DNA from: Shigella phage pSb-1
Length of the DNA: 64,000 nt
Sequence record: KF620435
Strand: one strand, 5' to 3'
Shown here: positions 1 through 64,000 of the stretch, piece by piece
Layout of the letters: the number at the start of each line of letters is the position of its first letter
Numbering within the stretch: position 1 is the first letter of the stretch
Position numbers and translations under genes: made by a program
The notes under the pieces: generated by a model
Seen by the model: only the letters and a program-made list of their open reading frames with translations
Told to the model about the DNA's origin: nothing
Database searches by the model: none

Positions 1-1402
1 GCATAACATCATTCAGTCGAGCTATCATCCACCCTTTCTCAGAACCTTTAAAAGCATCCTTAAGAAGACGGTCTGCTACTTCACCAATGGTAGAATTGTC
101 ACGTAATGCACGAGCATAGTTAGCAGTAATAGTTCCAGTATTGTCTTCAGACTGACGTGCAGCAACTGTATTGCCTGCCATGTTTGAGACTACTTGCTGG
201 GTCTGCAATTGATCAATAGGTGAACCTACTTCTGCCTGTGCAATTAACTGACGTGCTTCACTCCAAGGCATATCCTTATAGCCACCAACACCCAAGTCAG
301 GCAATGCAGCCCAAGTCTTAGAAAGGTTACCACTCTTACGGTCATTAAAGATTGCTTCAGCTATTTTGTCCTGTACTTCAGGGGTCATTTGCTGATTACG
401 CCAATCTGAACCAAGTACTTTAGGAGCATAGTCTTCCAGGGTAGCTTTATTAATCTGGAATGCACCTACAGGGGAGTGACCTTGTGATGGATTATTAATC
501 ATAGTTTGTTGATGATTAGTAACCTCACCCAGTGTCATCTCAGTAATAGGCTTATCAGTAGCAGCAAAGGTATAGGTTGCATCATAAGGAGAACCAGAAC
601 GAGTACCAGCAGTACCTGGAGCAGAGCCAGAAGGAGACGTGGCATAAGTACCTGGGAATCTCTCGTTCACACCTCGCATAATCGCAGCACGTACACCTGG
701 GGAAGCATTCTGCATAGCAGACTCTGCAAGTGTAAGAGCATCCATAGGAGTAGAAGCACTACGGAAAATATCCGTCAGTATACCGGATGCAGCTTGTGAA
801 TCAGCATCATTGCGTTGACGTACACTAAGGTCAAAGCGATTAGTTGCCTGATTAATAGCTGCACCACCCTGTCCTTGCAGGCGACCTAACAATTCTAACT
901 GTTGGTCAGCAGGGAGCGTAGACAGTGCCTCTCGGGTTTGTCCCAATGCAGTATTAATACGGTTCTGGTCACCAGACTGATAAGCCTCAGACAGCAAACG
1001 AATAGCTGGGGATGCATTATCTAATGCGGAGTTAACATCCTTTAAGCGACCAAAGTTATAAGCATTGTAGTCATTGGTTCCTTGCTGACCTTGTTGAGTC
1101 AGAAGAGTACCTGCTCGTTCATCCAGATTCTGGAGAGTACGCTGACTTACCAATGAAGGGTCAACCCCCTGAAACAGTGCACCAGATGCCAAAGCATTAC
1201 GATACTCAGTAGGGTCTTGGTACTGCATAGCATTCATCATGACGGCATTGCCAGCCTCCTGCTTGGCAGCGTTCTGGAAATTACCCAGTGCATCACTTAA
1301 GCCGGAGGTGGCGTTACCAATCATGCTTCCAAATGTGCGAATGCTGTCACCAACTCCAGAGAAGTTAGGTGCATCAACATTACGCCATGTAATTTGAGCC
1401 AT
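1..1402 (-). CDS. virion structural/internal protein, N-terminal ~467 codons only (gene runs off the window start); possible lytic-transglycosylase-like stretch (GAFQINKATLEDY)
   Basis: ATG at 1402 (minus) with AGGAAA RBS 6 nt upstream; frame open by eye to position 1; sits in the late block. Confidence 0.4.
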   Translation of the reverse strand, partial: MAQITWRNVDAPNFSGVGDSIRTFGSMIGNATSGLSDALGNFQNAAKQEAGNAVMMNAMQYQDPTEYRNALASGALFQGVDPSLVSQRTLQNLDERAGTLLTQQGQQGTNDYNAYNFGRLKDVNSALDNASPAIRLLSEAYQSGDQNRINTALGQTREALSTLPADQQLELLGRLQGQGGAAINQATNRFDLSVRQRNDADSQAASGILTDIFRSASTPMDALTLAESAMQNASPGVRAAIMRGVNERFPGTYATSPSGSAPGTAGTRSGSPYDATYTFAATDKPITEMTLGEVTNHQQTMINNPSQGHSPVGAFQINKATLEDYAPKVLGSDWRNQQMTPEVQDKIAEAIFNDRKSGNLSKTWAALPDLGVGGYKDMPWSEARQLIAQAEVGSPIDQLQTQQVVSNMAGNTVAARQSEDNTGTITANYARALRDNSTIGEVADRLLKDAFKGSEKGWMIARLNDVM

Positions 1403-1414
1403 GATGGTTTCCTA

Positions 1415-1857
1415 TTAACGAGTTAGCTTATTAGCTGCAATGTAAGCATCAGCAGTAGACTGGTCACGGTTTTCTGCAACAGCACGACTACGAGCACGGT
1501 CTTCCAGTGCAGTGTTATAAGACTTAATCTGGTTGTTCAGGTTAGTGTTAGTAACACTCTTAGTAAAGTTCAACTGGTCTTTGGCTAACTTATTGGCTTG
1601 GAAACCACTGTAGATATTAGCTAATGAACCAAGTGCACCCAGTCCTAGTTGGAAGGTGGGTACGTTCATGCCCAACTGATTAGCTGAACCAGACAGGAAA
1701 GAAGTAGGGTAGATACCCCCAAATTCGTACCCATACCAATAGCTGCACCAGGGTTATAGTTCATAGCCGGGGTATTAAAGTTCTGATTGTTATTAGACAT
1801 CCAAGACATAGCAGCTGGCTGTGGGGTTTGGTTGCCTGTTAAGAATGACAAATCCAT
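1415..1857 (-). CDS. small virion protein, frameshifted (track fragments 1666..1878 and 1415..1675)
   Basis: ATG at 1857 with AGGAG RBS; the two fragments read as one protein if one C is restored in the C-run near 1716..1720. Confidence 0.35.
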
Positions 1858-1870
1858 GGGGATTCTCCTG

Positions 1871-2695
1871 TTAAACAAGGTCAGTATTAAGGGACATGTC
1901 AGAGTAGTTACCTATCATATCTAAAGACAGGTCAGCTATATCTGAGCCAGTCATGAGAGTACGTGATAAGAATGAATCCAGTGACTCCATTGACACGAAT
2001 TGCATTGGGTCAATTACACCCTGCCCAGCAGTACCAAACATTTCTTCATACTGCTTATTGATTGCCATCATATCAGTATTGTACTGCTGCATTACTCTCT
2101 CTGCTTTCTGAATAGTAGCAGCCGTAGATGCATTAATATACTGGCTAATACCATTACCTACCGAACTGGTAAGCTGCATGATGTTTTGGGCATTCATCAT
2201 TTCACTCGCTAAGGTAGACAGAGATGTACCAGTAGACAAAGCAGTACCAACATTCATAGCTACCATTGAAGCAATAGCAGCAATGATAAAGCCCAGCTTG
2301 TCCCCGAACAGTGACGTAGATACTTTAGTGATAATGGATACCAGAATCATTCCAGCAATGGCATTTGCTACAGCACCAACAATCACGGCAGCTAATCCAA
2401 CAAAACCCAGAGATGCACCAACTGCACCATATGCCCCAAGTATACCTGCACCACCAGCACCAGCTGTAAATACAGAGATAACTACAGCAACCACAACAAC
2501 AACAATCTTAAATGCCCCGGTCTGATACCATTTCTTCTTAACCTTCTTATATGAGTTCATCACTAAGTAGGAACAAGCAGTGGATAGCTGAGTACTTCGA
2601 ACCAGTGACATGGAACGGTAGATGTTAGTGTGCAGTGGAATAATGAATCCACTCTCCTCTGCATCACCCATTGCCCCGGCAACATCAATGTGCAC
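1871..2695 (-). CDS. Gly/Ala-rich multi-pass membrane protein (virion/ejection protein candidate); true start may be ATG at 2560
   Basis: Long hydrophobic runs (KIVVVVVAVVISVF, GILGAYGAVGASLGFVGLAAVIVGAV); track start is GTG; overlaps upstream ORF by 132 nt. Confidence 0.4.
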   Translation of the reverse strand: MHIDVAGAMGDAEESGFIIPLHTNIYRSMSLVRSTQLSTACSYLVMNSYKKVKKKWYQTGAFKIVVVVVAVVISVFTAGAGGAGILGAYGAVGASLGFVGLAAVIVGAVANAIAGMILVSIITKVSTSLFGDKLGFIIAAIASMVAMNVGTALSTGTSLSTLASEMMNAQNIMQLTSSVGNGISQYINASTAATIQKAERVMQQYNTDMMAINKQYEEMFGTAGQGVIDPMQFVSMESLDSFLSRTLMTGSDIADLSLDMIGNYSDMSLNTDLV

Positions 2696-4524
2696 TGACT
2701 TATTCTTATATACCTGTTATAGTGATTTAGACCCAGTACTCTGAGTTTACGGTAAGTGTTATTACCATCCTGCCAAAGTAACTCATACTCCTGCATTGAA
2801 TAGAATGTATATGTTACCTCAAGTTTCTTAGCAGAACCGGAGTTAGAAGCTGTCCTAATATTCTTACGGGTAAGGGTTATATCTCCTGCATACCTGGCTC
2901 GTAGTTGCCCCTGCTTAGCACCAGACCATGCTTGTCCTGAGTGAGTAGTTTCAAATACATAGTTCCAGCCAATAGTCATGTCATACTTGTACCGCTTATT
3001 ACTATGTATCCTAAACTCTCGCTTAGGTATAACAGGATATTCCGGTAGTGGTGGAGGAGTTCCAATAGTATGCCCTTCAGTCCTGTTCCACCATGCTACA
3101 TATTCATCAACTGCATCATTAGCTGCCTGATAACCTGCAATTACTGCTTCTAAAGTCGGGTAGGTTGGGTCAGGTGGAAATGCTTCAGTAGCCATCTGAA
3201 AGAAACGGTAAATGTATTCCTTAGCAGTATCTTCAGGAGAATTAAGAGATACACCGAATGTGCCATAAATGTACTGAATATCACCTATGTCATTATTCTT
3301 CTTAAGCTCTGTCACTACTTTATCAATTTTTCCACCAGTAGCTTTATAAAGAGCTTTCTTACAGTGTGGGTAGATTGGGTCATTTTCTACCCATTGTTTA
3401 TCATTCCTGATTGGAATGAATGGATAGAATCGGTTATCAGTAGCCTCGGTATCAAACAGTGAATCTAGTGCAACGTTACCAGAGTTCTGCTTATAGATAA
3501 GCATCTTAGGTGTACCAACAGCAGTCATCTCTGTATCAGTACGAGTAGTCTGGGATGAGTACTTACGAACCAGTGTCTCTGTGGTTGTAGTGATTGTATC
3601 AGTACGAGTAACACCGCCACCTATATCAACTACATTGGTAGTTACAGTAGTACTGGATTGGATCTCACCAAACTTTCTGTGGGTCATTACCCTGTCAGAT
3701 ACAACTACAGTTACATCATCAGGTTTCTCAGTGAATCCTCTACGATAAACCTTAACGTAGGAATTCCAGTTATCTACACTTGGTTCAGTGACGGTACTAT
3801 CCTCATCAGGTCTACCGTCAGAGTAAACAGAATGAGTATGTATAGTCTTAGTAAGGTTAGTTGTGTTAGCTGTTGTATCACTTGATACGGTAGTCCATAA
3901 CAAAGTGGAGGGTAAGTCATCCTCATCATCATAGACTGTAGTCGGTCCTACTACTGGTGGATTGGTAGAGGGAGATTTATAGAAAGAGTAATCAGCATAG
4001 AGATACAAAGCACCCGGTTCAAAGTTAGTAGGTGTGAATGTAATAGTAGAACCACCATCTAAAGAGGTCATAGTAATTTCATTGGTATCTTCATCAATGT
4101 CTATGTCGAATCGTTCCATGATTCGACTTGGGGCATTCTCATAAAGATACTGGTCACACCATTGTTCAAAATCAGCAAAGCCTATCTCTGCTGCCTGAAC
4201 ATAGACAGACTCTCCAGCAGGTGGTGTAATTTGGCCCTCTATAACAGTAGGGTCAATCTTAGCCAGTACACCTAATGAAGAACCAGCCATACCAACTTCC
4301 GAATCATAGTGGTTCTTACTCCAGCTGGAGAACAGTCGCATACGAATACCCGGCCCATTCAGATAACTATCAGAGATAGTGTCTGCCATAGTGAATCCTG
4401 TATTGGAAATAATGTTACCAATGACTACAGTCTTCATATAGTTAGGACGTTTGTGTATATCCCCTGCCATGTTATAGACAGAGGATGCTACGTATACTTT
4501 GGTCTTCCCACTGAATAAACCCAT
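2563..4524 (-). CDS. virion structural protein (653 aa)
   Basis: Long ORF in the late block; last ~45 residues are Cys/Trp-rich and may be out of frame. Confidence 0.45.
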   Translation of the reverse strand: MGLFSGKTKVYVASSVYNMAGDIHKRPNYMKTVVIGNIISNTGFTMADTISDSYLNGPGIRMRLFSSWSKNHYDSEVGMAGSSLGVLAKIDPTVIEGQITPPAGESVYVQAAEIGFADFEQWCDQYLYENAPSRIMERFDIDIDEDTNEITMTSLDGGSTITFTPTNFEPGALYLYADYSFYKSPSTNPPVVGPTTVYDDEDDLPSTLLWTTVSSDTTANTTNLTKTIHTHSVYSDGRPDEDSTVTEPSVDNWNSYVKVYRRGFTEKPDDVTVVVSDRVMTHRKFGEIQSSTTVTTNVVDIGGGVTRTDTITTTTETLVRKYSSQTTRTDTEMTAVGTPKMLIYKQNSGNVALDSLFDTEATDNRFYPFIPIRNDKQWVENDPIYPHCKKALYKATGGKIDKVVTELKKNNDIGDIQYIYGTFGVSLNSPEDTAKEYIYRFFQMATEAFPPDPTYPTLEAVIAGYQAANDAVDEYVAWWNRTEGHTIGTPPPLPEYPVIPKREFRIHSNKRYKYDMTIGWNYVFETTHSGQAWSGAKQGQLRARYAGDITLTRKNIRTASNSGSAKKLEVTYTFYSMQEYELLWQDGNNTYRKLRVLGLNHYNRYIRISQCTLMLPGQWVMQRRVDSLFHCTLTSTVPCHWFEVLSYPLLVPT

Positions 4525-4525
4525 A

Positions 4526-5368
4526 TTAGTTCAGCCCGTTGTTAGACTTCAGCTTGGTCAGAATGGTATCAATACTTGCGTTAGTGAAGCCATTCGGTGG
4601 GTTCAAGCCTTCATCAATAGTTTTCTGAGTAATCCATGCGTCAGTAAACAGCTTAGATGCTTTAACCTCTGCATCGCGTTGGTAAGAAGTAATCTGTTGA
4701 GAGTACAACTCTTTCTGTTTACCTACAGAACCAGTAACAGTAGCTCCATCGCTACGGGTATCCAGTGTCTGTGCACGTTGTGCTTCTGTCTGCTCAGTAA
4801 GCAATTTAAGCTGTTGAGGTAACATCTGGTCAGCGTTAAACAGTGCAGCACAATACGTTTCAGACTCAGTAGCAATCTTCAACTTAGTAAGAGCATATTC
4901 ACTCTTAGCAGACAGTGCCTGAATCTTAGCTAGTACAAACTGTGCTTTAGAAGTTGCCAATGTAACACGAGCAGTAACTGCCTGAATCTGTGCCAATGCA
5001 GCAGCCCAGTATGCCTGGTCACGACCAAGTAAGAACTGAACAGCATTGCTCATGCAAGATTCCATCATAGCAATGTATGCTTTGGTATATTCACCACCCG
5101 TAATACGGTTAGCTTTAAACTCAGCTTTAAGGTGATTGTGTGCAGATTCCATTAATGCATCAAACGTACCACTGCCACCTACTTCACGGGTAGTAAGGGA
5201 TTCATTGGTTATCTTAGTAATAGCACCAAAGATTGGGGAACCATCTCCACCTGGGATATCCCACTCAGGGCCAGACATATCAATATCAGGAAGGGTAAAG
5301 TCATCACCCTTAGTTAACTCTTCTAGGAGTCGGTTAGCTTCTACCTCAGCAGAACAAGACATAATCAT
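4526..5368 (-). CDS. virion structural protein (280 aa)
   Basis: Tightly packed late-block ORF upstream of the capsid gene. Confidence 0.4.
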
Positions 5369-5438
5369 TCCTCTTGGTTCAAAAAGAAACGGCCCACGGA
5401 GTTACCCCAGTGAGCCGTGTTGAACTGTAGCTTATACG

Positions 5439-6077
5439 TTAATCGTTAAGGCTACCAGCAGCAATCTGTGCTTGAGCCAGTTGAGCTAATTCAGCTTCAG
5501 TCAACGGAGGCAGTACTTCAATGGAGAACTCTCGTGCTTCGGTTGCACGGATATCCGGTAAGCCATTCTTACCTTTACGGGTAGTAATGTTGATGAACTT
5601 GCGTTCTTTAAGGAACTCGTAGATACAGTACGGAATATGATAGCCATTATCAGTCACTTCACCGAATGGAACAAACTTACGTACAGTACCCATGTATTCG
5701 TTAGCTACGGTGATAATCTCACCCGGCAGGTCTTTCTTCTTAGGGTCAAGGTTCTGGATACGTACACGAATCAGTCGAGTCTGTTCTGCACGAATCTTCT
5801 GACCCAGGGTCATCTTCTTAACACCAGCTTCTTGTTTATCACCCAGCGGATTAACAGCAGCTTCTACTACTGGTTCATCTTTTACTTGTGCAGCTTCAAT
5901 CTTCTCACGAAGCTTCTCAACGGAAATGTTGTTAGAGAACTTGATATTCATCAACGTTGCACGTTGCTTAAGAACTTCAAGTTCACTAGGCATTGCAATA
6001 TCGTTAACGGTATCTTCGTTGCCCTGTACGTTCACTTCTACGTCAGTGGTCGGTTTATCGTTAATGCTCATGTTCAT
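5439..6077 (-). CDS. structural protein (212 aa)
   Basis: Late-block ORF immediately downstream of the capsid gene. Confidence 0.4.
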   Translation of the reverse strand: MNMSINDKPTTDVEVNVQGNEDTVNDIAMPSELEVLKQRATLMNIKFSNNISVEKLREKIEAAQVKDEPVVEAAVNPLGDKQEAGVKKMTLGQKIRAEQTRLIRVRIQNLDPKKKDLPGEIITVANEYMGTVRKFVPFGEVTDNGYHIPYCIYEFLKERKFINITTRKGKNGLPDIRATEAREFSIEVLPPLTEAELAQLAQAQIAAGSLND

Positions 6078-6104
6078 ATTTCCTGTGGTTCATTTAGTTT
6101 TATT

Positions 6105-6130
6105 AAGAGGGGGACATAAGTCCCCCTTGT
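6105..6130. other. 8-bp GC stem-loop (AGGGGGAC-ATAA-GTCCCCCT) between capsid gene and next gene
   Basis: Perfect inverted repeat; T-run follows on the plus strand only. Confidence 0.5.
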
Positions 6131-6144
6131 TTTATTTCGGACTA

Positions 6145-7347
6145 TTACAGAGGAGCAACAGTCTTAATCAGAGCCAGACGTTCTGGGCGTTTAACCAGGA
6201 TACCGTAGTACCACTTGATAGAACTGAAGCCAGTTTCACCATACGGGTCATTACGGTCAGCAGTTTCTTTACCCGGCATCTTAGTCATGATAGTGAACTT
6301 AACAGACTTACCATCAGTCTGGAAGCCAATGGTAGAGAAGGAGTCGTCACCAACTACCAGCATCGGGAACACGTCGTAGTGTTCCTGACCATCAACCATA
6401 GAAGAGCGATAGCCTGGGTTATCAGTAGCCTGTGCACCAGCACCTGCCCAATGCAGCATCTCAGGAACCTGGATAATACGGAACTTATCAATACAACCGA
6501 TTTCACCATTCATCAATGTACCAGCATCAGCATAGTGCTGAACTTCGATGAATGCTTTGTTACCGAACAGGTCTTTCATCGCTTTCAGTTCTGGAACCAG
6601 TTCAGAACCAACGTACATTACACGAGTACCACCAAGTACTTTGGTATCTGTCAGTTTAGAACCAGTGATGATAGTAGTCTGGGTCGGGGTACGGTTCTCA
6701 GTAAGAATCTGGTCAAGACGCATCAGGTTCTTATAAGAAACTACGGACGGGGTAGAGCCTTCACCGGTGATGGTAGCATCAGAAACAGCAGCACCTGCGT
6801 ACAGTACAGTACCAGCAGCAGCCAGCAGGTCTTTCTGGAGAACAGCTTCAGTCAACTGTACAGCACCGTTCATCAGTTCACGTGATAGATGCTCTTTCAG
6901 CTGGTCATCAGAATCGAAGTCCAGAGACTCTTGGGTAAATTCATAGAAGAAGCCGAACTTATGAATAGAACCTTCACGAGCTAAACGAGTAAAGCCTACA
7001 CGGTTAACACGACCACCATTCTCTGACAGCAGAGGAAGTTTAGAGGTGATGTTACCAACGTCTTTGGAAGAACCGTACAGGTTACCATTAACAATGGTAG
7101 CACCATTAGCATCAATACCCTGGTCGTTAATGTTCTTATCATCGAGCAGAGGAACGTACTCATACACCTTAACAGTCTTACCATAGTTCTTCGGCATGTT
7201 AACGGTGTTAGCCAGAGGCATAAAATACTGGTCTTTACGAGACTGAATAATAGCTTTCTTCAGCCAGTAATAGGTATTCATCTGGTCGGAACCAGCACCA
7301 TCAATGCTAGATTTCTGACCGTCAATTGGAGCGTTATAGTTTAACAT
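6145..7347 (-). CDS. major capsid protein candidate (400 aa)
   Basis: Size and position after portal, acidic scaffold-like gene and small ORFs; strong hairpin downstream; N4-like synteny. Not confirmed by motif. Confidence 0.5.
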
Positions 7348-7363
7348 ATCATCTCATTCCTGT

Positions 7364-7678
7364 TTAAAGACTACCCGGTACTGGGAGTTTAGCGAAATCT
7401 TCATCACTCATAGCGAGTGGGTTTACAATAGGCGTTGCTTTACGTGTAGCAGCCCGATTAAGGGAAGCTGCTTTAGCCTGCTCACTGTTAGCCAGAGTCT
7501 GCTTAGGTCGTGCTACACGCACTACCGGCTGAACTGCTGGTTTAACTGCTTGTACCGGTTCAGGCTTAGCCACTTGGTTAAATGCTCCTTGCTGTGCAAG
7601 GAGATTACCAACGTAGTTATAAGCCTGAATGAACGGAGTACCTACCGGAATCTGACCTAACACCTGAAGACGATTCAC
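7364..7678 (-). CDS. hypothetical head-module protein (104 aa)
   Basis: ORF between scaffold-like and capsid genes. Confidence 0.3.
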   Translation of the reverse strand: MNRLQVLGQIPVGTPFIQAYNYVGNLLAQQGAFNQVAKPEPVQAVKPAVQPVVRVARPKQTLANSEQAKAASLNRAATRKATPIVNPLAMSDEDFAKLPVPGSL

Positions 7679-7827
7679 TTCGTTAGCAATGGTGTCATAA
7701 ATACCATTCTCACGTTGTTCGTGAATGGTGTGGAGTAAGCCACGATTCTGATAAAGAGCATCTTTACTGGCAGCATCCCATGTCGAGCTAATAACACCTA
7801 ATGTAGCTTGTCCTTCTTGAGTAGACT

Positions 7828-8583
7828 TTAAGTCGTCAATTTCGGTTGCAAAATCTGCTTCGGTGTCTGTAACACGGTGTTTGCCACCTGGTAATTAATT
7901 TCCTCATCAGGATTAAAGTCCAGAGGATCTGTACCAGAGTCTTTCAACAACTTTTTAATGGCTTCGGGATTCTTCTTATCCAGGTCAATCAGGAAAGAAA
8001 GTTTTTCCTCATCCATTAAACCGTTGTTCTGTAACATCAGCATTACCTTACGGTACGGCTGAAGTTCTTGCATCTTACGAGTATAGTTAGCACCCATCTG
8101 CATCAGGCTAATGGCCTCCTCCGGTGAACGGGGAGTAATCATTTTGCCGTTAGCTTTAAAAGGAGCCATCAACTTCTCATAACCTTCCTTATAGTTGAAG
8201 TCAGCAGGCAGACCTTCAGACTGTTTGCCTTCTTCTTTCTGTTCCTGGCCTGGTTCAGCAGTAGAAGGTTCAGCTTTAGTAATCGGCTCACCGTTACTAT
8301 CAACTTCTGTGTCAACAACTTTATCATCAACTTTATCAGAAGTTAAAGAATTTGCTGAATCATCTTCAACTGGTTCAGTCTCAGGGGAGGTTTCTTCGGT
8401 TGGTAGGTCTTCAACAGCAGAGGTGTCAACTTCTTCATCAGGAGTCTGTACGCCGTTGGTTTCTGGGTTGTTCTGAGTGGAAGTATCTTCCTCAGCAATA
8501 ATAGCTGGGGCTTCCATATTCAGAATCTCATCATCCGACATTGCGAGAATGTCGGAAGCTGTGGTTGCAGCTTCCGTAGTCAT
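7828..8583 (-). CDS. acidic scaffolding-like protein (251 aa)
   Basis: Very Asp/Glu-rich N-terminal half; lies between portal and capsid genes. Confidence 0.4.
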   Translation of the reverse strand: MTTEAATTASDILAMSDDEILNMEAPAIIAEEDTSTQNNPETNGVQTPDEEVDTSAVEDLPTEETSPETEPVEDDSANSLTSDKVDDKVVDTEVDSNGEPITKAEPSTAEPGQEQKEEGKQSEGLPADFNYKEGYEKLMAPFKANGKMITPRSPEEAISLMQMGANYTRKMQELQPYRKVMLMLQNNGLMDEEKLSFLIDLDKKNPEAIKKLLKDSGTDPLDFNPDEEINYQVANTVLQTPKQILQPKLTT

Positions 8584-8602
8584 AGGAAATATCTCCGGTT
8601 AA

Positions 8603-8947
8603 TTATTCGTCTTCAGGTTCAGCACGAACTGCGTCGAGTTCTTCTTCTACCTGTAGAATAACGTCAGCTTCATTCTCACCCATACGAATGGCAAGGTCGA
8701 GCCAACGACGTAAGTGACCAGCAGCTTGAGCCATGTTCAGTGCATCTGCACGGTTATTAGGTTCAAGCAGTGGGTCACCAGACTCCTGCACGTAACGTGC
8801 ACAATCTTCTACACAGAACTGGCGAAGGATTACTTTACGGAACAGTGGATTCTCCAGAAGTTTACGTACATCTTCTGCGTGTGCAACTGCACCTTTAGCA
8901 GCTTCCAGTCGATGTTCCAGTCCTGCGATTGTTGATTCTTTACTCAT
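8603..8947 (-). CDS. hypothetical head-module protein (114 aa)
   Basis: ORF directly downstream of portal gene. Confidence 0.3.
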   Translation of the reverse strand: MSKESTIAGLEHRLEAAKGAVAHAEDVRKLLENPLFRKVILRQFCVEDCARYVQESGDPLLEPNNRADALNMAQAAGHLRRWLDLAIRMGENEADVILQVEEELDAVRAEPEDE

Positions 8948-8960
8948 GTGAAGGTCTGCC

Positions 8961-11231
8961 TTATAGGTTCATACCAAGAGCCGATGCTGGGTCTTGGCTA
9001 GGGTCATAATACTGGGAACTGAGTGAATAAGTCGGATCTTGCTGTGCAGCTAAGTCACGTTCCTGTAAAGAGTTCCCGTTAGTCAAAGCGTTATATCCGA
9101 CAGCAGCAGATATGTTGGGGGTAGTTTCACCTTCTTTAGTAGGTGTTGTCAACGCCTTAGTTATTTGAAGGTTCTGGTTTCCTTGAGATTGTGCTTTTTG
9201 TTTTTCCATATCACGAGCATGTTTAGTACCAGATTCCTGTTCCAGATAATCCAAATCTTTGAGGTCACCACTAGAAGCTGCTTCTTTAGCCTTAGCCATA
9301 TTGAGTGCAATCTTACTTTGTAACTCTTCATTCTCAAGCTGTGCTTTCTGAATTGCCAATTGCTTAAGCTGTTCTTCCATAGGGTCTGGCTGTGGTTTCC
9401 AGGTACGTAATTCATGAGCAAGGTCTGGCATACGTTTAAGTTCTGCAATCTTAGCTACAAGAGATAACGTAATAGTCTGATCAACTGTATTACCTAACGT
9501 TTGAACCATGAAGCTCAGGTCCTGAGATTTCTGGTTATCAATTTCAGCAGTATTAATATCAACCTCAATATCGAAGTTACCTTTAAGGTCTTCACGGTTA
9601 ATTTCTACATACTGCTCATTAGTAATACGTACTACTTCTTTCTCAGATAAGAACACAGCATTCATTGCACAAATCTTAGTACCAATGTCTGCCATACCCT
9701 TAGCTAATCGACGAAGGATTGCCATCTCACGTTTGGATGCTGCATCGAGTGCACCACGAATACCAGCAGCCACATCTCCGTAAGCTGCACCAGTTACACC
9801 ACCAGAGAATGCTTTAACACCGGTTAGTGCTTCAGCTTCCTGGTTCTGCATCTGAGTCATCACTATTGCTGACTGAGGTAACTCAGGGAACTTGTGTTCC
9901 ATAATGGCCTGGCTAGGATTACCCTGCATTGGGTTATACTCATAGTCTTGCCCGTCATCATATCGACGTCGATTCAGAGTATCTAACATCCCTTTAGGGT
10001 AACCACGTTGTCCGTTTGCACTTCGACCTAACAGGTCAATCATCCCACGCATAGTTGCACCAAGAATTGCCTGGTTATCACCTAACAGCTCAGCATCAGC
10101 TTCACCAAAGAGTTCACGTTTACGGGGCATGTAGGGAACAACTACCAAAGGTAACTTACCATCCGGGAATGGGTTCTTCTCCATACGAATAAGGGTGGAA
10201 CCAATCCAGGTAGCTACAATTGGTTCCAGTGAACCATCATCATTAATGTCGTAAAATCCCCAGTATTCATAAGCAACAACTTTCTTACGAAGTGCATCCT
10301 TAAACTGGAAGTCACTAGGAGTTTTACTCTCATGGTCTGGGTCAGTCATAGGACTAGAACTTTCCCAGTCAATCTTATCCAGGTTGTGATAACGGTCCTT
10401 ATTCTTCATTAGGTCTGCTTTGCAAGTCTCAAATGAGATAACTGCATACAGAGCCTTATCCAAATCGCCATTACAGCTTGGGTCAATAACTACGTTATTA
10501 GGGTTAAGCATTTCAACAGTAGGTCTGTTAACCAGTGCCTTCTCTATCTCTACCTCAGTAACTCCTGTCTGGATTGCATAGGTAGCTTCCCCAGTTTCAT
10601 TGAAGTAGTTAACAGCTTCCTTAATATCTTCCGGCATCGTTTCGTCATATTCACGGGGATTCTCTGCCTGAAGCTGTAAAGCCTGCTGAAGAATATCTGC
10701 TTGTTCCTGGTTCTCAATTGGATACAACTGGAAGACCGGAGTTTCTGTTTTAATCTTAACAGTCTTACGTTCCCAACCAATGCGAGCAATACCAGTACCA
10801 TCATCCACGATACTATGTACGTAATCATCCACCAGTTTTACTTTATTAAGCTGGGTACGGAATTGGTAGTTAAGAACTAATTCATTCTGACGTGCAGCTA
10901 ACTCATCCTCAAAAGTAACAGGGGTTACCTTAAAGAGTTTGTTGGATGAGAGGAATGGTTCAGACAATGGTGCATAACGCCATTCTGCCTGACGGCGAAC
11001 CAGTCTAGGTTGGACTTGTGAACGTCCTTTAACCTTTGGGGGTTTAGCCTTACCTTTGACTTCCATCAGGTCATTCCACTCACGAATCTGTGCCATGATT
11101 GCATCGTGAGCAGGTTTAGCAGATTCCAAATCACCCTTGAGTAATTGGATACTTGGTTCCTTCTTCCAATCCGTTAATTTCTCTGATTGAGCCGGGTCTG
11201 GTAAAGGCTTAAAAGTGTCTTGGTGTTCCAT
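8961..11231 (-). CDS. portal protein candidate (756 aa)
   Basis: Size and position between lysis cassette and scaffold/capsid genes; N4-like synteny. Confidence 0.55.
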
Positions 11232-11233
11232 AG

Positions 11234-11740
11234 TTATTCCTGTTCAAAAAGTTTACGGTCAGCCTGAATCTGTTTACCCAACTCAATTAGTTGGCTGTCA
11301 CGGAGTCTAACAGTTGCCCTGAGTTCTTCAACCAAACGTCTGCCTTCTTCAAGACTGTTGTCGAGTCTGGCTGCATGGCTTGCAAGACTTCTGCACTCAA
11401 AGGTTCCGGCTTCGGCTTGACGTTTATATACCGATGCTCGTCTTTCAGACTGTTGCATCCGGCTGTCATAATCACTGCTAACGCGAGCAAGCTCGCTTGC
11501 GTAATTACTCTCAGCCGTCTGCAACCGGGAAGTAAGTAACCCAACTTCATAACTATGGTTTCTTTGGAGAGCATTGTATTTGTCCTGTAATTTTTGTATT
11601 GCCTTCTGATCTTCAATCTTTTGGTCATCCCACTTCTTTTGAACAGTAGACTGTCCGTTGGAATTACCCCAAAAGTAAATGGTGGCCCCGAGGACCACCA
11701 CCAGAAGATAAGGCCAACCTTTAGAGATTAGCATCTTCAT
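11234..11740 (-). CDS. i-spanin (Rz-like)
   Basis: N-terminal transmembrane segment ([17 protein letters not shown]) followed by Gln/Glu/Arg-rich coiled-coil-like region; follows endolysin. Confidence 0.5.
11287..11550 (-). CDS. o-spanin (Rz1-like), embedded in the i-spanin gene in another frame
   Basis: ATG at 11550; lipoprotein-type signal ([22 protein letters not shown]); fully inside 11234..11740. Confidence 0.45.
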   Translation of the reverse strand: MKLGYLLPGCRRLRVITQASLLALAVIMTAGCNSLKDEHRYINVKPKPEPLSAEVLQAMQPDSTTVLKKADVWLKNSGQLLDSVTAN

Positions 11741-12356
11741 TACATGCCTCCAGCGGCACATTGCCTATTCGGTTAGCTACCCAACCATACGTAAAGTCTG
11801 GCATGTTTAATGAGGTGTAGTGGTTCAGTTGTTTAGCATCTAATAACTTAATCATTACCTGACATGCTGCAACTTTGCCTCGTTTTTTCTGTAATGCTTT
11901 ATATGCATTAACAGTACTTGTACCGACTTTACCATCAACCTGTATTTTAGGGTAGTCTTTGCCATCACGGGACATTTCATTAAGAGATAACTGCAACCAC
12001 TTAGCAGGACGAGTTACACCTGTGTTAACACCAGCATCCACCAGCTTATGTGTTACAGCAGGAGATATATCAGCGAAGGCTACGAAGTTAGGCTTAAGTA
12101 CGTAGTCATCAATGTATATCTCAGCAGCCATCTCTTTAGATAAACCTTTCATAGAACCATCCCAACCATACTCGGTAGCCAGAACTTCTTTATGAGTCTT
12201 AGCTACAGATTGGGTAATACCATGATTAGTTTCCCCACCTGGGTCACGAGGATTGTTTACATATCCCCCTTCCATATAAAACACTGCCCCCAGGATAGCA
12301 GCGATAACTCCTCCCACTGCACCACCTTTCGCAGCAAGTTTCTGTTTAGCTTTCAT
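11721..12356 (-). CDS. endolysin, GH108-type N-acetylmuramidase with C-terminal peptidoglycan-binding region
   Basis: N-terminal motif EGGYVNNPRDPGGETNHGIT matches the GH108 signature. Confidence 0.8.
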   Translation of the reverse strand: MKAKQKLAAKGGAVGGVIAAILGAVFYMEGGYVNNPRDPGGETNHGITQSVAKTHKEVLATEYGWDGSMKGLSKEMAAEIYIDDYVLKPNFVAFADISPAVTHKLVDAGVNTGVTRPAKWLQLSLNEMSRDGKDYPKIQVDGKVGTSTVNAYKALQKKRGKVAACQVMIKLLDAKQLNHYTSLNMPDFTYGWVANRIGNVPLEACNEDANL

Positions 12357-12606
12357 GTGAATCTTCCTTTGGTCGGAATCGTATTAATCTACCTACAATA
12401 TTTAAGGCAAACAGTGCGATTGCAATATTGGAACCATGGGGAATATCTTCTAGGATGTGACGAGGTAATCCTGTCAGCATTGGTTGAATGATATCTATGG
12501 CAGAAAACATAATTAAACCAAACGTACTAATCTGAATAGATGCCCACTTCCAGCACCTTTTCCAGTTAGGTACTAACTCTACCCTTCTTTTTAACCTGCG
12601 AACCAT
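12346..12606 (-). CDS. holin candidate (small two-TM membrane protein)
   Basis: ATG at 12606; two hydrophobic segments (ISTFGLIMFSAIDII and IAIALFALNIVGRLI); immediately upstream of endolysin. Confidence 0.35.
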   Translation of the reverse strand: MVRRLKRRVELVPNWKRCWKWASIQISTFGLIMFSAIDIIQPMLTGLPRHILEDIPHGSNIAIALFALNIVGRLIRFRPKEDSHES

Positions 12607-12920
12607 GCGAATATCTCCCGTCTTGCAGCAGCCAATACACCAATAATTGCACCTGCCCCAGCCCACACCCACTTACCGAAAATTCCAGCACCAACAACTT
12701 TATGCTTAATGGTGATGAACTCTTCAATAGTAGGTTCATTCTTAGCTAGACTATCCTCCACATTCTTTAGTCTGTTACCTATGTCATTGATTGAATCCCG
12801 TAGTTCTACCAGAGTTTCCTCCAGTTTCTCACGGTCCTGCCTGTCTCTTGCCTGGTTATCAAACAGAGTCTTCAATCGTTCCTCCAGTCTGACTAGAAGC
12901 AGTTCACCTGATTCATTCAT
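12591..12920 (-). CDS. lysis-associated protein candidate (coiled-coil plus C-terminal TM)
   Basis: Charged N-terminal region then GAGIFGKWVWAGAGAIIGVLAAA hydrophobic tail. Confidence 0.3.
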   Translation of the reverse strand: MNESGELLLVRLEERLKTLFDNQARDRQDREKLEETLVELRDSINDIGNRLKNVEDSLAKNEPTIEEFITIKHKVVGAGIFGKWVWAGAGAIIGVLAAARREIFAWFAG

Positions 12921-13044
12921 AATATTACCGTAGTTATGTAGTTAGGAATCCCGATAGGGTTGTATCATAAGATGACTCCTAGATAATACTTAGTATGATG
13001 GAGTACATCCAGACATAGTGTCTGGTATTAACTACGAGGTAACT

Positions 13045-13671
13045 ATGTCTATTAAAGATATTTTCCAAAGTGGTAGGGATGTTGTATGCAAAATGAAGGG
13101 TGGTTTGTTGGTCGTGGGAAGTTATGGAGAACGAATAGTTTCTGCTAATAATATCTCAGAGCTTCCACCAGAACTGCTACCCATCCCACCAACAGAGTTA
13201 GAAGATACTTTCCTTCTGGACTTGTATACATGGACTGGGAACCAAGCAGTAAATGATCAGTCCTGGTTCAATTACTTTTCATTACCAGGGATAACTAAAT
13301 CACCCGGAGGTACAGCAGCCTTAACTATTGAAGAGGGTAATCTTAAGTTCCCTGTCAGAACCAGGAATACCCAAGTAATGTTCAGTGTTCGTATCTCGGG
13401 AACTATTGCAGGGGGTGCTGGTACAGCCAGGGAATGGAGAACACAAACAAGACGAATCAATGGAACTACAGTAGTAGGTTCAGACGCTAGTGTTAAAGTA
13501 CAAGGTACGGACATTGCTAACAGAGATAACGTACTAGCTACTTACACGCTTGGTTCAATGGACCCTTTCATGGTAGACGGTATTCAGTTGGGTATGCTTA
13601 ATATCTCAGGACAAGTGATCACCTTAACAGCAGTATCGGTTAGGGTAATGCAAACTGTAAACTCCATATAA
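13045..13671 (+). CDS. hypothetical protein on the opposite strand inside the late block (208 aa)
   Basis: ATG at 13045 with GAGGT RBS; own terminator at 13697..13717. Confidence 0.4.
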   Translation: MSIKDIFQSGRDVVCKMKGGLLVVGSYGERIVSANNISELPPELLPIPPTELEDTFLLDLYTWTGNQAVNDQSWFNYFSLPGITKSPGGTAALTIEEGNLKFPVRTRNTQVMFSVRISGTIAGGAGTAREWRTQTRRINGTTVVGSDASVKVQGTDIANRDNVLATYTLGSMDPFMVDGIQLGMLNISGQVITLTAVSVRVMQTVNSI

Positions 13672-13696
13672 AAAGTATTATTAATAAGTAAAAACT

Positions 13697-13717
13697 AACC
13701 CCGCCGAAGCGGGGTTT
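13697..13717. terminator. bidirectional hairpin terminator (CCCCGC-CGAA-GCGGGG + TTT)
   Basis: Perfect GC stem flanked by A-run and T-run, between converging genes. Confidence 0.6.
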
Positions 13718-13723
13718 CAAACA

Positions 13724-15267
13724 TCAATAAAGCACTTCCCATTTACCGTCTCCGGCTGAGAATAAGGTAACAAACTTACCTGCTTGTATCGTTTTTGCCG
13801 ATGATATATTTATGTTTCCACCAGGCTCTAGAATTAAAGTATTAGCGGTATCTGCTCGCAGCATAACTTTTCTCCCCCGTACATAAGCACCAGAGTTTTG
13901 TATGGTTATATTGTTTACGTCTGCCGCTCCGTTTATTTGAATTATATCTCCAGCTGAGGGTATGCTTAGGGTGGCGCCGGATGCTGACACTCGTGAGTCG
14001 TTCATTGGGTCCCATCGGGTTACGTTGTTAGCAATGATAACCCTTCTACTCTGTGTAAAAATATCATCGGTAATACCAACCGAATTGCAGTTGTTTCCGG
14101 TGACAACAACATCATAGCTATTAGGGTCAATTTGGATGGCGTACTTCTGACCGCCTCCACCACCTTTAAAGCTACCGTTAGAAACCACTATGCCTTTACT
14201 TAATCCGGTGAACGCATATCCACCAGTACCTTGTGGACCAATACTTCAGCTTGCAAATCAGCTGGCGATTTACCTTTTAGATTTCCATGAGATATGAAAC
14301 CGCTTAACGTGAACTCTTCACACGCATTAATTTCAAAGCCTAACCACCCATTAGAGTGCGATATATCACCATTTGAACTTGAACTACGGCAGTCCCCAAA
14401 ATCGAAACCAACACCAGTGTTGTTATACGACACATTGCCCGTCGACGTTATAAACGTGCCATTATAAAGCATTCCCTGGTGTGACGTTGTTGTGCCGTTG
14501 TTATAGCTTCTGTTGTTTGAAACTATTGAGTGAGACGTCTGGCAAACAATACCGTTTTGACCGTTGTTATGAGACTTGCACTCGGAGATCAATACCTGGT
14601 CAGCTACCGGTGTCGACGAGTTAGTGATGAACTGAATAGTAATTCCGTTTCCGCCGTTATCATGCGCATGAACTTTCGATATAGTGACTGGCGAGGTAGT
14701 AAACGTAGCGTTAGATAGCACAAGCCCGTCAGAATACGCGGATTGAATTTCGGTGTCCTTTATAGTTTCACCGCGAACATTTCTCAGGTAGATACCATAA
14801 CCAGAGCGAGTGCCGTCAACTAAACAGTTAGCTACCGTGTTACCACCGCCGACTGGGGTATCGCGTATTGTTATGCTGTGGCCTCCCGAAGCCTTTGATA
14901 CTACACGGTCCAGCACAACACCTGTGCGACCATTAATCATAATGTTATTGGCAGCTGAAGAACCGGACGTTCTTGTTCCATCTATAGTTACATTTACAAT
15001 CCTTACGGAGTTAGTATTGACTTGTATTAAGTCTTCAGTTGTATCACTTTTGCGAGAAATGAACCCAGGACCAAACACATCGCATGTAACACTGATGGTT
15101 GTTACTTTATATTCAATATTTGGATTTAGTTTTACAAAAAAACCATTTGTAGTCGCATAGTCTATTGCTGTCTGCAATACGTCCTGATCTGATAATGATG
15201 ACCGTCTAAAAATCTCAGGATCAACGCCTGACATAAAATAGAACCTTGGGATTATTTCACTTCGCAA
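13724..15267 (-). CDS. tailspike/tail fiber with beta-helix-like repeats, frameshifted (fragments 14200..15267 and 13724..14188)
   Basis: Repetitive Asn/Gly/Ser/Thr-rich sequence; downstream frame open from 14245 and continues the protein; one-base loss near 14225..14245. Confidence 0.5.
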
Positions 15268-15380
15268 TGAAGCATCACCAACACTAACCCACTTACCTAA
15301 CCCAGTACCCCCAGCACTTTCAGGAGTTGAACCGGAAGAAACGATTTTAGGTAACTCACCCTCCCAGCGATACTTACCTC

Positions 15381-15740
15381 CTATATGATAAGTAGTTCAT
15401 TTTTAGCATTAAGGGTAGCACCTGTATCAAATGATCCAGGTAATGTAACGTATTCTTCTCGAGATACGGCTAACTCCCCAAGGTCTACAGAACCAGCTGA
15501 ATGTACAAGTACAGCATTAGCACCAAGACTAACAGCAGTAGTACCTGGGGCAATACCAGCAGGTAGTGAATAGGATCTTTGCGTTTCTTTGTCATAAATG
15601 ACTTTATACCCACCTAAATCTACGCCAACTGAGAAGTAAACAACCTCAGACTGTTTAACACCAAACCTACGGGCAATGGCTTGTTTATTGGTAAGAATAC
15701 CAGTAGAGCCTTTACCACCTTGTGAGAACATTTCGTTCAT
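15381..15740 (-). CDS. hypothetical tail-module protein (119 aa)
   Basis: ORF in tail module. Confidence 0.3.
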
Positions 15741-15790
15741 AAGAACCTCTTTGTTTTTCTAGGAAACCCCTCCGAAGAGGGGGTTGTTTA

Positions 15791-16108
15791 TCAAGCGTAA
15801 CTTAATTCAACTACAGCACCAACGCCAACAGTACCTGTAAAAGTAATAGTAAGGTTGCTAGAGTCAGCTGCAATTGCAGTTACAACTGCTGCTGCTGCAC
15901 CACTACCTACTTGAATTTGATTATCAAGCTTACTACTTACTACAGTATTATCAGCACACATGAAAATAGCACCTATTGCTAATCCATTACCGTTGGTGGT
16001 TTTAATACGCAAGAACTCTACTAAGGTACTGCCAGTCTTGTTGAAGTTAGGGAACACTTCTTTAATGCGATACATAGGTATCTGGATAGTAGTACTGGGA
16101 CTAGCCAT
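15791..16108 (-). CDS. hypothetical tail-module protein (105 aa)
   Basis: ORF whose start overlaps the stop of the upstream tail gene. Confidence 0.3.
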   Translation of the reverse strand: MASPSTTIQIPMYRIKEVFPNFNKTGSTLVEFLRIKTTNGNGLAIGAIFMCADNTVVSSKLDNQIQVGSGAAAAVVTAIAADSSNLTITFTGTVGVGAVVELSYA

Positions 16109-18691
16109 ACCAACTTAGAATAGGGGATGAGTATGGGGAACCTGTAGCACTTGGAGTAGTAGTATAAGAGGGAGCCGATGCTCTTCCTTCCTGCAAAACA
16201 CCATCCCTGTATCTACGAATTGCCCCACCGATACCAAGTTTTACATCAAGATAATTACCAATAGTACATACTGATTGTGGAACACCTTTAGAAGAACCAT
16301 TCCAATAATTACTAATATCGATTTCTACAACATTATCCGAACCAGTGACATTAGCAAGTCGGTACTTCTGAGTCCTGAAACGACCACATAGCTTAACAAT
16401 AGCCCCGGTAGTACCCTTCACTACAGCAACATAGTTAGTATTATCAGTAGTATCATCGTAAGTACTAAGGTAGGCATCAACTACCCCACCATCAACGTTG
16501 ATGTATTCTACCGTAGCGTATTCTGCACCTAACGTACCTGTAACATTAGAATTGATAAATGTATAAGAAGCTAACGTAGCATGGTCTACAGCAGCCATAG
16601 CAAAGTTTGAGTAGTCTACGCCGTTCAAATAAAAACCAGAACCACCCGGTGAATTAGCGTAGTACCCATCAAACAGTAGACTGGTAGCGGATTGTGCATC
16701 TGCAATAGGTACTCCTTCAGCATTTGTACGTGTACCATCATAGAAGCAAGAGTGGGAAATAGTATCATTGCCACGAATGTCTTTGTGTGTTCCACGCCAT
16801 GCATTCTTACACCAGATATCATATAAACATCCACGGAAATTTATATTCTCTGTGCTGTAATTAGTAGCACTTGGGATGTAAATACCAACTGGACGGTCAC
16901 CAATGGGAGCCTCGTTACACCAAATATCTATGTTCTTAATTTGGAAGTAACGCACGGTCTCAGTGGCCATGAATACGCAGTTAATGTTAGCAGGAGCATA
17001 CCCACCAAAAACAGGTATTAAAGAAGTAATGCCTGATTTAGTGGATGTTCTTTTTGCTACACGACCCCCTGATAAATCAATTTTAAAGTGGGAACCTTAA
17101 GTAGTATGGGTGCATCAATCACAAATCTCTTACTTGAGTCTGCGGAAAAGATTCGGTTGAGGGAGTTAAACATTCTCTGGAATGCATCGGAAGAATCAGC
17201 AATACCTGTTGTGTCATCCCCGGTATAAGAGATTGCACCAAAATCTTCTACAGTAGCATTATTGGTATCTACCCGTTCCCAATACCAGTTTGAATTTACT
17301 GTCGCAATCACCCCACCATCATCGTCTGGTACTTCAGACATACCTGTAGTAGAACGAGCAATAAATTCACCACCACCAGTATCACTATTATCATAGTACC
17401 CAGACAAAAGGACACGTGCACCAGCTGAAGGTGGAACCAAAGTTCTTAGAGCAGCGAATGACTGCACACGTCCGATATTGGTAAAGCCAAGAGGAGAATT
17501 TAAACTATTTTCTAAAGTCTCCAAAGCAGACAACGCTTCACTAGGCATTGGCAATAGGTCAACTGTGATATTCCCTGGTGAGTAAGTTAACTGACCGTTG
17601 GATACAGAATTGATATAAACGTTAGTAGGTAGAGTAGGAAGACCATAAATCTTCTGCCCTACCACATCATATATGACCTTCATACCATTCAAATACTGAG
17701 TGGTATTCGTACTCAGAATAACATCATTCTCATGTACGTTAGCAGAACGAGCTACTTCCTGAACAGTACGGTCAGACATAATGAGCGTAGTGGATTCACC
17801 ACCAATCTGAATAATCAGACGGTCATTAGTAGCTAATGGCTCAGTTAATAGGATACGTTGGTTAGCAGCATCAACCGCATAAGACTTGTCTGCTAAACCT
17901 GCATAATAACGTTCGCCATTCTTATAGATAGCCGGTACAGATTCAAATGTGTAAGGAATAGCAATTACTTGCTCACCACCTGAAGCATACCCACCGTTGT
18001 ACAACCAGTTGATCTGAACCCAGTCAGATACATTAGGATTATCAGGAACTGCTGGAGTACCAGTCAGGAACAGGTGTACTTCATCACCTGGTTCTAATGG
18101 TTGAGCCAGAGTAACGGTTAGTGTAGATGCATCGTAAGTAAAACCATAGCCAACTAAGTTGGTATAGCCATCAATTACAATCATCGGTACACCAACCGTA
18201 CCAGCAGGCACTGGGATAGTGGTTTCACCACCGATAGCAGAACCATTATTATATGAGTATGGAATGTATGGAGGTGATGCTTTACCTTCGCCGTCATCTC
18301 CACCACTATCTGAATTAGAAGTGGCAACCAGAATCCAGGAACCAGTAGCGGAAGGGTCATCTGGAATTACACCTGTACGGTCACCTTCTACATACAGATA
18401 ATCTGTAACAACTCTTTTATTGGTATTGTCAAAACCATACAGTCGTACATAAGATGCACTGGTAGGTATGGCCTTCAGTTCAGTTTCTGATTGAACACCT
18501 AACACCATTCCATATTTATTTAAGAAATCATAAATGAGTTTGAGGTTACCTAGGTTGCAGTACACAGTACGAACCACATGGTAAGCATTACCAAGTAATG
18601 CATCTACCATTGGGTCATTGGAACTGTTCTGGCAGTAAGGATTGGTCCAATCCTGCTTTGCATCAAAGGGGGTATGTGCGTTCATCGCCAT
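16101..18691 (-). CDS. large tail protein (~860 aa), frameshifted (fragments 17057..18691 and 16101..16970)
   Basis: Second fragment's frame is open upstream to ~17096 and overlaps the first fragment's end; restoring one base near 17081..17088 joins them. Confidence 0.45.
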
Positions 18692-19391
18692 CCTCGTTGT
18701 TCAAATTTAGTTTCGGTAATTGAAATACTTCCATTAGCCAGGTCGTAATCAACAACCTCACCACAGATGCTTTCATACGTTTGCAGATACTCTGCTGCCT
18801 TAGCGTTAGCTTCAGGAGTATTCAAACCAGTATGGTAACGATAACCCACCCAGTTATGAAGTGCTGTCATTAGCGTGTCTGCTAAGTCAACTTCCTGTTC
18901 TTCATCACCCGTAAGTACAGGTGCTTAGCTTGATAAGTTACGTTAAGTGCCTCGAAGTGTCGAGGTCGCATACACTGAATAGTATCAGGCCGTGGAGTGA
19001 AGATAGCATGAGGGTCTGAATCGTCGTTCAGTCTACGTCGATTCCCTGAGTTATCAAACACATTTAAGATTTTAATAACATCATCCCGGAAAGGTTTCAT
19101 GAACCCATCCATGATATATGGATATTGAATCTCAAGTGTGGGCTTAGTAAATCTGGAGTAGGCATACTTAGATTGAAGAGGATAATCAGTACGACCTTCC
19201 TTCATTTCCACAATACAACTATTAGTTCTAAGGGGGAAACGACTATGTAATCGTACCAGCCCCTCATTAATAGCAGCTAGTATCTCAGGCTTACTATCTG
19301 GTTCAATATCTAATCTGTCATCAGTGACTGCACCAGTACCTTTCAAGGTACTTAGTGCCAAGCCACGATATACTTCCGATAATTTTTGCAT
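18682..19391 (-). CDS. tail/virion protein (~230 aa), frameshifted (fragments 18882..19391 and 18682..18870)
   Basis: Downstream frame open across the upstream stop; GGG-to-GGGG restoration at plus 18908..18910 joins the frames. Confidence 0.4.
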
Positions 19392-19397
19392 GGTTCC

Positions 19398-20986
19398 TCA
19401 CACAATGTATGAACGTAGTGGGTTAACACTATCTTCTTCTTCATCATCCCACATTGGGTCGCCCTTATTATCCACCATAGTCATACCTGCTTGTGGTTTC
19501 CAAGGATTGAGATAACCCAGCATGGAGATAGTATCAATACAGTCATCCTTACCTTTAATTCCATTAATGGTAGCTAGTTTAATCTGGCCCATGAACAGAC
19601 CCATAATAGTTGAGTCTCTCAACTCTTCCGGGAAGTACATCTTACCAGCTTTGAACCATGGAACTACCAGGTTAAAGCGTGACAGCTTAGAAGTTACAGG
19701 ACGGATGCCTGGCTTACCACCTTCAGAGGATGCAAAGTTAAAGAAGACATTACGGTTAATCATTTCTTTCTGAAGGAGTGAAATGAATCCATTTTGCTGT
19801 CCTGTGATTTCGACCCCAACGTTTTGTGGTTGGTATTCTTGAACCAGACGGAACAGGTCATCAAAGTTTTTATCCATAAGCTGACGATTAGCCACACCAT
19901 CAATCCAGAACCAATCTCCATTAGAACTATAAGCCCAAACTGATATGACACTGTAGTCACTGGTCTGTTTCTCCGAAGTAGCAAAGTCGGTTGTGATGTA
20001 ATAGTTGTAGCAGGACTTCATCCTTAACAGTTGCTGTCTGCTATACCATCTAATTTCACTATCCTGAACCAGTCTCTCATCTTCGGAGCTAATACGGAGC
20101 ATAAGTTCCTGATAGAAGCCTGCCAGCTTACCAGTCTTAACTGCCATATCGTATTGAGCTTTGATGTAATCGTAAGAGAATCGGTCATCCCATGCACCCT
20201 GAAATTCTTCCCTACTACAAGGAAACTTCTCACACACAGGCCACACGTTTACATCCCATGCACCAGACTCAACTGCTTCAATGATAATGTCTTCCTTATT
20301 AAAGGGAGTACCATTGAAAATTACTTTACGACGGGTCGGGTCAAGAGCATGGTTCACACCTTTATAAACAGTATCTTTAATAGCTTCCATGCTAGTCTTG
20401 GAGTTAGCATCCCCGTCACTAATCAAGTCATCCAGTACACAGAGTGTTGGACGCTTACCATATATCTTCGTACCACGAAGACCTGTCTTAGCACCAAATA
20501 GCTTAACACCAAGTCGATGCCCCTCTACATTACGAAACTCCAATAGGTTATCCGTAAAGGTAGCTTCGGGTATCCATTGCTGAAGGAACTCACTATTCTT
20601 GTAACGAAACTCAATGTTCTTACGTGCAGACTTAGCACCGTTATCCATTGAGTCAGATACGTAAATCATTCCTTCTACCTTACCCAGCTTGGTAAGTGCC
20701 CAAACACTGCCAGGAACAAAGTAAAGTATTCCATGAACACAGCAGTCTTACCTGCACCACGGAAACACAGATTAACTACATACTGGTTCGGACTAATCAT
20801 CTTATCCAACATCTTCAGGTGAACTGGTGGTGTTTTGTTGGATTCGCCCTCTTTGCCATTAACCAACTTAATAAAGTTGGCAAAGGTAAGAGCAAACTGA
20901 CTAGGAACATAGTTAGATGAATTAAGGTGGGAGTAATCCACCTGGTCTAGCCATTCATCCAGTTCCTGTTTAATTAACTCAGACAT
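19398..20986 (-). CDS. terL: terminase large subunit (T7 gp19-like), frameshifted (fragments 20675..21007 and 19398..20669)
   Basis: Walker A-like FRGAGKT in N-terminal fragment; Walker B-like LCVLDDLISD in the second; restoring one T at ~20700..20706 gives a continuous protein; ATG 20986 with GAGGA RBS. Confidence 0.75.
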
Positions 20987-21668
20987 CTGTAATGTCCTCA
21001 TCTGCACGTACTAGTTTAGAACCAGCAACCTCTTTGGTAGGTACGCCACTATTGATTGCATTAATCTGCTGTTCAGCTAATGCAGCAAGTGTTGCCTTGA
21101 GGTCAGTCAACCCAGAGTTCTCTCTTAAGTCCAGATTGATATTCGTTACCTGGTCTTTTGGTTTAGCTAAGTGAGTAAGGATAGAGTTAGCTGCATCACA
21201 TCTTACCTTCTCACTTGCTGCTGTAGTCATCAGTTCAACCTGAACGTTGATTGCCTTCTGATAATTATCCTGGTTTACAATCCACACTGGAACCAAACTT
21301 TGTTCCATGATGAGGTTAACTAGCTTACCTCTGTGGTAAGCAGATACGTAAGCACTAATATCTTTCTCACTGGTTCCCCGTGCTACAAGTTCTGCTTGTC
21401 GGTTAGGGAATGTCTTGAAGTAGGCTTCCTTATTTGAGTAGCCCATATGTTTGTAAGTCACATACTGAACTGCATTCATGTAGTCCTGTGTCTTAAACTT
21501 ACCTTCCTTCATTACACCAGAGTAGGAGATAAAGTTTTCACGAAAGGACTCAGCAACCAGTTGGTCTTGGGTTATGTTGTTAATCGTGTCTACCAACTCC
21601 TGGGTCACACTGTTTTTGAAGTTAGCAGGTAAGGCATTAATAATCTGCTGCTTAGTTAGTTCACTCAT
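20979..21668 (-). CDS. terminase small subunit candidate (229 aa)
   Basis: Directly upstream of and overlapping terL start; first gene of the minus-strand block. Confidence 0.35.
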   Translation of the reverse strand: MSELTKQQIINALPANFKNSVTQELVDTINNITQDQLVAESFRENFISYSGVMKEGKFKTQDYMNAVQYVTYKHMGYSNKEAYFKTFPNRQAELVARGTSEKDISAYVSAYHRGKLVNLIMEQSLVPVWIVNQDNYQKAINVQVELMTTAASEKVRCDAANSILTHLAKPKDQVTNINLDLRENSGLTDLKATLAALAEQQINAINSGVPTKEVAGSKLVRADEDITDV

Positions 21669-21839
21669 ACTTATCTCGCTACAAAGTTATGTCTATTAAA
21701 GAAGATTCTTTTCTTGGGGTGAGATACCCCTTGAAGAAACGATACCATACAGTTACACTTTAGTCATGATATAGAAAAAGTTCATGATACTAAATAGTAT
21801 GTAATGTTCCGATGACCCTATTCCCTAAAGGAGTAACCT

Positions 21840-22130
21840 TTGAGAATCTATATGAGAGTCCACGACTCTAAAGATGAATACAAGGAGCTAGACCACACTA
21901 AGGCTGGTATTCTTTCAGATGATATTATCATTACTCACGATGAAGATACCTATCATGAATTGGCTGGGATGATGCTTTTAGAGAATCGACCCGGCATTAA
22001 AATCTTAGAACCAAGAGAAACTTACTCTTTAGAAAAACATCCTTCATCTCTTGTGTTCTTCACAAAATTACCTCATAGTGTCTCCGTCAGGCGAAGCAAA
22101 GACAGTGTTCGGATGACGGTGACGATGTGA
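21840..22130 (+). CDS. early protein, paralog family member 1
   Basis: TTG start with AAGGAG RBS; shares motif around THDEDTYHELAGMMLLEN with the next five ORFs. Confidence 0.45.
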   Translation: MRIYMRVHDSKDEYKELDHTKAGILSDDIIITHDEDTYHELAGMMLLENRPGIKILEPRETYSLEKHPSSLVFFTKLPHSVSVRRSKDSVRMTVTM

Positions 22131-22329
22131 TTAGTCATGCCGCCTAGTAGACAGTGGCGGTACTCGTAAAGAGTTAATAACTTCTACAGTCAGGGTTGCC
22201 CGGCTCCTTTCCTACCTAGTAGGCTAACGATACACATGTATCTAGGGTGATGAACTGACCCGTGATTGAAAACGGTAAGGGTAGAGTCGAGAGGCTCTAC
22301 CCCATTTCTTTTTCAGGAGGTATGCAAAA

Positions 22330-22728
22330 ATGAGCATCTACGCTTTTGATATTGATATTACCGGAGTACTTCGTAAGCAAGAACCCTACTACTTAGGGGA
22401 ACCAGAGATAGTAAGTAAGTTCCTAACACCTAAACAAATGGTCTTCCTGCCTGATTGTGAAGAATCCCATGAGATAGTTGGTTCATTCTTCTTAAGTAAC
22501 CTGCAAATCAATACACGTATACTTACTGAACCAGTTGTGTATGACCTTACTAAGTATGCAGACTTCGAAACATTCTTCCCAGGAGTCAAGTTCTATAAAG
22601 TACCTGGTTGGGAAATGATAGCTGATCATAACGTCTTTAATAAAACACTTTCCATTTACTTCAGACCTATTCCTAAAGGAAGGAAAATCCATCATGAAAT
22701 TCATAATGACCATCCCCAGTTTTGCTGA
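22330..22728 (+). CDS. early protein, paralog family member 2
   Basis: Motif FLPDCEESHEIVGSFFLSN. Confidence 0.45.
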   Translation: MSIYAFDIDITGVLRKQEPYYLGEPEIVSKFLTPKQMVFLPDCEESHEIVGSFFLSNLQINTRILTEPVVYDLTKYADFETFFPGVKFYKVPGWEMIADHNVFNKTLSIYFRPIPKGRKIHHEIHNDHPQFC

Positions 22729-23005
22729 AGAGCCTATGTATACAACTGACTTCACTTTAGAAGAAGTCATGAACAGTAATCCCCAGCAAGTAATCCTGGT
22801 TCCTACCTTAGAGGACTACCATGAAGTAAGGGGTCAACTCTTCTTAGCAGGTAATGACCGTAAGGTTGTGTGTATCATTCCTCCTTCTGTCTATACCAAT
22901 AGTGGTGCGTATGATGCTCTACCTTTTATGTTGATATCTGATGACTACCAATGGGATAGTCGTTATGAGAATGAGGAATACCGTTACTACTATGTAAGGA
23001 AGTAA
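22694..23005 (+). CDS. early protein, paralog family member 3
   Basis: Motif LVPTLEDYHEVRGQLFLAGN. Confidence 0.45.
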   Translation: MKFIMTIPSFAEEPMYTTDFTLEEVMNSNPQQVILVPTLEDYHEVRGQLFLAGNDRKVVCIIPPSVYTNSGAYDALPFMLISDDYQWDSRYENEEYRYYYVRK

Positions 23006-23008
23006 GTT

Positions 23009-23332
23009 ATGCACTTCTACTCATTAGTTGCTCTAAGTACAAGTTGCTATCGCAGTAAAGTAACTAAACGGGATTGTTTAAATGGTAAACTGGATGGAAC
23101 TACTATTTTATATGAACCAAGTGAAGAAGCCGATGAGTTCATAGGTACTTGTCTAATGTTAGGCATACCCATCACTTTCACTAAGATAGATACATCAATT
23201 GAGATATCTGAGTTTGCAAGGGTATACATCTTATCAACTGCTGAACCTATGGTAGTAACTACCTTAACTGGTAGACTTATTACCCTCTATCCTTCTACCT
23301 CATATTTATCTAGCGACGAGTGTGCCCTATGA
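23009..23332 (+). CDS. early protein, paralog family member 4
   Basis: Motif LYEPSEEADEFIGTCLMLG. Confidence 0.4.
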   Translation: MHFYSLVALSTSCYRSKVTKRDCLNGKLDGTTILYEPSEEADEFIGTCLMLGIPITFTKIDTSIEISEFARVYILSTAEPMVVTTLTGRLITLYPSTSYLSSDECAL

Positions 23333-23667
23333 ATAGAGTACTATACCCCCATCAATATAAGGATGAAGTCTCTGTTTACTCCGAGAATGTCAATAAAGCT
23401 ATTGATTGGTTACTCCCACAAGACTGTCATATGCTTATGCTACCTGGTGAGTTAGCAGATAGTACCCGTGGTTCCATCCTTCTTCTCAATAGTCCAGCTA
23501 AGTTAACCATCATTAACCCAGGGGAATCCATAAAGATACCTGCTGGTGAATCTGCATTCTTGTTCTTTGAACCAAGGATAGAAGAAGGGTTCGATGGGCT
23601 TACTATGGATAGTAGACCCAATAAAGATTTTAAAAGAGTAAGGATTATATCTCATGAAACTTACTAA
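23320..23667 (+). CDS. early protein, paralog family member 5
   Basis: Motif LPGELADSTRGSILLLN. Confidence 0.4.
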   Translation: MCPMNRVLYPHQYKDEVSVYSENVNKAIDWLLPQDCHMLMLPGELADSTRGSILLLNSPAKLTIINPGESIKIPAGESAFLFFEPRIEEGFDGLTMDSRPNKDFKRVRIISHETY

Positions 23668-23980
23668 GATAGGTTATGCTGGTGGTCCTAATCCCACCAG
23701 ACACACAACCTTACAAAACCTTCTTGGAAGGCTCACTCCTATTATCCTTGTACCGGATGAGCAAACACTTCACGAAGTTAAGGGGTTAGCTCTAATATTA
23801 GGCAAAAAGGTTATTGTAAAAGTACAAGAACCAGGAAAAGAATTACCATGGCCTTCCTCCTTATACTCCCCGTGGCATGTGAATACGGATAAGTACACTC
23901 TTACCTTCACCACTAGTGATACTTTCCAATCACCACATTTGGTATATGCTCCCTCCTATTTAACTACTTATAAGGATTAA
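23654..23980 (+). CDS. early protein, paralog family member 6
   Basis: Motif LVPDEQTLHEVKGLALILGK. Confidence 0.45.
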   Translation: MKLTKIGYAGGPNPTRHTTLQNLLGRLTPIILVPDEQTLHEVKGLALILGKKVIVKVQEPGKELPWPSSLYSPWHVNTDKYTLTFTTSDTFQSPHLVYAPSYLTTYKD

Positions 23981-23981
23981 C

Positions 23982-24116
23982 ATGTGGTATGTAATAGTTA
24001 AGGGCTTACCTGAACCAGTGATAGTACACAGCCTGGCTTTCGTAGAAGTGGGTAGACCATTACTTGTAAATGGTAAGCTGTATGAGGTTTTAAGTATCAA
24101 ACGCTATGATGAATAA
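23982..24116 (+). CDS. small hypothetical protein (44 aa)
   Basis: ATG with AAGGA RBS; followed by hairpin and T-run. Confidence 0.25.
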   Translation: MWYVIVKGLPEPVIVHSLAFVEVGRPLLVNGKLYEVLSIKRYDE

Positions 24117-24342
24117 GAGATAAATAGGAGGTAGATAGATACCTCCTCATAATATTTTTGCATGTCAAAATTGTGATAGCTATGTATGGCTACAGTGGTG
24201 TGGCTGGGGCTACACCCTTACACTCAACCATCCCCCCCGGTATGTTGACGGTGTAGCCACTACCCTACCCCACCTTACACGTTACACATGCTCCGCATGT
24301 TATGGACATGTTGTCCTATCATCAACTATTGGAGCTATCATC

Positions 24343-24510
24343 ATGACTACTCAAGCTACTGTACGTATGACCGCAGGAACTTTACTTGGTACTGTTAACT
24401 CAGCTGCTACTACTGTTGCAGATACATTCGGTACAGCAACTAAAGCAGTAGGTATGCTTAATTCATATGTAAGTACTATGCAGAGAAACAAGCCATTCGT
24501 ACTAAATTAG
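24343..24510 (+). CDS. small Ala/Thr-rich protein (55 aa), below the track size cutoff
   Basis: ATG 24343 with GGAG RBS; frame checked codon by codon to TAG 24508..24510. Confidence 0.3.
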   Translation: MTTQATVRMTAGTLLGTVNSAATTVADTFGTATKAVGMLNSYVSTMQRNKPFVLN

Positions 24511-24672
24511 AAATGCATACATTCGTTAATAAACTGGCAGAGGAAACAGCTATGACTGAGACTCTGCGTAAGAAAAGTATTGAGGAATTCTGCAAGGATT
24601 CAGAAAACGCTCGTATCTATAACGCAGAATATTCCAAAGTAATTGACATCCTGACTAAAGACTAAGTCACCT

Positions 24673-24699
24673 AGGAGACTCTTCGGAGTCTCCTGTTTT
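24673..24699 (+). terminator. rho-independent terminator
   Basis: AGGAGACTC-TTCG-GAGTCTCCT followed by GTTTT. Confidence 0.6.
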
Positions 24700-24953
24700 G
24701 AACATTAGATAGTTCAACTATTCCGCATAAAAAGTTAAAAGAGATTCCTACTATGAGCAAACTAGAAAACGCATTTATCTTAACTGTTTGTGTACTTGCA
24801 TTGGTTACTTTGGTTTCCGTTCACATTGGAAAACCTCTGGTAAACACTGACTATGGTAATGGTCAAAAAGTAAAATCCATCCTGCTATCAGATAAGTAAA
24901 AACTAAGCTGTTCCACAGCTTACGGATACATTTCAACCAATTAGGAGACATCC

Positions 24954-25169
24954 ATGAACGTAGAGAATATCCGTATGATTGAGGATTGCTTTAGCAATAA
25001 ACCTGTAGACCTAAGCAATGCAAAAAGGTCTACAGATAAAGAGTATGGAGAGTTTCTATCATTACTCGATGAATACCGTATGCAAGGACATGTTGAATTA
25101 CATGCCTATCTGCATAACTCAGGCTACTTCATGGATAAACTGGAAACTGAAACAGGCTGTCCATTCTGA
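24954..25169 (+). CDS. hypothetical early protein (71 aa)
   Basis: ORF with upstream AGGAGA. Confidence 0.35.
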   Translation: MNVENIRMIEDCFSNKPVDLSNAKRSTDKEYGEFLSLLDEYRMQGHVELHAYLHNSGYFMDKLETETGCPF

Positions 25170-25297
25170 AAACCAAGACGCTCCGCGTCTTATGGATGAT
25201 GTAAATGCATCCACTAATCATTGAACTTTTATCCTTTTGTTTGGGTGTTCTCACCGACGAGTTCACCCGTAAATCACATAAATCTGGAGAGTACAAA

Positions 25298-25677
25298 ATG
25301 TCTATTCAAAAATTCACTTTCGGTCAATCTAACGCTGCTGCTACCACTGCTAAAGCTGACAAACCAAAAGCTCAGTTCTGGCTGAACATTGGTTATGTAG
25401 CTAATGAAGCTCTGATGATGAGAAATTCATCTCTCTGCCTACTGGTATTCCACTGGATACTCAGGAACCACTGCCTACTAATAGCAGCAATGCTGACTTC
25501 CGTGCTATGCGTTGTGCACAGAATGACTTGCTGGAACAGTTAATCGCATATGCTCAGAACCTGGAACCAGGTGAAGAAGGTATCATTAACCTGCAAGTTC
25601 AACTTCGTCGTGTGAAAGCAGAGGCTGCTGACATCCCAGCAGACGAGAATAAATATGCTCGTAAACTGACTTTCTAA
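25298..25677 (+). CDS. hypothetical early protein (~125 aa), frameshifted near 25410
   Basis: ATG 25298 with GGAGAG RBS; N-terminal frame then continues in the -1 frame to TAA 25675..25677; TT-to-T loss at ~25411 explains it. Confidence 0.4.
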
Positions 25678-25686
25678 TCAACCACT

Positions 25687-25716
25687 AGACTCCCTTCGGG
25701 GAGTCTTTTATTTTTA
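25687..25716 (+). terminator. rho-independent terminator
   Basis: AGACTCCC-TTCG-GGGAGTCT followed by TTTATTTTT. Confidence 0.6.
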
Positions 25717-25820
25717 ACTAGACGATAAGCTATTTCTACTTTTTGAGTATCTTTAGACGAAGGGTACTGAAACAGTAACCAGATAGATATAGATTTATAT
25801 TAGATGAAGGAGTAACCATT

Positions 25821-26006
25821 ATGCGTATAGTATGTAACCGATATAATCCAACTAGTCTGATTGAGTTCATGGAACCAATTGGTAGTCGTATTAACTACGA
25901 TAAACGATGGCAAGTAACATTAGTGGATAAACGTGAACGTCATTATGACCACTTCTTTGTAGCTAAACCTACTCGTAAACAAATCCGTAAACTTCACAAA
26001 GGATAA
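25821..26006 (+). CDS. hypothetical early protein (61 aa)
   Basis: ORF with GAAGGAG RBS. Confidence 0.3.
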   Translation: MRIVCNRYNPTSLIEFMEPIGSRINYDKRWQVTLVDKRERHYDHFFVAKPTRKQIRKLHKG

Positions 26007-26010
26007 TGCT

Positions 26011-26163
26011 ATGAAGCTACTAGCAGAGACTCTATGTATTCTATTAATGATACTGCTGGTAGCTGCATTTCCGTGGCTATTAGCCGTAGGCGTAATTATT
26101 GGTATGTTCATAGCCGGAGCGAGTGATGCTCGTGGAAGAGATGAACCAGGTGGAGAAGTGTAA
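26011..26163 (+). CDS. small membrane protein (50 aa), below track cutoff
   Basis: Hydrophobic LCILLMILLVAAFPWLLAVGVIIGMFIAG; read by eye. Confidence 0.3.
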   Translation: MKLLAETLCILLMILLVAAFPWLLAVGVIIGMFIAGASDARGRDEPGGEV

Positions 26164-26511
26164 ACACTGCTGTCACATGTCTCACTGTCAGAAGAGTGTG
26201 TACGGAGGAACCAGTGATATTCACTAACATAGAAGATGCCATTGAAGAATGTATCTTTCGTAGGTATCACACTGGTGTACAGAAACGGCACTATGGTGTT
26301 GTGCAACTCAATGGCTATCAAATGGTTGTAAGAATTGTACGTAACAGTAAACCTTTTAACTTTATGTGGAGTACTAAATCATGCGTAAGTCATTAATCAT
26401 GGGAACCAAAGCTGACGTACAAAAGATGAAAGAGCGTCTGGCTGCTAAGCAAAAGACATCTGAACCAGTACGTAAGATTGTTACCTTCAATCATCCATGT
26501 ATCAAATAACT

Positions 26512-26548
26512 AGGAGTCCTCCATTAGGGGGACTTCTATTTTTTATTC
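26512..26548 (+). terminator. hairpin plus T-run terminator candidate
   Basis: AGTCC...GGACT stem followed by TCTATTTTTTATT. Confidence 0.45.
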
Positions 26549-26587
26549 TTGAATAGTTAGATATGTATTTAAATAGGAGAAATAATC

Positions 26588-26902
26588 TTGAATGAAATTA
26601 TTTGTATACTTCCACATTCAGCTAAGATAGCTGACCGGAATATACGTATCCACTTACCATTCCCTTTAAGCAATCCATTCACTCGTAATGAAAGAACCAC
26701 AGTAGAGGATGTAGAGGTAGCTTATGAAGCTTACCTTCGTAATCGTCTTATTAATGGTGACAAGTTAATTACAGCAGAGATGGAAAGGATTGCTTCCTTT
26801 GTAACAGATAGTACAGGTAAGCCTGTTGGCTTAATTGGTACTGAATCTGATGTTAACGTTATTCGTAAAATACTAATGGAGGCACTAGGTGAACAATCTT
26901 AG
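26588..26902 (+). CDS. hypothetical early protein (104 aa)
   Basis: ORF preceded by AGGAGA. Confidence 0.35.
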   Translation: MNEIICILPHSAKIADRNIRIHLPFPLSNPFTRNERTTVEDVEVAYEAYLRNRLINGDKLITAEMERIASFVTDSTGKPVGLIGTESDVNVIRKILMEALGEQS

Positions 26903-27135
26903 TGATGTCATCGTAGATAAAACAATATTAGTAAATCCCAAAGGGTATGCCTGGTTCATGCTAAAGCATACCCGTAAGGTATATGTTAGATAGGTATATA
27001 TACGTAATTTTAGTAAGTTATCCTACAGAGAAGTACGTATTAATAATGAGATGTACTTTCTGGATGAGTCAGTGATTATCAAATCAACTGAAGACAGAAA
27101 GGCTCCTTACTTTAACTATTACGGATTCAACTAAA

Positions 27136-27357
27136 ATGATGTACTCAACTGATTATGGTCTTTGCCCTGTATGCAACAAACGTAGAGGAGTTGCCAATCA
27201 TAAACGTTGCAGTCGTATCCTACAAAAACGACGGAACCATGAAGAATGGGATAAGATATTGGAAAACCAACACAAAGATGAGTTCAAGCAGATGGCTGTT
27301 AAGGCATCTACTCAGCTCATTCGTCGTACTAACTTCATAGAAGGTTATCAGAAATGA
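27136..27357 (+). CDS. small Cys-containing basic protein (73 aa), possible zinc-ribbon
   Basis: CPVCNKRRG ... HKRCS motif. Confidence 0.3.
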   Translation: MMYSTDYGLCPVCNKRRGVANHKRCSRILQKRRNHEEWDKILENQHKDEFKQMAVKASTQLIRRTNFIEGYQK

Positions 27358-27710
27358 AGCTAATCGTAGCTGGTGGGAGAGACTTCGTAAATACCCAAGT
27401 AATGATTACAGTATTAATGGATTTAGTGGAGAAGGGTAAGATTGACCCTAATCCAGAATTAGTATGTGGTATGGCTCGTGGAGCAGATATGCTTGCATAT
27501 AGCCTATGGGCTAATAACAAAATGACTATTCATAATTTCCCAGCAAACTGGGATAAATATGGAAAATCTGCTGGTTATAGACGTAATCAGGAAATGGGTG
27601 AATTTGCAGACGCTGCTGTATGCTTCTGGGATGGTAATTCCAAAGGAACCAAGCACATGATTGATATCATGAATAGGCTTAATAAACCTGTATACGTTGT
27701 GAGGTATTAG
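27354..27710 (+). CDS. SLOG/DUF2493-like Rossmann protein
   Basis: N-terminal KLIVAGGRDF and overall ~120 aa pattern typical of phage DUF2493 proteins. Confidence 0.45.
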   Translation: MKLIVAGGRDFVNTQVMITVLMDLVEKGKIDPNPELVCGMARGADMLAYSLWANNKMTIHNFPANWDKYGKSAGYRRNQEMGEFADAAVCFWDGNSKGTKHMIDIMNRLNKPVYVVRY

Positions 27711-27965
27711 ATGATTATTACATATCCTACAGGCAAGAACGTGGAATATATGGGACATACTATCCAAGTGCCTCACTGGGTTAAGTATGTAGCACTATTA
27801 CCACGACAGTATAAGAGTGCTAATACCTCACTAATAGGATTCTCTAAGAAGCCTAAGCTAACAGAAAACAATATCTGGGTATCCTCTGGGAGACAAGAAG
27901 AGATTGGTTTCTGTGATTTAAGTATTGTAGATAATAACATCTATGGGACATTGAAAAAGGTATGA
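27711..27965 (+). CDS. hypothetical protein (84 aa)
   Basis: ORF with overlapping start/stop. Confidence 0.3.
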   Translation: MIITYPTGKNVEYMGHTIQVPHWVKYVALLPRQYKSANTSLIGFSKKPKLTENNIWVSSGRQEEIGFCDLSIVDNNIYGTLKKV

Positions 27966-28276
27966 AAACTATTCTAGTAGTTCATGATTCTACATTTACT
28001 GATGTAGATAAGATGATGCGTAATATTGATTATGTATCTCAGACAAGCCAAGCATTCAATGAAGAGTTTACTCTTTACTGTAATGCTGAATCTCCACTGG
28101 TTCCTATCCTTAAGGATTCAGGGCTACCATTCTCTACAGAGAACTTCCCAGAAGAACCGGACTATGTAATTTCATTTATCTATGACTTACATGATGGTTC
28201 TGAAACTAGTGAACTAGCTATGAACCAGTGGCGTAGTAAACGTCCTGTGTTTGCATTTCAGGTACTTAAACCATGA
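27962..28276 (+). CDS. hypothetical protein (104 aa)
   Basis: ORF with overlapping start/stop. Confidence 0.3.
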   Translation: MKTILVVHDSTFTDVDKMMRNIDYVSQTSQAFNEEFTLYCNAESPLVPILKDSGLPFSTENFPEEPDYVISFIYDLHDGSETSELAMNQWRSKRPVFAFQVLKP

Positions 28277-28653
28277 AGATTATGTCATTAGGTAACGACA
28301 CCAATGCTTTACTAGGTGTATCTGCACGTCCAATCATCATTGTTAATAAACATCATGGTAAATCAGGTGAGTATATTGGACGTGGTTCACCATTAGGCAA
28401 TCCATTTGTCATTGGTAAACATGGAACCAGAGAGCAAGTAATTGCTAAGTATAAAGTCTGGTTACAAGATCAGATTGATAAAGGTAATCCAGTTGTACTG
28501 GATGAACTTAATCGTCTGGGTAATAAAGCCATTGACGAGAAAGGGTTAGCCTTACAGTGCTTCTGTTATCCGAAACCATGCCATGGTGAGGTTATTAAAG
28601 AGAAGCTAGTAAAGGCTATGTATAACTACTTTGTAGAAAATCCAAAAGGATAA
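28273..28653 (+). CDS. DUF4326-like protein
   Basis: Motifs GRGSPLGNPF and CFCYPKPCHG. Confidence 0.45.
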   Translation: MKIMSLGNDTNALLGVSARPIIIVNKHHGKSGEYIGRGSPLGNPFVIGKHGTREQVIAKYKVWLQDQIDKGNPVVLDELNRLGNKAIDEKGLALQCFCYPKPCHGEVIKEKLVKAMYNYFVENPKG

Positions 28654-28656
28654 TTC

Positions 28657-29007
28657 ATGAAAGAAATCTTAGTATTCACTACCAATGTACTTGGGCAGCA
28701 TACCAATACTGCTGCCAAACTGGCATATAAGAAGCATGGTGCTCGCTGGGGTATGGCCTATGGTCATTACGGTAATAGCTTTGCCATTCCAGTAAGGGAT
28801 GGCAGTGGTAACCGAATTAAAGAAGGTGCTATCTATGGCTTCGTTGAAGGCTTTATTTCCTATGCATCTACTAATCCACAGTGGGATTTCAAAGTAATGG
28901 AAGATGCCCTTCTGGACCCATACCTGTTCAATAATGTCACTGGCAATGTGCTATTGCCAGAAGCATGGCGTAAATACTTAGGGGATGCTTACAATTATTG
29001 GAGTTAA
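28657..29007 (+). CDS. Rossmann-like protein of unknown function (116 aa)
   Basis: Gly-rich motif FTTNVLGQHTNTAAKLAYKKHGARWGMAYGHYGNSFAIP; family not resolved by eye. Confidence 0.3.
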   Translation: MKEILVFTTNVLGQHTNTAAKLAYKKHGARWGMAYGHYGNSFAIPVRDGSGNRIKEGAIYGFVEGFISYASTNPQWDFKVMEDALLDPYLFNNVTGNVLLPEAWRKYLGDAYNYWS

Positions 29008-29055
29008 AGCTGCTCCGCAGCTTTTGGTTATTAATCACATTTAGGAGAATAAGCG

Positions 29056-29871
29056 ATGTACTCATCTATTGAACATCAGAAGCAACTCGAAAAACTATTC
29101 AATAAAAATCAGCTCTTGCCTCGCATGAGGAAGGAATTCGAGGACTCCGAAGAAATTGACTTTAAGGCATTCGCTGCCTATTTAGAAATTGATTATAAGC
29201 TGCTCATTGATGCAATGGTGCAGATTGCCTTACATAAACGTGCCAACATCCAAACTATGATTGGCTCCCTCATGAGTCACTCAGATGATGCTCAGTACAT
29301 CGCTGATTGTCTGTATAAGATGGCAGAGAATGACTGCTTCAACTATGACCCTACCATCGACATGTTCGGTGTTATCTATGAGATTAGTGAAGATGTTCAG
29401 ATGGAATTGGAAGCATTCCAGTACCCATTGCCCATCGTAAGTGCTCCTAAGCCTGTTAAGTGTAACCGTGATACTGGTTACTACGAAAGCAGGGGCAGCA
29501 TCATCCTCAAGAAGAACCATCATGAGATGGATGTCTGTCTTGACCACATCAACCGCATGAATAACCAACGTCTCTGCATTAACTGGGACGTTGCTAACTA
29601 TGTAAAAGACTCCCGTCCTAACATGGATAAACCTAAAGAAGGTGAAACTCGTCAGGACTATGAGAAACGTGTTAAAGCCTTTGAGAAGTACAGCCGTACT
29701 GCTAAGGAAGTAATGGAGTTAGTGACCAAAGAAGGTAATAACTTCTCCTTGGCTCACAAATACGATAAACGTGGGCGTACATATGCCTGTGGTTACCACA
29801 TAAATTATGCAGGTACTTCATGGAATAAGGCAGTGGTAGAATTCGCACAAAAAGAACTCGTGGAGGACTAA
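29056..29871 (+). CDS. phage RNA polymerase II, small subunit (N-terminal part of a split T7-like single-subunit RNAP)
   Basis: C-terminal KRGRTYACGYHINYAG aligns with T7 RNAP WRGRVYAVSMFNPQG; N4 splits its RNAP II the same way. Confidence 0.6.
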   Translation: MYSSIEHQKQLEKLFNKNQLLPRMRKEFEDSEEIDFKAFAAYLEIDYKLLIDAMVQIALHKRANIQTMIGSLMSHSDDAQYIADCLYKMAENDCFNYDPTIDMFGVIYEISEDVQMELEAFQYPLPIVSAPKPVKCNRDTGYYESRGSIILKKNHHEMDVCLDHINRMNNQRLCINWDVANYVKDSRPNMDKPKEGETRQDYEKRVKAFEKYSRTAKEVMELVTKEGNNFSLAHKYDKRGRTYACGYHINYAGTSWNKAVVEFAQKELVED

Positions 29872-30485
29872 TGAAAATCTGCAAGGACTGTGGGGAAACA
29901 AAAGACCTCACAGAGTTCGTACCAAAATCATCTTGCAAAGACGGTTATGAGGTACGGTGTCGTAAATGTCGAGCCTTAAGGTATAACAAAGCTGACCCAG
30001 TATGTATGTTCAGGAAGACCTATCTAACTCAACTAACTCACTCTATAAAAAGAGGACACCCACCACCCAGCTATTCACTAGAGGATTTCTATGAATGGTT
30101 GGATAAGCAACCAAATATCCATCAACTATGGGATGATTATGTGGCGAGTAACTATGCAAAAGACTACAAACCATCCGTAGACCGTATTAATGACCACAAA
30201 CCATATACTCTAGATAACATTCAGCTAATGTCCTGGAAAGAGAATAGAGATAAAGGAGCACGTAGCAAGAAAGAAGGTAACATTGCCACTGCACAACCCG
30301 TTATCGCCTATCATCTAGATGGTACATTCTATAAAGAATTTGCTACTACAGCAGAAGCTGCACGTCATGTAAGTGGTAGAACGTGGGGTATTATAACAGT
30401 AGCCAATGGCATCCCTGTGAAAGATGGTAGAGGTCATATTTATAACCCCAAAACGTACAAAGGCTTTAAGTGGGCCTGGAAATAA
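29871..30485 (+). CDS. HNH homing endonuclease with C-terminal NUMOD-like DNA-binding motif
   Basis: Cys pairs at N-terminus, HNH-type DRINDHKPYTLDNIQLMSWKEN, then QPVIAYHLDGTFYKEFATTAEAARHVSG. Confidence 0.65.
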   Translation: MKICKDCGETKDLTEFVPKSSCKDGYEVRCRKCRALRYNKADPVCMFRKTYLTQLTHSIKRGHPPPSYSLEDFYEWLDKQPNIHQLWDDYVASNYAKDYKPSVDRINDHKPYTLDNIQLMSWKENRDKGARSKKEGNIATAQPVIAYHLDGTFYKEFATTAEAARHVSGRTWGIITVANGIPVKDGRGHIYNPKTYKGFKWAWK

Positions 30486-30541
30486 TCATCCAATAAGCAG
30501 GCTCTCCATAGTGGGGAGCCAAGAAGCAAAAGGAACATAAA

Positions 30542-31758
30542 ATGCAACTGTTAACCGCTCGTGAATACCTGAAAGTAGATATTGCTAATAACTATGGCTT
30601 AGATAAAAAGACATGGGATGAACGTATTAGCTGGTTCGATGAGAATGAAGCTAACCTGCTTAATCTGGTAGATGAAGCTGAAGATTCTGCTCTGTTCTTT
30701 GCTGGTGTAAATGCATGGAAAGATATGAAAGCCGGTAAGCCTATTGGTTATGCTGTAGCTCTGGATGCTACATCATCTGGCTTACAGTTACTGGCCTGCC
30801 TGACTGGTGACCGTTCTGCTGCTGAACTGTGTAACGTAGTTAACTACATGGGAGAGAATGGTAAGCCATTACGTCGTGATGCTTATACAGTCATCTACCA
30901 CAAGATGCTGGACATCCTTGGTGAAGCATCTCGTATTAAACGTAGTGACACTAAGCAGGCAGTTATGACTGCATTCTACGGTTCAGAAGCCAAGCCTAAA
31001 GAAGTATTCGGTGAAGGTATTCGTCTCAAGACTTTTGAAAATGTAATGGAAACTGTTGCTAGTGGTCCTTGGGCACTGAACAAGTTCTTACTGCAATGTG
31101 GTAACCCGGATGCTAACCGTTACATATGGGTACTGCCTGACAACTTCCACGCTGTCATTAAGGTCATGGTTCCAGAAGTACAAACTGTTAACTTCTTAGG
31201 TAAGCCATTCGACATCACTCGTATGGTTCAGGGCACTGAAGAGAAGACTCGTATGCTCTCTGCTAACATCACCCACTCTATTGATGGATGGTGGTACGTG
31301 AGATGCTGCGTCGTTGTAACTTCGACCGTGACTTAGTGGAAGCTGTGCGAGAACTCTGCGATGAAGGTCCATCAGAATATGGGGAAATTGCAGGTAATCT
31401 GGAGAAGGTACAGGAGTTATGGAGCCATTATGAGAAATCTGGCTTCTTATCCTTATCAATCCTGGATTATCTTGACCCATGTACTATTGCTTATGTAGAT
31501 CGTCAGGTAGTAGCAGATATGATTGACACTATGCCTAAGAAACCATTCCCTGTAATGACTGTACACGACTGCTTCCGTTGCCATCCTAACTACGGTAATG
31601 ACCTGCGTCGTCAGTACAATCAGATTCTGTCTGACATTGCTAAGAGTGACCTACTGGGCTTCATCCTGTCTCAGGTACTGGGACAAGAGTTCTCTGCTGG
31701 TAAGCTGGATGACAGCCTCTGGCAGGACATCCTTGAAACAGACTATGCATTAAGTTAA
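30542..31758 (+). CDS. phage RNA polymerase II, large subunit (T7-like palm/fingers), frameshifted (fragments 30542..31336 and 31288..31758)
   Basis: ALDATSSGLQ (motif A), RSDTKQAVMTAFYGS (motif B), VMTVHDCF (motif C); frame change after HSIDG near 31286..31290. Confidence 0.7.
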
Positions 31759-31764
31759 TAAACT

Positions 31765-31799
31765 AGCCTCACTCCCGAAGGAGTGAGGCTTATTTTTTG
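31765..31799 (+). terminator. rho-independent terminator
   Basis: 11-bp stem AGCCTCACTCC-CGAA-GGAGTGAGGCT followed by TATTTTTTG. Confidence 0.65.
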
Positions 31800-31815
31800 C
31801 TTGGAGGTAACAACT

Positions 31816-31998
31816 ATGCTAATCCCTTTTGAAGTAATCTTTCAGCTAATACTGATAGTTTTATCTGTACTAGTTCTGTCTACAATAGTTCATGCCCACA
31901 AAACTAAGTTTGCTTATTACTACTATGGAGCATACTCACTAGGCTGCTTTGCAATGGCAGGATGGCTAGCTTTTGCTATCTACTGTGTAAACAACTAA
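31816..31998 (+). CDS. small membrane protein (60 aa)
   Basis: ATG 31816 with GGAGGT RBS; two hydrophobic segments. Confidence 0.35.
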   Translation: MLIPFEVIFQLILIVLSVLVLSTIVHAHKTKFAYYYYGAYSLGCFAMAGWLAFAIYCVNN

Positions 31999-32028
31999 CC
32001 CTCCTTTTGGAGGGTTTTTATTTTTATT
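31998..32028 (+). terminator. rho-independent terminator
   Basis: ACCCTCC-TTTT-GGAGGGT followed by TTTTATTTTTATT. Confidence 0.6.
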
Positions 32029-32072
32029 CATCATGTATACTAATCCTGCTATTTACTTATGAGGAAATTGAT

Positions 32073-32906
32073 ATGCCAACTTTGAAAGTAGGTTTTAACA
32101 AAACCACCAATGTTGCAACTGTACTGGATGCCAGTGGTTCTATCCCAGGTGGTTCCGTAGAAGTAGGTACTTTTGTACACCCTGATGCCACTTACCCTGA
32201 TAGTTTAGTTATCTTTCATGGTGTTCGTGATCTGCTGTATAAACGCTCTGCTAAAAACCCAGCCGAAGCAGGCTTCTGGCCTAACAACATCGTGGATATG
32301 CAGTCCATCTCTATTGATATGAAAGCTACTCCACGACTGACTATTGCTACCAAACTGCCTCGTGTAGTCTCCACCATCGAAGGTGAAGATATTAACTGGC
32401 ATGTTGATGTAGCAGGTGGTAAAGCACCATTTACTTATAAATGGCAGTTCAAAGCAAATACTGCTGGTGCAGCATTCGCTGATATTAGCTCTAGTACTAA
32501 CCCATCTGCTGCTACTGCAACATTGATTCTTAATGATGTAACAGCTACTTCTGCTGGTATTTATAAAGTGATTGTTACTGATGCTAATGGAACCACTGTA
32601 GAAGATGAATCGTTGTTAGCTGTAGGCTACTACGAAGCAAGCTCTCTGGTAGCTACTCCTGATTCACTTGCTCTGTCTGTTGCTGACGATCTTGCTGCCG
32701 GTAAGACCGTAACAATTGTTGCTATGCCTGTTGGTTCTTCTTCTGGTGCTTTGTCTATCAAGACCGCTCCAGATTCTGGTCGTGCTACGGCTACCATTGC
32801 TGGTAATGTACTGACAGTTAAACCAGTGGCTGCTGGTGATGCTACTTCTGTAGTAGTTACCAATGGTACGGTAGATGTGACCATCCCTGTTACTGTTGCA
32901 GAATAA
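32073..32906 (+). CDS. Ig-like (Big_2-type) domain protein, N4 gp17-like capsid decoration candidate
   Basis: ATG with GAGGAA RBS; Thr/Ala/Val-rich beta-strand repeats (TVTIVAMPVGSSSGALSIK, VVVTNGTVDVTIPVTV). Confidence 0.4.
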   Translation: MPTLKVGFNKTTNVATVLDASGSIPGGSVEVGTFVHPDATYPDSLVIFHGVRDLLYKRSAKNPAEAGFWPNNIVDMQSISIDMKATPRLTIATKLPRVVSTIEGEDINWHVDVAGGKAPFTYKWQFKANTAGAAFADISSSTNPSAATATLILNDVTATSAGIYKVIVTDANGTTVEDESLLAVGYYEASSLVATPDSLALSVADDLAAGKTVTIVAMPVGSSSGALSIKTAPDSGRATATIAGNVLTVKPVAAGDATSVVVTNGTVDVTIPVTVAE

Positions 32907-32956
32907 GAGTATCCTTTGTTTGGGGTTATAAACCCTGAAATGAAACCCTCAAGTTT

Positions 32957-32987
32957 GACCTCCCTATTGAAGGGAGGTCTTTTTTTG
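32957..32987 (+). terminator. rho-independent terminator
   Basis: GACCTCCC-TATTGAA-GGGAGGTC followed by TTTTTTT. Confidence 0.6.
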
Positions 32988-33011
32988 ACTTAAACATCCT
33001 GGAGCCAGGAA

Positions 33012-33197
33012 ATGAAATCCGAAACAGTCTTTGCTTTGATTGTAGGCTTTGCGTTTGGGCTGTTCACTATGGGTATGTTAATGACTCATATTGGCCCAAA
33101 CTCTAAGGCCAAGGTTGATTCACTCAAGGCTGAATGTGAATTAAATATCCCTCGTAATCAAAACTGTGTAATGCAGTTCGTACCGGAGAAGAAATGA
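33012..33197 (+). CDS. small membrane protein (61 aa)
   Basis: Hydrophobic N-terminus FALIVGFAFGLFTMGMLM. Confidence 0.3.
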   Translation: MKSETVFALIVGFAFGLFTMGMLMTHIGPNSKAKVDSLKAECELNIPRNQNCVMQFVPEKK

Positions 33198-33379
33198 AAT
33201 TAACTCAGTCCCAAGCAATCTTCCTTCGTATGGTTCAAGGTGGCTCTGCCACCAGCAACCGTAATAACAAAACCGCACAGTCTCTTAAGAAGCTGGGCTT
33301 AGTACAGTTCAATGCTGGTCTTGGGTGGTCATTAACCCCTACCGGAGCACTGCAACTCAACGAATTAAAGGGTAACTAA
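33194..33379 (+). CDS. hypothetical protein (61 aa)
   Basis: ORF with overlapping start. Confidence 0.3.
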   Translation: MKLTQSQAIFLRMVQGGSATSNRNNKTAQSLKKLGLVQFNAGLGWSLTPTGALQLNELKGN

Positions 33380-33709
33380 ATGAAAACTTTACTTAAAGGT
33401 ATTGCAGTAGCTGCACTGATAGCTTTGGTTCCAAATGCACAAGCAATTGAACCAGAACCTATTCTGGAAGGTGCTCAGGCTTATCTGGATGACACCAGGG
33501 ATGCGTTCGGACAAGGATTCTTCATGGGCAGTATGATCTCTTACATCGAGAGCACAAATAACTGTGTTCCCGAAGGTATTAAGTATTCAGTCATTCCGCC
33601 TAAAATTGCCAAAGTAGTTATTTATGATTCTGCAATCCTCAAATTGAAGAATACATCTCAAATTGTTGTGTACTCAGTACACAAGGCATACCCCTGCACT
33701 AAATCTTAA
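33380..33709 (+). CDS. secreted/periplasmic protein candidate (109 aa)
   Basis: Signal-peptide-like N-terminus MKTLLKGIAVAALIALVPNAQA. Confidence 0.35.
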   Translation: MKTLLKGIAVAALIALVPNAQAIEPEPILEGAQAYLDDTRDAFGQGFFMGSMISYIESTNNCVPEGIKYSVIPPKIAKVVIYDSAILKLKNTSQIVVYSVHKAYPCTKS

Positions 33710-33743
33710 TTAGCAATTCCATTAGCTTTAGGAGAGTAAGTAA

Positions 33744-33947
33744 ATGGCAAGCATTGACTCCTTGACCGTATGTAATTCACGTCAAGCTCGTAACTTTATT
33801 ATCCGTGCCCTAAAAGCAGGCAACGTACCGTTCCTGACTTCATCACCCGGCATGGGTAAATCTGCAATCATTCGTTCTATTGCAGAAGAATTTGGCATGA
33901 AGCTGATAGACCACCGTCTATCTACTTCTGCCCCGGAAGACCTTAAC
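33744..33947 (+). CDS. MoxR-like AAA ATPase, exon 1 (Walker A)
   Basis: SSPGMGKS P-loop; frame ends at TAA 33948..33950 just after EDLN, where MoxR-type proteins continue. Confidence 0.6.
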
Positions 33948-34816
33948 TAATAGGGCTTTGTGGGGGTGACCTCACATCGAAAGCTATCTAAATGGGGAAA
34001 CTCCTACTATTACAGGGAAACCATGATACACTCTGGTTTCCCAATAGAGGACAATCCCATGCTAAATATTAATGAAAGTTGGAAAGACATTGTTGGTTAT
34101 GAAGGTTACTATGAAGTCTCTACGCATGGTCGCGTTAGAAATACCCGTACAGGTATGATAAAGAACCAATGTGTACAGACTAGCGGTAAGTATCTACAAG
34201 TCAGTTTGTGGAAAGGCAACAAAGAAAAAAGATGTTTAATACATCGCTTAGTTGCTATAGCCTTCATTCCTAACCCTGAAGACAAGCCTCAAGTAAACCA
34301 TTTAGACAAAAATGATAAGAACAACCATGTTCAAAATTTGGAATGGGTAACCATATCCGAGAATCATTTACATGCATTTGCTAATGGTAGAAAAGGCTCC
34401 AAATCCCGACTAGGTGAAAAAACTAGTAAAGCCTCTCAGTACCGATATGTGTACTGGGATACCAAAAGAGCTGTTTGGAAAGCATCTATAAAGATAGATG
34501 GCAAAACAGTAAACATTGGTAGATTCAATACTGACCTAGAGGCAGCTTTAGCCGCTGATGAGGCAATTGATTCCTGGGGCTGGGATAGAATTAAAAACTT
34601 TCAATAATTAAATGCCTAACGACTATCGAAAACACGTAGTGATACGGAAGTGAGTAGAGTAGGGTGCAAGCCAATGGCACTCGAAAAGATAGCCACCCGG
34701 ACAGGTAAAGCTGAGGGTGTTGATATAGTCTGGTCTGCGTAGTAATACGTAGCTGTATATGTCCAACTCGCATATACGGGTAGAGCCTTGCAAACTCTAC
34801 TGAACATAACGTAGTG
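33948..34816 (+). mobile_element. group I intron (IA2-like) with HNH homing endonuclease ORF; boundaries within a few nt
   Basis: Splits the ATPase gene between Walker A and Walker B; second exon has no start codon; GACTAT (34619..34624) pairs with ATAGTC in GATATAGTCTGG (~34746..34757), as in P7 of T4 td-type introns. Confidence 0.6.
34059..34607 (+). CDS. intron-encoded HNH homing endonuclease (NUMOD4 + HNH + AP2-like)
   Basis: WKDIVGYEGYYEVSTHGRVRN; HRLVAIAF...NHLDKNDKNNHVQNLEWVTISEN; C-terminal YRYVYWDTKRAVWKASIKIDGKTVNIGRF; AGAGGA RBS before ATG 34059. Confidence 0.7.
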   Translation: MLNINESWKDIVGYEGYYEVSTHGRVRNTRTGMIKNQCVQTSGKYLQVSLWKGNKEKRCLIHRLVAIAFIPNPEDKPQVNHLDKNDKNNHVQNLEWVTISENHLHAFANGRKGSKSRLGEKTSKASQYRYVYWDTKRAVWKASIKIDGKTVNIGRFNTDLEAALAADEAIDSWGWDRIKNFQ

Positions 34817-35664
34817 GTCTGCCATTCCGTAATGGTGACCGTGCAGAGTTTATTCCATTCGCTGACTTATTCCCTATTGAAGGGGATGAAGTACCAGAAG
34901 GATATAACGGGTGGCTCCTGTTCCTTGATGAGTTCCCATCCGCTCGTAAAGAAGTAATAGCTGCTGCATACAAACTAATTCTAGACCGTATGACAGGTCA
35001 GAAAAAACTTCATCCTAATGTGATGATTGTCTGTGCTGGTAACAAAGCTACTGACCGTGCCATTGTTAACCCGCTAGGCACTGCAATGCAGTCTCGTGTG
35101 GTCCATTTTGAAATGGAACTTAACTTCGACATCTTTGTTGAAGACGTAATGATTCCTCAACAATGGGATGAACGTCTGGTTGCATTCTTACATGCTAACC
35201 CTGGTTATCTGCATGACTTCGACCCGGCCCATAAGAACAAAACATTCTGTTGTCCTCGTACTTGGGACTTTGTTAATAAAGACCTCAAGAACCAGCCAGA
35301 AGGTGCTCTTCCTGATGAAGATTCCATCTACTATGCAGGTCACGTTACTGCTGGTAAGGCTACAGAATTTGTTCAGTTCACTCAGGTATATAATCGTATC
35401 ATTACGATTGAAAAGGTAGTCAAAGACCCACTGGGCTGTGCACTACCGGAAGATAACAACCTGTGCTGGGCTACCGTTAACCATCTGGCTAACAAAACTA
35501 CTGAAGAGAACTTTGTTGATGTTCTTCAGTACATTGAACGCTTTAAAACGTTCACCCATAAGATTCTGTACTTCCGTACAGTAGGCAATGCATTACCAGA
35601 TCTTCAGGCTACTCCTGAATGGCGTAAGGCTGCTGCTAATATCTCTCGTTACATTCACGGATAA
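34816..35664 (+). CDS. MoxR-like AAA ATPase, exon 2 (Walker B onward)
   Basis: In-frame continuation GLPFRNGDRAEF...GWLLFLDEF (Walker B) with no initiation codon until far downstream. Confidence 0.6.
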   Translation, partial: GLPFRNGDRAEFIPFADLFPIEGDEVPEGYNGWLLFLDEFPSARKEVIAAAYKLILDRMTGQKKLHPNVMIVCAGNKATDRAIVNPLGTAMQSRVVHFEMELNFDIFVEDVMIPQQWDERLVAFLHANPGYLHDFDPAHKNKTFCCPRTWDFVNKDLKNQPEGALPDEDSIYYAGHVTAGKATEFVQFTQVYNRIITIEKVVKDPLGCALPEDNNLCWATVNHLANKTTEENFVDVLQYIERFKTFTHKILYFRTVGNALPDLQATPEWRKAAANISRYIHG

Positions 35665-35671
35665 TCACAAC

Positions 35672-36845
35672 ATGAACCAATTTCCTCAGCACACACTTAG
35701 TGATGAACAACTCATGCGTGAGTACGACCGTATTCAGGCTAAGGCGTTTCTTGGACGCAGTGCAGCGTTCTTTGGTTCATTACTGTGTAGTCTTAAGTTC
35801 TCATGGAATCGTGAGAATTGTCCCACTGCATGTACTGATGGGATAGAACTCCATTTCAACCCAGACTTCTTTATCTGGATGTGTCCAGATGCAAGAGAAA
35901 CAGTGTTAATGCACGAACTCTGGCATGTGGCATATCTACATGACATCCGTCGTGGAAGCCGTGACCCAGAAGTCTGGAACCAGGCATGTGACCACTTCAT
36001 TAACCTTCAGTTAGAAGAAGATGGTTACAAGTTCACTGGCATTGATAAAGGCATTTGCAAAGACCCTCAATATAAAGGATGGGTCGAAGAAGACATCTAC
36101 GATGACCTGATGAAGAACCTCAGAAAAGGCAGAAGCCGTCTGGGGGTGCTGGAGCTGGTCTTGCTGGCGACATGAAATCCCCACTTCGGGGCAGTCCCAG
36201 GGTGCTGTTGTCAACAACGTAGTACGTGCAATGCAGAGCCAGAAGATGGCTGGTGGACAGATGCCCGGTAAAGGTGCTGGTCGTATGGAAGAGGTTATTA
36301 CCCAATTCCTTAAACCAGTGGTTCCATGGCAGGAAGTTCTGATGAACTTCTTTACCGACATTGATGACACTCACTATACGTGGGCCAGGCCTAACCGTCG
36401 TTACACTGACATTTATCTACCTTCCCTGGAAGATGATGAAGGACGCTTACGACACTTAGCTTATTTTGAGGATGTATCTGGTTCTATTAGTAGTGCTGAT
36501 TCTCTGCGTTTTAACTCAGAGGTTGCCTATGTTAAGAGCCAGTTCAATCCTAAGAAGATGTCCCTAATTACCTTCGACGATGTTATCCAGGAAGAGATAG
36601 ACATCACTGAAGAAGATACTTTTGAAGAGATTAAGATTACAGGTCGTGGTGGTACAAGCCTTGTGCCTGTACGAGATTGGATTATTAAGAATAAGCCAAC
36701 CGCTGCAATCATATTCTCCGATATGTATGTTCGTCCAATGGAAGAATTGCCATTTGATATCCCCATCATCTGGTGTGTTCTGAATAATCCCAATGCTACC
36801 GTACCTTTTGGGGAGGTAGTTCATATCCCTAAAGGAATGAAATAA
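35672..36845 (+). CDS. metallopeptidase (HExxH) - von Willebrand A domain protein, frameshifted twice (~36142..36146 and ~36178..36182)
   Basis: HELWHVAYLH zinc-binding motif; C-terminal vWA-like region; three frames link through a G-run and a C-run in a Gly-rich linker. Confidence 0.5.
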
Positions 36846-37351
36846 TGGTTGTTAATGGTAATTCTCTTTATCGTTCATCCCAATTGCTGGATGTCCCAGA
36901 CCGTAAGGTATCCGAACATGGTGTAAGCTATGGATTAGGTGAAGCTGGTTATGATATTCGTATCAAACAGGATATTACCTTCTATCGCTTATTTGGGTTG
37001 ATTCCAATGGTGAAGGTCGTTGATGGAGATCAAGTATCACGCCATTTCGGTAAGTTCACATTGGCTTCAGCAATTGAGAAGTTCAACATGTCCCCATCCT
37101 GTGTAGCTATCGTTCATGACAAGTCTACATGGGCAAGACGTGCATTATCTGTGTTCAATACCGTAATAGAACCAGGATGGAAAGGGTATTTGACTCTTGA
37201 ACTGGTCTATCATGGTCGTAAGAAATTACATATCCCGGCTGGTGCTGGGATAGCTCAAGTATTATTTCATCTGGTTCAAGAACCTGCTAATTACAATGGC
37301 AAGTATCAGAACCAGGAAAACCAACCAGTAGCTGCTAGACCTTCAAAATAA
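36845..37351 (+). CDS. dcd: dCTP deaminase / dUTPase-fold protein
   Basis: GVSYGLGEAGYDIRI and overall 168 aa pattern. Confidence 0.45.
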   Translation: MVVNGNSLYRSSQLLDVPDRKVSEHGVSYGLGEAGYDIRIKQDITFYRLFGLIPMVKVVDGDQVSRHFGKFTLASAIEKFNMSPSCVAIVHDKSTWARRALSVFNTVIEPGWKGYLTLELVYHGRKKLHIPAGAGIAQVLFHLVQEPANYNGKYQNQENQPVAARPSK

Positions 37352-37381
37352 AAGGCTATCCGGCTTAATCAAGGAAACAAC

Positions 37382-37582
37382 ATGTCAATATTTCAAGTAA
37401 CTCCTACCGACAGCACTATGCGTAAAACTATTGTTGCAACTAATGTAGTAGATGTAGATGAAACTCCAGCTGGTGCTGTAATTCATCTGATTGATGGTCG
37501 TTCAGTATCTGTGAAAGAAAGCTATCGTTCAGTACGTGGTTACGTTCGTAAAGCTTTGACTGCTGCTTCAGAAGCAGAGTAA
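37382..37582 (+). CDS. hypothetical protein (66 aa)
   Basis: ORF with AAGGAAACA upstream. Confidence 0.3.
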   Translation: MSIFQVTPTDSTMRKTIVATNVVDVDETPAGAVIHLIDGRSVSVKESYRSVRGYVRKALTAASEAE

Positions 37583-37619
37583 GTAGCTGCCTAAATAGCC
37601 CAGCATATTTGGGCTATTT

Positions 37620-37898
37620 GTGAAGAAACTAACTCAACCCCACATAGGAACCATCATGGAATCTTTAGCAGCAATCCTTGTTCTGTTATTCGTATTAGCT
37701 GTATACCTTATCCCTACTATCATTGCTTTTGCACGAGGCCACGCCTCTAAGTGGGGTATTGGTGTGCTTAATATCGTATTAGGCTGGTCACTAGTCTTCT
37801 GGGTAGTAGCATTGATTTGGTCGCTGTCCAACAAAGGTCAGAACCAAGTTACAAATGTAACTGTTGTTCAAACCAATGGTGGCAGTAAAGCAGAGTAA
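37620..37898 (+). CDS. superinfection-immunity (Imm)-like small membrane protein
   Basis: Two TM segments with IPTIIAFARGH ... LNIVLGWSLVFWVVALIWS. Confidence 0.4.
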   Translation: MKKLTQPHIGTIMESLAAILVLLFVLAVYLIPTIIAFARGHASKWGIGVLNIVLGWSLVFWVVALIWSLSNKGQNQVTNVTVVQTNGGSKAE

Positions 37899-37973
37899 CT
37901 AACCTAAGCATCATTACATAGTGGTGCTTGTGGAAGTTGCTTCCAGCTCATTGCTTATCCATCTCCTAACCCA

Positions 37974-38000
37974 AGCCCACCTAACCCGTGGGCTTTTTTA
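37974..38000 (+). terminator. rho-independent terminator
   Basis: AGCCCAC-CTAACCC-GTGGGCT followed by TTTTTTA. Confidence 0.55.
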
Positions 38001-38015
38001 ATTACAGGTACTGTT

Positions 38016-38408
38016 ATGTTTCAAAATAGACGAGGTAAATCAGTCCTATATGACATGGACTTTAGCAAACTGGAAGAGAGACTAATTGCTCATGCAGGCA
38101 TTCATGACTCAGTGGACATTACTGTTTCTAAGTTTGATTTAAAGAATCTGGAAAAAATGTTCTCCAAGATGGATCAAGCATTAACTAGAGGTTGGGCGCC
38201 TGTATTTGTTGATACATATATACCTTCCCCACCAAGACTTAAGAGCCAGGTAGACAGGATTATAGATTCCTTCTGGGAAAATCCAGTAGAAGGTGATGTA
38301 TATCTTTACCTGGCTCAATTGGAAAAGAATCCCAGAACCAAAGACGTATTTAAGGGTAAGAGCACTACCCATCACTACCCCTGGTATAGAAGAGGTAGTA
38401 AATACTAA
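38016..38408 (+). CDS. hypothetical protein (130 aa)
   Basis: ORF. Confidence 0.3.
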   Translation: MFQNRRGKSVLYDMDFSKLEERLIAHAGIHDSVDITVSKFDLKNLEKMFSKMDQALTRGWAPVFVDTYIPSPPRLKSQVDRIIDSFWENPVEGDVYLYLAQLEKNPRTKDVFKGKSTTHHYPWYRRGSKY

Positions 38409-38851
38409 TGCGTATCCCATTCCTAAGAAAAAGGGAACGAAATCCTGTTCTTTACAATAAAGGCATAGAGGATGAGTATGAACTCAATCGTAAAGCTCGT
38501 TCCTACACAACAGAATTATTCATAGGGACTAGAAATCCTGATAGATTACTGGACTTTGTTTTTGAACAAGTCTTTATCATATACAGCTTAGCTATGTCTG
38601 CTGGTTCACAAGAAGTAAGTGATAAGGCAAGAAATGCTCTCTGTATGCTCCGTAGGGAGTATGAAGCCCTCATGTATGAAGACTTATACTCCTTTAAAAA
38701 AGAAACCGCTGTAGCGTGTTCTGTGGCTCTTACTGAAGGTGTAGCAGTATTACAGGAACTACCTCGTAGTGAGTTTAAGCTGGTATATGTTCAGGTTAAG
38801 AAAATCACAGAAACGAGAAGTGGTATCACCAACTATCTAAGGTCATTCTAA
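38408..38851 (+). CDS. hypothetical protein (147 aa)
   Basis: ORF with overlapping start/stop. Confidence 0.3.
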   Translation: MRIPFLRKRERNPVLYNKGIEDEYELNRKARSYTTELFIGTRNPDRLLDFVFEQVFIIYSLAMSAGSQEVSDKARNALCMLRREYEALMYEDLYSFKKETAVACSVALTEGVAVLQELPRSEFKLVYVQVKKITETRSGITNYLRSF

Positions 38852-39768
38852 TGATTAAGGCATCAGTTATTGCAGATTCCGTTCATCCAGAAACAGGAAC
38901 TCGTATCACAACCTTTGAATTGGTTTATCCCCGATTCATTCACAGTGAGTTTATGACACACCGTGTATTCAACCGCAATGCTTCAAGCAGTCGTGCTATC
39001 CCCACTGCTAAGTTCATCGAACAGGTTCGTAATGAGCCAGTGATGCCAAGTCACTGGGGCAAGAACCAGAAAGGCATGCAGGCATTTGAAGAACTATTAG
39101 AAGACCAACGCAGTGATGCAATTTTTATCTGGGAACAGGCTGCATCCAGTGTTGCTACCTATGCAGAAATGCTGCGTCGTGGGCAAGTGCATAAGCAGAT
39201 TGTTAACCGCATTCTGGAACCATTCACACATATTCGTGTAGTAGTAACCTCAACTAGCTGGGCTAATTTCTATGGACTGCGTGACCACAAAGATGCACAA
39301 CCAGAGATTCGTGAACTGGCTCAGGCAATGCGTAAGGCACATGAAGAAAGTACACCGAGAGCATTACCATATGGGCAATGGCATCTACCGTATATTGCCC
39401 ATATTGATCGTGTTGGGGCTTACAATTTCTGCAAACGCAATCGAGTTACACGCGATGAACCAAGTGATGCAGAAGTACATGGACTACTTCTCAAAGTAAG
39501 TGCTGCACGCTGTGCACGTGCTTCTTATAACAATTTTGAAGGACGTCCATCCACTATTGAAGAAGACCTTGGCTTATTCGCTAAATTAGTGGAAAACCAA
39601 CCTATTCATGCTTCTCCAACGGAACATCAAGCTACACCTATGAACCTTGGTGAAAAGTACGTTAATAACATGAACCAGTTACCTGGGAACAAGGTGTTAC
39701 ATCCATGGATAAAGAAGGAAATCTGTACTCAGGTAACCTGCTTCATTTTATCCAATTCCGTAAATTAA
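38851..39768 (+). CDS. thyX: FAD-dependent thymidylate synthase ThyX-like
   Basis: THRVFNRNASSSR fits the ThyX RHR-x7-S-x-R signature; C-terminal ~25 residues may be out of frame. Confidence 0.55.
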   Translation: MIKASVIADSVHPETGTRITTFELVYPRFIHSEFMTHRVFNRNASSSRAIPTAKFIEQVRNEPVMPSHWGKNQKGMQAFEELLEDQRSDAIFIWEQAASSVATYAEMLRRGQVHKQIVNRILEPFTHIRVVVTSTSWANFYGLRDHKDAQPEIRELAQAMRKAHEESTPRALPYGQWHLPYIAHIDRVGAYNFCKRNRVTRDEPSDAEVHGLLLKVSAARCARASYNNFEGRPSTIEEDLGLFAKLVENQPIHASPTEHQATPMNLGEKYVNNMNQLPGNKVLHPWIKKEICTQVTCFILSNSVN

Positions 39769-39790
39769 TCCCAGGTGAGACTATTACTGA

Positions 39791-40027
39791 ATGAAACGCC
39801 TAGCTATTCAAGCAATGATTATAAGTATCATCCTGGTTCTGGAATTTGTATTTTCATTGCACAATGCTCAGAGCCTAGAAGAGATGTTCTTCGTAGTGGC
39901 TCGCTTCTCTGCATGTGTTCTTGGCCTATGGTGTGTATATTATTATGCACGAGACTATGTAGCCATTAAGGAACATGATGAAGCGAAAGAACGTATGAGA
40001 CGCTTCATTGAAGAAAATAGTAAGTAA
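39791..40027 (+). CDS. small membrane protein (78 aa)
   Basis: Two hydrophobic segments. Confidence 0.3.
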   Translation: MKRLAIQAMIISIILVLEFVFSLHNAQSLEEMFFVVARFSACVLGLWCVYYYARDYVAIKEHDEAKERMRRFIEENSK

Positions 40028-40032
40028 ACCTA

Positions 40033-40059
40033 AGACCTCCTCCGGGAGGTCTTTTTTTG
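40033..40059 (+). terminator. rho-independent terminator
   Basis: AGACCTCC-TCCG-GGAGGTCT followed by TTTTTTT. Confidence 0.6.
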
Positions 40060-40086
40060 GTTTCAATTACTGTCCCAGGAGGACTT

Positions 40087-40311
40087 ATGGCAAGTTGGTA
40101 TGCAACTATGTTGGAGAAAGACTCCAATGGAATATACAGGGAATCTACAGGCAGTTTTAAAAACATCTGTATAGATGGGCGTTTATGCAAAATTAACGCA
40201 ATAGATACTGCGGAAGAAATTCTGTTTAAAGAAGCAGGGTATGCAGGTTTTAAGTTGGAAAAACTTAATAGAGCCTGGGATTACAGAAATCCCATTATTA
40301 TTAAAAAATAA
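40087..40311 (+). CDS. hypothetical protein (74 aa)
   Basis: ATG 40087 with AGGAGGA RBS. Confidence 0.3.
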   Translation: MASWYATMLEKDSNGIYRESTGSFKNICIDGRLCKINAIDTAEEILFKEAGYAGFKLEKLNRAWDYRNPIIIKK

Positions 40312-40320
40312 GGAAACAAT

Positions 40321-40539
40321 ATGCCTGCTAAATACCGTATCAAAGACACACCAGTAATGTGTGAGGGTGAGAAGGGCGACATTGTATATGCCTGTATCCA
40401 GGATGATTTCAATGCTGCTCAGATGCTAACCCAAATGACAAATACACTACATGTATCAGTAACACTGGACCCTACCGGTGACTATCCATGCTTCCCTATC
40501 CCTGCCCATAACCTGGAGCAAATTCATGATCAATCCTGA
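40321..40539 (+). CDS. hypothetical protein (72 aa)
   Basis: ORF with AAGGAAACA upstream. Confidence 0.3.
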   Translation: MPAKYRIKDTPVMCEGEKGDIVYACIQDDFNAAQMLTQMTNTLHVSVTLDPTGDYPCFPIPAHNLEQIHDQS

Positions 40540-40846
40540 AGTTATTCATAGTAAAACCGGTAAGGCTGTCCCACTTAGTGAGATTGCAGTAACTGGTGAT
40601 ATTGCTGCTTGTCCTGCAAATATTGCTTCTCTCTGTATGTGCATTGCTGCACTAGCAGAAGAACGTAAGTTATGGCTGGAACCAAGCAAGGAAATGATTC
40701 AGGCTGGTTTAGCTGAAGTGCAAAACACATTAGATAACTGGGAAGAGAACGGCCCACTCCCTTATGGGACGGTCAACGATATAACAGATGACATGGCATC
40801 AGATATGGCTGTGTTTGTATTACAAGCAATGGCAAGTAAACGTTAA
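40526..40846 (+). CDS. hypothetical protein (106 aa)
   Basis: ATG 40526 with GGAG RBS. Confidence 0.3.
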   Translation: MINPEVIHSKTGKAVPLSEIAVTGDIAACPANIASLCMCIAALAEERKLWLEPSKEMIQAGLAEVQNTLDNWEENGPLPYGTVNDITDDMASDMAVFVLQAMASKR

Positions 40847-40886
40847 TCAATGTTAAGAAGCAACATTTAATCTGGAGAGTAAATAA

Positions 40887-43454
40887 ATGTTAGTTGCAGA
40901 TACCAATGAAGTAGCTACCTCAGCGACACTGGGTGGCAAAGAAACAATTGCCTTTGGCATCTCTGATGACCCGGCATTCTTTCACGTATTAAGTACTTCC
41001 CTGTATAACAATCCTACTCTGGCAGTAGTTCGTGAGACTATCTGTAACAGTTGGGATGCTCATATTGAAGCAGGCAAAACTGATATTCCTATTCGTATCA
41101 CTATTGATACTGATAACTTTATTACCTTCCGTGACTACGGTAATGGAATCCCAGATGAACTCATTGGTTCCATTTATGGTGTCTACGGTGCATCTACTAA
41201 GAAGTCCAACAGTAGTGTTACTGGTGGCTTTGGTCTGGGATGTAAATCCCCATTCGCTTACACAGATAGCTTTCAGGTTACTTCATGGAACCAAGGAAAG
41301 ATGTCGGTATATAACGTAGCTAAGGCTGCGATTGAGAATGATGGTAAGCCGGGTATTGTTCCTATTGTTACCAATATTCCTACTGAGGAATCTGGTCTGG
41401 AAGTTAAATTCCAGTTAGACAAACATGACGTAAATACCTTTGTACATTACATTACATCAATTGTATTTAACGGTGAGATTAAAGCCGAGCTTAGTATCCC
41501 TAAACTTGTTAAAACAGAAGCAGGAAATAGTATTCAACAAGGTGACTACACTCTACTGAATACACTGGGTATGTCATTTGAACCTGGTTCATATGATATG
41601 TCTGATAGCTGGTATAAAGGCTATATGGGTAACAGTAACATATTCGTTCGTTACGGTAACGTAATGTACCCAATTGTATCCAGTCCTGCTAGTGAAGAAG
41701 CTGTAGGACTTATACTCAACTTTATGAACATCATTGGTGCATCTAATTTAGTAGTTCAGGCTGCACCAGATACTCTAGCTATTGCCCCTAGTCGAGAAAC
41801 GCTGTCTAACCAGAAGTTAACCGACGATGGTATTACTACTCTGTGTGTAGATTTAGTAGACCGTATGGAGAAAGAAATTAAGGCTAAGATTCCTGAAGCT
41901 ATTAAGCAAATTGAAGAATATGCCTCTAAATCCTCTACTCGCTTCTGGGAATATCCATCTTTCCTGGGTGCTGTTACAGACAGGACTGTTCAACGCTATA
42001 TGTCTTCTAGTTTGTGGGCTAAGCAACGTAAGCATTACATCAAACACTGGCGTAATTTATCCAATAAGGCATTATTAGCTCGTCCTGAATATGCAGGTCT
42101 TAAGAAACTGTATGGTAAGGCTATGCGTGCTCTTAAGGATACTCGTGAAGGAAATACATATTCCCAATTCCAGGAATTTGTATATCGTCATCTGCACTTA
42201 CCTCAGCTTGCTGCTTTAAAAGCTACTGGTATTAAGTGGTCTGGTTACATAGTGAACCAGGGTAACAGTGTTGACTTGGTAAAAGGTAAACTTACTGATT
42301 ACTTTAAGATGTACCATAACTCCCATCAGAGTATTGGCATATTCACTACCAAGAACGTTGTAGTTACTCGACGTTTATCTGACTGTGCAGACTCTTTCTC
42401 GTACTTCCCTGAATACAATCGAGGCGACCTGGAGCGTACAGCTTTTGTTCACGTCGTTGGTCCTAAGAAGGGTGCAGCGGAGGAAACTGTAGCTAAGTTC
42501 ACTGCTATGGGTTATCGGGTAATTGACCTTACTCAATATAATGAGTGGGACAAACCAACTAACTTCCGTAGAGAACAAGCTAAGATGGCTGCCGAGAAAC
42601 GGGCTAAGACAATAGCTGCCAATAAAACCAAAGCAGGAGGTAAAACTAATGCTCTTATTTCATTGAATGCAGTTCTTGGTACTACTCTTGTACGAGATAA
42701 AAATGGTGATTGGGTATCTAAGCCATACATTGATAAGGATTTTGCTGACCCGAGATTAAATGAGAAATCTGATTTCATCGAAGTAGAGCAACCTAAGTAC
42801 TATGTACTGGCTAATCAGGTTAGTTCTGGTAGTCCTGTAACTGCTCGAATTGGAACCATGTGGAAATGGTACGAGTTATCCGATGAGATGAAAGCAGAGA
42901 CAGTTGTCTGCCGTAATCAAATTGAGGCTAACAAGGCAAAACGACGTGGTGCTATTCATATTGATGATGTTCGCTTTAGTGAACTGATGTCAGTTATTAC
43001 CAGTAAAGGCTTCAAGAAATATGTTACTGAACACCGTATTGGTATTTTGGAATATGTAGGACTGGATGACAGAGAGTATTGGGAAATCCTCGACATACTG
43101 GGTCTAACATTCAAACCATTACAGAATCTGATTTTTAAACCAGAATATGAATGGGCATATGACTTTCTACGAAATCGACCACACGACAACAAAGAAAAAC
43201 TTGTTGAAATGGGTTGTATTAAGTCAGTTGATGACTTAGAGCCATATAGCATGATGGTTAATCCACGTAACCATAAGTACTTTGAAATACTTAATGGTTA
43301 CAAAGGATTATTCAGTTATAGCTGGAATAAAAATGACATCCTACAGACGCTGGACTTAGGTAGTTTAGTCAAACACCTCAAGAAGAATCCAGAGGATATT
43401 CCTGGGTTTAAGTCCCTCTACCGTAATCGTCTAAATAAACTGAAAGGTAACTAA
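40887..43454 (+). CDS. rIIA: rIIA-like protein with N-terminal GHKL/HATPase_c-type ATPase fold
   Basis: Bergerat-fold motifs ETICNSWDA, DYGNGIP, GGFGLGCKS; 855 aa; followed by rIIB-sized gene. Confidence 0.6.
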   Translation: MLVADTNEVATSATLGGKETIAFGISDDPAFFHVLSTSLYNNPTLAVVRETICNSWDAHIEAGKTDIPIRITIDTDNFITFRDYGNGIPDELIGSIYGVYGASTKKSNSSVTGGFGLGCKSPFAYTDSFQVTSWNQGKMSVYNVAKAAIENDGKPGIVPIVTNIPTEESGLEVKFQLDKHDVNTFVHYITSIVFNGEIKAELSIPKLVKTEAGNSIQQGDYTLLNTLGMSFEPGSYDMSDSWYKGYMGNSNIFVRYGNVMYPIVSSPASEEAVGLILNFMNIIGASNLVVQAAPDTLAIAPSRETLSNQKLTDDGITTLCVDLVDRMEKEIKAKIPEAIKQIEEYASKSSTRFWEYPSFLGAVTDRTVQRYMSSSLWAKQRKHYIKHWRNLSNKALLARPEYAGLKKLYGKAMRALKDTREGNTYSQFQEFVYRHLHLPQLAALKATGIKWSGYIVNQGNSVDLVKGKLTDYFKMYHNSHQSIGIFTTKNVVVTRRLSDCADSFSYFPEYNRGDLERTAFVHVVGPKKGAAEETVAKFTAMGYRVIDLTQYNEWDKPTNFRREQAKMAAEKRAKTIAANKTKAGGKTNALISLNAVLGTTLVRDKNGDWVSKPYIDKDFADPRLNEKSDFIEVEQPKYYVLANQVSSGSPVTARIGTMWKWYELSDEMKAETVVCRNQIEANKAKRRGAIHIDDVRFSELMSVITSKGFKKYVTEHRIGILEYVGLDDREYWEILDILGLTFKPLQNLIFKPEYEWAYDFLRNRPHDNKEKLVEMGCIKSVDDLEPYSMMVNPRNHKYFEILNGYKGLFSYSWNKNDILQTLDLGSLVKHLKKNPEDIPGFKSLYRNRLNKLKGN

Positions 43455-43458
43455 TCTG

Positions 43459-45489
43459 ATGAAAATCGAACTGATTTCTATCATCGCACTGGCAGTTGAC
43501 AGTCGTAACCTCACACTGTGGAAGCCTGATGGCTCCACGGTTGTATATCCTCAGAGCGACCCACGGGTTGCTCGTATTGTATCTGAAGCACAAACCAAAG
43601 GCCTGGGAACTACCAAAGATCAGATAGAAGTAAACATTGCACCAGAAGTAAACCTGCGTACTGAATACCTGGAAGCAGAGAAGAACACTAACGGATTCGT
43701 CCGTTTCTTCAAGGTAGCTAAAGCTAAACTTAAAGAGTTCTTCCAGGATGGTACGGGTACTCAACCTGACCGTATAGTTTCTGATATTAAGCTGGGGAAT
43801 CCTACTAAGACACTGGTATCTAAAGCTATGGATACCTTTCTGGCTGTACAAGCTAATGAACCAGAAGTAACTGTAACAGATGGTTATTACGACAGGCGTG
43901 ACAACCTGATGTGGGTTACTGGCTGGGATAAGGACCATAACCATCCTGCACTGGTTCGTTTTATCAATGACGTACTGTGTTGGGGTTATAAGCATACTGA
44001 CAATATTCTTAAGCAAGAATGGCCTATTGCAATTCGTGCAGTATCCGATGATGAAATGGGTGAGTTTGCTAAACAAGCTCAGCACATCAAAGGAGTACAC
44101 ATTGTATTTACCAGTCGTGATGAAACGCCACTACCCTATGTGGAAGTAGCTAAAACTACGAACCAGGATAAGCTGGCTGCTGCTTCTGAGAAGTTAGCTG
44201 CATTAGGAGCTATTAGTACCGATGATGCTAACTTCCATACTGAAGTGAAGGAAGATGAAGTGGTTGTTGCTGTTACCAATAATGGGGTTATCCCTGGAGT
44301 TGAGAACCTGCATCGTCACTTACGTCAGTCTGCCAAGCTGAAAGACTACAAGGGCTTTACTAAGTTCCTTGAGCGTCTGGCTCCAGTTATTAAAGACCGT
44401 CTGCACTCAGTGGAAGACCTGATGAAGTTCATGGAAACTGCTGAACTGCCTATCGCTGATGATGGCTCTATCCTGTTCCTGAAACGACTTATGTTCAGGG
44501 GTACAGAAGATGGTAAGCGTGTATTCGTTGACTGTCACTCAGGTAACATACGTCAGTGGGTAGGCTGTAAAGTACAGGTACGAGAAGACCTGGTAGACCC
44601 TGACCGTCGTCAGGACTGCTCCAACGGCCTGCACGTAGCATCCATGAGTTATATCCGTAGCTTCGGTGGTGACGTAACTATCCTTGGTAAAGTAGCACCT
44701 GAAGATGTATTTGCTGTTCCTGAGTACAGTACCAATAAGATGCGTGTATCTGCATATCATATTATTGCTGAGCTGCCGGAAGAGGAACGTAATAACGTTA
44801 ACAACGGTATCTACCTGTCTAAAACAGAAGTAGGTAAGAAATTGCTTAACGATGCCATCGTTGGGAACCATAGTTCACCTACCACACTTATTATGGTTGG
44901 TGGTCATCGTGGTACTAACCTCAAGTACACTAATCTCACATCTGGTTCTGTAGAACAATTCCGTACAGTTGCTAGTAAAGAAGCACTGAACATGGAAGAG
45001 TCACTGAATGAAGCTGTAGCTGCTGAACCAGTGAAAGCTACTGACCTTAAACCTGTTGTTAAGAAGGCTCCTACTGTGAAAGAACAAATCCAGGAACTGG
45101 TCAAAGAGTTCCTCAATGCAACAACACCGGAAGATAAGTTAGCTGCTGCTGACCTTCTGGTAGAACTGCGTTCCAAAGCCAAAAAGCCTTGGGGTGCATT
45201 CGATGTAGGTAGTGATGTGGTAGCTAAGATTGCTGATGTACGTGCAACTTACACAGCTAAACCTATTGGCAAACCTAAACCAGTGAAGGCAAGTAAGCCT
45301 GCTAAACCGGTTAATAGCAAACATGCTGATAATCTGCGTAACATCCTGAACGATACGACGTACTCCGACTACCAGAAAGGTCATGCTCTGCAAGACTATA
45401 AGCGTCATGCTAAGAAGTCATTCACTGCAATGGGTCTGACTGAAGAAGAAGCTAAGTTAGCTACCAAGCTGGTCAAGGCTGCTAAGTAA
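43459..45489 (+). CDS. rIIB: rIIB-like protein (676 aa)
   Basis: Size and position directly after rIIA-like gene; no motif-level confirmation. Confidence 0.4.
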   Translation: MKIELISIIALAVDSRNLTLWKPDGSTVVYPQSDPRVARIVSEAQTKGLGTTKDQIEVNIAPEVNLRTEYLEAEKNTNGFVRFFKVAKAKLKEFFQDGTGTQPDRIVSDIKLGNPTKTLVSKAMDTFLAVQANEPEVTVTDGYYDRRDNLMWVTGWDKDHNHPALVRFINDVLCWGYKHTDNILKQEWPIAIRAVSDDEMGEFAKQAQHIKGVHIVFTSRDETPLPYVEVAKTTNQDKLAAASEKLAALGAISTDDANFHTEVKEDEVVVAVTNNGVIPGVENLHRHLRQSAKLKDYKGFTKFLERLAPVIKDRLHSVEDLMKFMETAELPIADDGSILFLKRLMFRGTEDGKRVFVDCHSGNIRQWVGCKVQVREDLVDPDRRQDCSNGLHVASMSYIRSFGGDVTILGKVAPEDVFAVPEYSTNKMRVSAYHIIAELPEEERNNVNNGIYLSKTEVGKKLLNDAIVGNHSSPTTLIMVGGHRGTNLKYTNLTSGSVEQFRTVASKEALNMEESLNEAVAAEPVKATDLKPVVKKAPTVKEQIQELVKEFLNATTPEDKLAAADLLVELRSKAKKPWGAFDVGSDVVAKIADVRATYTAKPIGKPKPVKASKPAKPVNSKHADNLRNILNDTTYSDYQKGHALQDYKRHAKKSFTAMGLTEEEAKLATKLVKAAK

Positions 45490-45551
45490 TAGCCTGTTCA
45501 AATGGCCTCACTTATAATAAAGTGAGGCTATCTTTGAAGAGGAAATAAGCT

Positions 45552-45923
45552 ATGTCTAAAGTATTCAGAAGTAATCGCAAAGCAACTGATGAAGACATCA
45601 TTCGTATGAATGCTGTTGGTCTGTCCCTCGCAACTATCGCTAAGACGTTGGGGGTTCACCCCACTACGGTTACTTTGCGATTGCGTTCTCTAAATATTGA
45701 ACCAGCCGACACACGTCGGACGTTCATGGAAAACGTATTACGTCCTTTACCAACCCATGTGGCTGATTGGCTATCAGAACAAGTTGGCCCTAAGTATGAG
45801 ATTCGCTCATATGTAAGGGACTTGATTCTGGAGGCATATAATAATCGCCACCTTAACCAAGAGAGTGAGCATGACAAGTTCATCCGTTTGTACGCTGGAA
45901 AGAACCGGGATGAATTGGGGTGA
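45552..45923 (+). CDS. small DNA-binding protein candidate (123 aa)
   Basis: HTH-like segment AVGLSLATIAKTLGVHPTTVTLRLR. Confidence 0.3.
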   Translation: MSKVFRSNRKATDEDIIRMNAVGLSLATIAKTLGVHPTTVTLRLRSLNIEPADTRRTFMENVLRPLPTHVADWLSEQVGPKYEIRSYVRDLILEAYNNRHLNQESEHDKFIRLYAGKNRDELG

Positions 45924-46389
45924 CATATTTACTTATCGGAACGGTAAATTGTACTGGAAGGTAAAAGCAGCGGCGCATACCGTAGTTGGCTCGGAAGCCG
46001 GGTGCTATGACAAATCCTCCGGGTATGTTCTAGTACGCTACAAACGAAGACTACGGAGAGCACACTGCATAATATGGGAAATGCACAATGGTCCTATACC
46101 TAAAGGTATGCTCATTGACCATCTAGATAGGGTAAGGACCAATAATCACATTGGAAACCTTCGCTTAGGTGGTCAAGACCTCAACCAAAAGAATCGTAGT
46201 AAACAATTTAATAACTCTTCCGGAATAACAGGTATTTCCTGGGATAAGGAAAGAAGTAAGTGGAATGCTAAGATTCAGGTGGAGGGCAAAACTATTAATC
46301 TAGGTCGCTTTACGGACTTAGATGAAGCTGCCAGAGTCCGCTATCAAGCAGAAAAAGACTATGGCTTCACTCCAACACACGGGAAATAA
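45910..46389 (+). CDS. free-standing HNH homing endonuclease with AP2-like domain
   Basis: HCIIWEMHNGPIPKGMLIDHLDRVRTNNHIGNLRLG; C-terminal GISWDKERSKWNAKIQVEGKTINLGRF. Confidence 0.65.
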   Translation: MNWGDIFTYRNGKLYWKVKAAAHTVVGSEAGCYDKSSGYVLVRYKRRLRRAHCIIWEMHNGPIPKGMLIDHLDRVRTNNHIGNLRLGGQDLNQKNRSKQFNNSSGITGISWDKERSKWNAKIQVEGKTINLGRFTDLDEAARVRYQAEKDYGFTPTHGK

Positions 46390-46391
46390 CA

Positions 46392-46835
46392 ATGTCAGAT
46401 ATTATCACCCAAACCAAAAAATGGTTTGAAATCGCAGTACCAAATCCGACGAGTAAGAACATTAGTACCCAGATGGGTTGCCATCTGGAAGAAGTAGAAG
46501 AAATGCTTCAGACCATTTATCCAAATGGTATCTACGATGCAGAATTGCTACAACGTGCGCAAGATGCTCTTACAAATCTGGCAAATCATATGAAGCGTAA
46601 AGCTGATGCCTACCGTATTGATGTTAGTACCGACCTGCTGGACTCACTGGCAGACCAGATTGTTACAGCAACTGGCGTCGGTACTTTCCTTGGGATGAAT
46701 GTCCCCGGAGCATTGGCTGAAGTCAATCGCTCAAACTATTCTAAGTTTGAAGATGGCGAACCTGTCTTCAATGAGAATAAGAAAGTTATGAAAGGGAAAG
46801 ACTACACTCCCCCAGATTTAACCCCTTACATCTAA
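46392..46835 (+). CDS. MazG-like nucleotide pyrophosphohydrolase candidate
   Basis: Acidic helical protein with HLEEVEEM-type motif; weak by-eye match. Confidence 0.35.
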   Translation: MSDIITQTKKWFEIAVPNPTSKNISTQMGCHLEEVEEMLQTIYPNGIYDAELLQRAQDALTNLANHMKRKADAYRIDVSTDLLDSLADQIVTATGVGTFLGMNVPGALAEVNRSNYSKFEDGEPVFNENKKVMKGKDYTPPDLTPYI

Positions 46836-46856
46836 CCCTCTACGGAGGGTTTTTTA
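46834..46856 (+). terminator. rho-independent terminator
   Basis: AACCCTC-TACG-GAGGGTT followed by TTTTT. Confidence 0.55.
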
Positions 46857-46868
46857 CTGGAGATTTTA

Positions 46869-48177
46869 ATGTTTTCCAAACCTACCAAAGCCCCACTGAA
46901 CAAGGGGCAAGAAGCGGTTGCGAAGGAGTTCTTCGACTTCCTGCTCGACCCTAATGCTACCGAATTCAATATTAGTGGCCCAGGGGGAACTGGCAAGACA
47001 TTCCTGATGTCGCACCTCATTGATGACACTATGCCTGCATATATGGAAACTTGCTCCCTTATGGGAACCAAGCCTCTGTATAACGAAGTGTTATGACTGC
47101 GACCACGAACAAGGCTGCTGAAGTTCTGGCTCAGGCTACTGGACGCCCAACGTCTACCTATCACTCCTTCCAGGGCTGATTGTTAAGAATGACTTTAAAA
47201 CTGGTGAGGCTAATGTCGTACCTTCTAAGTCATTCAATATTAAGAAGAACAAAATCATCTTCGTAGATGAAGCATCCATGATTGACCGTCAGTTACTTAA
47301 GTATGCTCGTGAAGGTACTCACCAGTGCAAACTGGTATTCGTAGGTGATGCTTCTCAGCTTCTGCCTGTTAAAGAGAATAAGTCTCCAGTGTATGCAGGC
47401 AATATCCCAACACACTATCTGACTGAACAGATGCGTACCGATGCACCGGAACTTAAAGCATTGCACCAGCAATTGCGTGATACGGTAGAAGGTAAGACAG
47501 GCTTCCTGCCTATTAAATGTATTCCAGGCATCATTGACTGGGTACAAGGAGAAGAGATGGAGAAACTGGTTCTCAGTCACTTCACTCAACCTACCAACAG
47601 CCGTATTGTTGCTTACACGAATGATCAGGTTATTAATTACAATAACTACATTCGTGAAGCTAATGGCTACGTGGGCGAGTACTCCATTGGTGAACAGTTA
47701 GTATCTAACTCTGCTGTTCGCTTGGGTGTGGAAGACCGTCTGTCTATTGAACAAGACGTAAAACTCATTGACCAGGATAGTAGTACTCGCATGATTCCAG
47801 TTACAGGTGATCTGGAACTAGAAGTTCGTGATAGTACTCTGGACCTTGGTTATGGTGGTATTGTAAGTGAAGTTCCAGTACCTACTGACCCAGAATACTT
47901 CAACCGTTTGGTTAAGTGGCTAGGTAAAGAGAAGAACTGGGAACCTTACTTCCGTCTTAAAGAAACCATCCCAGACCTACGTGCTACTCATGCATGTACT
48001 GTCCATAAATCGCAAGGCTCTACTTACGACACAATCTTCATTGATGCAGATGACCTCTCAAGCTGTCGCCAACCAGATATGGTTGCTCGTCTGCTTTACG
48101 TCGCTGTGTCTCGTGCCCGTAAGCGAGTAGTGTTCTATGGCAATCTTGCCAGTAAGTACGGTGGTCTAACTTTCTAA
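46869..48177 (+). CDS. Dda/RecD-like SF1 DNA helicase, frameshifted twice (~47084..47096 and ~47170..47179)
   Basis: Walker A GPGGTGKTF (frame 1), TATTNKAAEVL...TYHSFQG (frame 2), IIFVDEASMI Walker B and TVHKSQGSTYD (frame 3). Confidence 0.7.
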
Positions 48178-48187
48178 GGGAGGATAT

Positions 48188-48718
48188 ATGCCTCAGATTG
48201 GTTCAGCGACTATTGGTCAGGTTGCCAATAGCAGTGATATAGTCAAACACCTGTTCTTAGCAGAACTGGTTCGTCTTGATAGTGTGTTAAACGGTATCAT
48301 TGATAAGAACGACCGTATCAATGGTATTGATGTATCGGCTGGATTCCTTTATCAAGGGGAGTTCTATCAGCGTTCTAACGCTGCCAGACCTCCAACCTAC
48401 GGTGAGAGATTAACACTTAACCCAGAACTATGGCCTGCAATGGACAAGTATCTGAAAGCCTCCAGTCGTTTGATTATGGAAGTACACCTTGTGAACCAGA
48501 CTGTATATCGCCTGGTTCGTGGTTGTATGTCCTATCAGGATGTACGTGATGCTTTACCTGAATGCCTGGTAGCGCAAGACCAGACCGGTAAGTACAAGGA
48601 ACTGCCACGTACTCGTGAAGCAGCCTGGACTCTTGCTGGGGATCCCATGGCAATAAAACAGTATGAGAAGATTCTTCCCTCTATTGAGTACTATGCAGCT
48701 TCTCATCTGATTTTCTAG
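48188..48718 (+). CDS. hypothetical protein (176 aa)
   Basis: ORF with GGGAGG RBS. Confidence 0.3.
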   Translation: MPQIGSATIGQVANSSDIVKHLFLAELVRLDSVLNGIIDKNDRINGIDVSAGFLYQGEFYQRSNAARPPTYGERLTLNPELWPAMDKYLKASSRLIMEVHLVNQTVYRLVRGCMSYQDVRDALPECLVAQDQTGKYKELPRTREAAWTLAGDPMAIKQYEKILPSIEYYAASHLIF

Positions 48719-48727
48719 GGTAAAGCT

Positions 48728-51307
48728 ATGCGTTACATCACCTCTCAAGATACGGGTAAGTATCCTATTGCTATCCTCGGTCATCAAATCCGAAGGGAGG
48801 AGATGATTAAAACCTACCTGCTGCCTAATGACCTAAGCATGGAAGATTTCATCTTCATTGAACTTCATTCTGCCCCTGGCAAGAAGAAGACTCCTGCAAG
48901 GGAGATTAAGGAGTTCATACAGCAGGAACTGCAGCAAGTACTGGATGATGCAGAGACTCAGTACATTATCTGTACCGATTCTGATTACTTTAAAATACTG
49001 ACTAAAGAAGCTAAAGCAGAGGCTAACCTCGGCTATGTTTGTGACTCAGTATGGGGTAAGCAGAAGGTTATCTATGCACCTAGCTACAGGCAGGTCTTTT
49101 ATGACCCACCTGTAGTGAAAGCCAAGATTGCTCAGGGTATGGATGCATTACTTAACCACATTCGTGGGCAGTATGCTGAACCAGGTCAGGGAATCATTGA
49201 GTTTGAAGCCTACCCGGATACTCCAGAGAAGATTAAAGCTTGGCTAGACCAACTGCTTGAGATGAATAAGCCACTGGCTATAGACATTGAAGCATTCGGT
49301 TTAAAGCACTATAACGCTGGCATAGGAACAATTACATTCTGTTGGAGTAAGACACAGGGCATAGCCTTTAATGTGGACTACGAGCCGATTCCTGGGGCTA
49401 CTGAAGCACCATACGGGCGTATTAACAGAAATGATGTTGTTCGAAACCTTCTTCGTGAGTTCTTCATTAAGTACACCCAACGTCAGATGTATCACAACAT
49501 TAGCTATGACGTGTATGTGCTTATCTATCAGTTATTCATGGATAACCTGATTGATACAGAAGGCTTACTGCATGGCATGGAAATCATGCTACGTAACTGG
49601 GATTGCACTAAGTTAATCACCTACCTGGCTACTAACAGTTGTGCTGGTAACCACCTTAGTCTGAAAGACCAGGCTCAGGAGTATGCTGGTAACTATGCTC
49701 AGGATGACATTAAAGACATTCGTCTTATTCCTAATGAGCAATTGTTACGTTACAACCTCATTGATGGTTTGTGTACGTGGTACACCTACGAGAAGCACTG
49801 GGATACTCTCATTGCTGATGACCAACTGGATGTTTACAACAACATCTTTAAGCCAGCTTGTGAAGACATCATCCAGATGCAGTTAACCGGTATGCCCATG
49901 AATATGGAAACCGTTAACCAAGTAGCTAAGGAGATGGAAACTGACAGGAACCAGGCTTTGAAAACTATTCGTGAGTCTAAGCTCATGAAGAATTTCACAC
50001 TGATGCTTCGTCAGGAATGGGTAGACGATAAGAACGCCAAGCTCAAGAAAAAGCAAGTAACGCTTGCTGACTGTGACATCGAGTTTAATCCTAACTCCGG
50101 TCCACAATTACAGAAGCTATTATTTGATTATATTGGCTTACCGGTTCTTGGTCTTACTAAGAGCAAGCAACCTGCTACTGACGGTGACACTATTAAAGCA
50201 CTGCGTACGCATACGCAGAGTGAAGATGTTAAGGAACTGCTCAATGCACTTATCGACTATAAGCTCGTGGATAAGATTATCACTAGCTTTATACCAGCTT
50301 TCCGGAATGCCCAACCGGGACCGGATGGCTGGCACTACCTATTCGGTAACCTCAATCTGGGAGGCACAGTCTCCGGTAGGTTATCAGCTTCAGAACCAAA
50401 TCTACAAACAATTCCATCCGGCTCTAAATATGCCAAGAAGATTAAGAAATGCTTCGAAGCTCCTCCAGGCTGGATATTTTGCGGCTTGGATTTCGCCTCG
50501 CTGGAAGACAGAATCTCTGCACTAACTACTAAAGACCCCCAGAAGCTTAAGGTATATACCGATGGCTATGATGGTCACAGTCTTCGTGCGTATGCTTACT
50601 TTGGTGAGCAGATGCCAGACATAGTAGATACTGTAGAATCCATTAACTCCATTCAGCATAAGTACAAATCATTACGTAGTGACTCGAAGGCTCCAACCTT
50701 CCTGCTTACCTATGGTGGTACTTATATGGGCTTAATGAAAAACTGTGGCTTCTCAGAGGAGAAGGCTAAGACTACAGAGAAACGTTATCACGATCTCTAT
50801 GTAGTTAGTGACAGGTGGGTTCAGGCTAAGCTAGACGAAGCTGCCAAAACTGGTTATGTTACTGCCGCATTCGGTTTGAGAGTGCGTACTCCTTTACTGG
50901 CTCAGGTATTACGTGGGACATGTAAGACTCCGTATGAAGCAGAAGCAGAAGGCAGAACTGCTGGTAATGCCTTAGGGCAAAGCTGGTGTCTACTGAATAA
51001 CCGTGCTGGCTCAGAATTTATGCGTAAAGTTAGAGCCAGTGAGTTCAGATTAGATATACGTCCTAGTATTCATATTCATGATGCCCAGTACTTCATGATT
51101 CGTGACAACATGGATACCCTGCAGTTCACGAACAAGCATTTGGTTGAAGCCGTTAACTGGCAAGACCATCCTGATATTGCTCATCCAGAAGTTGGTTTGG
51201 GTGGGGAACTATCCTTGTTTTACCCAACGTGGGCTAACGAGATTGAAATTCCAAATCACGCTACCCCAGAAGAAGTTCATCAAATAATTCAAAAGGCATT
51301 CACATGA
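48728..51307 (+). CDS. DNA polymerase, family A, with 3'-5' exonuclease domain
   Basis: Exo motif LAIDIEAFG; Pol A motifs GRLSASEPNLQTIP, CGLDFASLEDRI, FLLTYGGTYMGL, IHIHDAQYF. Confidence 0.9.
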   Translation: MRYITSQDTGKYPIAILGHQIRREEMIKTYLLPNDLSMEDFIFIELHSAPGKKKTPAREIKEFIQQELQQVLDDAETQYIICTDSDYFKILTKEAKAEANLGYVCDSVWGKQKVIYAPSYRQVFYDPPVVKAKIAQGMDALLNHIRGQYAEPGQGIIEFEAYPDTPEKIKAWLDQLLEMNKPLAIDIEAFGLKHYNAGIGTITFCWSKTQGIAFNVDYEPIPGATEAPYGRINRNDVVRNLLREFFIKYTQRQMYHNISYDVYVLIYQLFMDNLIDTEGLLHGMEIMLRNWDCTKLITYLATNSCAGNHLSLKDQAQEYAGNYAQDDIKDIRLIPNEQLLRYNLIDGLCTWYTYEKHWDTLIADDQLDVYNNIFKPACEDIIQMQLTGMPMNMETVNQVAKEMETDRNQALKTIRESKLMKNFTLMLRQEWVDDKNAKLKKKQVTLADCDIEFNPNSGPQLQKLLFDYIGLPVLGLTKSKQPATDGDTIKALRTHTQSEDVKELLNALIDYKLVDKIITSFIPAFRNAQPGPDGWHYLFGNLNLGGTVSGRLSASEPNLQTIPSGSKYAKKIKKCFEAPPGWIFCGLDFASLEDRISALTTKDPQKLKVYTDGYDGHSLRAYAYFGEQMPDIVDTVESINSIQHKYKSLRSDSKAPTFLLTYGGTYMGLMKNCGFSEEKAKTTEKRYHDLYVVSDRWVQAKLDEAAKTGYVTAAFGLRVRTPLLAQVLRGTCKTPYEAEAEGRTAGNALGQSWCLLNNRAGSEFMRKVRASEFRLDIRPSIHIHDAQYFMIRDNMDTLQFTNKHLVEAVNWQDHPDIAHPEVGLGGELSLFYPTWANEIEIPNHATPEEVHQIIQKAFT

Positions 51308-51609
51308 CCAAAAGTACTAAAGAAACTGTAGTCAAAAAATATCATTGGATGGTAGCAGCACAAGTAGTATTCCAGCTTCCTAAAGTGGATGATGGTTCCC
51401 TGCTTACCATGAACACGATGTTGCTCACTGATGAACCTTATGTGACCTATAAAGATTTGGCCCGTGCCAATCATTCCTTGAAGATTAGTCTGGACCAGCG
51501 TTTCGATACCTCAGTTGACTTGAAAGACATTGTTTACCTGTCCCTCAGCAACCTGGGTCTGATGTCTGAACCAGAGTTCCAGGCAAACATGATTCCTAAG
51601 GATAAATAA
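51304..51609 (+). CDS. hypothetical protein (101 aa)
   Basis: ORF overlapping pol stop. Confidence 0.3.
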   Translation: MTKSTKETVVKKYHWMVAAQVVFQLPKVDDGSLLTMNTMLLTDEPYVTYKDLARANHSLKISLDQRFDTSVDLKDIVYLSLSNLGLMSEPEFQANMIPKDK

Positions 51610-51628
51610 TGCTAAGCTCTCCGGTGGA

Positions 51629-51892
51629 TTGAATAACTGGTATGTAGTACCAGTTAAGCACCCTCAACGGAAAGAGCAAGAGCCATATCAAGCAGAGTGT
51701 GAAGATATTATACAAGCACTAGGCATGACCTTCGATGAAGGTTGTGCCTTTAAAGCTCTGTGGCGAAATGCTGCTGCCCGTATGGGTAATGGTAAACCTG
51801 GAAACTCTTCGGTGTACGACTCAGAGAAGATTGTGCACTATGCCAATCGCATATTGAAAAAGGCTTATAATGAAGATAACCAACAATCATGA
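51629..51892 (+). CDS. hypothetical protein (87 aa)
   Basis: ORF. Confidence 0.3.
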   Translation: MNNWYVVPVKHPQRKEQEPYQAECEDIIQALGMTFDEGCAFKALWRNAAARMGNGKPGNSSVYDSEKIVHYANRILKKAYNEDNQQS

Positions 51893-52742
51893 TGTCTCAC
51901 TGGCTCTGGCTGTATGGCTATTGCATGACGAATATGACTATGTAGATAACCCTAAGTACCTGTCTGTTACTACATTGCTTAAGCCCATTAAGCAAATCGT
52001 CATGAAGCATCGTGTAGATTTAAGTGACCAGTCAATTGATGTTATGGATTTCGTCTCCACATCAATGGGTACTGGTTTACATGATTCTATCGAGAAAGCC
52101 TGGAAGCTAGGTCATAAGACTGCATTGAAGAAGTTGGGGTATCCTCAACGAGTAATTGATGCAGTAGTCATTAACCCAACCGAAGCAGACTTTGATACTA
52201 ACCCTGACCTTATCCCAATCTACATTGAACAGCGTGGAACCAGGATAGTTAAGGGTTGGACTATCGGTGGTAAGTTCGACATCGTAACAGAAGGTCTGCT
52301 GCAGGACTTTAAGTCTACCTCCACCTATTCCTGGGTTGCTGGTTCCCGTGATGATGAACACAAGATGCAAGGTAGCTTGTACCGTTGGATTCACAACGAC
52401 ATCATTACTGAGGATGTAATTCGTATTAACTACATCTTCACTGACTTCATGAAGCATATGGCTAATAGCAATCCGAACTATCCTGCTAATCGTATTATGC
52501 ATAAGGATATTCCGTTGCTATCTATCGAGAAGACTGAACGTTGGGTAGAAGAGAAGATTCACCTCATTGAGAAGTACTGGAATGCACCTGAAGAGAAAAT
52601 TCCTGAATGTACTGACGAGGAGTTGTGGCGAACAGAGCCACAGTTCAAGTACTTCTCTGATGCTTCTAAGGTAGATGTACCTGGAGCCAGAAGTACCAAA
52701 AACTTTGATGATATGGCATCTGCTCGTATCTTCATGGACTGA
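51870..52742 (+). CDS. PD-(D/E)xK-type nuclease candidate (290 aa)
   Basis: GGKFDIVTEGLLQDFKS resembles the D...(D/E)xK core; position in replication module. Confidence 0.35.
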   Translation: MKITNNHDVSLALAVWLLHDEYDYVDNPKYLSVTTLLKPIKQIVMKHRVDLSDQSIDVMDFVSTSMGTGLHDSIEKAWKLGHKTALKKLGYPQRVIDAVVINPTEADFDTNPDLIPIYIEQRGTRIVKGWTIGGKFDIVTEGLLQDFKSTSTYSWVAGSRDDEHKMQGSLYRWIHNDIITEDVIRINYIFTDFMKHMANSNPNYPANRIMHKDIPLLSIEKTERWVEEKIHLIEKYWNAPEEKIPECTDEELWRTEPQFKYFSDASKVDVPGARSTKNFDDMASARIFMD

Positions 52743-52847
52743 AAAAGGTGGCAAGGGTGCTATCAAGGTCGTGGAGGGGCAGGTTAAGCGTTGTCTATAC
52801 TGCCCTGTCGCATCCATTTGCAAACAAAGAGAGAGATATTTTCCATC

Positions 52848-55001
52848 ATGAGTATTGACCTGACCGGAGTCACTCACCACCCTGCAATCGAAGAAATTGT
52901 AGACGTGCTGTGTAACAAGACACAAAACAACGACAGAGGATTCTTCCGTGTCGAAGTAGCCTACTTCCTGGCTAAAATGGCATCCTGCATGGGTGCAACC
53001 ATTGTCACTAAAGACCGTGGTGACTTACCAGTCAACATTTACGCTATGGCATTAGCAACGTCTGGCTTCGGTAAAGGTCACTCGGTAAATATTATTGAAG
53101 ATGGGTTCATGACTGGCTTCCGTAAACGTTTTATGGAAGACACCATGCCCGTCATTGCAAATGACCGTCTATGGAAAATTGCTAACGAACGTGCTGCTCG
53201 ACAAGGTACAGACCAGAATGATGAATTTGATAAAGTTGAAGCAGAGTATAAGCGTGCCGGGGCATATCCGTTTACGTTTGACTCTGGTACTCCACCAGCA
53301 GTTAAACAACTACGGCATAAGCTGTTAATGGCTGGGTGTGGTTCAATCAACCTACAGATTGATGAAATTGGTTCGAACCTGTTGGCTAACACAGATGTAT
53401 TAACCCTGTTCCTGGAGCTATATGACCAGGGTAAGGTTAAGCAGAAGTTAACCAAGAACACTGCTGAAAGCGTTCGTGGTGAAGAACTGGATGGTAAGAC
53501 CCCAGCTAACCTGTTGCTGTTTGGTACACCAAGTAAGTTGTTAGATGGTGGTCAGACTGAAGACCAGTTCTATGACTTTCTGGATACAGGGTATGCACGT
53601 CGCTGTCTGTTTGCCATTGGGCATTTAGACAAACGAGCACATGCAACAATGTCTCCAGAAGAAATCTACCGTAACCTGATTAAGCAGGATAACGTACAGT
53701 CTCTTGGCAAGTGGGCTAATCACTTCCATAGCCTGGCTGACCCAAACCTGTTTGGCTTTAAGATGGTTGTAGAAGATGCTGTGGGTATTGCTCTGATTAC
53801 TTACAAAATTGATTGTGAGAAACAAGCAGAAGCTATGGCTGACCACGAAGAAATTCGTAAGGCTGAAATCTCCCACCGTTACTTCAAAGCTCTTAAGCTG
53901 GCAGGTGCATTAGCGTTTGTTGACCAGAGTTCATTCATTGAGATGTCCCATCTTAAACAAGCAATCCTGCTTGTAGAGGAATCCGGGGCAGCATTCCAGG
54001 GTATTCTCAATCGTGAGAAAGCCTATGTGAAGCTGGCTAAGTACATTGCCTCTGTAGGTAAAGAAGTAACTCATGCTGACTTACTGGAGTCATTGCCGTT
54101 CTATAAGAGTGGCAATGCAGCTCGTAATGAGATGATGACTCTTGCTACAGCATGGGGATATAAACAGCACATCATCATTAAGAAAACCTTCAATGAAGGT
54201 ATTGAGTTCTTCCGTGGTGAAACTCTGAAAGAAACTGACATCAATGAGATGATAGTGGCATATAGTGATAGCTTTGCTTATGACTACATTGGTGAACGTG
54301 TACCGTTCGACCAGTTGCATGTATTAACCCAAGCTCCCGGTATGCACTGGGTGAACCATCACATGAAGAATGGGCATCGTTCTGAAGAGAACGTTATTCC
54401 AGGATTTAACATGATTGTTATTGACTGTGATGGTGGAGTACCACTGCATACGTGCCATGAACTAATGAAGGAATATAAGTTCATGACCTATACCACTAAA
54501 CGTCATTCTGATGAAGAGAACCGATTCCGACTGATTATTCCAATGAACTATGAGTTACACCTCGATACTGAGGAATACAAAGAGTTCATGAATAACGTCA
54601 TGTCCTGGCTACCGTTCGAAACGGATGAATCTGCTAACCAGCGAGCCAAGAAATGGATGTCCTGCGAGACTGGTTCTTATCATTACAATCTTGAAGCAAA
54701 TCTGTTGGACGTGCGTGACTTTATTCCTCGTACTAGTAAGAACGAGCAGTTCCAGAACCAGATGAAGGAAGTACAGTCGTTGGATAATCTGGAGCGTTGG
54801 TTCGCTAGTCGTATTGCTACCGGTAATCGTAATAATCAAATGATTAAGTACGCACTGGCATTGGTTGACAGTGGTTGGGATTTTGCCCAAGTACAGCAAG
54901 CCGTCCACTCATTCAATAAGAAACTGGCTAATCCATTACCAGATGATGAATTGAATGCAACCGTAATGGTCACCGTGGCTAAACGCTTCGCTGGCAAGTA
55001 A
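52848..55001 (+). CDS. DNA primase / replication initiation protein (D5/VirE-like)
   Basis: P-loop-like ATSGFGKGHS; C-terminal region with IVIDCDGG; family assignment tentative. Confidence 0.4.
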   Translation: MSIDLTGVTHHPAIEEIVDVLCNKTQNNDRGFFRVEVAYFLAKMASCMGATIVTKDRGDLPVNIYAMALATSGFGKGHSVNIIEDGFMTGFRKRFMEDTMPVIANDRLWKIANERAARQGTDQNDEFDKVEAEYKRAGAYPFTFDSGTPPAVKQLRHKLLMAGCGSINLQIDEIGSNLLANTDVLTLFLELYDQGKVKQKLTKNTAESVRGEELDGKTPANLLLFGTPSKLLDGGQTEDQFYDFLDTGYARRCLFAIGHLDKRAHATMSPEEIYRNLIKQDNVQSLGKWANHFHSLADPNLFGFKMVVEDAVGIALITYKIDCEKQAEAMADHEEIRKAEISHRYFKALKLAGALAFVDQSSFIEMSHLKQAILLVEESGAAFQGILNREKAYVKLAKYIASVGKEVTHADLLESLPFYKSGNAARNEMMTLATAWGYKQHIIIKKTFNEGIEFFRGETLKETDINEMIVAYSDSFAYDYIGERVPFDQLHVLTQAPGMHWVNHHMKNGHRSEENVIPGFNMIVIDCDGGVPLHTCHELMKEYKFMTYTTKRHSDEENRFRLIIPMNYELHLDTEEYKEFMNNVMSWLPFETDESANQRAKKWMSCETGSYHYNLEANLLDVRDFIPRTSKNEQFQNQMKEVQSLDNLERWFASRIATGNRNNQMIKYALALVDSGWDFAQVQQAVHSFNKKLANPLPDDELNATVMVTVAKRFAGK

Positions 55002-55057
55002 GCAAACAGGAGTCTTTCTTTGGTTTGAAGGACTCCTAAATTAAATGAGGAAAAATA

Positions 55058-55810
55058 ATGTCCGAAGTAATTCCCAATGATATGAACACTCAGCTAATCC
55101 TGATTGCAGGATTCTCAGCGAGTGGTAAATCAGCATCACTGCGTAATATCAGGAACCAGGAACGCTGGCTCTATCTGAATACTGAAGCAGGTAAACGTCT
55201 GCCTTTCCGTAATAAATTCAATACCTACAACATTGAAGACCCATACCAAATCTGGGAAGCATTTGATGTTGCATCTCCTGGTGGAGAAATGGCAGACGAT
55301 GTTGATGGTATCATCATTGACTCAGCAACCTTCATGATGGACATGCTGGAATCCCAGTACGTATTGCCATCTGCAAACACGCAAAAGGCGTGGGGTGATT
55401 TTGCACAGTTCTTTAAGATACTGCTGCAACAAAAAGTAGTTAAGTTTGGTAAGCCAGTAATTATTACTGCTCATGCTAAAGACGAACTGGATGAAGCTGC
55501 TGGTGTAATGAAAACATTCATCCCAGTGAAAGGTTCTCTGAAGAATAACGGGCTTGAAGCCTACTTCTCTACCGTGGTTTACGCAGAGCGTGTAGACATT
55601 AAAGAACTGGAGAAGTATGGGAACAAGATGTTAGAAATTACGGAAGAAGAACGTGACTTAGGGTATAAGCACGTATTCCAGACCCGTCCTACCAAGAAGT
55701 CGGTTGGTAAACGACTTCGTTCCCCAATGGGTATGTTTGATAAGTCCGAGACTTACATTGATAACGATGCCCAGAAACTCTTAGACCATCTGGCTGAATA
55801 CTACGCTTAA
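55058..55810 (+). CDS. RecA-fold ATPase (Sak4-like recombination/annealing ATPase candidate)
   Basis: Walker A AGFSASGKSA and Walker B-like IIIDSATF. Confidence 0.4.
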   Translation: MSEVIPNDMNTQLILIAGFSASGKSASLRNIRNQERWLYLNTEAGKRLPFRNKFNTYNIEDPYQIWEAFDVASPGGEMADDVDGIIIDSATFMMDMLESQYVLPSANTQKAWGDFAQFFKILLQQKVVKFGKPVIITAHAKDELDEAAGVMKTFIPVKGSLKNNGLEAYFSTVVYAERVDIKELEKYGNKMLEITEEERDLGYKHVFQTRPTKKSVGKRLRSPMGMFDKSETYIDNDAQKLLDHLAEYYA

Positions 55811-55849
55811 GCGTTTGCCTGGTTGTTAATCACTTATTAGGAAAATCAT

Positions 55850-56646
55850 ATGTCATTGTTCAGTAATCTGAAAGAAAAAACCAAAAACGTTGAAGCTGTT
55901 AAAGACTCCCTGGGTGGTGGTGGCTTCGGTGCAAAAGAATCCGATATCTACACCGGTACTGTAAAAGTAGCTTACGTAGGTAAAGCTGACTCTGGTGCAG
56001 ACTGGATGCAGTTAATCATTGAAGACCTGAAAAACTCAGATGGCGTACCTGCCGGTGAGTTCCGTGCTCAGGTGTACTTCACTTCTGGTAATGCTAAAGG
56101 CAATAAGCGACTTACGAGAAGAACGGTAAAGAGTACTTCCTGCCTGGCTACACTGTCATTAATGACATGATGCTGATGGCTACTGGTTGTGAACTGCCAG
56201 ATGCAGACTTCGAAGAGAAGATCGTTAAAGTCTACGACTTCGATGCTAAAGCAGAAGTTAATAAATCCGTCATGGTTCCAGTTGATCTGGTTGGTCAGAC
56301 TGTTACCTTCGCTCTGGAAAAAGTTCTGGAATCCAAGCAGGTTAAGGGTGACAACGGCTACGTTGACTCTGGTGAAACTCGTGAAGTAAACGAGATTCAG
56401 AAAGTGTTTCACCCGGAACTGCTGGTCACAGTCGTCGAGGCTCAGGAAGCAGAGAAGGCTGAGAAAGAACTGACCCCAGAACTGGCTGTATTCTACGCAG
56501 CATGGCTGGAAAAGAACAAAGGTAAAACCCGTGATAAGACCAAGGGTTCTGCTGGTGGTAATGGTAAAGGTGGCTTGCCTCCTAAACCAGGTGCTGGCAC
56601 GAGTACTACTCCTGCTGGTGGTAAATCACTGTTCGGTAAACGTTAA
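55850..56646 (+). CDS. single-stranded DNA-binding protein candidate (N4 gp45-like), frameshifted near 56103..56106
   Basis: Fragments 55850..56170 and 56167..56646 join if AA becomes AAA at ~56103; Gly-rich C-terminal tail. Confidence 0.4.
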
Positions 56647-57200
56647 TGAAAATCCCAATTGTTGGTGCAGACATTAGTCTCCGCAATTGGGGTTTAGCTC
56701 GTGGGATGCTGGACATTGAGTCCGGCGTCTTCGAGCAGGTCGAACTTAAACTGGTTCAAACTGAAGTTGACCACAACAAACAAGTTCGAACCAACTCCAA
56801 AGATATACAAGCCGCTCACGATTTGTTTCTTGGTTGTGAGGAATGGTTACGATCTGCTAAAGCAGTATTCGTAGAAGTACCAGTAGGCTCTCAGTCTGCT
56901 AATGGTATGAAATCCTATGGAGTATGCGTAGGATTAATTGGTGCATTTCGTGCATTGGGTTGTCCAATCTTTGAAGTATCCCCAATTGAAAACAAACTTG
57001 CACTGGTCGGTGATAAAACTGCATCCAAAGACACGATGATTCGTGCTGCTCATGCCATCTATCCCGAAGCCAACTGGCTCACAGATAAGAAAGGTAAACT
57101 TCTGAATAAGAATGAGCACTTAGCTGATGCAATCGGTGCAATCCATGCTGGTGTAAATCTCCCAGCTTTCCAGAACCTTATTAAGTTATTAAAGGCGTAA
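56646..57200 (+). CDS. RuvC-like Holliday junction resolvase candidate
   Basis: N-terminal MKIPIVGADISLRNWGLA resembles the first RuvC catalytic motif. Confidence 0.35.
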   Translation: MKIPIVGADISLRNWGLARGMLDIESGVFEQVELKLVQTEVDHNKQVRTNSKDIQAAHDLFLGCEEWLRSAKAVFVEVPVGSQSANGMKSYGVCVGLIGAFRALGCPIFEVSPIENKLALVGDKTASKDTMIRAAHAIYPEANWLTDKKGKLLNKNEHLADAIGAIHAGVNLPAFQNLIKLLKA

Positions 57201-57201
57201 T

Positions 57202-57645
57202 ATGCAAATCATTTTGAACCAGTCCGAAGTAGAAGCTGCTGTACAGGCTTATGTCGATGATCAAATCAATCTTGCTGGTGACATTAATATTGTCATCAAT
57301 GCAGACGGTACAGCCTCCGTTGGTATCAACGAAGATGTAAGTCATAACGATGATACTCCACCCTTGGTAGAGAAGAAAACTCGCCGTTCTCGTAAGAACC
57401 CTCAAGAAGCTAAACACCGTCCGGTAGAACCAGAGCCGGAAGAAGTAGTTGAAGAGATAAAGGAAGAAGAAACCCAGACCTCTACTGGTGGTCCGAACGG
57501 GAGTTCTACGCCGGAACCTGAAGAAGAAGCAGTAGCTGAACCAGAAGCACAAGAAGAAGTTGTGCAGGAAGAAGTTAAGGCTGAAGAACCAGCAGAGAAA
57601 CCTGCTACTAAGCCTTCACTGTTCGCTGGCCTTAAACGTAGTTAA
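57202..57645 (+). CDS. highly acidic low-complexity protein (147 aa)
   Basis: Glu/Pro-rich tail EPEPEEVVEEIKEEE...EPEEEAVAEPEAQEEVVQEE. Confidence 0.35.
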   Translation: MQIILNQSEVEAAVQAYVDDQINLAGDINIVINADGTASVGINEDVSHNDDTPPLVEKKTRRSRKNPQEAKHRPVEPEPEEVVEEIKEEETQTSTGGPNGSSTPEPEEEAVAEPEAQEEVVQEEVKAEEPAEKPATKPSLFAGLKRS

Positions 57646-57780
57646 TCTGGTAGGTGGCTCAGAAGCTGCTGCTATTTGTGGTAGTGTTCGTAATTCTGAT
57701 GCTATTGCTTATCAGGATTCTGGACGTGTCGGCTCCATACATAGCATTTATCATCACTGTGCTTATACTTTGGAAACTCA

Positions 57781-58050
57781 GTGATAAAAACGGTGGTGAC
57801 AAGCCGCCAGAGTAACAACAACAACCGAACCAGTGTGCAGGAATACTCTCCCCTGTGCATTGGTTCAACTGAGGCTAATATGAACAAATTTACTATTCAC
57901 TGGCTCAATGGGAAGGTTAGTTCTTTCATGGGTGGAGAACCCGTTGAAGGAAAGAAAGCATTTCACATTGAATCAGAAGGCTGCAAAATCTTAGTACCAT
58001 ATGTTTGGTATAAAGATGGTGAAGTAGAAGCATTAAAAAAGAGTAGTTAA
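57781..58050 (+). CDS. hypothetical protein (89 aa)
   Basis: Last plus-strand ORF before the non-coding region. Confidence 0.3.
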   Translation: MIKTVVTSRQSNNNNRTSVQEYSPLCIGSTEANMNKFTIHWLNGKVSSFMGGEPVEGKKAFHIESEGCKILVPYVWYKDGEVEALKKSS

Positions 58051-58222
58051 TATCGTGAAGGGTTCTGTTAGAATCCTTTGAGATAGGAACTCCTATCATA
58101 ACCTTTCTTAACTTAATCTTTGCCGTATGGCACTGACGCTAGGGGTGGCCCCCCATCCGTCAGTCAGACTATTTTAAGAATGGGTTATCACAGAAAATGT
58201 AAAGCAACATTCGGGTTAATCA

Positions 58223-58250
58223 ATGGCCTCTCCCTATAGAGGCCATTTCT
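58223..58250 (+). terminator. hairpin terminator candidate (ATGGCCTCT-CCCTAT-AGAGGCCAT + TTCT)
   Basis: 9-10 bp perfect stem followed by T-rich tract. Confidence 0.5.
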
Positions 58251-58263
58251 GAATCTTAGGCTA

Positions 58264-58291
58264 TATCCCAAAGGTTAGTATCTTTGGGATA
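58264..58291 (+). other. second strong hairpin (ATCCCAAAG-GTTAGTAT-CTTTGGGAT)
   Basis: 9-bp perfect inverted repeat. Confidence 0.5.
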
Positions 58292-58450
58292 AGGCTTCAG
58301 ATCCCTTATCAACTAACGCTCATGTTGAGCACAACATTAACTAATAATGTCGGATAGTTCATTACGCTATTCATTCAGCATCGAGATGTTAGGTCTTACA
58401 TGTAATATAGGGTATAAAGGGAGGATTCGTCCCCTCCTCCTATTATAATG

Positions 58451-58520
58451 GTCGGGGTAGCACGTAGGCATGTGCAGCTGGTCGCTACTTCTCTCGCTGG
58501 TTCGAATCCAGCCCCTGACC
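58451..58520 (+). tRNA. tRNA-like element 1; anticodon arm not foldable by eye
   Basis: 7-bp acceptor GTCGGGG/CCCTGAC, D-arm GCAC-GTAGGCAT-GTGC, T-arm GCTGG-TTCGAAT-CCAGC; only 20 nt between D and T arms with no 5-bp stem. Confidence 0.35.
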
Positions 58521-58789
58521 TACTGACATCCTATCAATGAGTACATTAGGCTAACGTGCGGAGGTTTACACTGTAGCCGGTGTAGGTAGAGAAGACGGCA
58601 GGGTAGCTACCTGTGCTTAGTGTACTCTTTGATAGGTTGTACTATCAAAGTCCAGACGATATCTGAGTGACTATAAAAACAGATGGAGCCAGGTGGAATC
58701 CCTGGCAATTAATTCAAAGTAGCATTGCACTAATCCATCTCGGAATTCAAAGGCCAACCATGGAGCAGTGCTACTTTGAATTAGAAGAA

Positions 58790-58905
58790 TTATGACGGGT
58801 CTGGTGAAGTAGATGGGGTTCGATTCCCTCCGGTGGATAAAACCACTAGCGTGCTTGGTGCACGAATAAGACTTAATACTGGTGGTTCGATTCCATCCCC
58901 CGTTA
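58790..58905 (+). ncRNA. tRNA-like region with two T-arm motifs; boundaries unresolved
   Basis: GGGG-TTCGATT-CCCT at ~58815..58829 and GGTGG-TTCGATT-CCATC at 58881..58897; 13-bp inverted repeat just upstream (58711..58781). Confidence 0.25.
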
Positions 58906-59100
58906 TCCGAAGTCGCCAGGTACTTATGGCAAACGGGTAGTAACGAACTAGTCATTCGTCAAACGCCCACCCAATTATGAGTCAGCAAGAACGCCTTCAC
59001 TTAAACTTAAACAAAAAAGCTTAACGCAATAATTATGTAGGGGTATGTAAGGATTGCGAAGAAGGAGCCAGTTAAAGCCTGGCATGACTCACCTATTTAT

Positions 59101-59185
59101 GCCCACTTAGCTCAATGGTAGAGCGCAGGAAAGCTTCGAGAGAACAAGGTGTCTGTGGTCACTGGTTCGAATCCAGTAGTGGGTA
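59101..59185 (+). tRNA. tRNA-like element 3 (type II length); anticodon arm not foldable by eye
   Basis: Acceptor GCCCACT/AGTGGGT, D-arm GCTC-AATGGTA-GAGC, T-arm ACTGG-TTCGAAT-CCAGT; 35-nt middle with no canonical 5-bp stem. Confidence 0.4.
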
Positions 59186-59412
59186 CTCATTAATAGAGAA
59201 CATAGTCCTGATTGCATTGCACTCTAAAGACAATGCCGGTGAGACAGTCCGGCACTCTAGTTATTGTAAACATGCCTATCGATATGAGTATGAGCAGACT
59301 ATAATGCTCAAATACAGTTATCTATTATCGGACTATCAATCCTGTTTGCTGGTACAAGCACCAGTGGTAATAGTTAACTGGCCTAGCCTCGTTAGCTGCG
59401 TTAAAGCTACTA

Positions 59413-59438
59413 AGTCCCTCTTCGGAGGGACTTTTTTA
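59413..59438 (+). terminator. rho-independent terminator
   Basis: AGTCCCTC-TTCG-GAGGGACT followed by TTTTTT. Confidence 0.6.
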
Positions 59439-59608
59439 TTTGAGTATTAATAATTGGACATTCACTATGATTGACCTAATCTCTACTCCGTATGCCTATG
59501 AGGTAACGGATAACCGAGGGCACAAGTACTTGGTATTTGCAGGTAGCGTAGCCTATAACAACGCAGTCATGTTTAAGTACAAACTCAAACCACTCTATGA
59601 GGCTAATA

Positions 59609-59746
59609 ATGGAATTTGATGATTTAGATTTTGAAGCTATCGAAAAAGCGAACCAAGCAAAACTGGAACAAGCTAACCGTGAAGCTGAAGAACTGGAAAA
59701 TGCCAAAGATAACAATGAATGTACAAGTGGTGGTTGCACTATCTAG
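59609..59746 (+). CDS. small acidic protein (45 aa), below track cutoff
   Basis: ATG 59609, frame checked to TAG 59744..59746; the overlapping minus ORF 59476..59739 is judged spurious. Confidence 0.25.
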   Translation: MEFDDLDFEAIEKANQAKLEQANREAEELENAKDNNECTSGGCTI

Positions 59747-59869
59747 TACAAAAGCGTAAGGTGGTTTTTACCGAAAGGTACTGAACTACCCGACAAAGTA
59801 GTAAGGCTTAAAAAGCCAAAACAAAACAAGCCCTCCTAGTGAGGGCTTTCTCATTTATAGGAAAATAGC

Positions 59870-60103
59870 ATGACACAAGTATCTATTACCTCTGTTGTTC
59901 GTGAGGCCATTCTCAACAATACTGTTCGTACATATTCATTTGATGAAATCGCGGAGAAACTTGGAGTAACTCGTTACGTAGCTAAGAAACTTTACTTCTC
60001 GTTCCTGTGGTTCCCTTCCGAAGAAACATTACGGAAGATTAAAGAGACTGGTAAATTTCCAAGCGAAGGGCGTAAGCCTAAGATGTGGAGAAAATGTGAC
60101 TAA
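59870..60103 (+). CDS. hypothetical protein (77 aa)
   Basis: ATG with AGGAAAA upstream; ends before the bidirectional terminator. Confidence 0.35.
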   Translation: MTQVSITSVVREAILNNTVRTYSFDEIAEKLGVTRYVAKKLYFSFLWFPSEETLRKIKETGKFPSEGRKPKMWRKCD

Positions 60104-60140
60104 ATCATTTACAGCACATCAAGTATGAGTATTAGTAGAA

Positions 60141-60164
60141 GCCCCTCTAATGAGGGGCTTTTTC
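60141..60164. terminator. bidirectional terminator between converging genes
   Basis: GCCCCTC-TAAT-GAGGGGC followed by TTTTTC. Confidence 0.55.
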
Positions 60165-60192
60165 ATTTAGTTAGTGAGGTTGAGCCACGGGT

Positions 60193-63100
60193 TCAGGGTA
60201 TGGGCACGTAAGCCTTGTCCGAAACCGAATGAGTAACCGAGGTTGCCTGTGCAGCAATACTAAAGATGTTGTCCTGAATAGGCAAACCAACGTTACCAAA
60301 CATGGTAGGAGTTGGAGCCAACATAGCCATAGCAGCATGTACTGGGTTATTACGAATCATGGACACTGCAACTTTTGCAGAACGAATCTTAAAGTTGTAG
60401 AACCACATTAAACCAACACTTTCCATATACCCACGGAATCGACCAGGTAAACGGTCATAGTTAATGAACTCTTCCGTTACACGTCCCAGTGCTTCTTCAC
60501 GAGTCTTACCTTTACGCTGGGTCAATTCATCATAGATGATTGCTTTAGCGATAAAGTCAGAGTACTCAACCGTTTTCTGGATACCCTGGAATAGAGCAGT
60601 ATCCTTAGTGAAAAGTGCATAACGACCTGCGTTACGTACAGACTTAGGCAGCTTATCAGCTAGCTTATCCATGTATTCGTGAAGTTTACCTTCAGTAATC
60701 AGGATGTCATCACGACCAATACCAGCATCTGCAATTGAAGAGAACTCACCAGCTTCTAACAGAGGCCAGATACTCAAACGCTTATGGCTATCCGTAATGG
60801 ACTGAATCTCAGCCTTAAGTTTACGAATCTGGTTCGGGTTAGTAGCTGCACGTAATTCTGCTTCTGCATCTACCTGACGAAGTCGAGATTTCAGGTACTG
60901 GTTAATCTCAGCAGTCTTCTGTGGAATGCTCTTAGCAATGTTCTTAACAGGTACACCACGAGCAACCATCTGGTAAAGGTTAGCCAAGAAGTTAACAGCA
61001 GGTACAATCACTGACTTAACTACAATCAGGGTCTTAGCTTCTTTAACTAAGTTTTGAACCAGATTCTCACCACCCATTACATACTTATAGGCACGGTTGC
61101 CAAATACACCCAACATAGCTTTCTTGAAGGTATCCAGTGTTTCTGGGGACCAACGAGAATTACCAGACCAGGCATCCCCAACAGAAGCTGCACGATAACC
61201 CAGAGCATCATTCAGCATGTCACGACGTACCCACAACTCACCTGGGCCAAACAGACTTTCTGCTTTCTGACGTGTTTCACTGTTCATCAGCTTAAGAGCA
61301 TCAGCAGTCACTGGGTCCAGTTTGGAACCAAGAAGGTTCACGTACTGGGACTTATTAGAAGCAGACATCTTAATGTCGTTCTCATACATGCTATACAGGT
61401 TCTCAATTAGCATATCGTTGAAACGCTGAGCCTTAGCCTCTTCTACCTGACGACCACGCCATACACCGATTGCACGGGCAAGATGGTTTTCACCCTCGAT
61501 GTGCTTCAGCATATTAGGGTCAATGGATTGCTCGTAAGCAACCACATTACCATTGGCATCATATACAGGCAGGAGTGGTTCATTACCACGTTCACCACGA
61601 GCCAGTGCTTTAGTGATACGGTCTACGGAAGGCTTGTCAGTGATACGACCAGCTACCATGGTTCCCATAGTAAAGCCTGTACCAAGGTCTACACCACCAG
61701 CAGTATTGCGAACGTTCTGTAAGATACCTTGGGAGAACGGAGCCTGTGCCTGTACTGGTGCAAAGTAGTAGCTACGTGCCGGTCCACGATTAGCAGAGCT
61801 ACCTTGATAAGTGCCCAGTCGTACATAGGATTTTTCAATCAAATCAGCAAACTGACTATCTTCAGCAACAATCAGGTTAACACCTTGTTTGTTCTCACCG
61901 GGAATATACCCTTTGTACTGGTTCAGGGTTGCACGGCTATCAGACTTGGCTTTAGCCATTTCATCTTTACGCTGACCAACCAGGTAAGAAGTAGCAAAGT
62001 CCATGCCTTCAATTTCTGTCTGAGCCAGTGAAGATAACATCTCACGGTCAGTCTTATTCATTGCTTCCAGTGCATACAGGGTAATGAGTTTATCCAGTTG
62101 AGCTACGTCTACAGTAGAACGTGTAGTCTTACGTTCACCCAGCAAGCGAGAAATTGCAGTAGCATTACGCAGCAGGTTATTACCGACTGTACCGTTAATC
62201 ATGTACTGAGCCAGTTGCTTAGATTTACGGCTAATCAGGGGCCAGTTACGCCCTGCTTGTTTCTGCAAATCTGCTTCCAGTTTATTAACTTCACGGTCAA
62301 CAATCTTCTGGTCAGTCAGCAAGTCACGGATTTCAGCCAGAGACATAGTATCACGCAGGACAGCTAAGTCAGTTTTACCCATGCCAGTATGCATTGCTTT
62401 CCACTCTTCATTAGTCAGTTTACGACTGAACTTAGATGCGATAGTGGTAGGCAAGTGTTCACGGAACTGTTGACGGTCAGCTTGTACCTGTGCACGAACT
62501 GCCTTAATCAAATCGTATACAGAAGCATTGCTCTTAGTACGTCCAATTATGTCATTAACCAGGTCATGGAAAGGTTGCCATACTTTACCCTGGTTCATTG
62601 CAGCCATAACACCTTCCGCTACGATTGAACCATTCTTCTCTGTAGCAATAGCAGCTATCAGTTGTGCAGCATGAGCAGCACCTTTAACCAACGGGTTTTT
62701 GGTATTAGCTGCAACTTCACGAGCACCTTCCAATGCACGGGTAGACAGTACATCAATAGAGTCCACCAGATACTGGTTAGCACGGTCAATAGCATTACCG
62801 GTAGGAGTAGCAACGGAATCATAGAAGGACTCTGCATTAAGACTGGTCTGCATGATTGTCTGAGCCAGTGCATCCATACCTTCCTGTACGTTAGTGGCTT
62901 TAGTATCACCTGCTACACGAGCATTCAGACTAGCCATTGCAGCAGTACCGATGTTAGTCAGCATTGCATCAACGGTATTACCTGATTTCTTATCTGCTTT
63001 CATAACAGGAATGTCAGCCAGTACTTTACGTACCTCTTCACTTACCATTGCCAGGCCAACAAAGGTAGGCAGTAAGGAAGAACGACCCTGTGCATCAAAC

Positions 63101-63879
63101 TCAATGTTGTTAGCACCCATGATGGTATCGAACCTCTGCTGTGCATAATAACGGTCAGCAGGGTTAGTACTATCTGGGTCAGACATGAACGCTTCAACAG
63201 TCAGGTTCTTAGTAACATGTGTGTAGTATTCCTGTGCACGAGCCAAAGCAGCTGGATTAATAGCAGCCTCGGTAGCCAGTGCAGCAACAATATTAGTGAA
63301 GAGACGTTGTTCCTGCATATTCATAGTGAAACCATGAGCCTGAACATCACGAGTTACTTTAGTTGCATTCACTACTGCATCAGAGAACTTACCTTTACGA
63401 ATTACTTGCTGTACTGGCTCTGAACCAATGTAGTCAGTAATCAGCTTATCGAAGGTCTTACCTAGCTCTTCCAGACGGGTATTGTCACCGTATGCTTTGT
63501 TATGGAACAGAGTAGTGTCTTTGGCTACAGCAGCAGTAGGAGCTTGTCCACGCATAACTACAGCAGAGTTAAACAGTAAGCCAGAGAACATATCATCTGC
63601 ATTAGCAGGAGCTTTCTTACGTCCAAATATCAGACGTTTGATTGCTTCATATACAGCCTGAACCATAGTTTTAAGTGCAGTGGTTTTCTTCTGCTTACTA
63701 ATAAGTTCACGGTTAGTTAAGCCCCAAGCCATGTACTCATTCAGTGCAGCAGCTTTAGCCATTGCTGGTTCAATGAAGCCATTAGACAAGTGACCATTAA
63801 TGGTATTCAGTGCATCAGCATATGCTTCACGTACTGCCGGAGATTCATCCTTAACATCCAGAGAACGGAACTGGTTCAT
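60193..63879 (-). CDS. giant virion protein (1228 aa); probably the C-terminal region of the virion-encapsidated RNA polymerase (N4 gp50 position)
   Basis: Last minus-strand gene, convergent with end of early block as in N4; frame is open 14 codons upstream of its ATG and overlaps the end of an upstream ORF. Confidence 0.4.
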   Translation of the reverse strand: MNQFRSLDVKDESPAVREAYADALNTINGHLSNGFIEPAMAKAAALNEYMAWGLTNRELISKQKKTTALKTMVQAVYEAIKRLIFGRKKAPANADDMFSGLLFNSAVVMRGQAPTAAVAKDTTLFHNKAYGDNTRLEELGKTFDKLITDYIGSEPVQQVIRKGKFSDAVVNATKVTRDVQAHGFTMNMQEQRLFTNIVAALATEAAINPAALARAQEYYTHVTKNLTVEAFMSDPDSTNPADRYYAQQRFDTIMGANNIEFDAQGRSSLLPTFVGLAMVSEEVRKVLADIPVMKADKKSGNTVDAMLTNIGTAAMASLNARVAGDTKATNVQEGMDALAQTIMQTSLNAESFYDSVATPTGNAIDRANQYLVDSIDVLSTRALEGAREVAANTKNPLVKGAAHAAQLIAAIATEKNGSIVAEGVMAAMNQGKVWQPFHDLVNDIIGRTKSNASVYDLIKAVRAQVQADRQQFREHLPTTIASKFSRKLTNEEWKAMHTGMGKTDLAVLRDTMSLAEIRDLLTDQKIVDREVNKLEADLQKQAGRNWPLISRKSKQLAQYMINGTVGNNLLRNATAISRLLGERKTTRSTVDVAQLDKLITLYALEAMNKTDREMLSSLAQTEIEGMDFATSYLVGQRKDEMAKAKSDSRATLNQYKGYIPGENKQGVNLIVAEDSQFADLIEKSYVRLGTYQGSSANRGPARSYYFAPVQAQAPFSQGILQNVRNTAGGVDLGTGFTMGTMVAGRITDKPSVDRITKALARGERGNEPLLPVYDANGNVVAYEQSIDPNMLKHIEGENHLARAIGVWRGRQVEEAKAQRFNDMLIENLYSMYENDIKMSASNKSQYVNLLGSKLDPVTADALKLMNSETRQKAESLFGPGELWVRRDMLNDALGYRAASVGDAWSGNSRWSPETLDTFKKAMLGVFGNRAYKYVMGGENLVQNLVKEAKTLIVVKSVIVPAVNFLANLYQMVARGVPVKNIAKSIPQKTAEINQYLKSRLRQVDAEAELRAATNPNQIRKLKAEIQSITDSHKRLSIWPLLEAGEFSSIADAGIGRDDILITEGKLHEYMDKLADKLPKSVRNAGRYALFTKDTALFQGIQKTVEYSDFIAKAIIYDELTQRKGKTREEALGRVTEEFINYDRLPGRFRGYMESVGLMWFYNFKIRSAKVAVSMIRNNPVHAAMAMLAPTPTMFGNVGLPIQDNIFSIAAQATSVTHSVSDKAYVPIP

Positions 63880-64000
63880 CAGGTCTTCAATATTCTGAAC
63901 GGCTTCATTAGGAGTGCTTCATAATGAGCCAGTACAGATTCAAAGGTAGAAGCATGTACCAATTCATGAACCAGAGTCTCTAAGGAAGGGGTAACTAAGT
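63879..64000 (-). CDS. 3' end of an upstream minus-strand ORF (partial); either separate virion gene or upstream part of vRNAP
   Basis: Frame open from window edge to TGA at 63881..63879, overlapping the ATG of the 1228-aa ORF (TGATG). Confidence 0.3.
   Translation of the reverse strand, partial: LVTPSLETLVHELVHASTFESVLAHYEALLMKPFRILKT

What the first reader, a model, noticed from the sequence alone, without database searches (positions are those of the whole stretch)
29056..31758. HNH homing endonuclease gene inserted between the two RNA polymerase II subunit genes
The T7-like RNAP is encoded as two polypeptides whose break point matches a contiguous position in T7 RNAP, as in N4. Exactly between them sits a 204-aa HNH endonuclease gene (29871..30485). 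With the intron-borne HNH (34059..34607) and a third free-standing HNH (45910..46389) next to the helicase, this genome carries three homing endonucleases, all beside core transcription or replication genes.
Basis: partly seen in the sequence, partly recalled or inferred. Interest (0 to 1): 0.5.

Follow-up and report, generated by a model that had tools for sequence, protein, structure and literature searches.

The report
Homing endonuclease gene between phage RNAP subunits
A small selfish nuclease-like gene sits exactly between the two genes for the split RNA polymerase of an N4-like phage (Shigella phage pSb-1); it is real and looks recently mobile, but this arrangement has already been described in related phages, so it is ordinary.

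Summary
The window is Shigella phage pSb-1, a G7C-like N4-like phage.

The insert is exactly ORF-sized and lies at a hot spot. Related phages have the site empty, filled by small ORFs, or filled by three other endonuclease genes. Only one of 50,697 phage records (HK2) carries this allele. Two metagenomic phages share a 1,456-nt identical block centred on it inside diverged flanks.

So the reading as a free-standing homing endonuclease gene is supported. Cleavage is untested.

The arrangement is already published for G7C-type phages. Interest is low to moderate.

The parts
29006..29024 (+). Terminator-like hairpin upstream of the gp15-ORF-gp16 unit
   Evidence: Consensus scan only.
29056..29871 (+). 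RNAPII small subunit gene (N4 gp15 / RNAP1 orthologue), 271 aa. This is the short C-terminal haplotype (..LVED*) found in all alleles that carry this endonuclease gene.
29862..29866 (+). GGAGG Shine-Dalgarno-like motif for the endonuclease ORF, embedded in the last codons of gp15, 4 nt before the ATG. Alleles without an endonuclease gene read GAAGAT or GATGAT here.
   Evidence: Read directly from the sequence. Its function is inferred.
29871..30485 (+). 204-aa free-standing homing-endonuclease-like gene. Zinc ribbon: C4, C7, C30, C33. Beta-beta-alpha-metal core: residues 101-135 (S102, D104, R105, Y112, N116, N125). C-terminal I-HmuI/NUMOD1-like DNA-binding domain: residues 144-203. The start ATG overlaps the gp15 TAA (TAATG).
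30486..30541 (+). Conserved 56-nt spacer before gp16. It contains a hairpin (stem 30500-30508 / 30512-30520, loop TAG) and the gp16 ribosome-binding site. It is present in empty-site and most occupied alleles and forms the right border of the insertion.
30542..31336 (+). RNAPII large subunit gene (N4 gp16 / RNAP2 orthologue), N-terminal 248 codons plus a 16-codon out-of-frame tail.
31284..31287 (+). Site of the 1-nt deletion (GGG or GGA in relatives, GG here) that frameshifts gp16.
31288..31758 (+). Remainder of gp16 (156 codons, including the VHDCF motif C) in the shifted frame. It starts at the native Met249.
31765..31790 (+). Strong intrinsic-terminator-like hairpin plus T-run, ending the gp15-ORF-gp16 unit.

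Best explanation
The 204-aa ORF is a free-standing (intron-less, intein-less) homing endonuclease gene lodged in the intergenic slot between the two RNAPII subunit genes.

Shown:
- It is a real gene under strong purifying selection.
- It has a zinc ribbon, a His-Me-finger (beta-beta-alpha-metal) core and an I-HmuI-type DNA-binding tail.
- It is co-oriented with gp15 and gp16, with no terminator or promoter inside the unit.
- Its ATG overlaps the gp15 stop codon, and a GGAGG lies in the last gp15 codons.
- It is inserted at one exact point that is empty or differently occupied in relatives.
- Genomes that carry it share a flank haplotype only within about 150-200 nt.

Inferred: it is made early, together with RNAPII. 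In a mixed infection it nicks or cuts the corresponding region of a co-infecting phage genome that lacks it. The target is most likely in the 3' end of gp15 or at the junction, because distant homologues always lie just 3' of an RNAPII subunit gene. Recombinational repair from the genome that carries it then copies the ORF together with short flanks.

Catalysis probably does not use the canonical His, which is Arg105 here. The invariant omega-loop Tyr112, with D104 and N125 as metal ligands, may do the job as in PacI.
For: Gene reality and constraint: 87 homologues; dN/dS 0.048-0.069.

Family and fold:
- phrog_1035, E=4e-32.
- Family profile against I-HmuI (1u3e), E=2e-5. It aligns D104-R105 with D74-H75 and N125 with N96, and continues through the C-terminal DNA-binding domain.
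- AF2 model with pLDDT 92.5.
- Invariant C4, C7, C30, C33, S102, D104, Y112 and N125.

Site polymorphism:
- Empty-site alleles (EC1-UPM, phi G17, N4-type) and at least 9 occupancy states share the same left border.
- This allele occurs in 1 of 50,697 phage records. It forms a cluster of 22 sequences at 90% identity, against 714 in the gp15 cluster.

RNAPII association of the family: homologues at 32-77% identity lie directly after the gp15 homologue in G7C, pVco-5 and the metagenome loci L016, L018 and L019. In XC38 the homologue lies after the RNAP large-subunit gene.

Discordant histories: in L019 the ORF is 47% identical to this one but gp15 only 27%; in L016 the ORF is 77% identical but gp15 95%.

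Recent transfer: the shared flank haplotype decays within about 200 nt, and a 1,456-nt block of 100% identity centred on the ORF lies between otherwise diverged phages from different samples.

Precedent: PMC5418858. For PacI's tyrosine: PMC5714182 and PMC3384342.
Against: - No cleavage data exist for any member of this family.
- The general-base His of HNH enzymes is replaced by Arg in at least 90% of members, and Pfam HNH models do not match.
- The slot also holds non-nuclease small ORFs, so ordinary homologous recombination could move cassettes without any nuclease.
- Between pSb-1 and HK2 the ORF has diverged about as much as its flanks (dS 0.27 against 0.22-0.36), so in these two lineages it is not a very recent arrival.
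- Mosaic identical blocks are common in G7C-like phages generally (bioRxiv 10.1101/542787).
Confidence: 0.65

Rival explanations
1. It is a catalytically dead or domesticated His-Me-finger protein. Having lost the catalytic His, it would act only as a sequence-specific DNA-binding protein, for example a regulator or an accessory factor of the adjacent RNAPII. It would be kept for the phage's benefit rather than for its own spread.
For: - Arg replaces the canonical His in nearly all members.
- His-less groups of the superfamily without a substitute Tyr are considered inactive (PMC5714182).
- dN/dS is as low as for the essential polymerase subunits.
- The ORF is always co-located and co-transcribed with RNAPII genes.
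Against: - It is dispensable. It is absent from N4, from EC1-UPM and from most Gamaleyaviruses, which have the same RNAPII.
- The metal-ligand positions D104 and N125, and an omega-loop Tyr, are invariant. That is hard to explain for a mere DNA binder and matches the active, His-less PacI.
- One member (P0003) has His at the canonical position.
Confidence: 0.15
2. It is passive cargo in a hypervariable intergenic slot. The ORF may be a working nuclease with some other role, such as host or competitor DNA attack. Its patchy distribution and the shared flanks would then come only from general homologous recombination between co-infecting G7C-like phages, not from self-promoted homing.
For: - The same slot carries four kinds of small non-nuclease ORFs (36, 53, 79-80 and 38 aa) in most relatives.
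- G7C-like phages show 22 loci of module swapping and pervasive recombination.
- The region next to the junction is hypervariable in all allele classes (within-class identity of the genomes lacking this ORF is 0.73-0.80).
Against: - Three unrelated or distantly related endonuclease lineages converge on the same point (phrog_1035 in two deep branches, plus two HNH_3/AP2 types).
- The phrog_1035 lineage keeps its position next to RNAPII genes across genera whose polymerase genes share only 27-47% identity. This fits target-site specificity better than chance recombination.
Confidence: 0.15
3. It is an endonuclease VII (a T4 gp49-type Holliday-junction resolvase), as the GenBank record names it.
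For: Only the propagated product name of the record and the label of phrog_1035.
Against: - There is no match to Pfam Endonuclease_7 even at E up to 10.
- The DHDH-type motif is absent.
- A C-terminal NUMOD1/I-HmuI-like site-specific DNA-binding domain is present.
Confidence: 0.03

Closest known systems
G7C gp15.1 and the 'G7C-type' RNAP1-HNH-RNAP2 arrangement (Amgarten et al. 2017, PMC5418858; annotation of HQ259105)
   Same: It belongs to the same PHROG family (phrog_1035) and shares the domain order. It sits in the same intergenic slot between the RNAPII subunit genes of a Gamaleyavirus.
   Different: It is only 32% identical. The G7C-type cassette also replaces the 56-nt spacer and abuts the gp16 ATG, whereas the pSb-1 type leaves the spacer intact. 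Neither has been tested biochemically.
I-HmuI (PDB 1U3E), the intron-encoded HNH nicking homing endonuclease of Bacillus phage SPO1
   Different: I-HmuI has the canonical Asp74-His75, while here the pair is Asp104-Arg105. I-HmuI is intron-borne and lacks the N-terminal Cys4 ribbon. The Pfam HNH_3 model does not hit the pSb-1 protein.
R.PacI (PDB 3LDY/3M7K), a His-less HNH restriction enzyme that uses an omega-loop tyrosine
   Different: PacI is a 142-aa homodimeric restriction enzyme with two zinc sites and no NUMOD-type tail. Only one Cys4 site is conserved here. Whether Tyr112 is equivalent to the PacI tyrosine was not checked by superposition.
Free-standing homing endonucleases of T4-like phages (Seg and Mob proteins; mobE in the split nrdA of Aeromonas phage Aeh1)
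   Same: These too are intergenic endonuclease genes between conserved or split essential genes. They spread by break repair with co-conversion of flanks. This comparison rests on established knowledge, and the Aeh1 case is cited in PMC5418858.
   Different: They belong to different nuclease families (GIY-YIG, canonical HNH). Here the RNAP split is ancient and is also present in phages whose site is empty, so this insertion did not create the split.

Membership tests
HNH / His-Me finger (beta-beta-alpha-metal) nuclease superfamily | Beta-beta-alpha-metal fold | tested here: met
HNH / His-Me finger (beta-beta-alpha-metal) nuclease superfamily | Catalytic general-base histidine at the end of strand 1 | tested here: not met
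   Arg105 aligns with I-HmuI His75. Arg is present in at least 90% of 53 family members, and only P0003 has His.
HNH / His-Me finger (beta-beta-alpha-metal) nuclease superfamily | Metal-ligand Asp/Asn positions | tested here: met
   D104 and N125 are invariant and align with I-HmuI D74 and N96.
HNH / His-Me finger (beta-beta-alpha-metal) nuclease superfamily | Match to a curated HNH sequence model (Pfam HNH, HNH_3, etc.) | tested here: not met
   There is no Pfam hit at E up to 10 except a spurious DUF6510, and no NCBIfam hit.
PacI-like His-less His-Me fingers (group 20 of PMC5714182) | No catalytic His, with a tyrosine in the omega loop taking its role | tested here: inconclusive
PacI-like His-less His-Me fingers (group 20 of PMC5714182) | Two zinc-bound motifs per subunit | tested here: not met
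   Only one Cys4 set (C4, C7, C30, C33) is conserved.
I-HmuI-type homing endonucleases (HNH_3 with NUMOD modules) | Nuclease core followed by a NUMOD/HTH DNA-binding module | tested here: met
   The profile alignment to 1u3e runs through residues 64-172, including the C-terminal domain. PF07453 (which I identify as NUMOD1) and PF22083 hits are precomputed for several homologues. The model has a beta-beta-alpha-alpha-beta tail at residues 144-203.
Free-standing homing endonuclease gene (functional class) | Sporadic presence at one precise site, with empty-site alleles in close relatives | tested here: met
Free-standing homing endonuclease gene (functional class) | Co-conversion of flanking sequence or evidence of lateral transfer | tested here: met
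   The flank haplotype is shared only within about 200 nt. A 1,456-nt identical tract lies in diverged backgrounds. Identities of the ORF and of its flanks are discordant. General recombination is not excluded as the cause.
Free-standing homing endonuclease gene (functional class) | Site-specific cleavage of the allele lacking the gene, and super-Mendelian inheritance | not testable with these tools
   This needs biochemistry and mixed infections.
T4 endonuclease VII (Pfam Endonuclease_7) | Match to the family model or fold, and the DHDH motif | tested here: not met
N4-type heterodimeric RNA polymerase II (gp15 + gp16) | Orthologues of both subunits, non-overlapping and contiguous relative to single-subunit RNAP | tested here: met
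   6DT7_A at E=2e-117 and 6DT7_B at E=1e-187. phrog_414 positions 227-423 and 429-596.
N4-type heterodimeric RNA polymerase II (gp15 + gp16) | Intact large-subunit reading frame | tested here: not met
   A 1-nt deletion after 31285 breaks the frame. The deposited protein is a truncated 264-aa form. This is probably a sequencing error, because the helicase gene of the same record has two more single-base deletions.

The most novel reading that the evidence does not exclude
The phrog_1035 proteins (pSb-1 204-aa ORF, G7C gp15.1, the rV5 'endonuclease VII' genes) would be an uncharacterised lineage of homing endonucleases. In this reading they have swapped the universal HNH histidine for a PacI-like tyrosine-based mechanism (D-R ... 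Y ... N ... N). One branch would be specialised on the RNAPII subunit genes across Schitoviridae. A related S-x-D-K..GY..N..N family sits inside RNAP2 in Vibrio phage pVco-5 and Acinetobacter phage XC38. If so, this would be the first homing endonuclease family with a tyrosine-initiated beta-beta-alpha-metal active site, and a source of new DNA specificities.
Probability: 0.35. Interest if true: 0.5.

Novelty: new member of a known kind. Interest (0 to 1): 0.3.

Why it matters
For phage genomics it is a tidy textbook case. It offers an exactly delimited homing-endonuclease cassette, a natural series of empty and alternatively filled sites, and a visible co-conversion tract, all next to an essential split polymerase. 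That makes the gp15/gp16 junction of G7C-like coliphages a convenient system for measuring intron-less homing and cassette competition.

The only point that goes beyond what is published is the non-canonical active site: Arg in place of the catalytic His, plus an invariant loop Tyr, with PacI as the closest fold. If confirmed, it would extend tyrosine-dependent His-Me chemistry to homing endonucleases.

Practically, the work also shows two problems in the deposited record. The product name 'endonuclease VII' is unsupported. The pSb-1 record carries frameshifts in at least two essential genes.

Tried and rejected
- Pfam and NCBIfam scans of the 204-aa protein gave nothing usable.
- The Rfam gathering-threshold scan of the whole window found only a tRNA.
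- The pSb-1 accession I recalled from memory (KF620435) is not in the annotated collections. The exact-protein contig look-up for P0001 found no record. The identity of the window therefore rests on exact protein matches.
- The PacI structure paper (PMC2886031) is not held. The equivalence of Tyr112 with the PacI tyrosine therefore rests on two secondary sources and on loop position.
- I looked for transposon-like terminal inverted repeats or target-site duplications around the ORF and found none.
- I looked for an internal promoter or terminator and found none.
- I tested whether the spacer motif CATCCAAWAAG recurs in the window as a regulatory element. It gave 4 matches against 2.9 expected, which is not significant.
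- I considered that the 53-aa, 79-aa and 36-aa ORFs of other alleles are decayed endonuclease fragments. There is no BLASTP similarity to any of the endonucleases, so I rejected this.
- I considered that a second 264-aa gp16 fragment in metagenomes (P0126) shares the pSb-1 frameshift. It is instead the C-terminal exon product of the known g16 intron allele.
- I considered that the helicase gene is split by an intron. This was rejected: it has two single-base deletions relative to G7C and no Rfam hit.
Full report
**Identity of the window.** Three of the four ORF products tested from this region are exact matches to proteins of Shigella phage pSb-1: AHB79471.1 (gp15-like), AHB79472.1 (named 'endonuclease VII') and AHB79473.1 ('RNA polymerase', 264 aa). 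The fourth, the 156-aa product of 31288..31758, is not in the collection. The closest records in the phage collection are G7C-like N4-like coliphages of the genus Gamaleyavirus, at about 90-95% nucleotide identity.

**Check of the observation.**
- 29056..29871 encodes a 271-aa orthologue of N4 RNAP1 (PDB 6DT7 chain A, E=2e-117; phrog_2166).
- 30542..31758 corresponds to N4 RNAP2 (6DT7 chain B, E=1e-187 for the intact ECBP1 orthologue).
- Against a T7-type RNAP profile (phrog_414) the two proteins cover positions 227-423 and 429-596.
- Between them, 29871..30485 is a 204-aa ORF whose ATG overlaps the gp15 stop codon (TAATG).

Relative to HK2, ECBP1 and G7C, one base is missing in GATGG[G/A]ATGG after position 31285. 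The gene therefore reads as 30542..31336 plus 31288..31758. The GenBank protein is the truncated 264-aa form. The helicase gene of the same record has two further single-base deletions relative to G7C, after 47088 and 47175. All other assemblies carrying this endonuclease gene have an intact gp16 of 405-406 aa or an intron-type gp16. I therefore regard the frameshift as most likely a sequencing error, but this cannot be proven here.

**What the 204-aa protein is.**
- Pfam and NCBIfam do not recognise it.
- PHROGs places it in phrog_1035 at E=4e-32, together with G7C gp15.1 at E=2e-30. The two are 32% identical over 183 residues.
- An alignment of 53 homologues has these invariant residues: C4, C7, C30, C33 (a Cys4 zinc ribbon), Y68, W76, S102, D104, Y112, N125 and A163. 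R105, N116 and others are nearly invariant.
[quoted passage not shown] The alignment runs from the nuclease core through the C-terminal DNA-binding domain. It puts D104-R105 on I-HmuI D74-H75 and N125 on N96.
- An AlphaFold2 model is confident (pLDDT 92.5). It shows the expected beta(101-105)-loop-beta(117-121)-alpha(122-135) unit, followed by a beta-beta-alpha-alpha-beta domain.

The protein is therefore a member of the His-Me finger (HNH) superfamily by fold and remote homology, but with a non-canonical active site. The general-base His is Arg in nearly every member; one member, P0003, has His. PacI is the documented case of a His-less HNH enzyme in which a tyrosine in the loop between the two strands takes over (PMC5714182 and PMC3384342). 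The invariant Tyr112 lies in exactly that loop. A related family found inside RNAP2 of Vibrio phage pVco-5 and Acinetobacter phage XC38 shows the same pattern, S-I-D-K ... G-Y ... N ... N-R-x-K. The tyrosine mechanism is an inference; I could not superpose the structures. The record's name 'endonuclease VII' is not supported: there is no Endonuclease_7 match, and T4 endonuclease VII is absent from the fold-search lists.

**Anatomy of the insertion.** The empty-site allele of EC1-UPM reads ...GAAGATTAA|TCATACAATAAGCAGGCTCTCCATAGTGGGGAGCC...ATG(gp16). In pSb-1 the same two borders are separated by 614 nt that are nothing but the ORF.
- The 56-nt spacer, with a 9-bp/3-nt hairpin (30500-30520; -16 kcal/mol, z=-2.5) and the gp16 ribosome-binding site, is retained.
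- There are no terminal repeats or target-site duplications.
- There is no promoter or terminator between gp15 and gp16. Terminator-like hairpins bracket the unit at 29006-29024 and 31765-31790.
- All nine alleles of this lineage that I retrieved have the same junction, GTGGAGGACTAATGAAAAT, and a gp15 one codon shorter (271 against 272 aa). These are pSb-1, HK2, seven metagenomic or SRA assemblies, and the 77% variant L016.
- The GGAGG in the last gp15 codons (29862-29866) is a Shine-Dalgarno-like motif for the ORF. Alleles without an endonuclease gene read GAAGAT, GATGAT or GATGAG there. Alleles with other endonuclease genes also read GAGGA. The functional cassette thus reaches a few codons into gp15.

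**Distribution.**
- A tblastn search of 50,697 phage records finds this allele (96% amino-acid identity) only in Escherichia phage HK2. Every other hit is below 60%.
- With the ORF removed, the junction matches 158 records. Fetching one representative per span class shows the following states in Gamaleyavirus:

| Occupant of the site | Examples |
|---|---|
| Empty | EC1-UPM, phi G17, and N4-type phages |
| 36-aa ORF | CU10EC |
| 53-aa ORF (phrog_15352), the commonest | ECBP1, Bp4 and others |
| 79-aa ORF | ZQ2 and others |
| 38 + 80 aa ORFs | E20 |
| 53 + 79 aa ORFs | IME11 |
| 168-aa HNH_3/AP2-type gene, type 1 | PW8, Mimir124 |
| 168-aa HNH_3/AP2-type gene, type 2 | UE-M6; 78% identical to the one in the Enquatrovirus Jura |
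| 193-aa G7C type | G7C, ST4, Bas96, PGN829.1, Moonfish |
| 204-aa pSb-1 type | pSb-1, HK2 |

- Class membership of records that I did not fetch is inferred from span length only.
- The small ORFs have no similarity to the nucleases.
- The 90% cluster of the ORF has 22 member sequences, against 714 for gp15.

**Evidence for movement.**
- Homologues of this lineage lie directly after the gp15 homologue in phages whose gp15 is 95%, 47% and 27% identical to that of pSb-1. The ORF itself is 77%, 56% and 47% identical. The histories of the ORF and its host gene are thus discordant in both directions.
- Vibrio phage pVco-5 has a 34% homologue in the same slot. Acinetobacter phage XC38 has one just after its RNAP large-subunit gene.
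- Among seven genomes carrying the pSb-1-type allele, identity within the group exceeds identity to genomes lacking it only in the last 150-200 nt of gp15 (0.90 against 0.73-0.83) and in the first 150 nt to the right (0.95-0.98 against 0.80-0.88). Further out the difference vanishes.
- Two assemblies from different samples (L025, L026) share a 1,456-nt block of 100% identity centred on the ORF. It is embedded in sequence with 2-38 differences per 100 nt.
- These are the signatures expected of homing with co-conversion. General recombination, which is rampant in G7C-like phages (bioRxiv 10.1101/542787), is not excluded.
- Between pSb-1 and HK2 the ORF has diverged like its flanks (dS 0.27 against 0.22-0.36). 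dN/dS is 0.069, so the gene is maintained by selection and is not decaying. A 128-aa N-terminally truncated copy does exist in one assembly (P0104).

**Mechanism proposed (inferred).** The ORF is transcribed with gp15 and gp16 as an early gene and translated from the SD embedded in gp15. In mixed infections the protein recognises a site at or near the 3' end of gp15 or the junction in genomes that lack it. It then nicks or cuts the DNA using a single metal held by D104 and N125, with Tyr112 (or water activated in another way) as the nucleophile. Repair from the genome that carries the ORF copies it together with about 0.2-0.8 kb of flanks. Its own allele would be protected by the insertion and by the changed gp15 3' end.

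**Comparison with what is known.**
- The heterodimeric N4 RNAPII is solved (6DT7).
- The presence of an HNH gene between RNAP1 and RNAP2 in G7C and in roseophage EE36P1 is published (PMC5418858). So are the range of zero to eight spacer genes and the idea that an endonuclease insertion may have split an ancestral single-subunit RNAP.
- G7C gp15.1 is annotated as a 'putative HNH homing endonuclease'.
- A spliced group I intron in g16 at QAV|MTAFYGS has been shown experimentally in G7C-like phages. The 143-aa and 264-aa gp16 fragments I saw in metagenomes match that allele.
- The finding is thus a further, 32%-divergent member of a described arrangement.
- The split of the polymerase was not caused by this insertion, since empty-site phages have the same split.

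- 33960/34059..34607 has NUMOD4, HNH_3 and AP2 domains. It lies in an 868-nt insert (33944..34811) that interrupts the N4 gp24-like ATPase gene in frame relative to ECBP1 (PEDL|SGLPF). A sub-threshold group I intron match lies at 34463..34752 (26.8 bits, E=2e-4). Only PW8 shares the whole insert among 56 records.
- 45910..46389 is HNH_3 (E=8e-16). It is missing from all the best-matching relatives (at most 82% of the query is covered). It lies two genes upstream of the helicase: a 147-aa ORF, orthologous by position to G7C gp36, intervenes.
- No further homologue of any of these nucleases is present in the 64-kb window.

**Verdict.** It is an ordinary feature of phage genomes, already annotated and already discussed for this genus. 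The modestly new points are:
- the His-less, PacI-like active-site pattern of the family;
- the exact cassette borders, with an SD borrowed from gp15;
- the catalogue of at least nine alternative occupants of the site;
- the identical transfer tract;
- the unsupported 'endonuclease VII' label and the frameshifts in the deposited record.

Interest 0.3.

Noticed in passing
window 31284-31287 (gp16), 47088 and 47175 (helicase gp37, 46869..48177): Three single-base deletions relative to relatives frameshift two essential genes of this record. They break RNAP2 into 264-aa and 156-aa ORFs and the helicase into three frames. The downstream gp16 ORF happens to start exactly at native Met249. These are most likely sequencing errors in the deposited pSb-1 genome.
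   Followed up: partly
window 33944-34811 (inside the ATPase gene 33744..35664): An 868-nt insert interrupts the N4 gp24-like ATPase gene in frame (PEDL|SGLPF compared with ECBP1). It carries a NUMOD4/HNH_3/AP2 ORF (33960..34607) and a sub-threshold Rfam group I intron match (34463..34752, 26.8 bits, E=2e-4). Only phage PW8 shares it among 56 related records. Exon 2 starts near 34812, not at the first ATG (34990).
   Followed up: partly
window 45910-46389: The third HNH_3/AP2 ORF is absent from all the best-matching relatives. It sits between an HTH protein gene (45552..45923) and a 147-aa ORF (46392..46835) that is orthologous by position to G7C gp36 (annotated there as an NTP pyrophosphohydrolase family protein; no Pfam hit here). 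It is therefore two genes upstream of the helicase, not directly next to it.
   Followed up: partly
window 30486-30541, hairpin 30500-30520: The 56-nt spacer before gp16 contains a 9-bp stem and 3-nt loop hairpin (GGCTCTCCA-TAG-TGGGGAGCC). It is almost invariant from N4-type phages (Jura) to Gamaleyaviruses, more conserved than the neighbouring coding ends, yet it is deleted in G7C-type alleles. Its function is unknown. It is not followed by a T-run, and its upstream motif is not repeated in the window beyond chance.
   Followed up: partly
L022-L024 (gp16 343 aa + HNH_3 214 aa), L015 Moonfish 4811-5455, L025/L026 688-1164, L004 pVco-5 4223-4771, L005 XC38 1411-1938: The RNAPII operon of N4-like phages is crowded with endonuclease genes. 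There is an HNH_3 gene upstream of gp15 in some genomes and an HNH_3 gene in the 3' part of gp16 in others. There is also the known intron at QAV|MTAFYGS (143-aa + 264-aa pieces P0119/P0126). In pVco-5 and XC38, a zinc-ribbon S-x-D-K..GY..N..N ORF lies between two RNAP2 pieces.
   Followed up: partly
protein P0104 (128 aa, on a 74,785-nt contig labelled Salmonella enterica): This is an N-terminally truncated copy of the same endonuclease, starting at the equivalent of M77. It is either a decaying copy or a gene-calling artefact, on what is probably a phage contig deposited as bacterial.
   Followed up: no
window 31338-31400 versus L001 and L003 (gp16 codons about 262-330): The middle of gp16 exists in two strongly divergent haplotypes. 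pSb-1 has the ECBP1 type, while HK2, which carries the same endonuclease gene, has the G7C type. This shows recombination breakpoints inside the polymerase gene.
   Followed up: no

Follow-up and report, generated by a model that had tools for sequence, protein, structure and literature searches.

A probable mobile group I intron in a Gamaleyavirus AAA ATPase gene

The AAA ATPase gene of Shigella phage pSb-1, an N4-like Gamaleyavirus, is split by an 868-nt insertion, which we identify with high confidence as a group I intron (subgroup IA2) that is mobile and self-splicing. The insertion occupies positions 33944..34811 of the 64,000-nt stretch of this genome that we analysed (the window; sequence record KF620435) and lies on the plus strand, as do all features described here. 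It starts with UAACUAAUAGGG and ends with ...GAACAUAACG, the omega-G being G34811. Because its excision restores an ORF of the 350-aa length found in intron-less relatives, and because covariation backs the helices of a group I fold, the insertion is not a product of chance.

An ATPase gene in two exons

The exact boundaries of the insertion follow from comparison with the uninterrupted HK2 gene. Exon 1 (33744..33943, 200 nt) carries the Walker A motif SSPGMGKS and is 97% identical to nucleotides 1-200 of the HK2 ATPase gene; exon 2 (34812..35664, 853 nt) carries the Walker B motif LLFLDEF and is 94% identical to nucleotides 211-1053. With the intron removed, the ORF is 1,053 nt long and encodes 350 aa, colinear with the HK2 protein and equal to it in length. 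The uninterrupted gene likewise encodes 350 aa in dozens of relatives, the ATPase protein cluster has 685 members (350 aa in 13 of the 15 members listed), and a protein scan of IMG/VR found the gene uninterrupted in all ten loci. A preliminary description made from the window sequence had proposed a single split gene, and the homologues, which carry single 350-aa ORFs rather than two naturally separate genes, bear this out. Its account of the reading frames also holds: the upstream frame (33744..33947) runs through SSPGMGKS...APEDLN to a TAA at 33948..33950, and the ATPase resumes at 34816 as GLPFRNGDRAEF...LLFLDEF with neither a start codon nor a ribosome-binding site. In the exon-2 frame, no ATG, GTG or TTG occurs between the stop at 34807..34809 and the ATG at 34990, which is situated past Walker B. 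The gap of about 865 nt with uncertain splice sites given in that description becomes an insertion of 868 nt with exact ends. Exon 1 read through into the intron makes a 68-aa ORF, and psb1_0062 of Shigella phage pSb-1 is identical to it.

Joining the two exons also restores a domain match. Generic AAA (PF00004), the sole family to reach its gathering score in the ATPase, matches the spliced protein across the junction with 24.4 bits (gathering score, 21.2), whereas exon 1 alone scores 18.8 bits and exon 2 alone gives no match to this model. The split ATPase is the orthologue of N4 gp24. Its earlier designation as MoxR-type finds little support: the MoxR-specific model bpMoxR (PF20030) stays below its cut-off of 27 with 15.6 bits, the best PDB match, midasin, is weak (E = 0.018), and NCBIfam returned no match for the ATPase or for the intron-encoded endonuclease. 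A VWA-like neighbour, as is characteristic of MoxR-type AAA+ genes, is present: the gene after the ATPase, read in its intact HK2 form, encodes DUF2201_N (metallopeptidase) and a DUF2201 VWA-like domain. In the window, this DUF2201 gene is broken by two single-base deletions in C runs within 36110..36190 that cause two frameshifts, and the window sequence may therefore contain errors.

RNA architecture of the insertion

The ends of the insertion are those of a group I intron: the base before it is a U (U33943), its last base is a G (G34811), and excision at these positions restores the ATPase frame. All elements of the group I core can be located, namely the P3-P8 and P4-P6 domains, P7 and the P3/P7 pseudoknot. 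P1 (33941..33955) pairs CCUUA (33941-33945) with UAGGG (33951-33955), which places a U33943.G wobble at the 5' splice site; this U.G is kept in all 11 family members, and the adjoining pair covaries with the exon context (GC, CG, AU or GU). The P1 loop holds ACUA (33946-33949), the portion of the guide sequence that forms P10 by pairing with UAGU (34812-15), the four bases that open exon 2. This P10 is only four base pairs long in the window intron; in some relatives it is weak or missing (50% paired across the family). P2 (33960..33975), GUGGGG-GUGA-CCUCAC, is a hairpin closed by a GNRA tetraloop, in which 98.5% of alignment cells are paired and all six pairs show compensatory change. The 5' strand of P3 (33983..33989), GCUAUCU, pairs with AGAUAGC at 34687-34693, and five of its seven pairs are changed on both sides.

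The P4-P5-P5a domain spans 33992..34060. Its P4 joins AUGGGG (33992-97) to UCCCAU (34055-60; 88% paired, 4/6 pairs compensatory), P5 joins UCCUACUAUU (34002-11) to AAUAGAGGA (34043-51), and P5a joins GGGAAACCA (34015-23) to UGGUUUCCC (34034-42). The endonuclease gene is looped out of P6a. The 5' side of P6 and P6a (34061..34079) consists of GC (34061-62), UAAAU and AUUAAUGAAAGU (34068-79), and forms the first codons of the ORF; the 3' side (34597..34615) consists of ACUUUCAAUAAU (34597-608), which forms the last codons and the stop, then UAAAU and GC (34614-15). Eleven of the 12 positions of P6a pair. The same layout, GC-UAAAU-stem-UAAAU-GC, is found in the ORF-less SL2 and ME3 introns, and P6 covaries from GC/GC to AC/GU in the site-C intron of NAN33P5.

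P7, the guanosine-binding helix, pairs GACUAU (34621..34626) with AUAGUC (34725-34730); it does not vary and is fully paired in all 11 family members, and the Rfam group I model (RF00028) matches this motif. In the preliminary description this pairing had been noted as resembling the P7 core of T4 td-type introns, with coordinates that need correction: GACTAT was placed at 34619..34624, and ATAGTC inside GATATAGTCTGG at about 34746..34757, whereas GATATAGTCTGG lies at 34722..34733, some 24 nt away. The extra helices that mark subgroup IA fill the block 34635..34682: P7.1 (34635-46) is CGUA-GUGA-UACG (97% paired, 4/4 pairs compensatory), and P7.2 pairs GGGUGC (34662-67) with GCACUC (34677-82; 98% paired, 4/6 compensatory). 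The segment covered by RF00028 then continues with the 3' strand of P3, P8, J8/7 and the 3' strand of P7 (34687..34730), the last within GAUAUAGUCU (34722-31); P8 pairs CACCC (34694-98) with GGGUG (34715-19; 100% paired, 4/5 compensatory). P9 (34735-52), CUGCGUA-GUAA-UACGUAG, is 97% paired and is followed by P9.1 (34753-61 with 34771-79) and P9.2 (34780-85 with 34795-800). The 3' tail of the intron, UGAACAUAACG, lies within 34735..34811 and ends in the omega-G.

In an alignment of 11 phage introns of this family, 84.1% of cells are paired, compared with 36.7-40.9% in shifted controls, and 53 pairs are changed on both sides, compared with 14-23; none of 500 shuffles attained the observed values. 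We assembled the alignment and drew the structure from the window sequence; this favours the structure in the measure of cells paired, but has less influence on the counts of compensatory changes and on the shifted controls. The minimum-free-energy fold of 33936..34062 reproduces P1, P2, P4, P5 and P5a (z = -4.83; 0 of 200 shuffles as good). For the 3' half it recovers P9 and P9.1, with an alternative long-range pairing that displaces P7.2 and P9.2 and a z of only -2.13; as thermodynamic folding alone recovers these helices only in part, the 3' half of the model rests on covariation.

The RF00028 search that the preliminary description had proposed did match the intron, with 26.8 bits at 34463..34752 (E = 1.6e-4, local scan) and 11.2 bits at 33938..34206, but the gathering score of 50 was reached in neither the local nor the whole-window scan. 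Whole-window Rfam scans, at the gathering score and at an E-value threshold, gave a single intron signal, and none at the gathering score. The shortfall reflects the 517-nt ORF loop, owing to which the 5' half was misaligned. Two proven, ORF-containing introns used as controls, T4 td (40.3 bits) and nrdB (35.7 bits), also fall below the gathering score, whereas ORF-less relatives found by BLAST similarity exceed it (69-96 bits). The earlier proposal of a T4 td-like IA2 group I intron is thus upheld by the U/G boundaries, by a fold running from P1 to P10 with P7.1 and P7.2, by covariation and by similarity to T4 td. At the level of comparative sequence, the assignment to IA2, the subgroup of the T4 td, nrdB and sunY introns, is supported by P7.1/P7.2, the extended P9 helices and the likeness to T4 td and nrdB.

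The endonuclease and the spread of the intron

The intron encodes a 182-aa HNH homing endonuclease of the I-HmuI type (34059..34607), with NUMOD4 followed by an HNH (beta-beta-alpha-metal) domain and a C-terminal AP2-type DNA-binding domain. The NUMOD4 and HNH parts of the domain composition proposed earlier are secure: NUMOD4 (PF07463) scores 50.6 bits (cut-off, 23.4), HNH_3 (PF13392) 31.9 bits (cut-off, 24.8), the protein matches PHROG HNH endonuclease families, and residues 7-110 align with I-HmuI (PDB 1u3e, E = 9e-17), including the H and N of the motif (VNHLDKNDKNNHVQNLEW versus VDHKDGNKDNNLSTNLRW). The AP2 match (PF00847; residues 128-169, E = 6.5e-7), at 30.0 bits, falls just short of its cut-off of 33.3, and the C terminus is probably a genuine AP2-like domain that has diverged. 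The protein is 98.9% identical to that of phage PW8 and 43% identical to that of Vibrio phage phi 1 at a homologous site. Its translation start (34047..34061) combines a Shine-Dalgarno GAGGA (34047-51) in the 3' strand of P5 with an AUG (34059-61) that runs from the 3' strand of P4 into the first base of P6. A GTG at 33960, which would open a 215-aa ORF, was rejected as an upstream start: the extension lacks homology, and the alignment to I-HmuI begins at residue 7 counted from AUG 34059.

Among 56 matches in the phage database, one (PW8) has the window's intron and about 30 have the exon parts contiguous (~1,130 nt). The remainder mostly cover exon 2 only (PBM-3, checked among them, is uninterrupted), and NAN33P5 and U1G have introns at other sites of the ATPase gene. 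Scans for the exact intron pattern found only Vibrio phage phi 1 in IMG/VR and none in JGI metagenomes; look-up of the exact protein was informative about distribution. In eight genomes that carry the intron, its identity is 98-100%, whereas that of the exons is 90-96% (exon 1, 94.5-96.5%; exon 2, 90-94%). Within the intron, identity is 94.8-100% in the 5' core, 98.2-99.6% in the endonuclease gene and 204/204 in the 3' core of the seven genomes that cover it (L030 ends 14 nt in). Pairing is kept in five of six core substitutions, including a compensatory change in P2 from G33960-C33975 to A-U in L027 and L032; also in P2, G33963.U is replaced by A-U in PW8. That the intron is more alike than its exons points to recent homing, and it is apparently still spreading between related phages.

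The junction carries a signature of the insertion. UAGU opens exon 2 in all seven intron-bearing alleles that reach it (L030 ends earlier) and in none of eight intron-less alleles, which have NUCU at this position (8/8), as do 11 intron-less alleles of another comparison. The intron-less HK2 allele reads ...GAAGACCTGTCTGGCTTACC... at the insertion site.

We considered whether the element might be a decayed group I intron that has lost splicing, leaving the ATPase gene a pseudogene or dispensable in this phage. The low RF00028 score could be read in this way, as could the two frameshifts in the neighbouring DUF2201 gene, which indicate some gene decay or sequence error in the genome. However, every core helix is intact, the invariant motifs J6/7-P7 and J8/7-P7' match those of functional relatives exactly, and proven T4 introns score comparably low. 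The ribozyme is also the most conserved part of the locus in the eight genomes, with an identical 3' core and substitutions that keep pairing, and the exons remain open with the protein around the junction unchanged. We regard decay as very unlikely.

Two readings that dispense with RNA splicing fare worse. Some genes of T4-like phages are split by free-standing HNH insertions, and the ATPase could by analogy be made as two separately translated polypeptides that reassemble; the annotation of PW8 as two 'ATPase' CDSs and one HNH CDS, and a 68-residue PHROGs family (phrog_21479) that consists of exon-1 fragments, agree with such an arrangement. Yet the exon-2 frame has no start codon before 34990 and no ribosome-binding site, the non-coding stretches of 115 and 204 nt on either side of the ORF form a complete group I core, and the U/G boundaries restore the frame to the nucleotide, which makes this a highly improbable account. 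An intein, or another in-frame insertion removed at the protein level, deserves mention because N4-like phages do contain inteins, that in the JA1 terminase being one (PMC3670811); its probability is negligible, given that the exon-1 frame meets TAA 33948..33950 after one read-through codon with a TAG directly next, that no intein domains were found in the domain search, and that the RNA structure points to an intron. We rejected both readings on the in-frame stops, the missing exon-2 start and the complete group I core, and retain the self-splicing intron.

Relatives, proposed homing and significance

The T4 td intron (I-TevI) is similarly built, with P1-P10 including P7.1/P7.2, a GUGA-closed P2 and an ORF looped out of P6a; as in the window intron, the ORF keeps its RF00028 score below the gathering value. 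A 19-nt stretch, TAAATGCCTAACGACTATC, is identical in the two, GATATAGTCTG is common to both, and the 3' tails (CTGAACATAATG in T4 td, CTGAACATAACG in the window) differ by one base, giving the pattern CTGAACATAA(C/T)G. They differ in host gene (thymidylate synthase in T4) and in endonuclease (GIY-YIG I-TevI versus the I-HmuI-like HNH enzyme), and the window intron has an extra P5a hairpin, longer P9.1/P9.2 and an ORF start codon within the P4/P6 core rather than in a loop. I-HmuI, from the intron of the Bacillus phage SPO1 DNA polymerase gene, nicks one strand. Like the window endonuclease, it is encoded in a phage group I intron, and its N-terminal NUMOD4-type sheet and HNH domain align with the window protein; the match ends at chain residue 104 of 174, leaving its C-terminal part unaligned with the AP2-like C terminus found here.

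A parallel in the orthologous ATPase gene is found in the Vibrio N4-like phages JA1, VchO139-I and phi 1, whose gp24 homologue is split by an HNH gene. There the insertion interrupts the homologous codon (L or I before [S/N]-G-[L/F]-P), the intron also begins with UAAC, P9 is identical (CUGCGUAGUAAUACGUAG), and the endonuclease, 43% identical, is likewise NUMOD4-HNH-AP2; the 5' half of the intron is organized differently and the ORF appears elsewhere in the fold. Fouts et al. (2013) suggested that the Vibrio HNH genes 'may be carried on an intron' and stated that no HNH gene of coliphage G7C disrupts a gene (PMC3670811), so that Gamaleyaviruses were not known to carry the intron. Searches of the literature turned up no description of a group I intron in ATPase genes of Schitoviridae or Gamaleyavirus.

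Sister introns occur at two other sites of the ATPase gene (in U1G, NAN33P5 and L031): in the Leu codon of Walker B (LLFL/DEF, after nucleotide 314) and after nucleotide 648. They belong to the same IA2 family, with 78% identity over the 3' core, the shared P7.1/P7.2 motif and an I-HmuI-like endonuclease in P6a of each; these endonucleases are only 35-37% identical to that of the window, and the guide sequences fit their own exon contexts. BLAST boundaries had suggested a C-terminated intron at site B in U1G and NAN33P5. We rejected this, as the true junctions, CCU/UAAC...AAUG/CGAUGAG, are canonical and give a spliced Leu codon, CUC.

In the proposed splicing pathway, the ATPase gene would be transcribed as one pre-mRNA, intron included, in which the guide sequence would pair with the end of exon 1 (P1, U33943.G) and with the opening UAGU of exon 2 (P10, ACUA/UAGU). 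A guanosine bound in P7 is predicted to attack after U33943, and exon 1 would next attack after omega-G 34811. Ligation of ...GAC CU/U AGU GGU... (junction ...GAAGACCU/UAGUGGUCUG) would yield an mRNA for the 350-aa ATPase (DL-SGLPF). As P5 and P4/P6 contain the Shine-Dalgarno sequence and AUG of the endonuclease, its translation is probably limited by the folded ribozyme. In mixed infection, the expected target of the endonuclease would be the ATPase gene of intron-less phages, nicked or cut near ...GACCUN/UCUGG..., and repair from an intron-bearing genome would copy in the intron together with a few flanking bases.

More speculatively, the ATPase gene may be a battleground of three sweeping IA2 introns, with endonucleases as weapons and a dual-purpose UCU-to-AGU serine switch, a reading that we put forward tentatively and consider rather doubtful. 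If true, three introns, each with its own I-HmuI-like endonuclease, in three codons of one 1-kb gene would now be sweeping through phages otherwise 5-10% diverged, and the UCU-to-AGU switch would be P10 pairing partner and immunity mutation in one. The gp210 intron of the jumbo phage PhiPA3 lies in an RNA polymerase gene. For its endonuclease, competition between jumbo phages has been demonstrated by experiment (Birkholz et al. 2024, PMC11620839). The endonucleases described here would act similarly by cutting an essential gene, that of the ATPase, in intron-less relatives that share the infection; the phage family and host gene differ from those of PhiPA3, and competition is proposed here by analogy.

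The window intron is real and unannotated, and belongs to an ordinary, well-understood type of mobile element that changes no concept. Public records list the split ATPase as two 'ATPase' or 'hypothetical' CDSs and an HNH gene (PW8 and pSb-1), and one invents a TTG start for exon 2. The value of the finding lies mainly in annotation: once the intron is recognized, a conserved core protein of N4-like phages, 350 aa long, is restored, and RF00028 at its gathering score misses ORF-containing phage IA2 introns, those of T4 td and nrdB included. It also documents a young, apparently still-homing intron in coliphages that are therapeutic candidates, and the three insertion sites in one gene, together with a clean junction signature, offer a convenient natural system for the study of homing and co-conversion in podophages.

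The split ATPase gene

The region 33700..35700 matches 56 records in the phage collection searched, at 90–95% identity; 55 of these come from E. coli or Shigella phages of the genus Gamaleyavirus (N4-like family Schitoviridae), and the nearest genomes share ~91% identity with the window over a 24-kb stretch. The ATPase frame begins at ATG 33744, runs through SSPGMGKS to APEDLN and stops at TAA 33948..33950; the resulting 68-amino-acid ORF (33744..33947) is identical to psb1_0062 of Shigella phage pSb-1. The protein picks up again in a different frame from 34816 (GLPFRNGDRAEF...LLFLDEF). Because the exon-2 frame has no ATG, GTG or TTG from the stop at 34807..34809 until ATG 34990, the Walker B motif cannot be translated from a separate start. 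The early stop and the resumption at ~34816 without a start codon, both listed in the preliminary description, are thus seen in the sequence. Two database entries are annotation artefacts of the split gene: exon 2 of phage PW8 has been given an invented TTG start (locus L002, 2619..3464; the window has CTG at 34819), and the PHROG family phrog_21479, a 68-residue family of ‘unknown function’, is made up of exon-1 fragments of this ATPase.

The two exon parts are contiguous, within ~1,130 bases, in about 30 of the 56 records. Phage HK2 encodes the ATPase in one CDS of 1053 nt; the first 200 nucleotides of this CDS align base by base with 33744..33943, and the remainder aligns up to 35664. Only one division yields the HK2 protein (DL-SGLPF) while obeying group I rules: exon 1 ends at U33943, the intron spans 33944..34811 (868 nt, UAACUAAUAGGG...GAACAUAACG) and exon 2 starts at U34812. 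Excision joins ...GAC CU|U AGU GGU CUG... into a 1053-nt ORF of 350 amino acids, equal in length to that of HK2, and the generic AAA family PF00004 reaches its gathering score on the spliced protein only, with a match (residues 31–146) that crosses the junction. Uninterrupted homologues and a restored ORF bear out the proposal that an intron splits this gene.

The assignment of the ATPase to the MoxR type stands on context and not on family membership. Generic AAA alone reaches threshold, bpMoxR is sub-threshold, NCBIfam has no match for the ATPase and a PDB search gives midasin as its top match (E = 0.018). The following gene, however, encodes a DUF2201 metallopeptidase plus VWA-like protein, the usual partner of MoxR-like ATPases, and ‘MoxR-like by context’ is a fair description. 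This neighbouring gene (35672..36845) has two single-base deletions in C-runs, near 36121/36122 and 36182/36183 (61 nt apart), and its reading frame therefore shifts twice. The protein is 391 amino acids long in HK2, PW8 and three metagenomic contigs (L026, L028 and L029), and in phage U1G the gene is annotated as two overlapping CDSs. Either the sequencing erred in these homopolymers or the gene is truly disrupted.

Ribozyme structure and intron class

At the gathering score, Rfam found no intron in the window. In a local scan, the group I intron model RF00028 (gathering score, 50 bits) gives 26.8 bits (E = 1.6e-4) for 34463..34752, with P3', P8, J8/7–P7' (GAUAUAGUCU) and P9 correctly placed, and a second match of 11.2 bits falls on the actual 5' half (33938..34206). 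The low score is explained by the ORF: ORF-less phage introns linked to this one by BLAST (in the rV5-like and KIL1 terminase genes, the ME3 DNA polymerase gene and SL2) score 69–96 bits, whereas ORF-containing introns fall below the gathering score; in a local E-value scan, the T4 td and nrdB introns, both proven by experiment, reach 40.3 and 35.7 bits, respectively. The covariance search proposed in the preliminary description therefore returns a local match and nothing at the gathering score, as it does for these proven introns, and default Rfam annotation systematically misses ORF-containing phage IA2 introns.

We drew a complete secondary structure on the window sequence. P1 pairs CCUUA with UAGGG, with U33943·G as the splice-site pair, and P10 pairs the guide ACUA (33946–49) with exon-2 UAGU (34812–15). 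P2 is closed by a GUGA tetraloop and is followed by P3, P4, P5 with an additional 9-bp P5a, and P6 with P6a, whose 12 positions are formed by the codons at the two ends of the endonuclease ORF. The 3' part comprises P7, P7.1 (GUGA loop), P7.2, P8, P9 (GUAA loop), P9.1, P9.2 and the omega-G at 34811. Both P7 strands noticed earlier exist, but at shifted coordinates (GACTAT 34621..34626; ATAGTC 34725..34730).

Comparative evidence came from a MAFFT alignment, with ORF loops removed, of 11 introns: those of the window, PW8, U1G, NAN33P5 (two), JA29 td, D9 nrdB, SL2, ME3, KIL1 and an rV5-like phage. Standard pairs occupy 84.1% of cells compared with 36.7–40.9% when partners are shifted by 1–3 columns. 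The paired percentage is inflated by our own selection of the sequences and by the use of one of them as the source of the structure. Counts of compensatory changes are less sensitive to this: both sides change in 53 pairs, compared with 14–23 in the shifted controls. None of 500 shuffles matched the observed pairing values. The splice-site U·G is kept in all 11 introns, while the neighbouring P1 pair varies with each exon context, and P2, P7.1, P7.2, P8 and P9 are 97–100% paired, the majority of their pairs being compensatory. Independently of the alignment, the minimum free energy fold of 33936..34062 reproduces the drawn P1, P2, P4, P5 and P5a without change (z = −4.83); that of the 3' half is less decisive (z = −2.13), with alternative pairing in place of P7.2 and P9.2.

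The T4 td intron is identical to this intron over 19 nt (TAAATGCCTAACGACTATC) and similar in the J8/7–P7'–P9 stretch; the 3' tails read CTGAACATAACG in the window and CTGAACATAATG in td. The presence of P7.1 and P7.2 and the location of the ORF within P6a identify the intron as td-like IA2, as first suggested.

Elsewhere in the window, Rfam reports a tRNA at 59101..59185 (54 bits), with 24 nt in the anticodon arm at a place where the model has 11, and a weak tRNA-like match at 58450..58520. Multiple T-arm-like GGTTCGA(A/T)TCC motifs lie between them, and ARAGORN found no tRNA in the window. Unusual or degenerate tRNA-like genes may be clustered in 58450..59185.

The endonuclease and probable intron mobility

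The ORF at 34059..34607, described earlier as HNH/NUMOD4/AP2, exceeds the Pfam cut-offs for NUMOD4 and HNH_3 but falls slightly short for AP2, although its C-terminal third is AP2-like. The 182-amino-acid protein aligns with I-HmuI (PDB 1u3e) over residues 7–110 (E = 9e-17), with the HNH motif residues conserved; its closest relative outside the same intron is <55% identical. The Shine–Dalgarno GAGGA (34047–51) lies in the P5 3' strand and the AUG (34059–61) lies across P4 and P6; judging from this helix map, the folded ribozyme would hide the endonuclease start site. The U1G intron has an equivalent layout, but with a GUG start.

PW8 is the sole carrier of this intron in the phage collection searched, and the intron is absent from all ten IMG/VR relatives. 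At least 11 assembled contigs, from unrelated samples, contain the exact exon-1 ORF, and in each the 182-amino-acid HNH gene comes next. Across eight intron-bearing genomes, identity is 94.5–96.5% in exon 1, 94.8–100% in the 5' ribozyme core and 98.2–99.6% in the endonuclease gene; it is 204/204 in the 3' core of the seven genomes containing it (contig L030 stops 14 nt in) and 90–94% in exon 2 of intron-bearing genomes. Five of six core substitutions preserve pairing, one being a double change in P2 (G33960–C33975 to A–U). The element appears much younger than its host genes, consistent with recent lateral spread through homing.

In all seven intron-bearing alleles that extend into exon 2 (L030 ends earlier), this exon starts with UAGU (Leu CUU, Ser AGU), with which the guide sequence pairs in P10; it starts with NUCU (Ser UCU) in all eight intron-less alleles of the same comparison and in 11 intron-less alleles of another. 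The encoded protein is unchanged. The change from NUCU to UAGU would probably also destroy the endonuclease target.

We regard the split as confirmed and its first interpretation as supported: the insertion is an authentic IA2 group I intron, intact and apparently active, that encodes an I-HmuI-like homing endonuclease. It is unannotated in public records yet of a textbook kind.

Related introns in the ATPase gene

Other Gamaleyaviruses have two more intron sites in the same 1053-nt gene: one in the Leu codon of Walker B (LLFL|DEF), after nt 314, in U1G (L005 2318..3199) and NAN33P5, and one after nt 648 in NAN33P5 and contig L031 (NAN33P5 introns, L003 1359..2240 and 2575..3439). NAN33P5 and L031 each have two introns at once. 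These are related IA2 introns, each with its own I-HmuI-like endonuclease that is 35–37% identical to that of the window, and the U|...G| rule is obeyed at all three sites.

In the distant N4-like Vibrio phage phi 1 (Pacinivirus; L021 719..~1600), an intron interrupts the orthologous ATPase inside the homologous codon (EDPTTI|NGFP). Its P9 hairpin is identical and its NUMOD4–HNH–AP2 endonuclease is 43% identical, but its 5' half is differently arranged, and P4' and P6 could not be placed there. Fouts et al. (2013, PMC3670811) described gp24, DNA polymerase and gp43 homologues that are interrupted by HNH genes in Vibrio phages JA1 and VchO139-I, and wrote that the HNH genes ‘may be carried on an intron’; according to the same paper, none of the HNH genes of coliphage G7C disrupts a gene. 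A group I intron has been published in the td gene of N4-like Vibrio phage pVa5 (PMC5746245). Our literature search found no paper on the window intron or on any intron in Gamaleyavirus ATPase genes. By analogy with PhiPA3, for which endonuclease-mediated competition between co-infecting phages has been shown (PMC11620839), the three-intron ATPase gene may be a site of such competition.

Follow-up and report, generated by a model that had tools for sequence, protein, structure and literature searches.

AAA+ ATPases of the MoxR clade, which is defined by a helix 2 insert and a pre-sensor-1 hairpin (PMC7159879), and partner proteins with a vWA domain make up pairs such as NorQ/NorD, CbbQ/CbbO and RavA/ViaA. 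In NorQD, a finger of the vWA protein inserts into the pore of the ATPase and the linker undergoes remodelling (PMC13036017), and a viral example of a MoxR AAA+/vWA pair, that of Acidianus two-tailed virus, is cited in PMC7159879. Among N4-like phages gp24 and gp25 are core genes, which in N4 itself belong to the middle transcripts (PMC4193335). The literature on N4 gives gp24 as “unknown” and gp25 just as “vWFA domain”, and the pair is among the few universally conserved N4-like genes that have no assigned role; the gp24/gp25-type family is present in 744 phage records. Some conserved phage genes are, moreover, split by group I introns, the classic cases being T4 td and nrdB, with a td intron also in Vibrio phage pVa5 (PMC5746245). 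The gp24 homologue is itself split in the V. cholerae phages JA1/VchO139-I (PMC3670811).

We describe here the corresponding interval of Shigella phage pSb-1, as found in a stretch of 64,000 nucleotides from sequence record KF620435, hereafter the window. In our account, the interval carries a gp24/gp25-type operon in which a MoxR-like ATPase is split by an intron, the partner is a zincin-like/vWA protein, and two breaks in the reading frame of the partner gene are assembly errors; we hold this account, taken as a whole, to be very probable. The locus is real and well explained, is built from elements of known kinds, and represents no new class of system.

A gp24/gp25-type locus in pSb-1

By sequence, the window is that of a Gamaleyavirus, an N4-like E. 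coli phage, and its ATPase and vWA genes are homologues of N4 gp24 and gp25. It is ~94% identical to PW8 and IME11 and, more widely, to 57 Gamaleyavirus records, with which it shares the order ATPase, vWA-like protein, dCTP deaminase. The two genes occupy the same position and order as gp24 (ATPase) and gp25 (vWFA-domain protein) in the Schitoviridae, in the middle-gene region and upstream of the dCTP deaminase gene, and in the Bp4 record the labels of the corresponding genes cite similarity to N4 gp24/gp25. An original prediction, made from the letters of the window, had placed the pair in the early/middle region, in agreement with gp24 and gp25 as middle genes (PMC4193335); the part in host remodelling or virion maturation that it suggested for the pair is a conjecture. 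The MoxR-like AAA+/vWA pairing that it had proposed is likewise borne out: the stop of the ATPase gene and the start of the vWA gene lie 7 nt apart, and the two genes are neighbours at every Schitoviridae locus inspected (PW8, IME11, Bp4, Mimir124, PGN829.1, U1G, Pylas and an ENA contig), with a small free-standing HNH gene lying between them in Mimir124.

Its picture of an uninterrupted ATPase gene followed directly by the vWA gene, however, did not hold. The open reading frame that starts at 33744 ends at 33950 after 68 codons, and the ATPase resumes beyond an 868-nt insertion (Table 1). In a tblastn search with the IME11 ATPase, residues 1-67 align at 33744..33944 and residues 68-350 in exon 2, and the spliced protein has 350 aa (39 kDa).

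Table 1. Positions of genes, motifs and intron elements in the window
Feature	Position	Strand	Remarks
ATPase exon 1	33744..33943	+	Residues 1-66 and codon 67 up to its second base; corresponds to bases 1-200 in the IME11/Bp4 genes, which lack the intron
Walker A, SSPGMGKS	33840..33863	+	In ATPase exon 1
Probable IA-like group I intron of 868 nt, with P7.1/P7.2	33944..34811	+	Exact insertion relative to IME11/Bp4
Intron IGS, GGGCUUU	33953..33959	+	
Intron P2	33960..33975	+	
Intron P3, 5' strand	33983..33988	+	
Ribosome-binding site of the endonuclease gene, GAGGA	34048..34052	+	Within P5 3' strand
HNH homing endonuclease gene, 182 aa, looped out of P6	34059..34607	+	Pfam and PHROG
Intron P7, 5' strand, GACUAU	34621..34626	+	
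Intron P3, 3' strand, and P8, 5' strand	from 34688	+	
Intron J8/7 and P7, 3' strand, GAUAUAGUC	34722..34730	+	
Intron P9	34735..34752	+	
Intron P9.1	34755..34777	+	
Intron P9.2	34780..34800	+	
Intron terminal G	34811	+	Intron ends ...AUAACG
ATPase exon 2	34812..35664	+	Third base of codon 67 to stop; aligns to IME11 ATPase bases 201-1053
Walker B, LLFLDE	34915..34932	+	In ATPase exon 2
DUF2201_N (zincin-like) and DUF2201 (vWA) gene, N4 gp25 homologue	35672..36845	+	391 aa with the two missing bases restored
HELWHVAYLH (HExxH)	35912..35941	+	In DUF2201_N
Frame break 1, CC against CCC in relatives	36118..36119	+	1-nt deletion; alignment to PW8 and IME11
Frame break 2, CCCC against CCCCC in PW8	36179..36182	+	1-nt deletion; alignment to PW8 and IME11
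MIDAS, DVSGS	36471..36485	+	In vWA domain

The ATPase and its zincin-like/vWA partner

The ATPase had been predicted to be of the MoxR type, which stands as regards an AAA+ gene beginning at the stated start codon and the fold of its product, but finds no echo in Pfam, where the generic AAA family PF00004 is the sole match (24.4 bits); NCBIfam, its MoxR models included, returned nothing for either the ATPase or the vWA protein. The residues expected of an active AAA+ site, G38, K39 and S40 of Walker A, D106 and E107 of Walker B, N144 of sensor 1 and the arginine finger R162, are invariant in 36 homologues. Could the protein nevertheless be a generic or other AAA+ ATPase, clamp-loader-like or akin to McrB or dynein, whose adjacency to a vWA gene has no functional meaning? 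The single Pfam match at 24 bits, a weak match to a PHROG clamp loader (1.8e-4) and the occurrence of MCM, dynein and Lon among the Foldseek matches would fit such a reading. Yet the ten best Foldseek matches of the AF2 model (pLDDT 89.3) are all NorQ or CbbQ (E ~4e-8, TM 0.5-0.67), and the best match in a PDB sequence-profile search, weak at 1.4e-4, is to the AAA domains of midasin, a member of the same clade as MoxR. The model, in addition, shows a beta-hairpin (70-81) after helix 2 (64-68) and a strand (131-133) paired ahead of the sensor 1 strand (137-144), and the records of more distant homologues name the protein a MoxR ATPase. A meaningless adjacency is hard to square with the constant neighbourhood of the two genes across the loci inspected and with the place of both in the core set of N4-like phages (PMC4193335). 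We therefore consider the non-MoxR reading unlikely, and regard the ATPase as MoxR-like, its modelled structure being closest to NorQ and CbbQ.

The partner begins with a zincin-like domain that has an HExxH motif, continues with a Gly-rich linker and ends in a vWA domain whose MIDAS is intact. The expectation of DUF2201 was correct, with Pfam assigning DUF2201_N and the vWA-like DUF2201 to the gene, and so was that of an HExxH motif, which is encoded as HELWHVAYLH (with E82) and is invariant as HExxH in 35 homologues. The vWA domain has the complete MIDAS motif, DxSxS...T...D (with D268), and is similar to the MIDAS domains of NorD and midasin; a PDB sequence search with the vWA protein gave no significant match. 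The closest protein cluster is of 391 aa and has 799 members. “HNH endonuclease”, a widespread label for this DUF2201 zincin-like/vWA protein, is wrong.

The pair thus resembles NorQ/NorD and CbbQ/CbbO in the modelled fold of its ATPase, and NorD and midasin in having a MIDAS-bearing vWA domain in the partner and a flexible linker between domains. It differs from MoxR pairs in an extra C-terminal helical region of ~140 aa in the ATPase, to which Pfam AAA_3 and AAA_5 give no match, and in the DUF2201_N domain with its HExxH motif, which stands in place of the N-terminal regions of NorD and CbbO. Also unlike NorQ/CbbQ-type pairs, no gene for a metallo-enzyme client is evident near the pair in pSb-1. 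By analogy with NorQ/NorD, CbbQ/CbbO and RavA/ViaA, we infer that the ATPase would assemble into a hexameric ring that engages the vWA protein, that a target protein would be held at the MIDAS site through an acidic residue or peptide, and that ATP hydrolysis would remodel partner and target, with the HExxH domain positioned to cleave or process the latter. The recent NorQ/NorD structures provide a concrete model for how gp24 and gp25 may act, with a vWA finger in the pore, remodelling of the linker and a client bound at the MIDAS. Neither protein matched the defence-system families of PADLOC, and a reading of the pair as a defence system was rejected.

A group I intron with a homing endonuclease gene

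What stands out most in the interval, a group I intron and its homing endonuclease gene lodged in the ATPase gene, had no place in the original prediction. Removing the insertion joins GAC CT|T AGT GGT and restores ...PEDL|SGLPF..., identical to the proteins of intron-less relatives, in which the IME11-type allele reads GAAGACCTTTCTGGCTTACC at the insertion site. Its ends obey the group I rules, with U before the 5' splice site (exon 1 ends ...GACCU) and G as the last intron base, and a P1 helix can form between the exon sequence AAGACCU and the IGS GGGCUUU, with a G.U pair at the splice site. The ~320 nt of non-coding sequence on the two sides of the intron ORF make up a group I core that is complete and covaries. 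Over eight introns, and in an alignment that is a hand-built skeleton laid out from anchors, with loops and P5/P6 replaced, and with P2 and the register of P4 picked by best pairing, 99.7% of cells in seven helices (P2, P3, P4, P7, P7.2, P8 and P9, the P3/P7 pseudoknot included) are paired, with compensatory changes on both sides in 25 of the 41 pairs; about 38% (30-40%) were paired in controls with the helix partners slid. Both GAUAUAGUC and AACGACUA are invariant in the aligned introns.

Against RF00028 the intron scores 26.8 bits (E 6e-4), under the gathering threshold of 50 bits, because the 549-nt ORF in P6 forces a misalignment; a homologous intron without an ORF, in the KIL1 terminase gene, reaches 94.7 bits. 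At the gathering threshold, Rfam gave nothing but a tRNA in the whole window and in NAN33P5. This low score would also suit the proposal that the insertion is a free-standing homing endonuclease gene, leaving two ATPase polypeptides that work in trans or are inactive, as would the GenBank annotation of PW8, which reads simply ATPase, HNH endonuclease, ATPase, and the occurrence of free-standing HNH genes beside the ATPase gene in Bp4 and Mimir124. Such an insertion, however, accounts neither for the covarying core in the non-coding flanks nor for ends that follow the U/G rules and restore a conserved motif exactly. The 5' end of exon 2, besides, lacks both a start codon and a ribosome-binding site, the first ATG of the exon lying 178 nt in, and related introns are found at three sites, each with a guide complementary to its own 5' exon. 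We consequently judged a free-standing endonuclease insertion very unlikely and rejected it. The insertion, which folds as a P1-P9 ribozyme, is probably a mobile self-splicing group I intron that would excise from the middle-gene transcript and restore the 350-aa ATPase.

The product of the intron ORF matches NUMOD4 (2.3e-13, 50.6 bits, cut-off 23.4) and HNH_3 (9.9e-8, 31.9 bits, cut-off 24.8) in Pfam, with a C-terminal AP2 match slightly under its cut-off of 33.3 (6.5e-7, 30.0 bits), and HNH endonuclease families in PHROG (best 1.6e-44). It shares 98.9% identity with the intron ORF of PW8 and 34-37% with the endonucleases encoded in other ATPase introns. Between pSb-1 and PW8 the intron is 98.7% identical, as against 95.5% and 90.7% for the flanking exons, and within 18 nt at the start of exon 2, intron-plus and intron-less alleles show 5-6 synonymous differences. 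In a co-infection, the endonuclease would cleave intron-less alleles and the intron would thereby spread by homing. pSb-1 differs in this respect from N4, which is reported to be without homing endonucleases (PMC3670811), whereas the gp24 homologue of pSb-1 holds an intron.

Related introns and their insertion sites

The PEDL|SGLP site (site 1) is occupied solely in pSb-1 and PW8 among 50,697 phage records, and scans for exact copies of the site-1 exon/intron junction and of P9.1, which would pass over diverged sequences, found no match in IMG/VR or JGI metagenomes. A different site, at Walker B (LLFL|DEF), holds an intron in U1G, NAN33P5 and an ENA contig, and NAN33P5 has a further one at CCPR|TWDF. 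The core is homologous to those of introns in genes annotated as split, namely the KIL1 and rV5 terminase genes, the JA29 thymidylate synthase gene and, in Pylas, an “ATPase split by intron”. The introns of Klebsiella phage Pylas, Escherichia phage U1G, rV5, KIL1 and Dickeya phage JA29 share one core family with that of pSb-1, AACGACUAUC...GAGUAG...UCGAAA...GAUAUAGUCU; the related phage introns agree with it in their helices, in which compensatory changes occur, and their ORFs belong to one endonuclease family. Like that of pSb-1, the gp24 homologues of Pylas, U1G and NAN33P5 are split; the intron described here differs from the related ATPase introns in its PEDL|SGLP site and in its endonuclease, at the identities of 34-37% given above.

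The pSb-1 locus thus adds a third insertion site in a core phage gene whose introns lie at or next to conserved motifs. We lean towards the view that the gp24-type ATPase gene is a hot-spot for repeated colonisation by a single family of group I introns, at three sites at or beside conserved motifs within one genus, with related cores, retargeted guides and endonucleases ~35% identical, and that the intron at site 1 is recent, still mobile and rare. If so, these introns would offer a natural series for studying how new target sites are gained by intron and endonuclease together.

Frame breaks in the partner gene

As had been predicted, two frame breaks fall in the Gly-rich linker of the partner; at each of them the window has lost 1 nt from a C-run when aligned with PW8 and IME11. 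They are not isolated: with PW8 and IME11 both taken as references, the window has at least 16 1-nt deletions of its own, its other window-specific indels lying at 2714, 7888, 20687, 22278, 24479, 25409, 31285-8, 39674, 47089, 47175-7, 51610, 52738, 56107-8, 60247 and 63915. Deletions of the same kind break at least 11 other genes, including those for the terminase, virion RNA polymerase, SSB, helicase (twice), ThyX, RNAP2, an RNAP1 subunit and virion proteins, which argues that the breaks in the vWA gene are assembly errors. Both deletions do stand in the window sequence as given, and an ATG-initiated ORF of 204 aa, from 36231, spans the vWA domain, so that the gene might be read as a pseudogene or as making just its C-terminal vWA part. 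Losses of this type in the terminase, virion RNA polymerase, SSB, helicase, ThyX and RNAP subunit genes would be intolerable for a viable phage, however, and the gene is an intact 391-codon ORF in PW8, IME11, NAN33P5, Mimir124, PGN829.1 and the ENA contig, in keeping with the length of its 799-member cluster and with its membership of the N4-like core set (PMC4193335). We rejected a real, pseudogenising origin of the breaks as highly improbable. Programmed ribosomal frameshifting, for which the position of both breaks in short homopolymer runs within the linker might speak, was rejected as having next to no probability: in relatives a single frame yields the same amino-acid sequence, the ribosome would have to shift twice in succession, 61 nt apart and both times in one direction, and indels of this type are scattered over unrelated genes across the window.

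Comparison with relatives thus identifies the two breaks as consensus errors of the assembly rather than biology, as the original prediction had proposed. With ~1 indel per 4 kb and essential genes broken, the assembly is in need of polishing, and the annotation should give the ATPase as one spliced product of 350 aa and the vWA gene as one product of 391 aa. The stretch 36130..36190, which the original prediction had singled out for resequencing, contains the second of them, while the first falls just outside it.

The locus and its relatives

Interval 33700..36900 matched 57 phage records at 92-95% nucleotide identity, nearly all from Escherichia phages of the genus Gamaleyavirus (Schitoviridae, N4-like); PW8 alone covered the whole query, and most records covered 73% of it, that is, they lacked about 870 nt. 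PW8, IME11 and Bp4 are annotated with one gene order (small ORFs, ATPase, VWA-like protein, dCTP deaminase), and the Bp4 record notes that the ATPase and VWA-like genes resemble N4 gp24 and gp25. N4 genes 24 ("unknown") and 25 ("vWFA domain"), both middle transcripts in N4, are listed in the 14-gene core of N4-like phages (PMC4193335). By tblastn the ATPase occurs in 744 phage records, mainly from the N4-like group; rV5-like and jumbo phages have distant copies, some of which are named "MoxR ATPase". A free-standing HNH gene lies between the ATPase and vWA genes in Bp4 and Mimir124 (3358..3834 of the Mimir124 locus).

A predicted group I intron in the ATPase gene

The ORF opening at 33744 ends after 68 codons, at 33950, and is followed by an ORF with homing-endonuclease features and then by the remaining ATPase in another frame. 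Alignment to the intron-less IME11 and Bp4 genes (1053 nt) reveals a single clean 868-nt insertion, for which one placement alone preserves the protein: the joined exons read GAC CTT AGT GGT CTG, giving EDLSGLPF as in the intron-less proteins, and the predicted spliced ATPase has 350 aa. The protein-keeping placement also agrees with the rule for group I introns that the 5' exon ends in U and the intron in G. With this structure the ATPase gene would need RNA splicing; the original prediction, in which the ATPase was directly followed by the vWA gene, had the pair right and overlooked this insertion.

Rfam model RF00028 scored only 26.8 bits (E 6e-4) at 34463..34752, short of its gathering score of 50, with an alignment forced through the ORF, yet the alignment is good at P9 and at the J8/7-P7 element GAUAUAGUCU. 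With the 3' non-coding part (34600..34815) as query, a sensitive DNA search matched 244 phage records, and the matches inspected all lie in genes annotated as split; on RF00028 the KIL1 intron, which has no ORF, reaches 94.7 bits and an rV5 intron 84.9 bits. Side-by-side reading of the sequences yields a full IA-type core (Table). For covariation, the helices of eight introns were placed relative to invariant anchors and joined into a 130-nt skeleton, with fillers in place of loops, P5 and P6, and with P2 and one P4 register chosen by best pairing. In this skeleton 99.7% of cells are paired and 25 of the 41 pairs changed on both sides, values matched by none of 500 shuffles, and sliding partners by 1-3 columns reduced pairing to 30-40%; P3, P7.2, P8 and P9, taken by anchor position alone, all covary. 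Judged from sequence, the insertion is a predicted group I intron. Its ORF also matches PHROG HNH endonuclease families, and the GAGGA ribosome-binding site of the ORF sits within the P5 3' strand, a position in which the folded ribozyme could mask it.

Table. Features of the ATPase-vWA locus, core elements of the intron and related introns (coordinates for NAN33P5 refer to locus L010)
Feature	Position	Description
ATPase exon 1	33744..33943	ends ...GAAGACCT
Site-1 intron (PEDL|SGLP)	33944..34811	UAACUAAUAGGG...CAUAACG, from alignment to IME11/Bp4
Intron ORF	34059..34607	NUMOD4 (2.3e-13), HNH_3 (9.9e-8), near-threshold AP2 domain
ATPase exon 2	34812..35664	begins TAGTGGTCTG, from alignment to IME11/Bp4
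vWA gene	35672..36845	gp25 homologue
vWA frame breaks	36118..36119; 36179..36182	
P1		exon AAGACCU with GGGCUUU
P2, P9		GNRA loops
P3		GCUAUC/GAUAGC
P4		AUGGGG/UCCCAU
P5		extended arm
P6		ORF looped out; first ORF codons pair with last
P7		GACUAU/AUAGUC
P7.1, P7.2, P8, P9.1, P9.2		all present
Pseudomonas phage KIL1 and rV5		terminase, annotated split gene
Dickeya phage JA29		thymidylate synthase, annotated split gene
Klebsiella phage Pylas		record: "ATPase split by intron"
U1G		record: "HNH homing endonuclease # Phage intron"
NAN33P5, Walker B (LLFL|DEF)	1859..2740	related group I intron, own HNH gene
NAN33P5, CCPR|TWDF	3075..3939	related group I intron, own HNH gene
Conserved columns, site 1		P64, D66, G69, P71
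Conserved columns, Walker B		D106, E107
Conserved column, CCPR|TWDF		R216

Recurrent insertion sites

The sister phage NAN33P5 (Gamaleyavirus) lacks the site-1 intron and carries two others in its ATPase gene, of which the Walker B-site intron also occurs in U1G and in ENA contig ERZ15184941 NODE_26 (L016). Introns at both sites obey the U/G rules, with guide sequences that fit their own exons and endonucleases 34-37% identical to that of the window, and all three insertion sites lie at or beside columns where the protein alignment is most conserved. In N4-like phages of V. cholerae the gp24 homologue was likewise reported to be split by an HNH gene (PMC3670811). The site-1 intron has PW8 as its sole other carrier among the phage records searched; exact-match scans turned up no copy in IMG/VR or in JGI metagenomes. 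The window and PW8 share 98.7% identity over the intron (100% over its 3' core) and 95.5% and 90.7% over the flanking exons, a pattern that fits recent lateral spread. Five or six synonymous changes within the 18 nt right after the insertion site distinguish intron-plus from intron-less alleles, a cluster such as disruption of the endonuclease target and/or co-conversion would be expected to leave. Every component of the locus is of a known kind, and a few records already annotate a gp24 homologue as split by an intron; the new details are this particular insertion site and the three-site pattern. In PW8 the Sak4-like annealing-protein gene (3713..5300 of locus L005) is annotated as a short fragment followed by an HNH endonuclease gene and a gap, and may hold another intron; the Sak4 gene of the window is uninterrupted.

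The ATPase and its zincin-like/vWA partner

Pfam recognises generic AAA alone in the ATPase (24.4 bits), NCBIfam gave no match, and a profile of 36 homologues finds midasin AAA domains in the PDB (1.4e-4). The best solved neighbours of its AlphaFold model (pLDDT 89.3) are NorQ chains of NorQ/NorD complexes and CbbQ Rubisco activases (E 4e-8 to 2e-6, TM to target up to 0.67), with dynein, MCM and Lon ranking lower. In the model a hairpin follows helix 2 and two paired strands precede sensor 1, probable counterparts of the inserts by which the MoxR/midasin/chelatase clade is defined (PMC7159879). We call the modelled ATPase MoxR-like by fold and context; unlike NorQ/CbbQ-type MoxR ATPases, it has about 140 additional residues that form a helical region at the C-terminus.

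The predicted AAA+/vWA pair, with an HExxH motif in the partner, is borne out: adjacent genes of the operon encode a MoxR-like AAA+ ATPase and a zincin-like/vWA-MIDAS protein, and the catalytic residues are conserved. By analogy with NorQ/NorD, CbbQ/CbbO and RavA/ViaA (PMC13036017, PMC9976466, PMC7159879), a hexameric ATPase would engage the vWA protein, and an acidic residue of a client would be bound at the MIDAS site. Hydrolysis of ATP would pull on the flexible Gly-rich linker and remodel the client protein, which may in turn be cleaved by the HExxH domain. Neither gene product matches a defence-system model. PHROG 1314 (phrog_1314) and the Mimir124, PGN829.1, U1G and Pylas records (L008, L009, L011 and L012; GenBank/RefSeq) give this DUF2201 zincin-vWA protein the name "HNH endonuclease", a propagated misannotation.

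Frame breaks and other features of the assembly

Compared with PW8 and IME11, the whole window has at least 16 specific single-base deletions and one insertion, most in 2-5-nt homopolymers (2714, 7888, 20687, 22278, 24479, 25409, 31285-31288, 39674, 47089, 47175-47177, 51610, 52738, 56107, 60247, 63915). By tblastn with IME11 proteins, these indels split the terminase large subunit, virion RNA polymerase (twice), SSB, exonuclease, helicase (twice), ThyX, the RNAP2 large subunit, an RNAP1 subunit and three virion proteins. A phage with all of these genes broken could not be viable; the assembly therefore has deletion-biased errors, about one per 4 kb, and, with essential genes broken, needs polishing. 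The two vWA-gene breaks belong to this set, as suspected when they were first ascribed to sequencing error. The Bp4 record (L003, 1545..4254) has 1-nt frameshifts of its own, which split both its ATPase and vWA genes.

A tRNA-like gene at 59101..59185 (+) reaches 54 bits on Rfam RF00005; its acceptor, D and T arms are canonical, and its anticodon-arm region measures 30 nt, not 17. ARAGORN called no tRNA in the window, and the gene could be a pseudo-tRNA, be interrupted by a small insertion or an intron, or be distorted by another assembly error. Between structural and tail genes, the stretch at about 13030..18335 has little or no nucleotide similarity to PW8 and is probably a swapped host-range/tail-fibre module.
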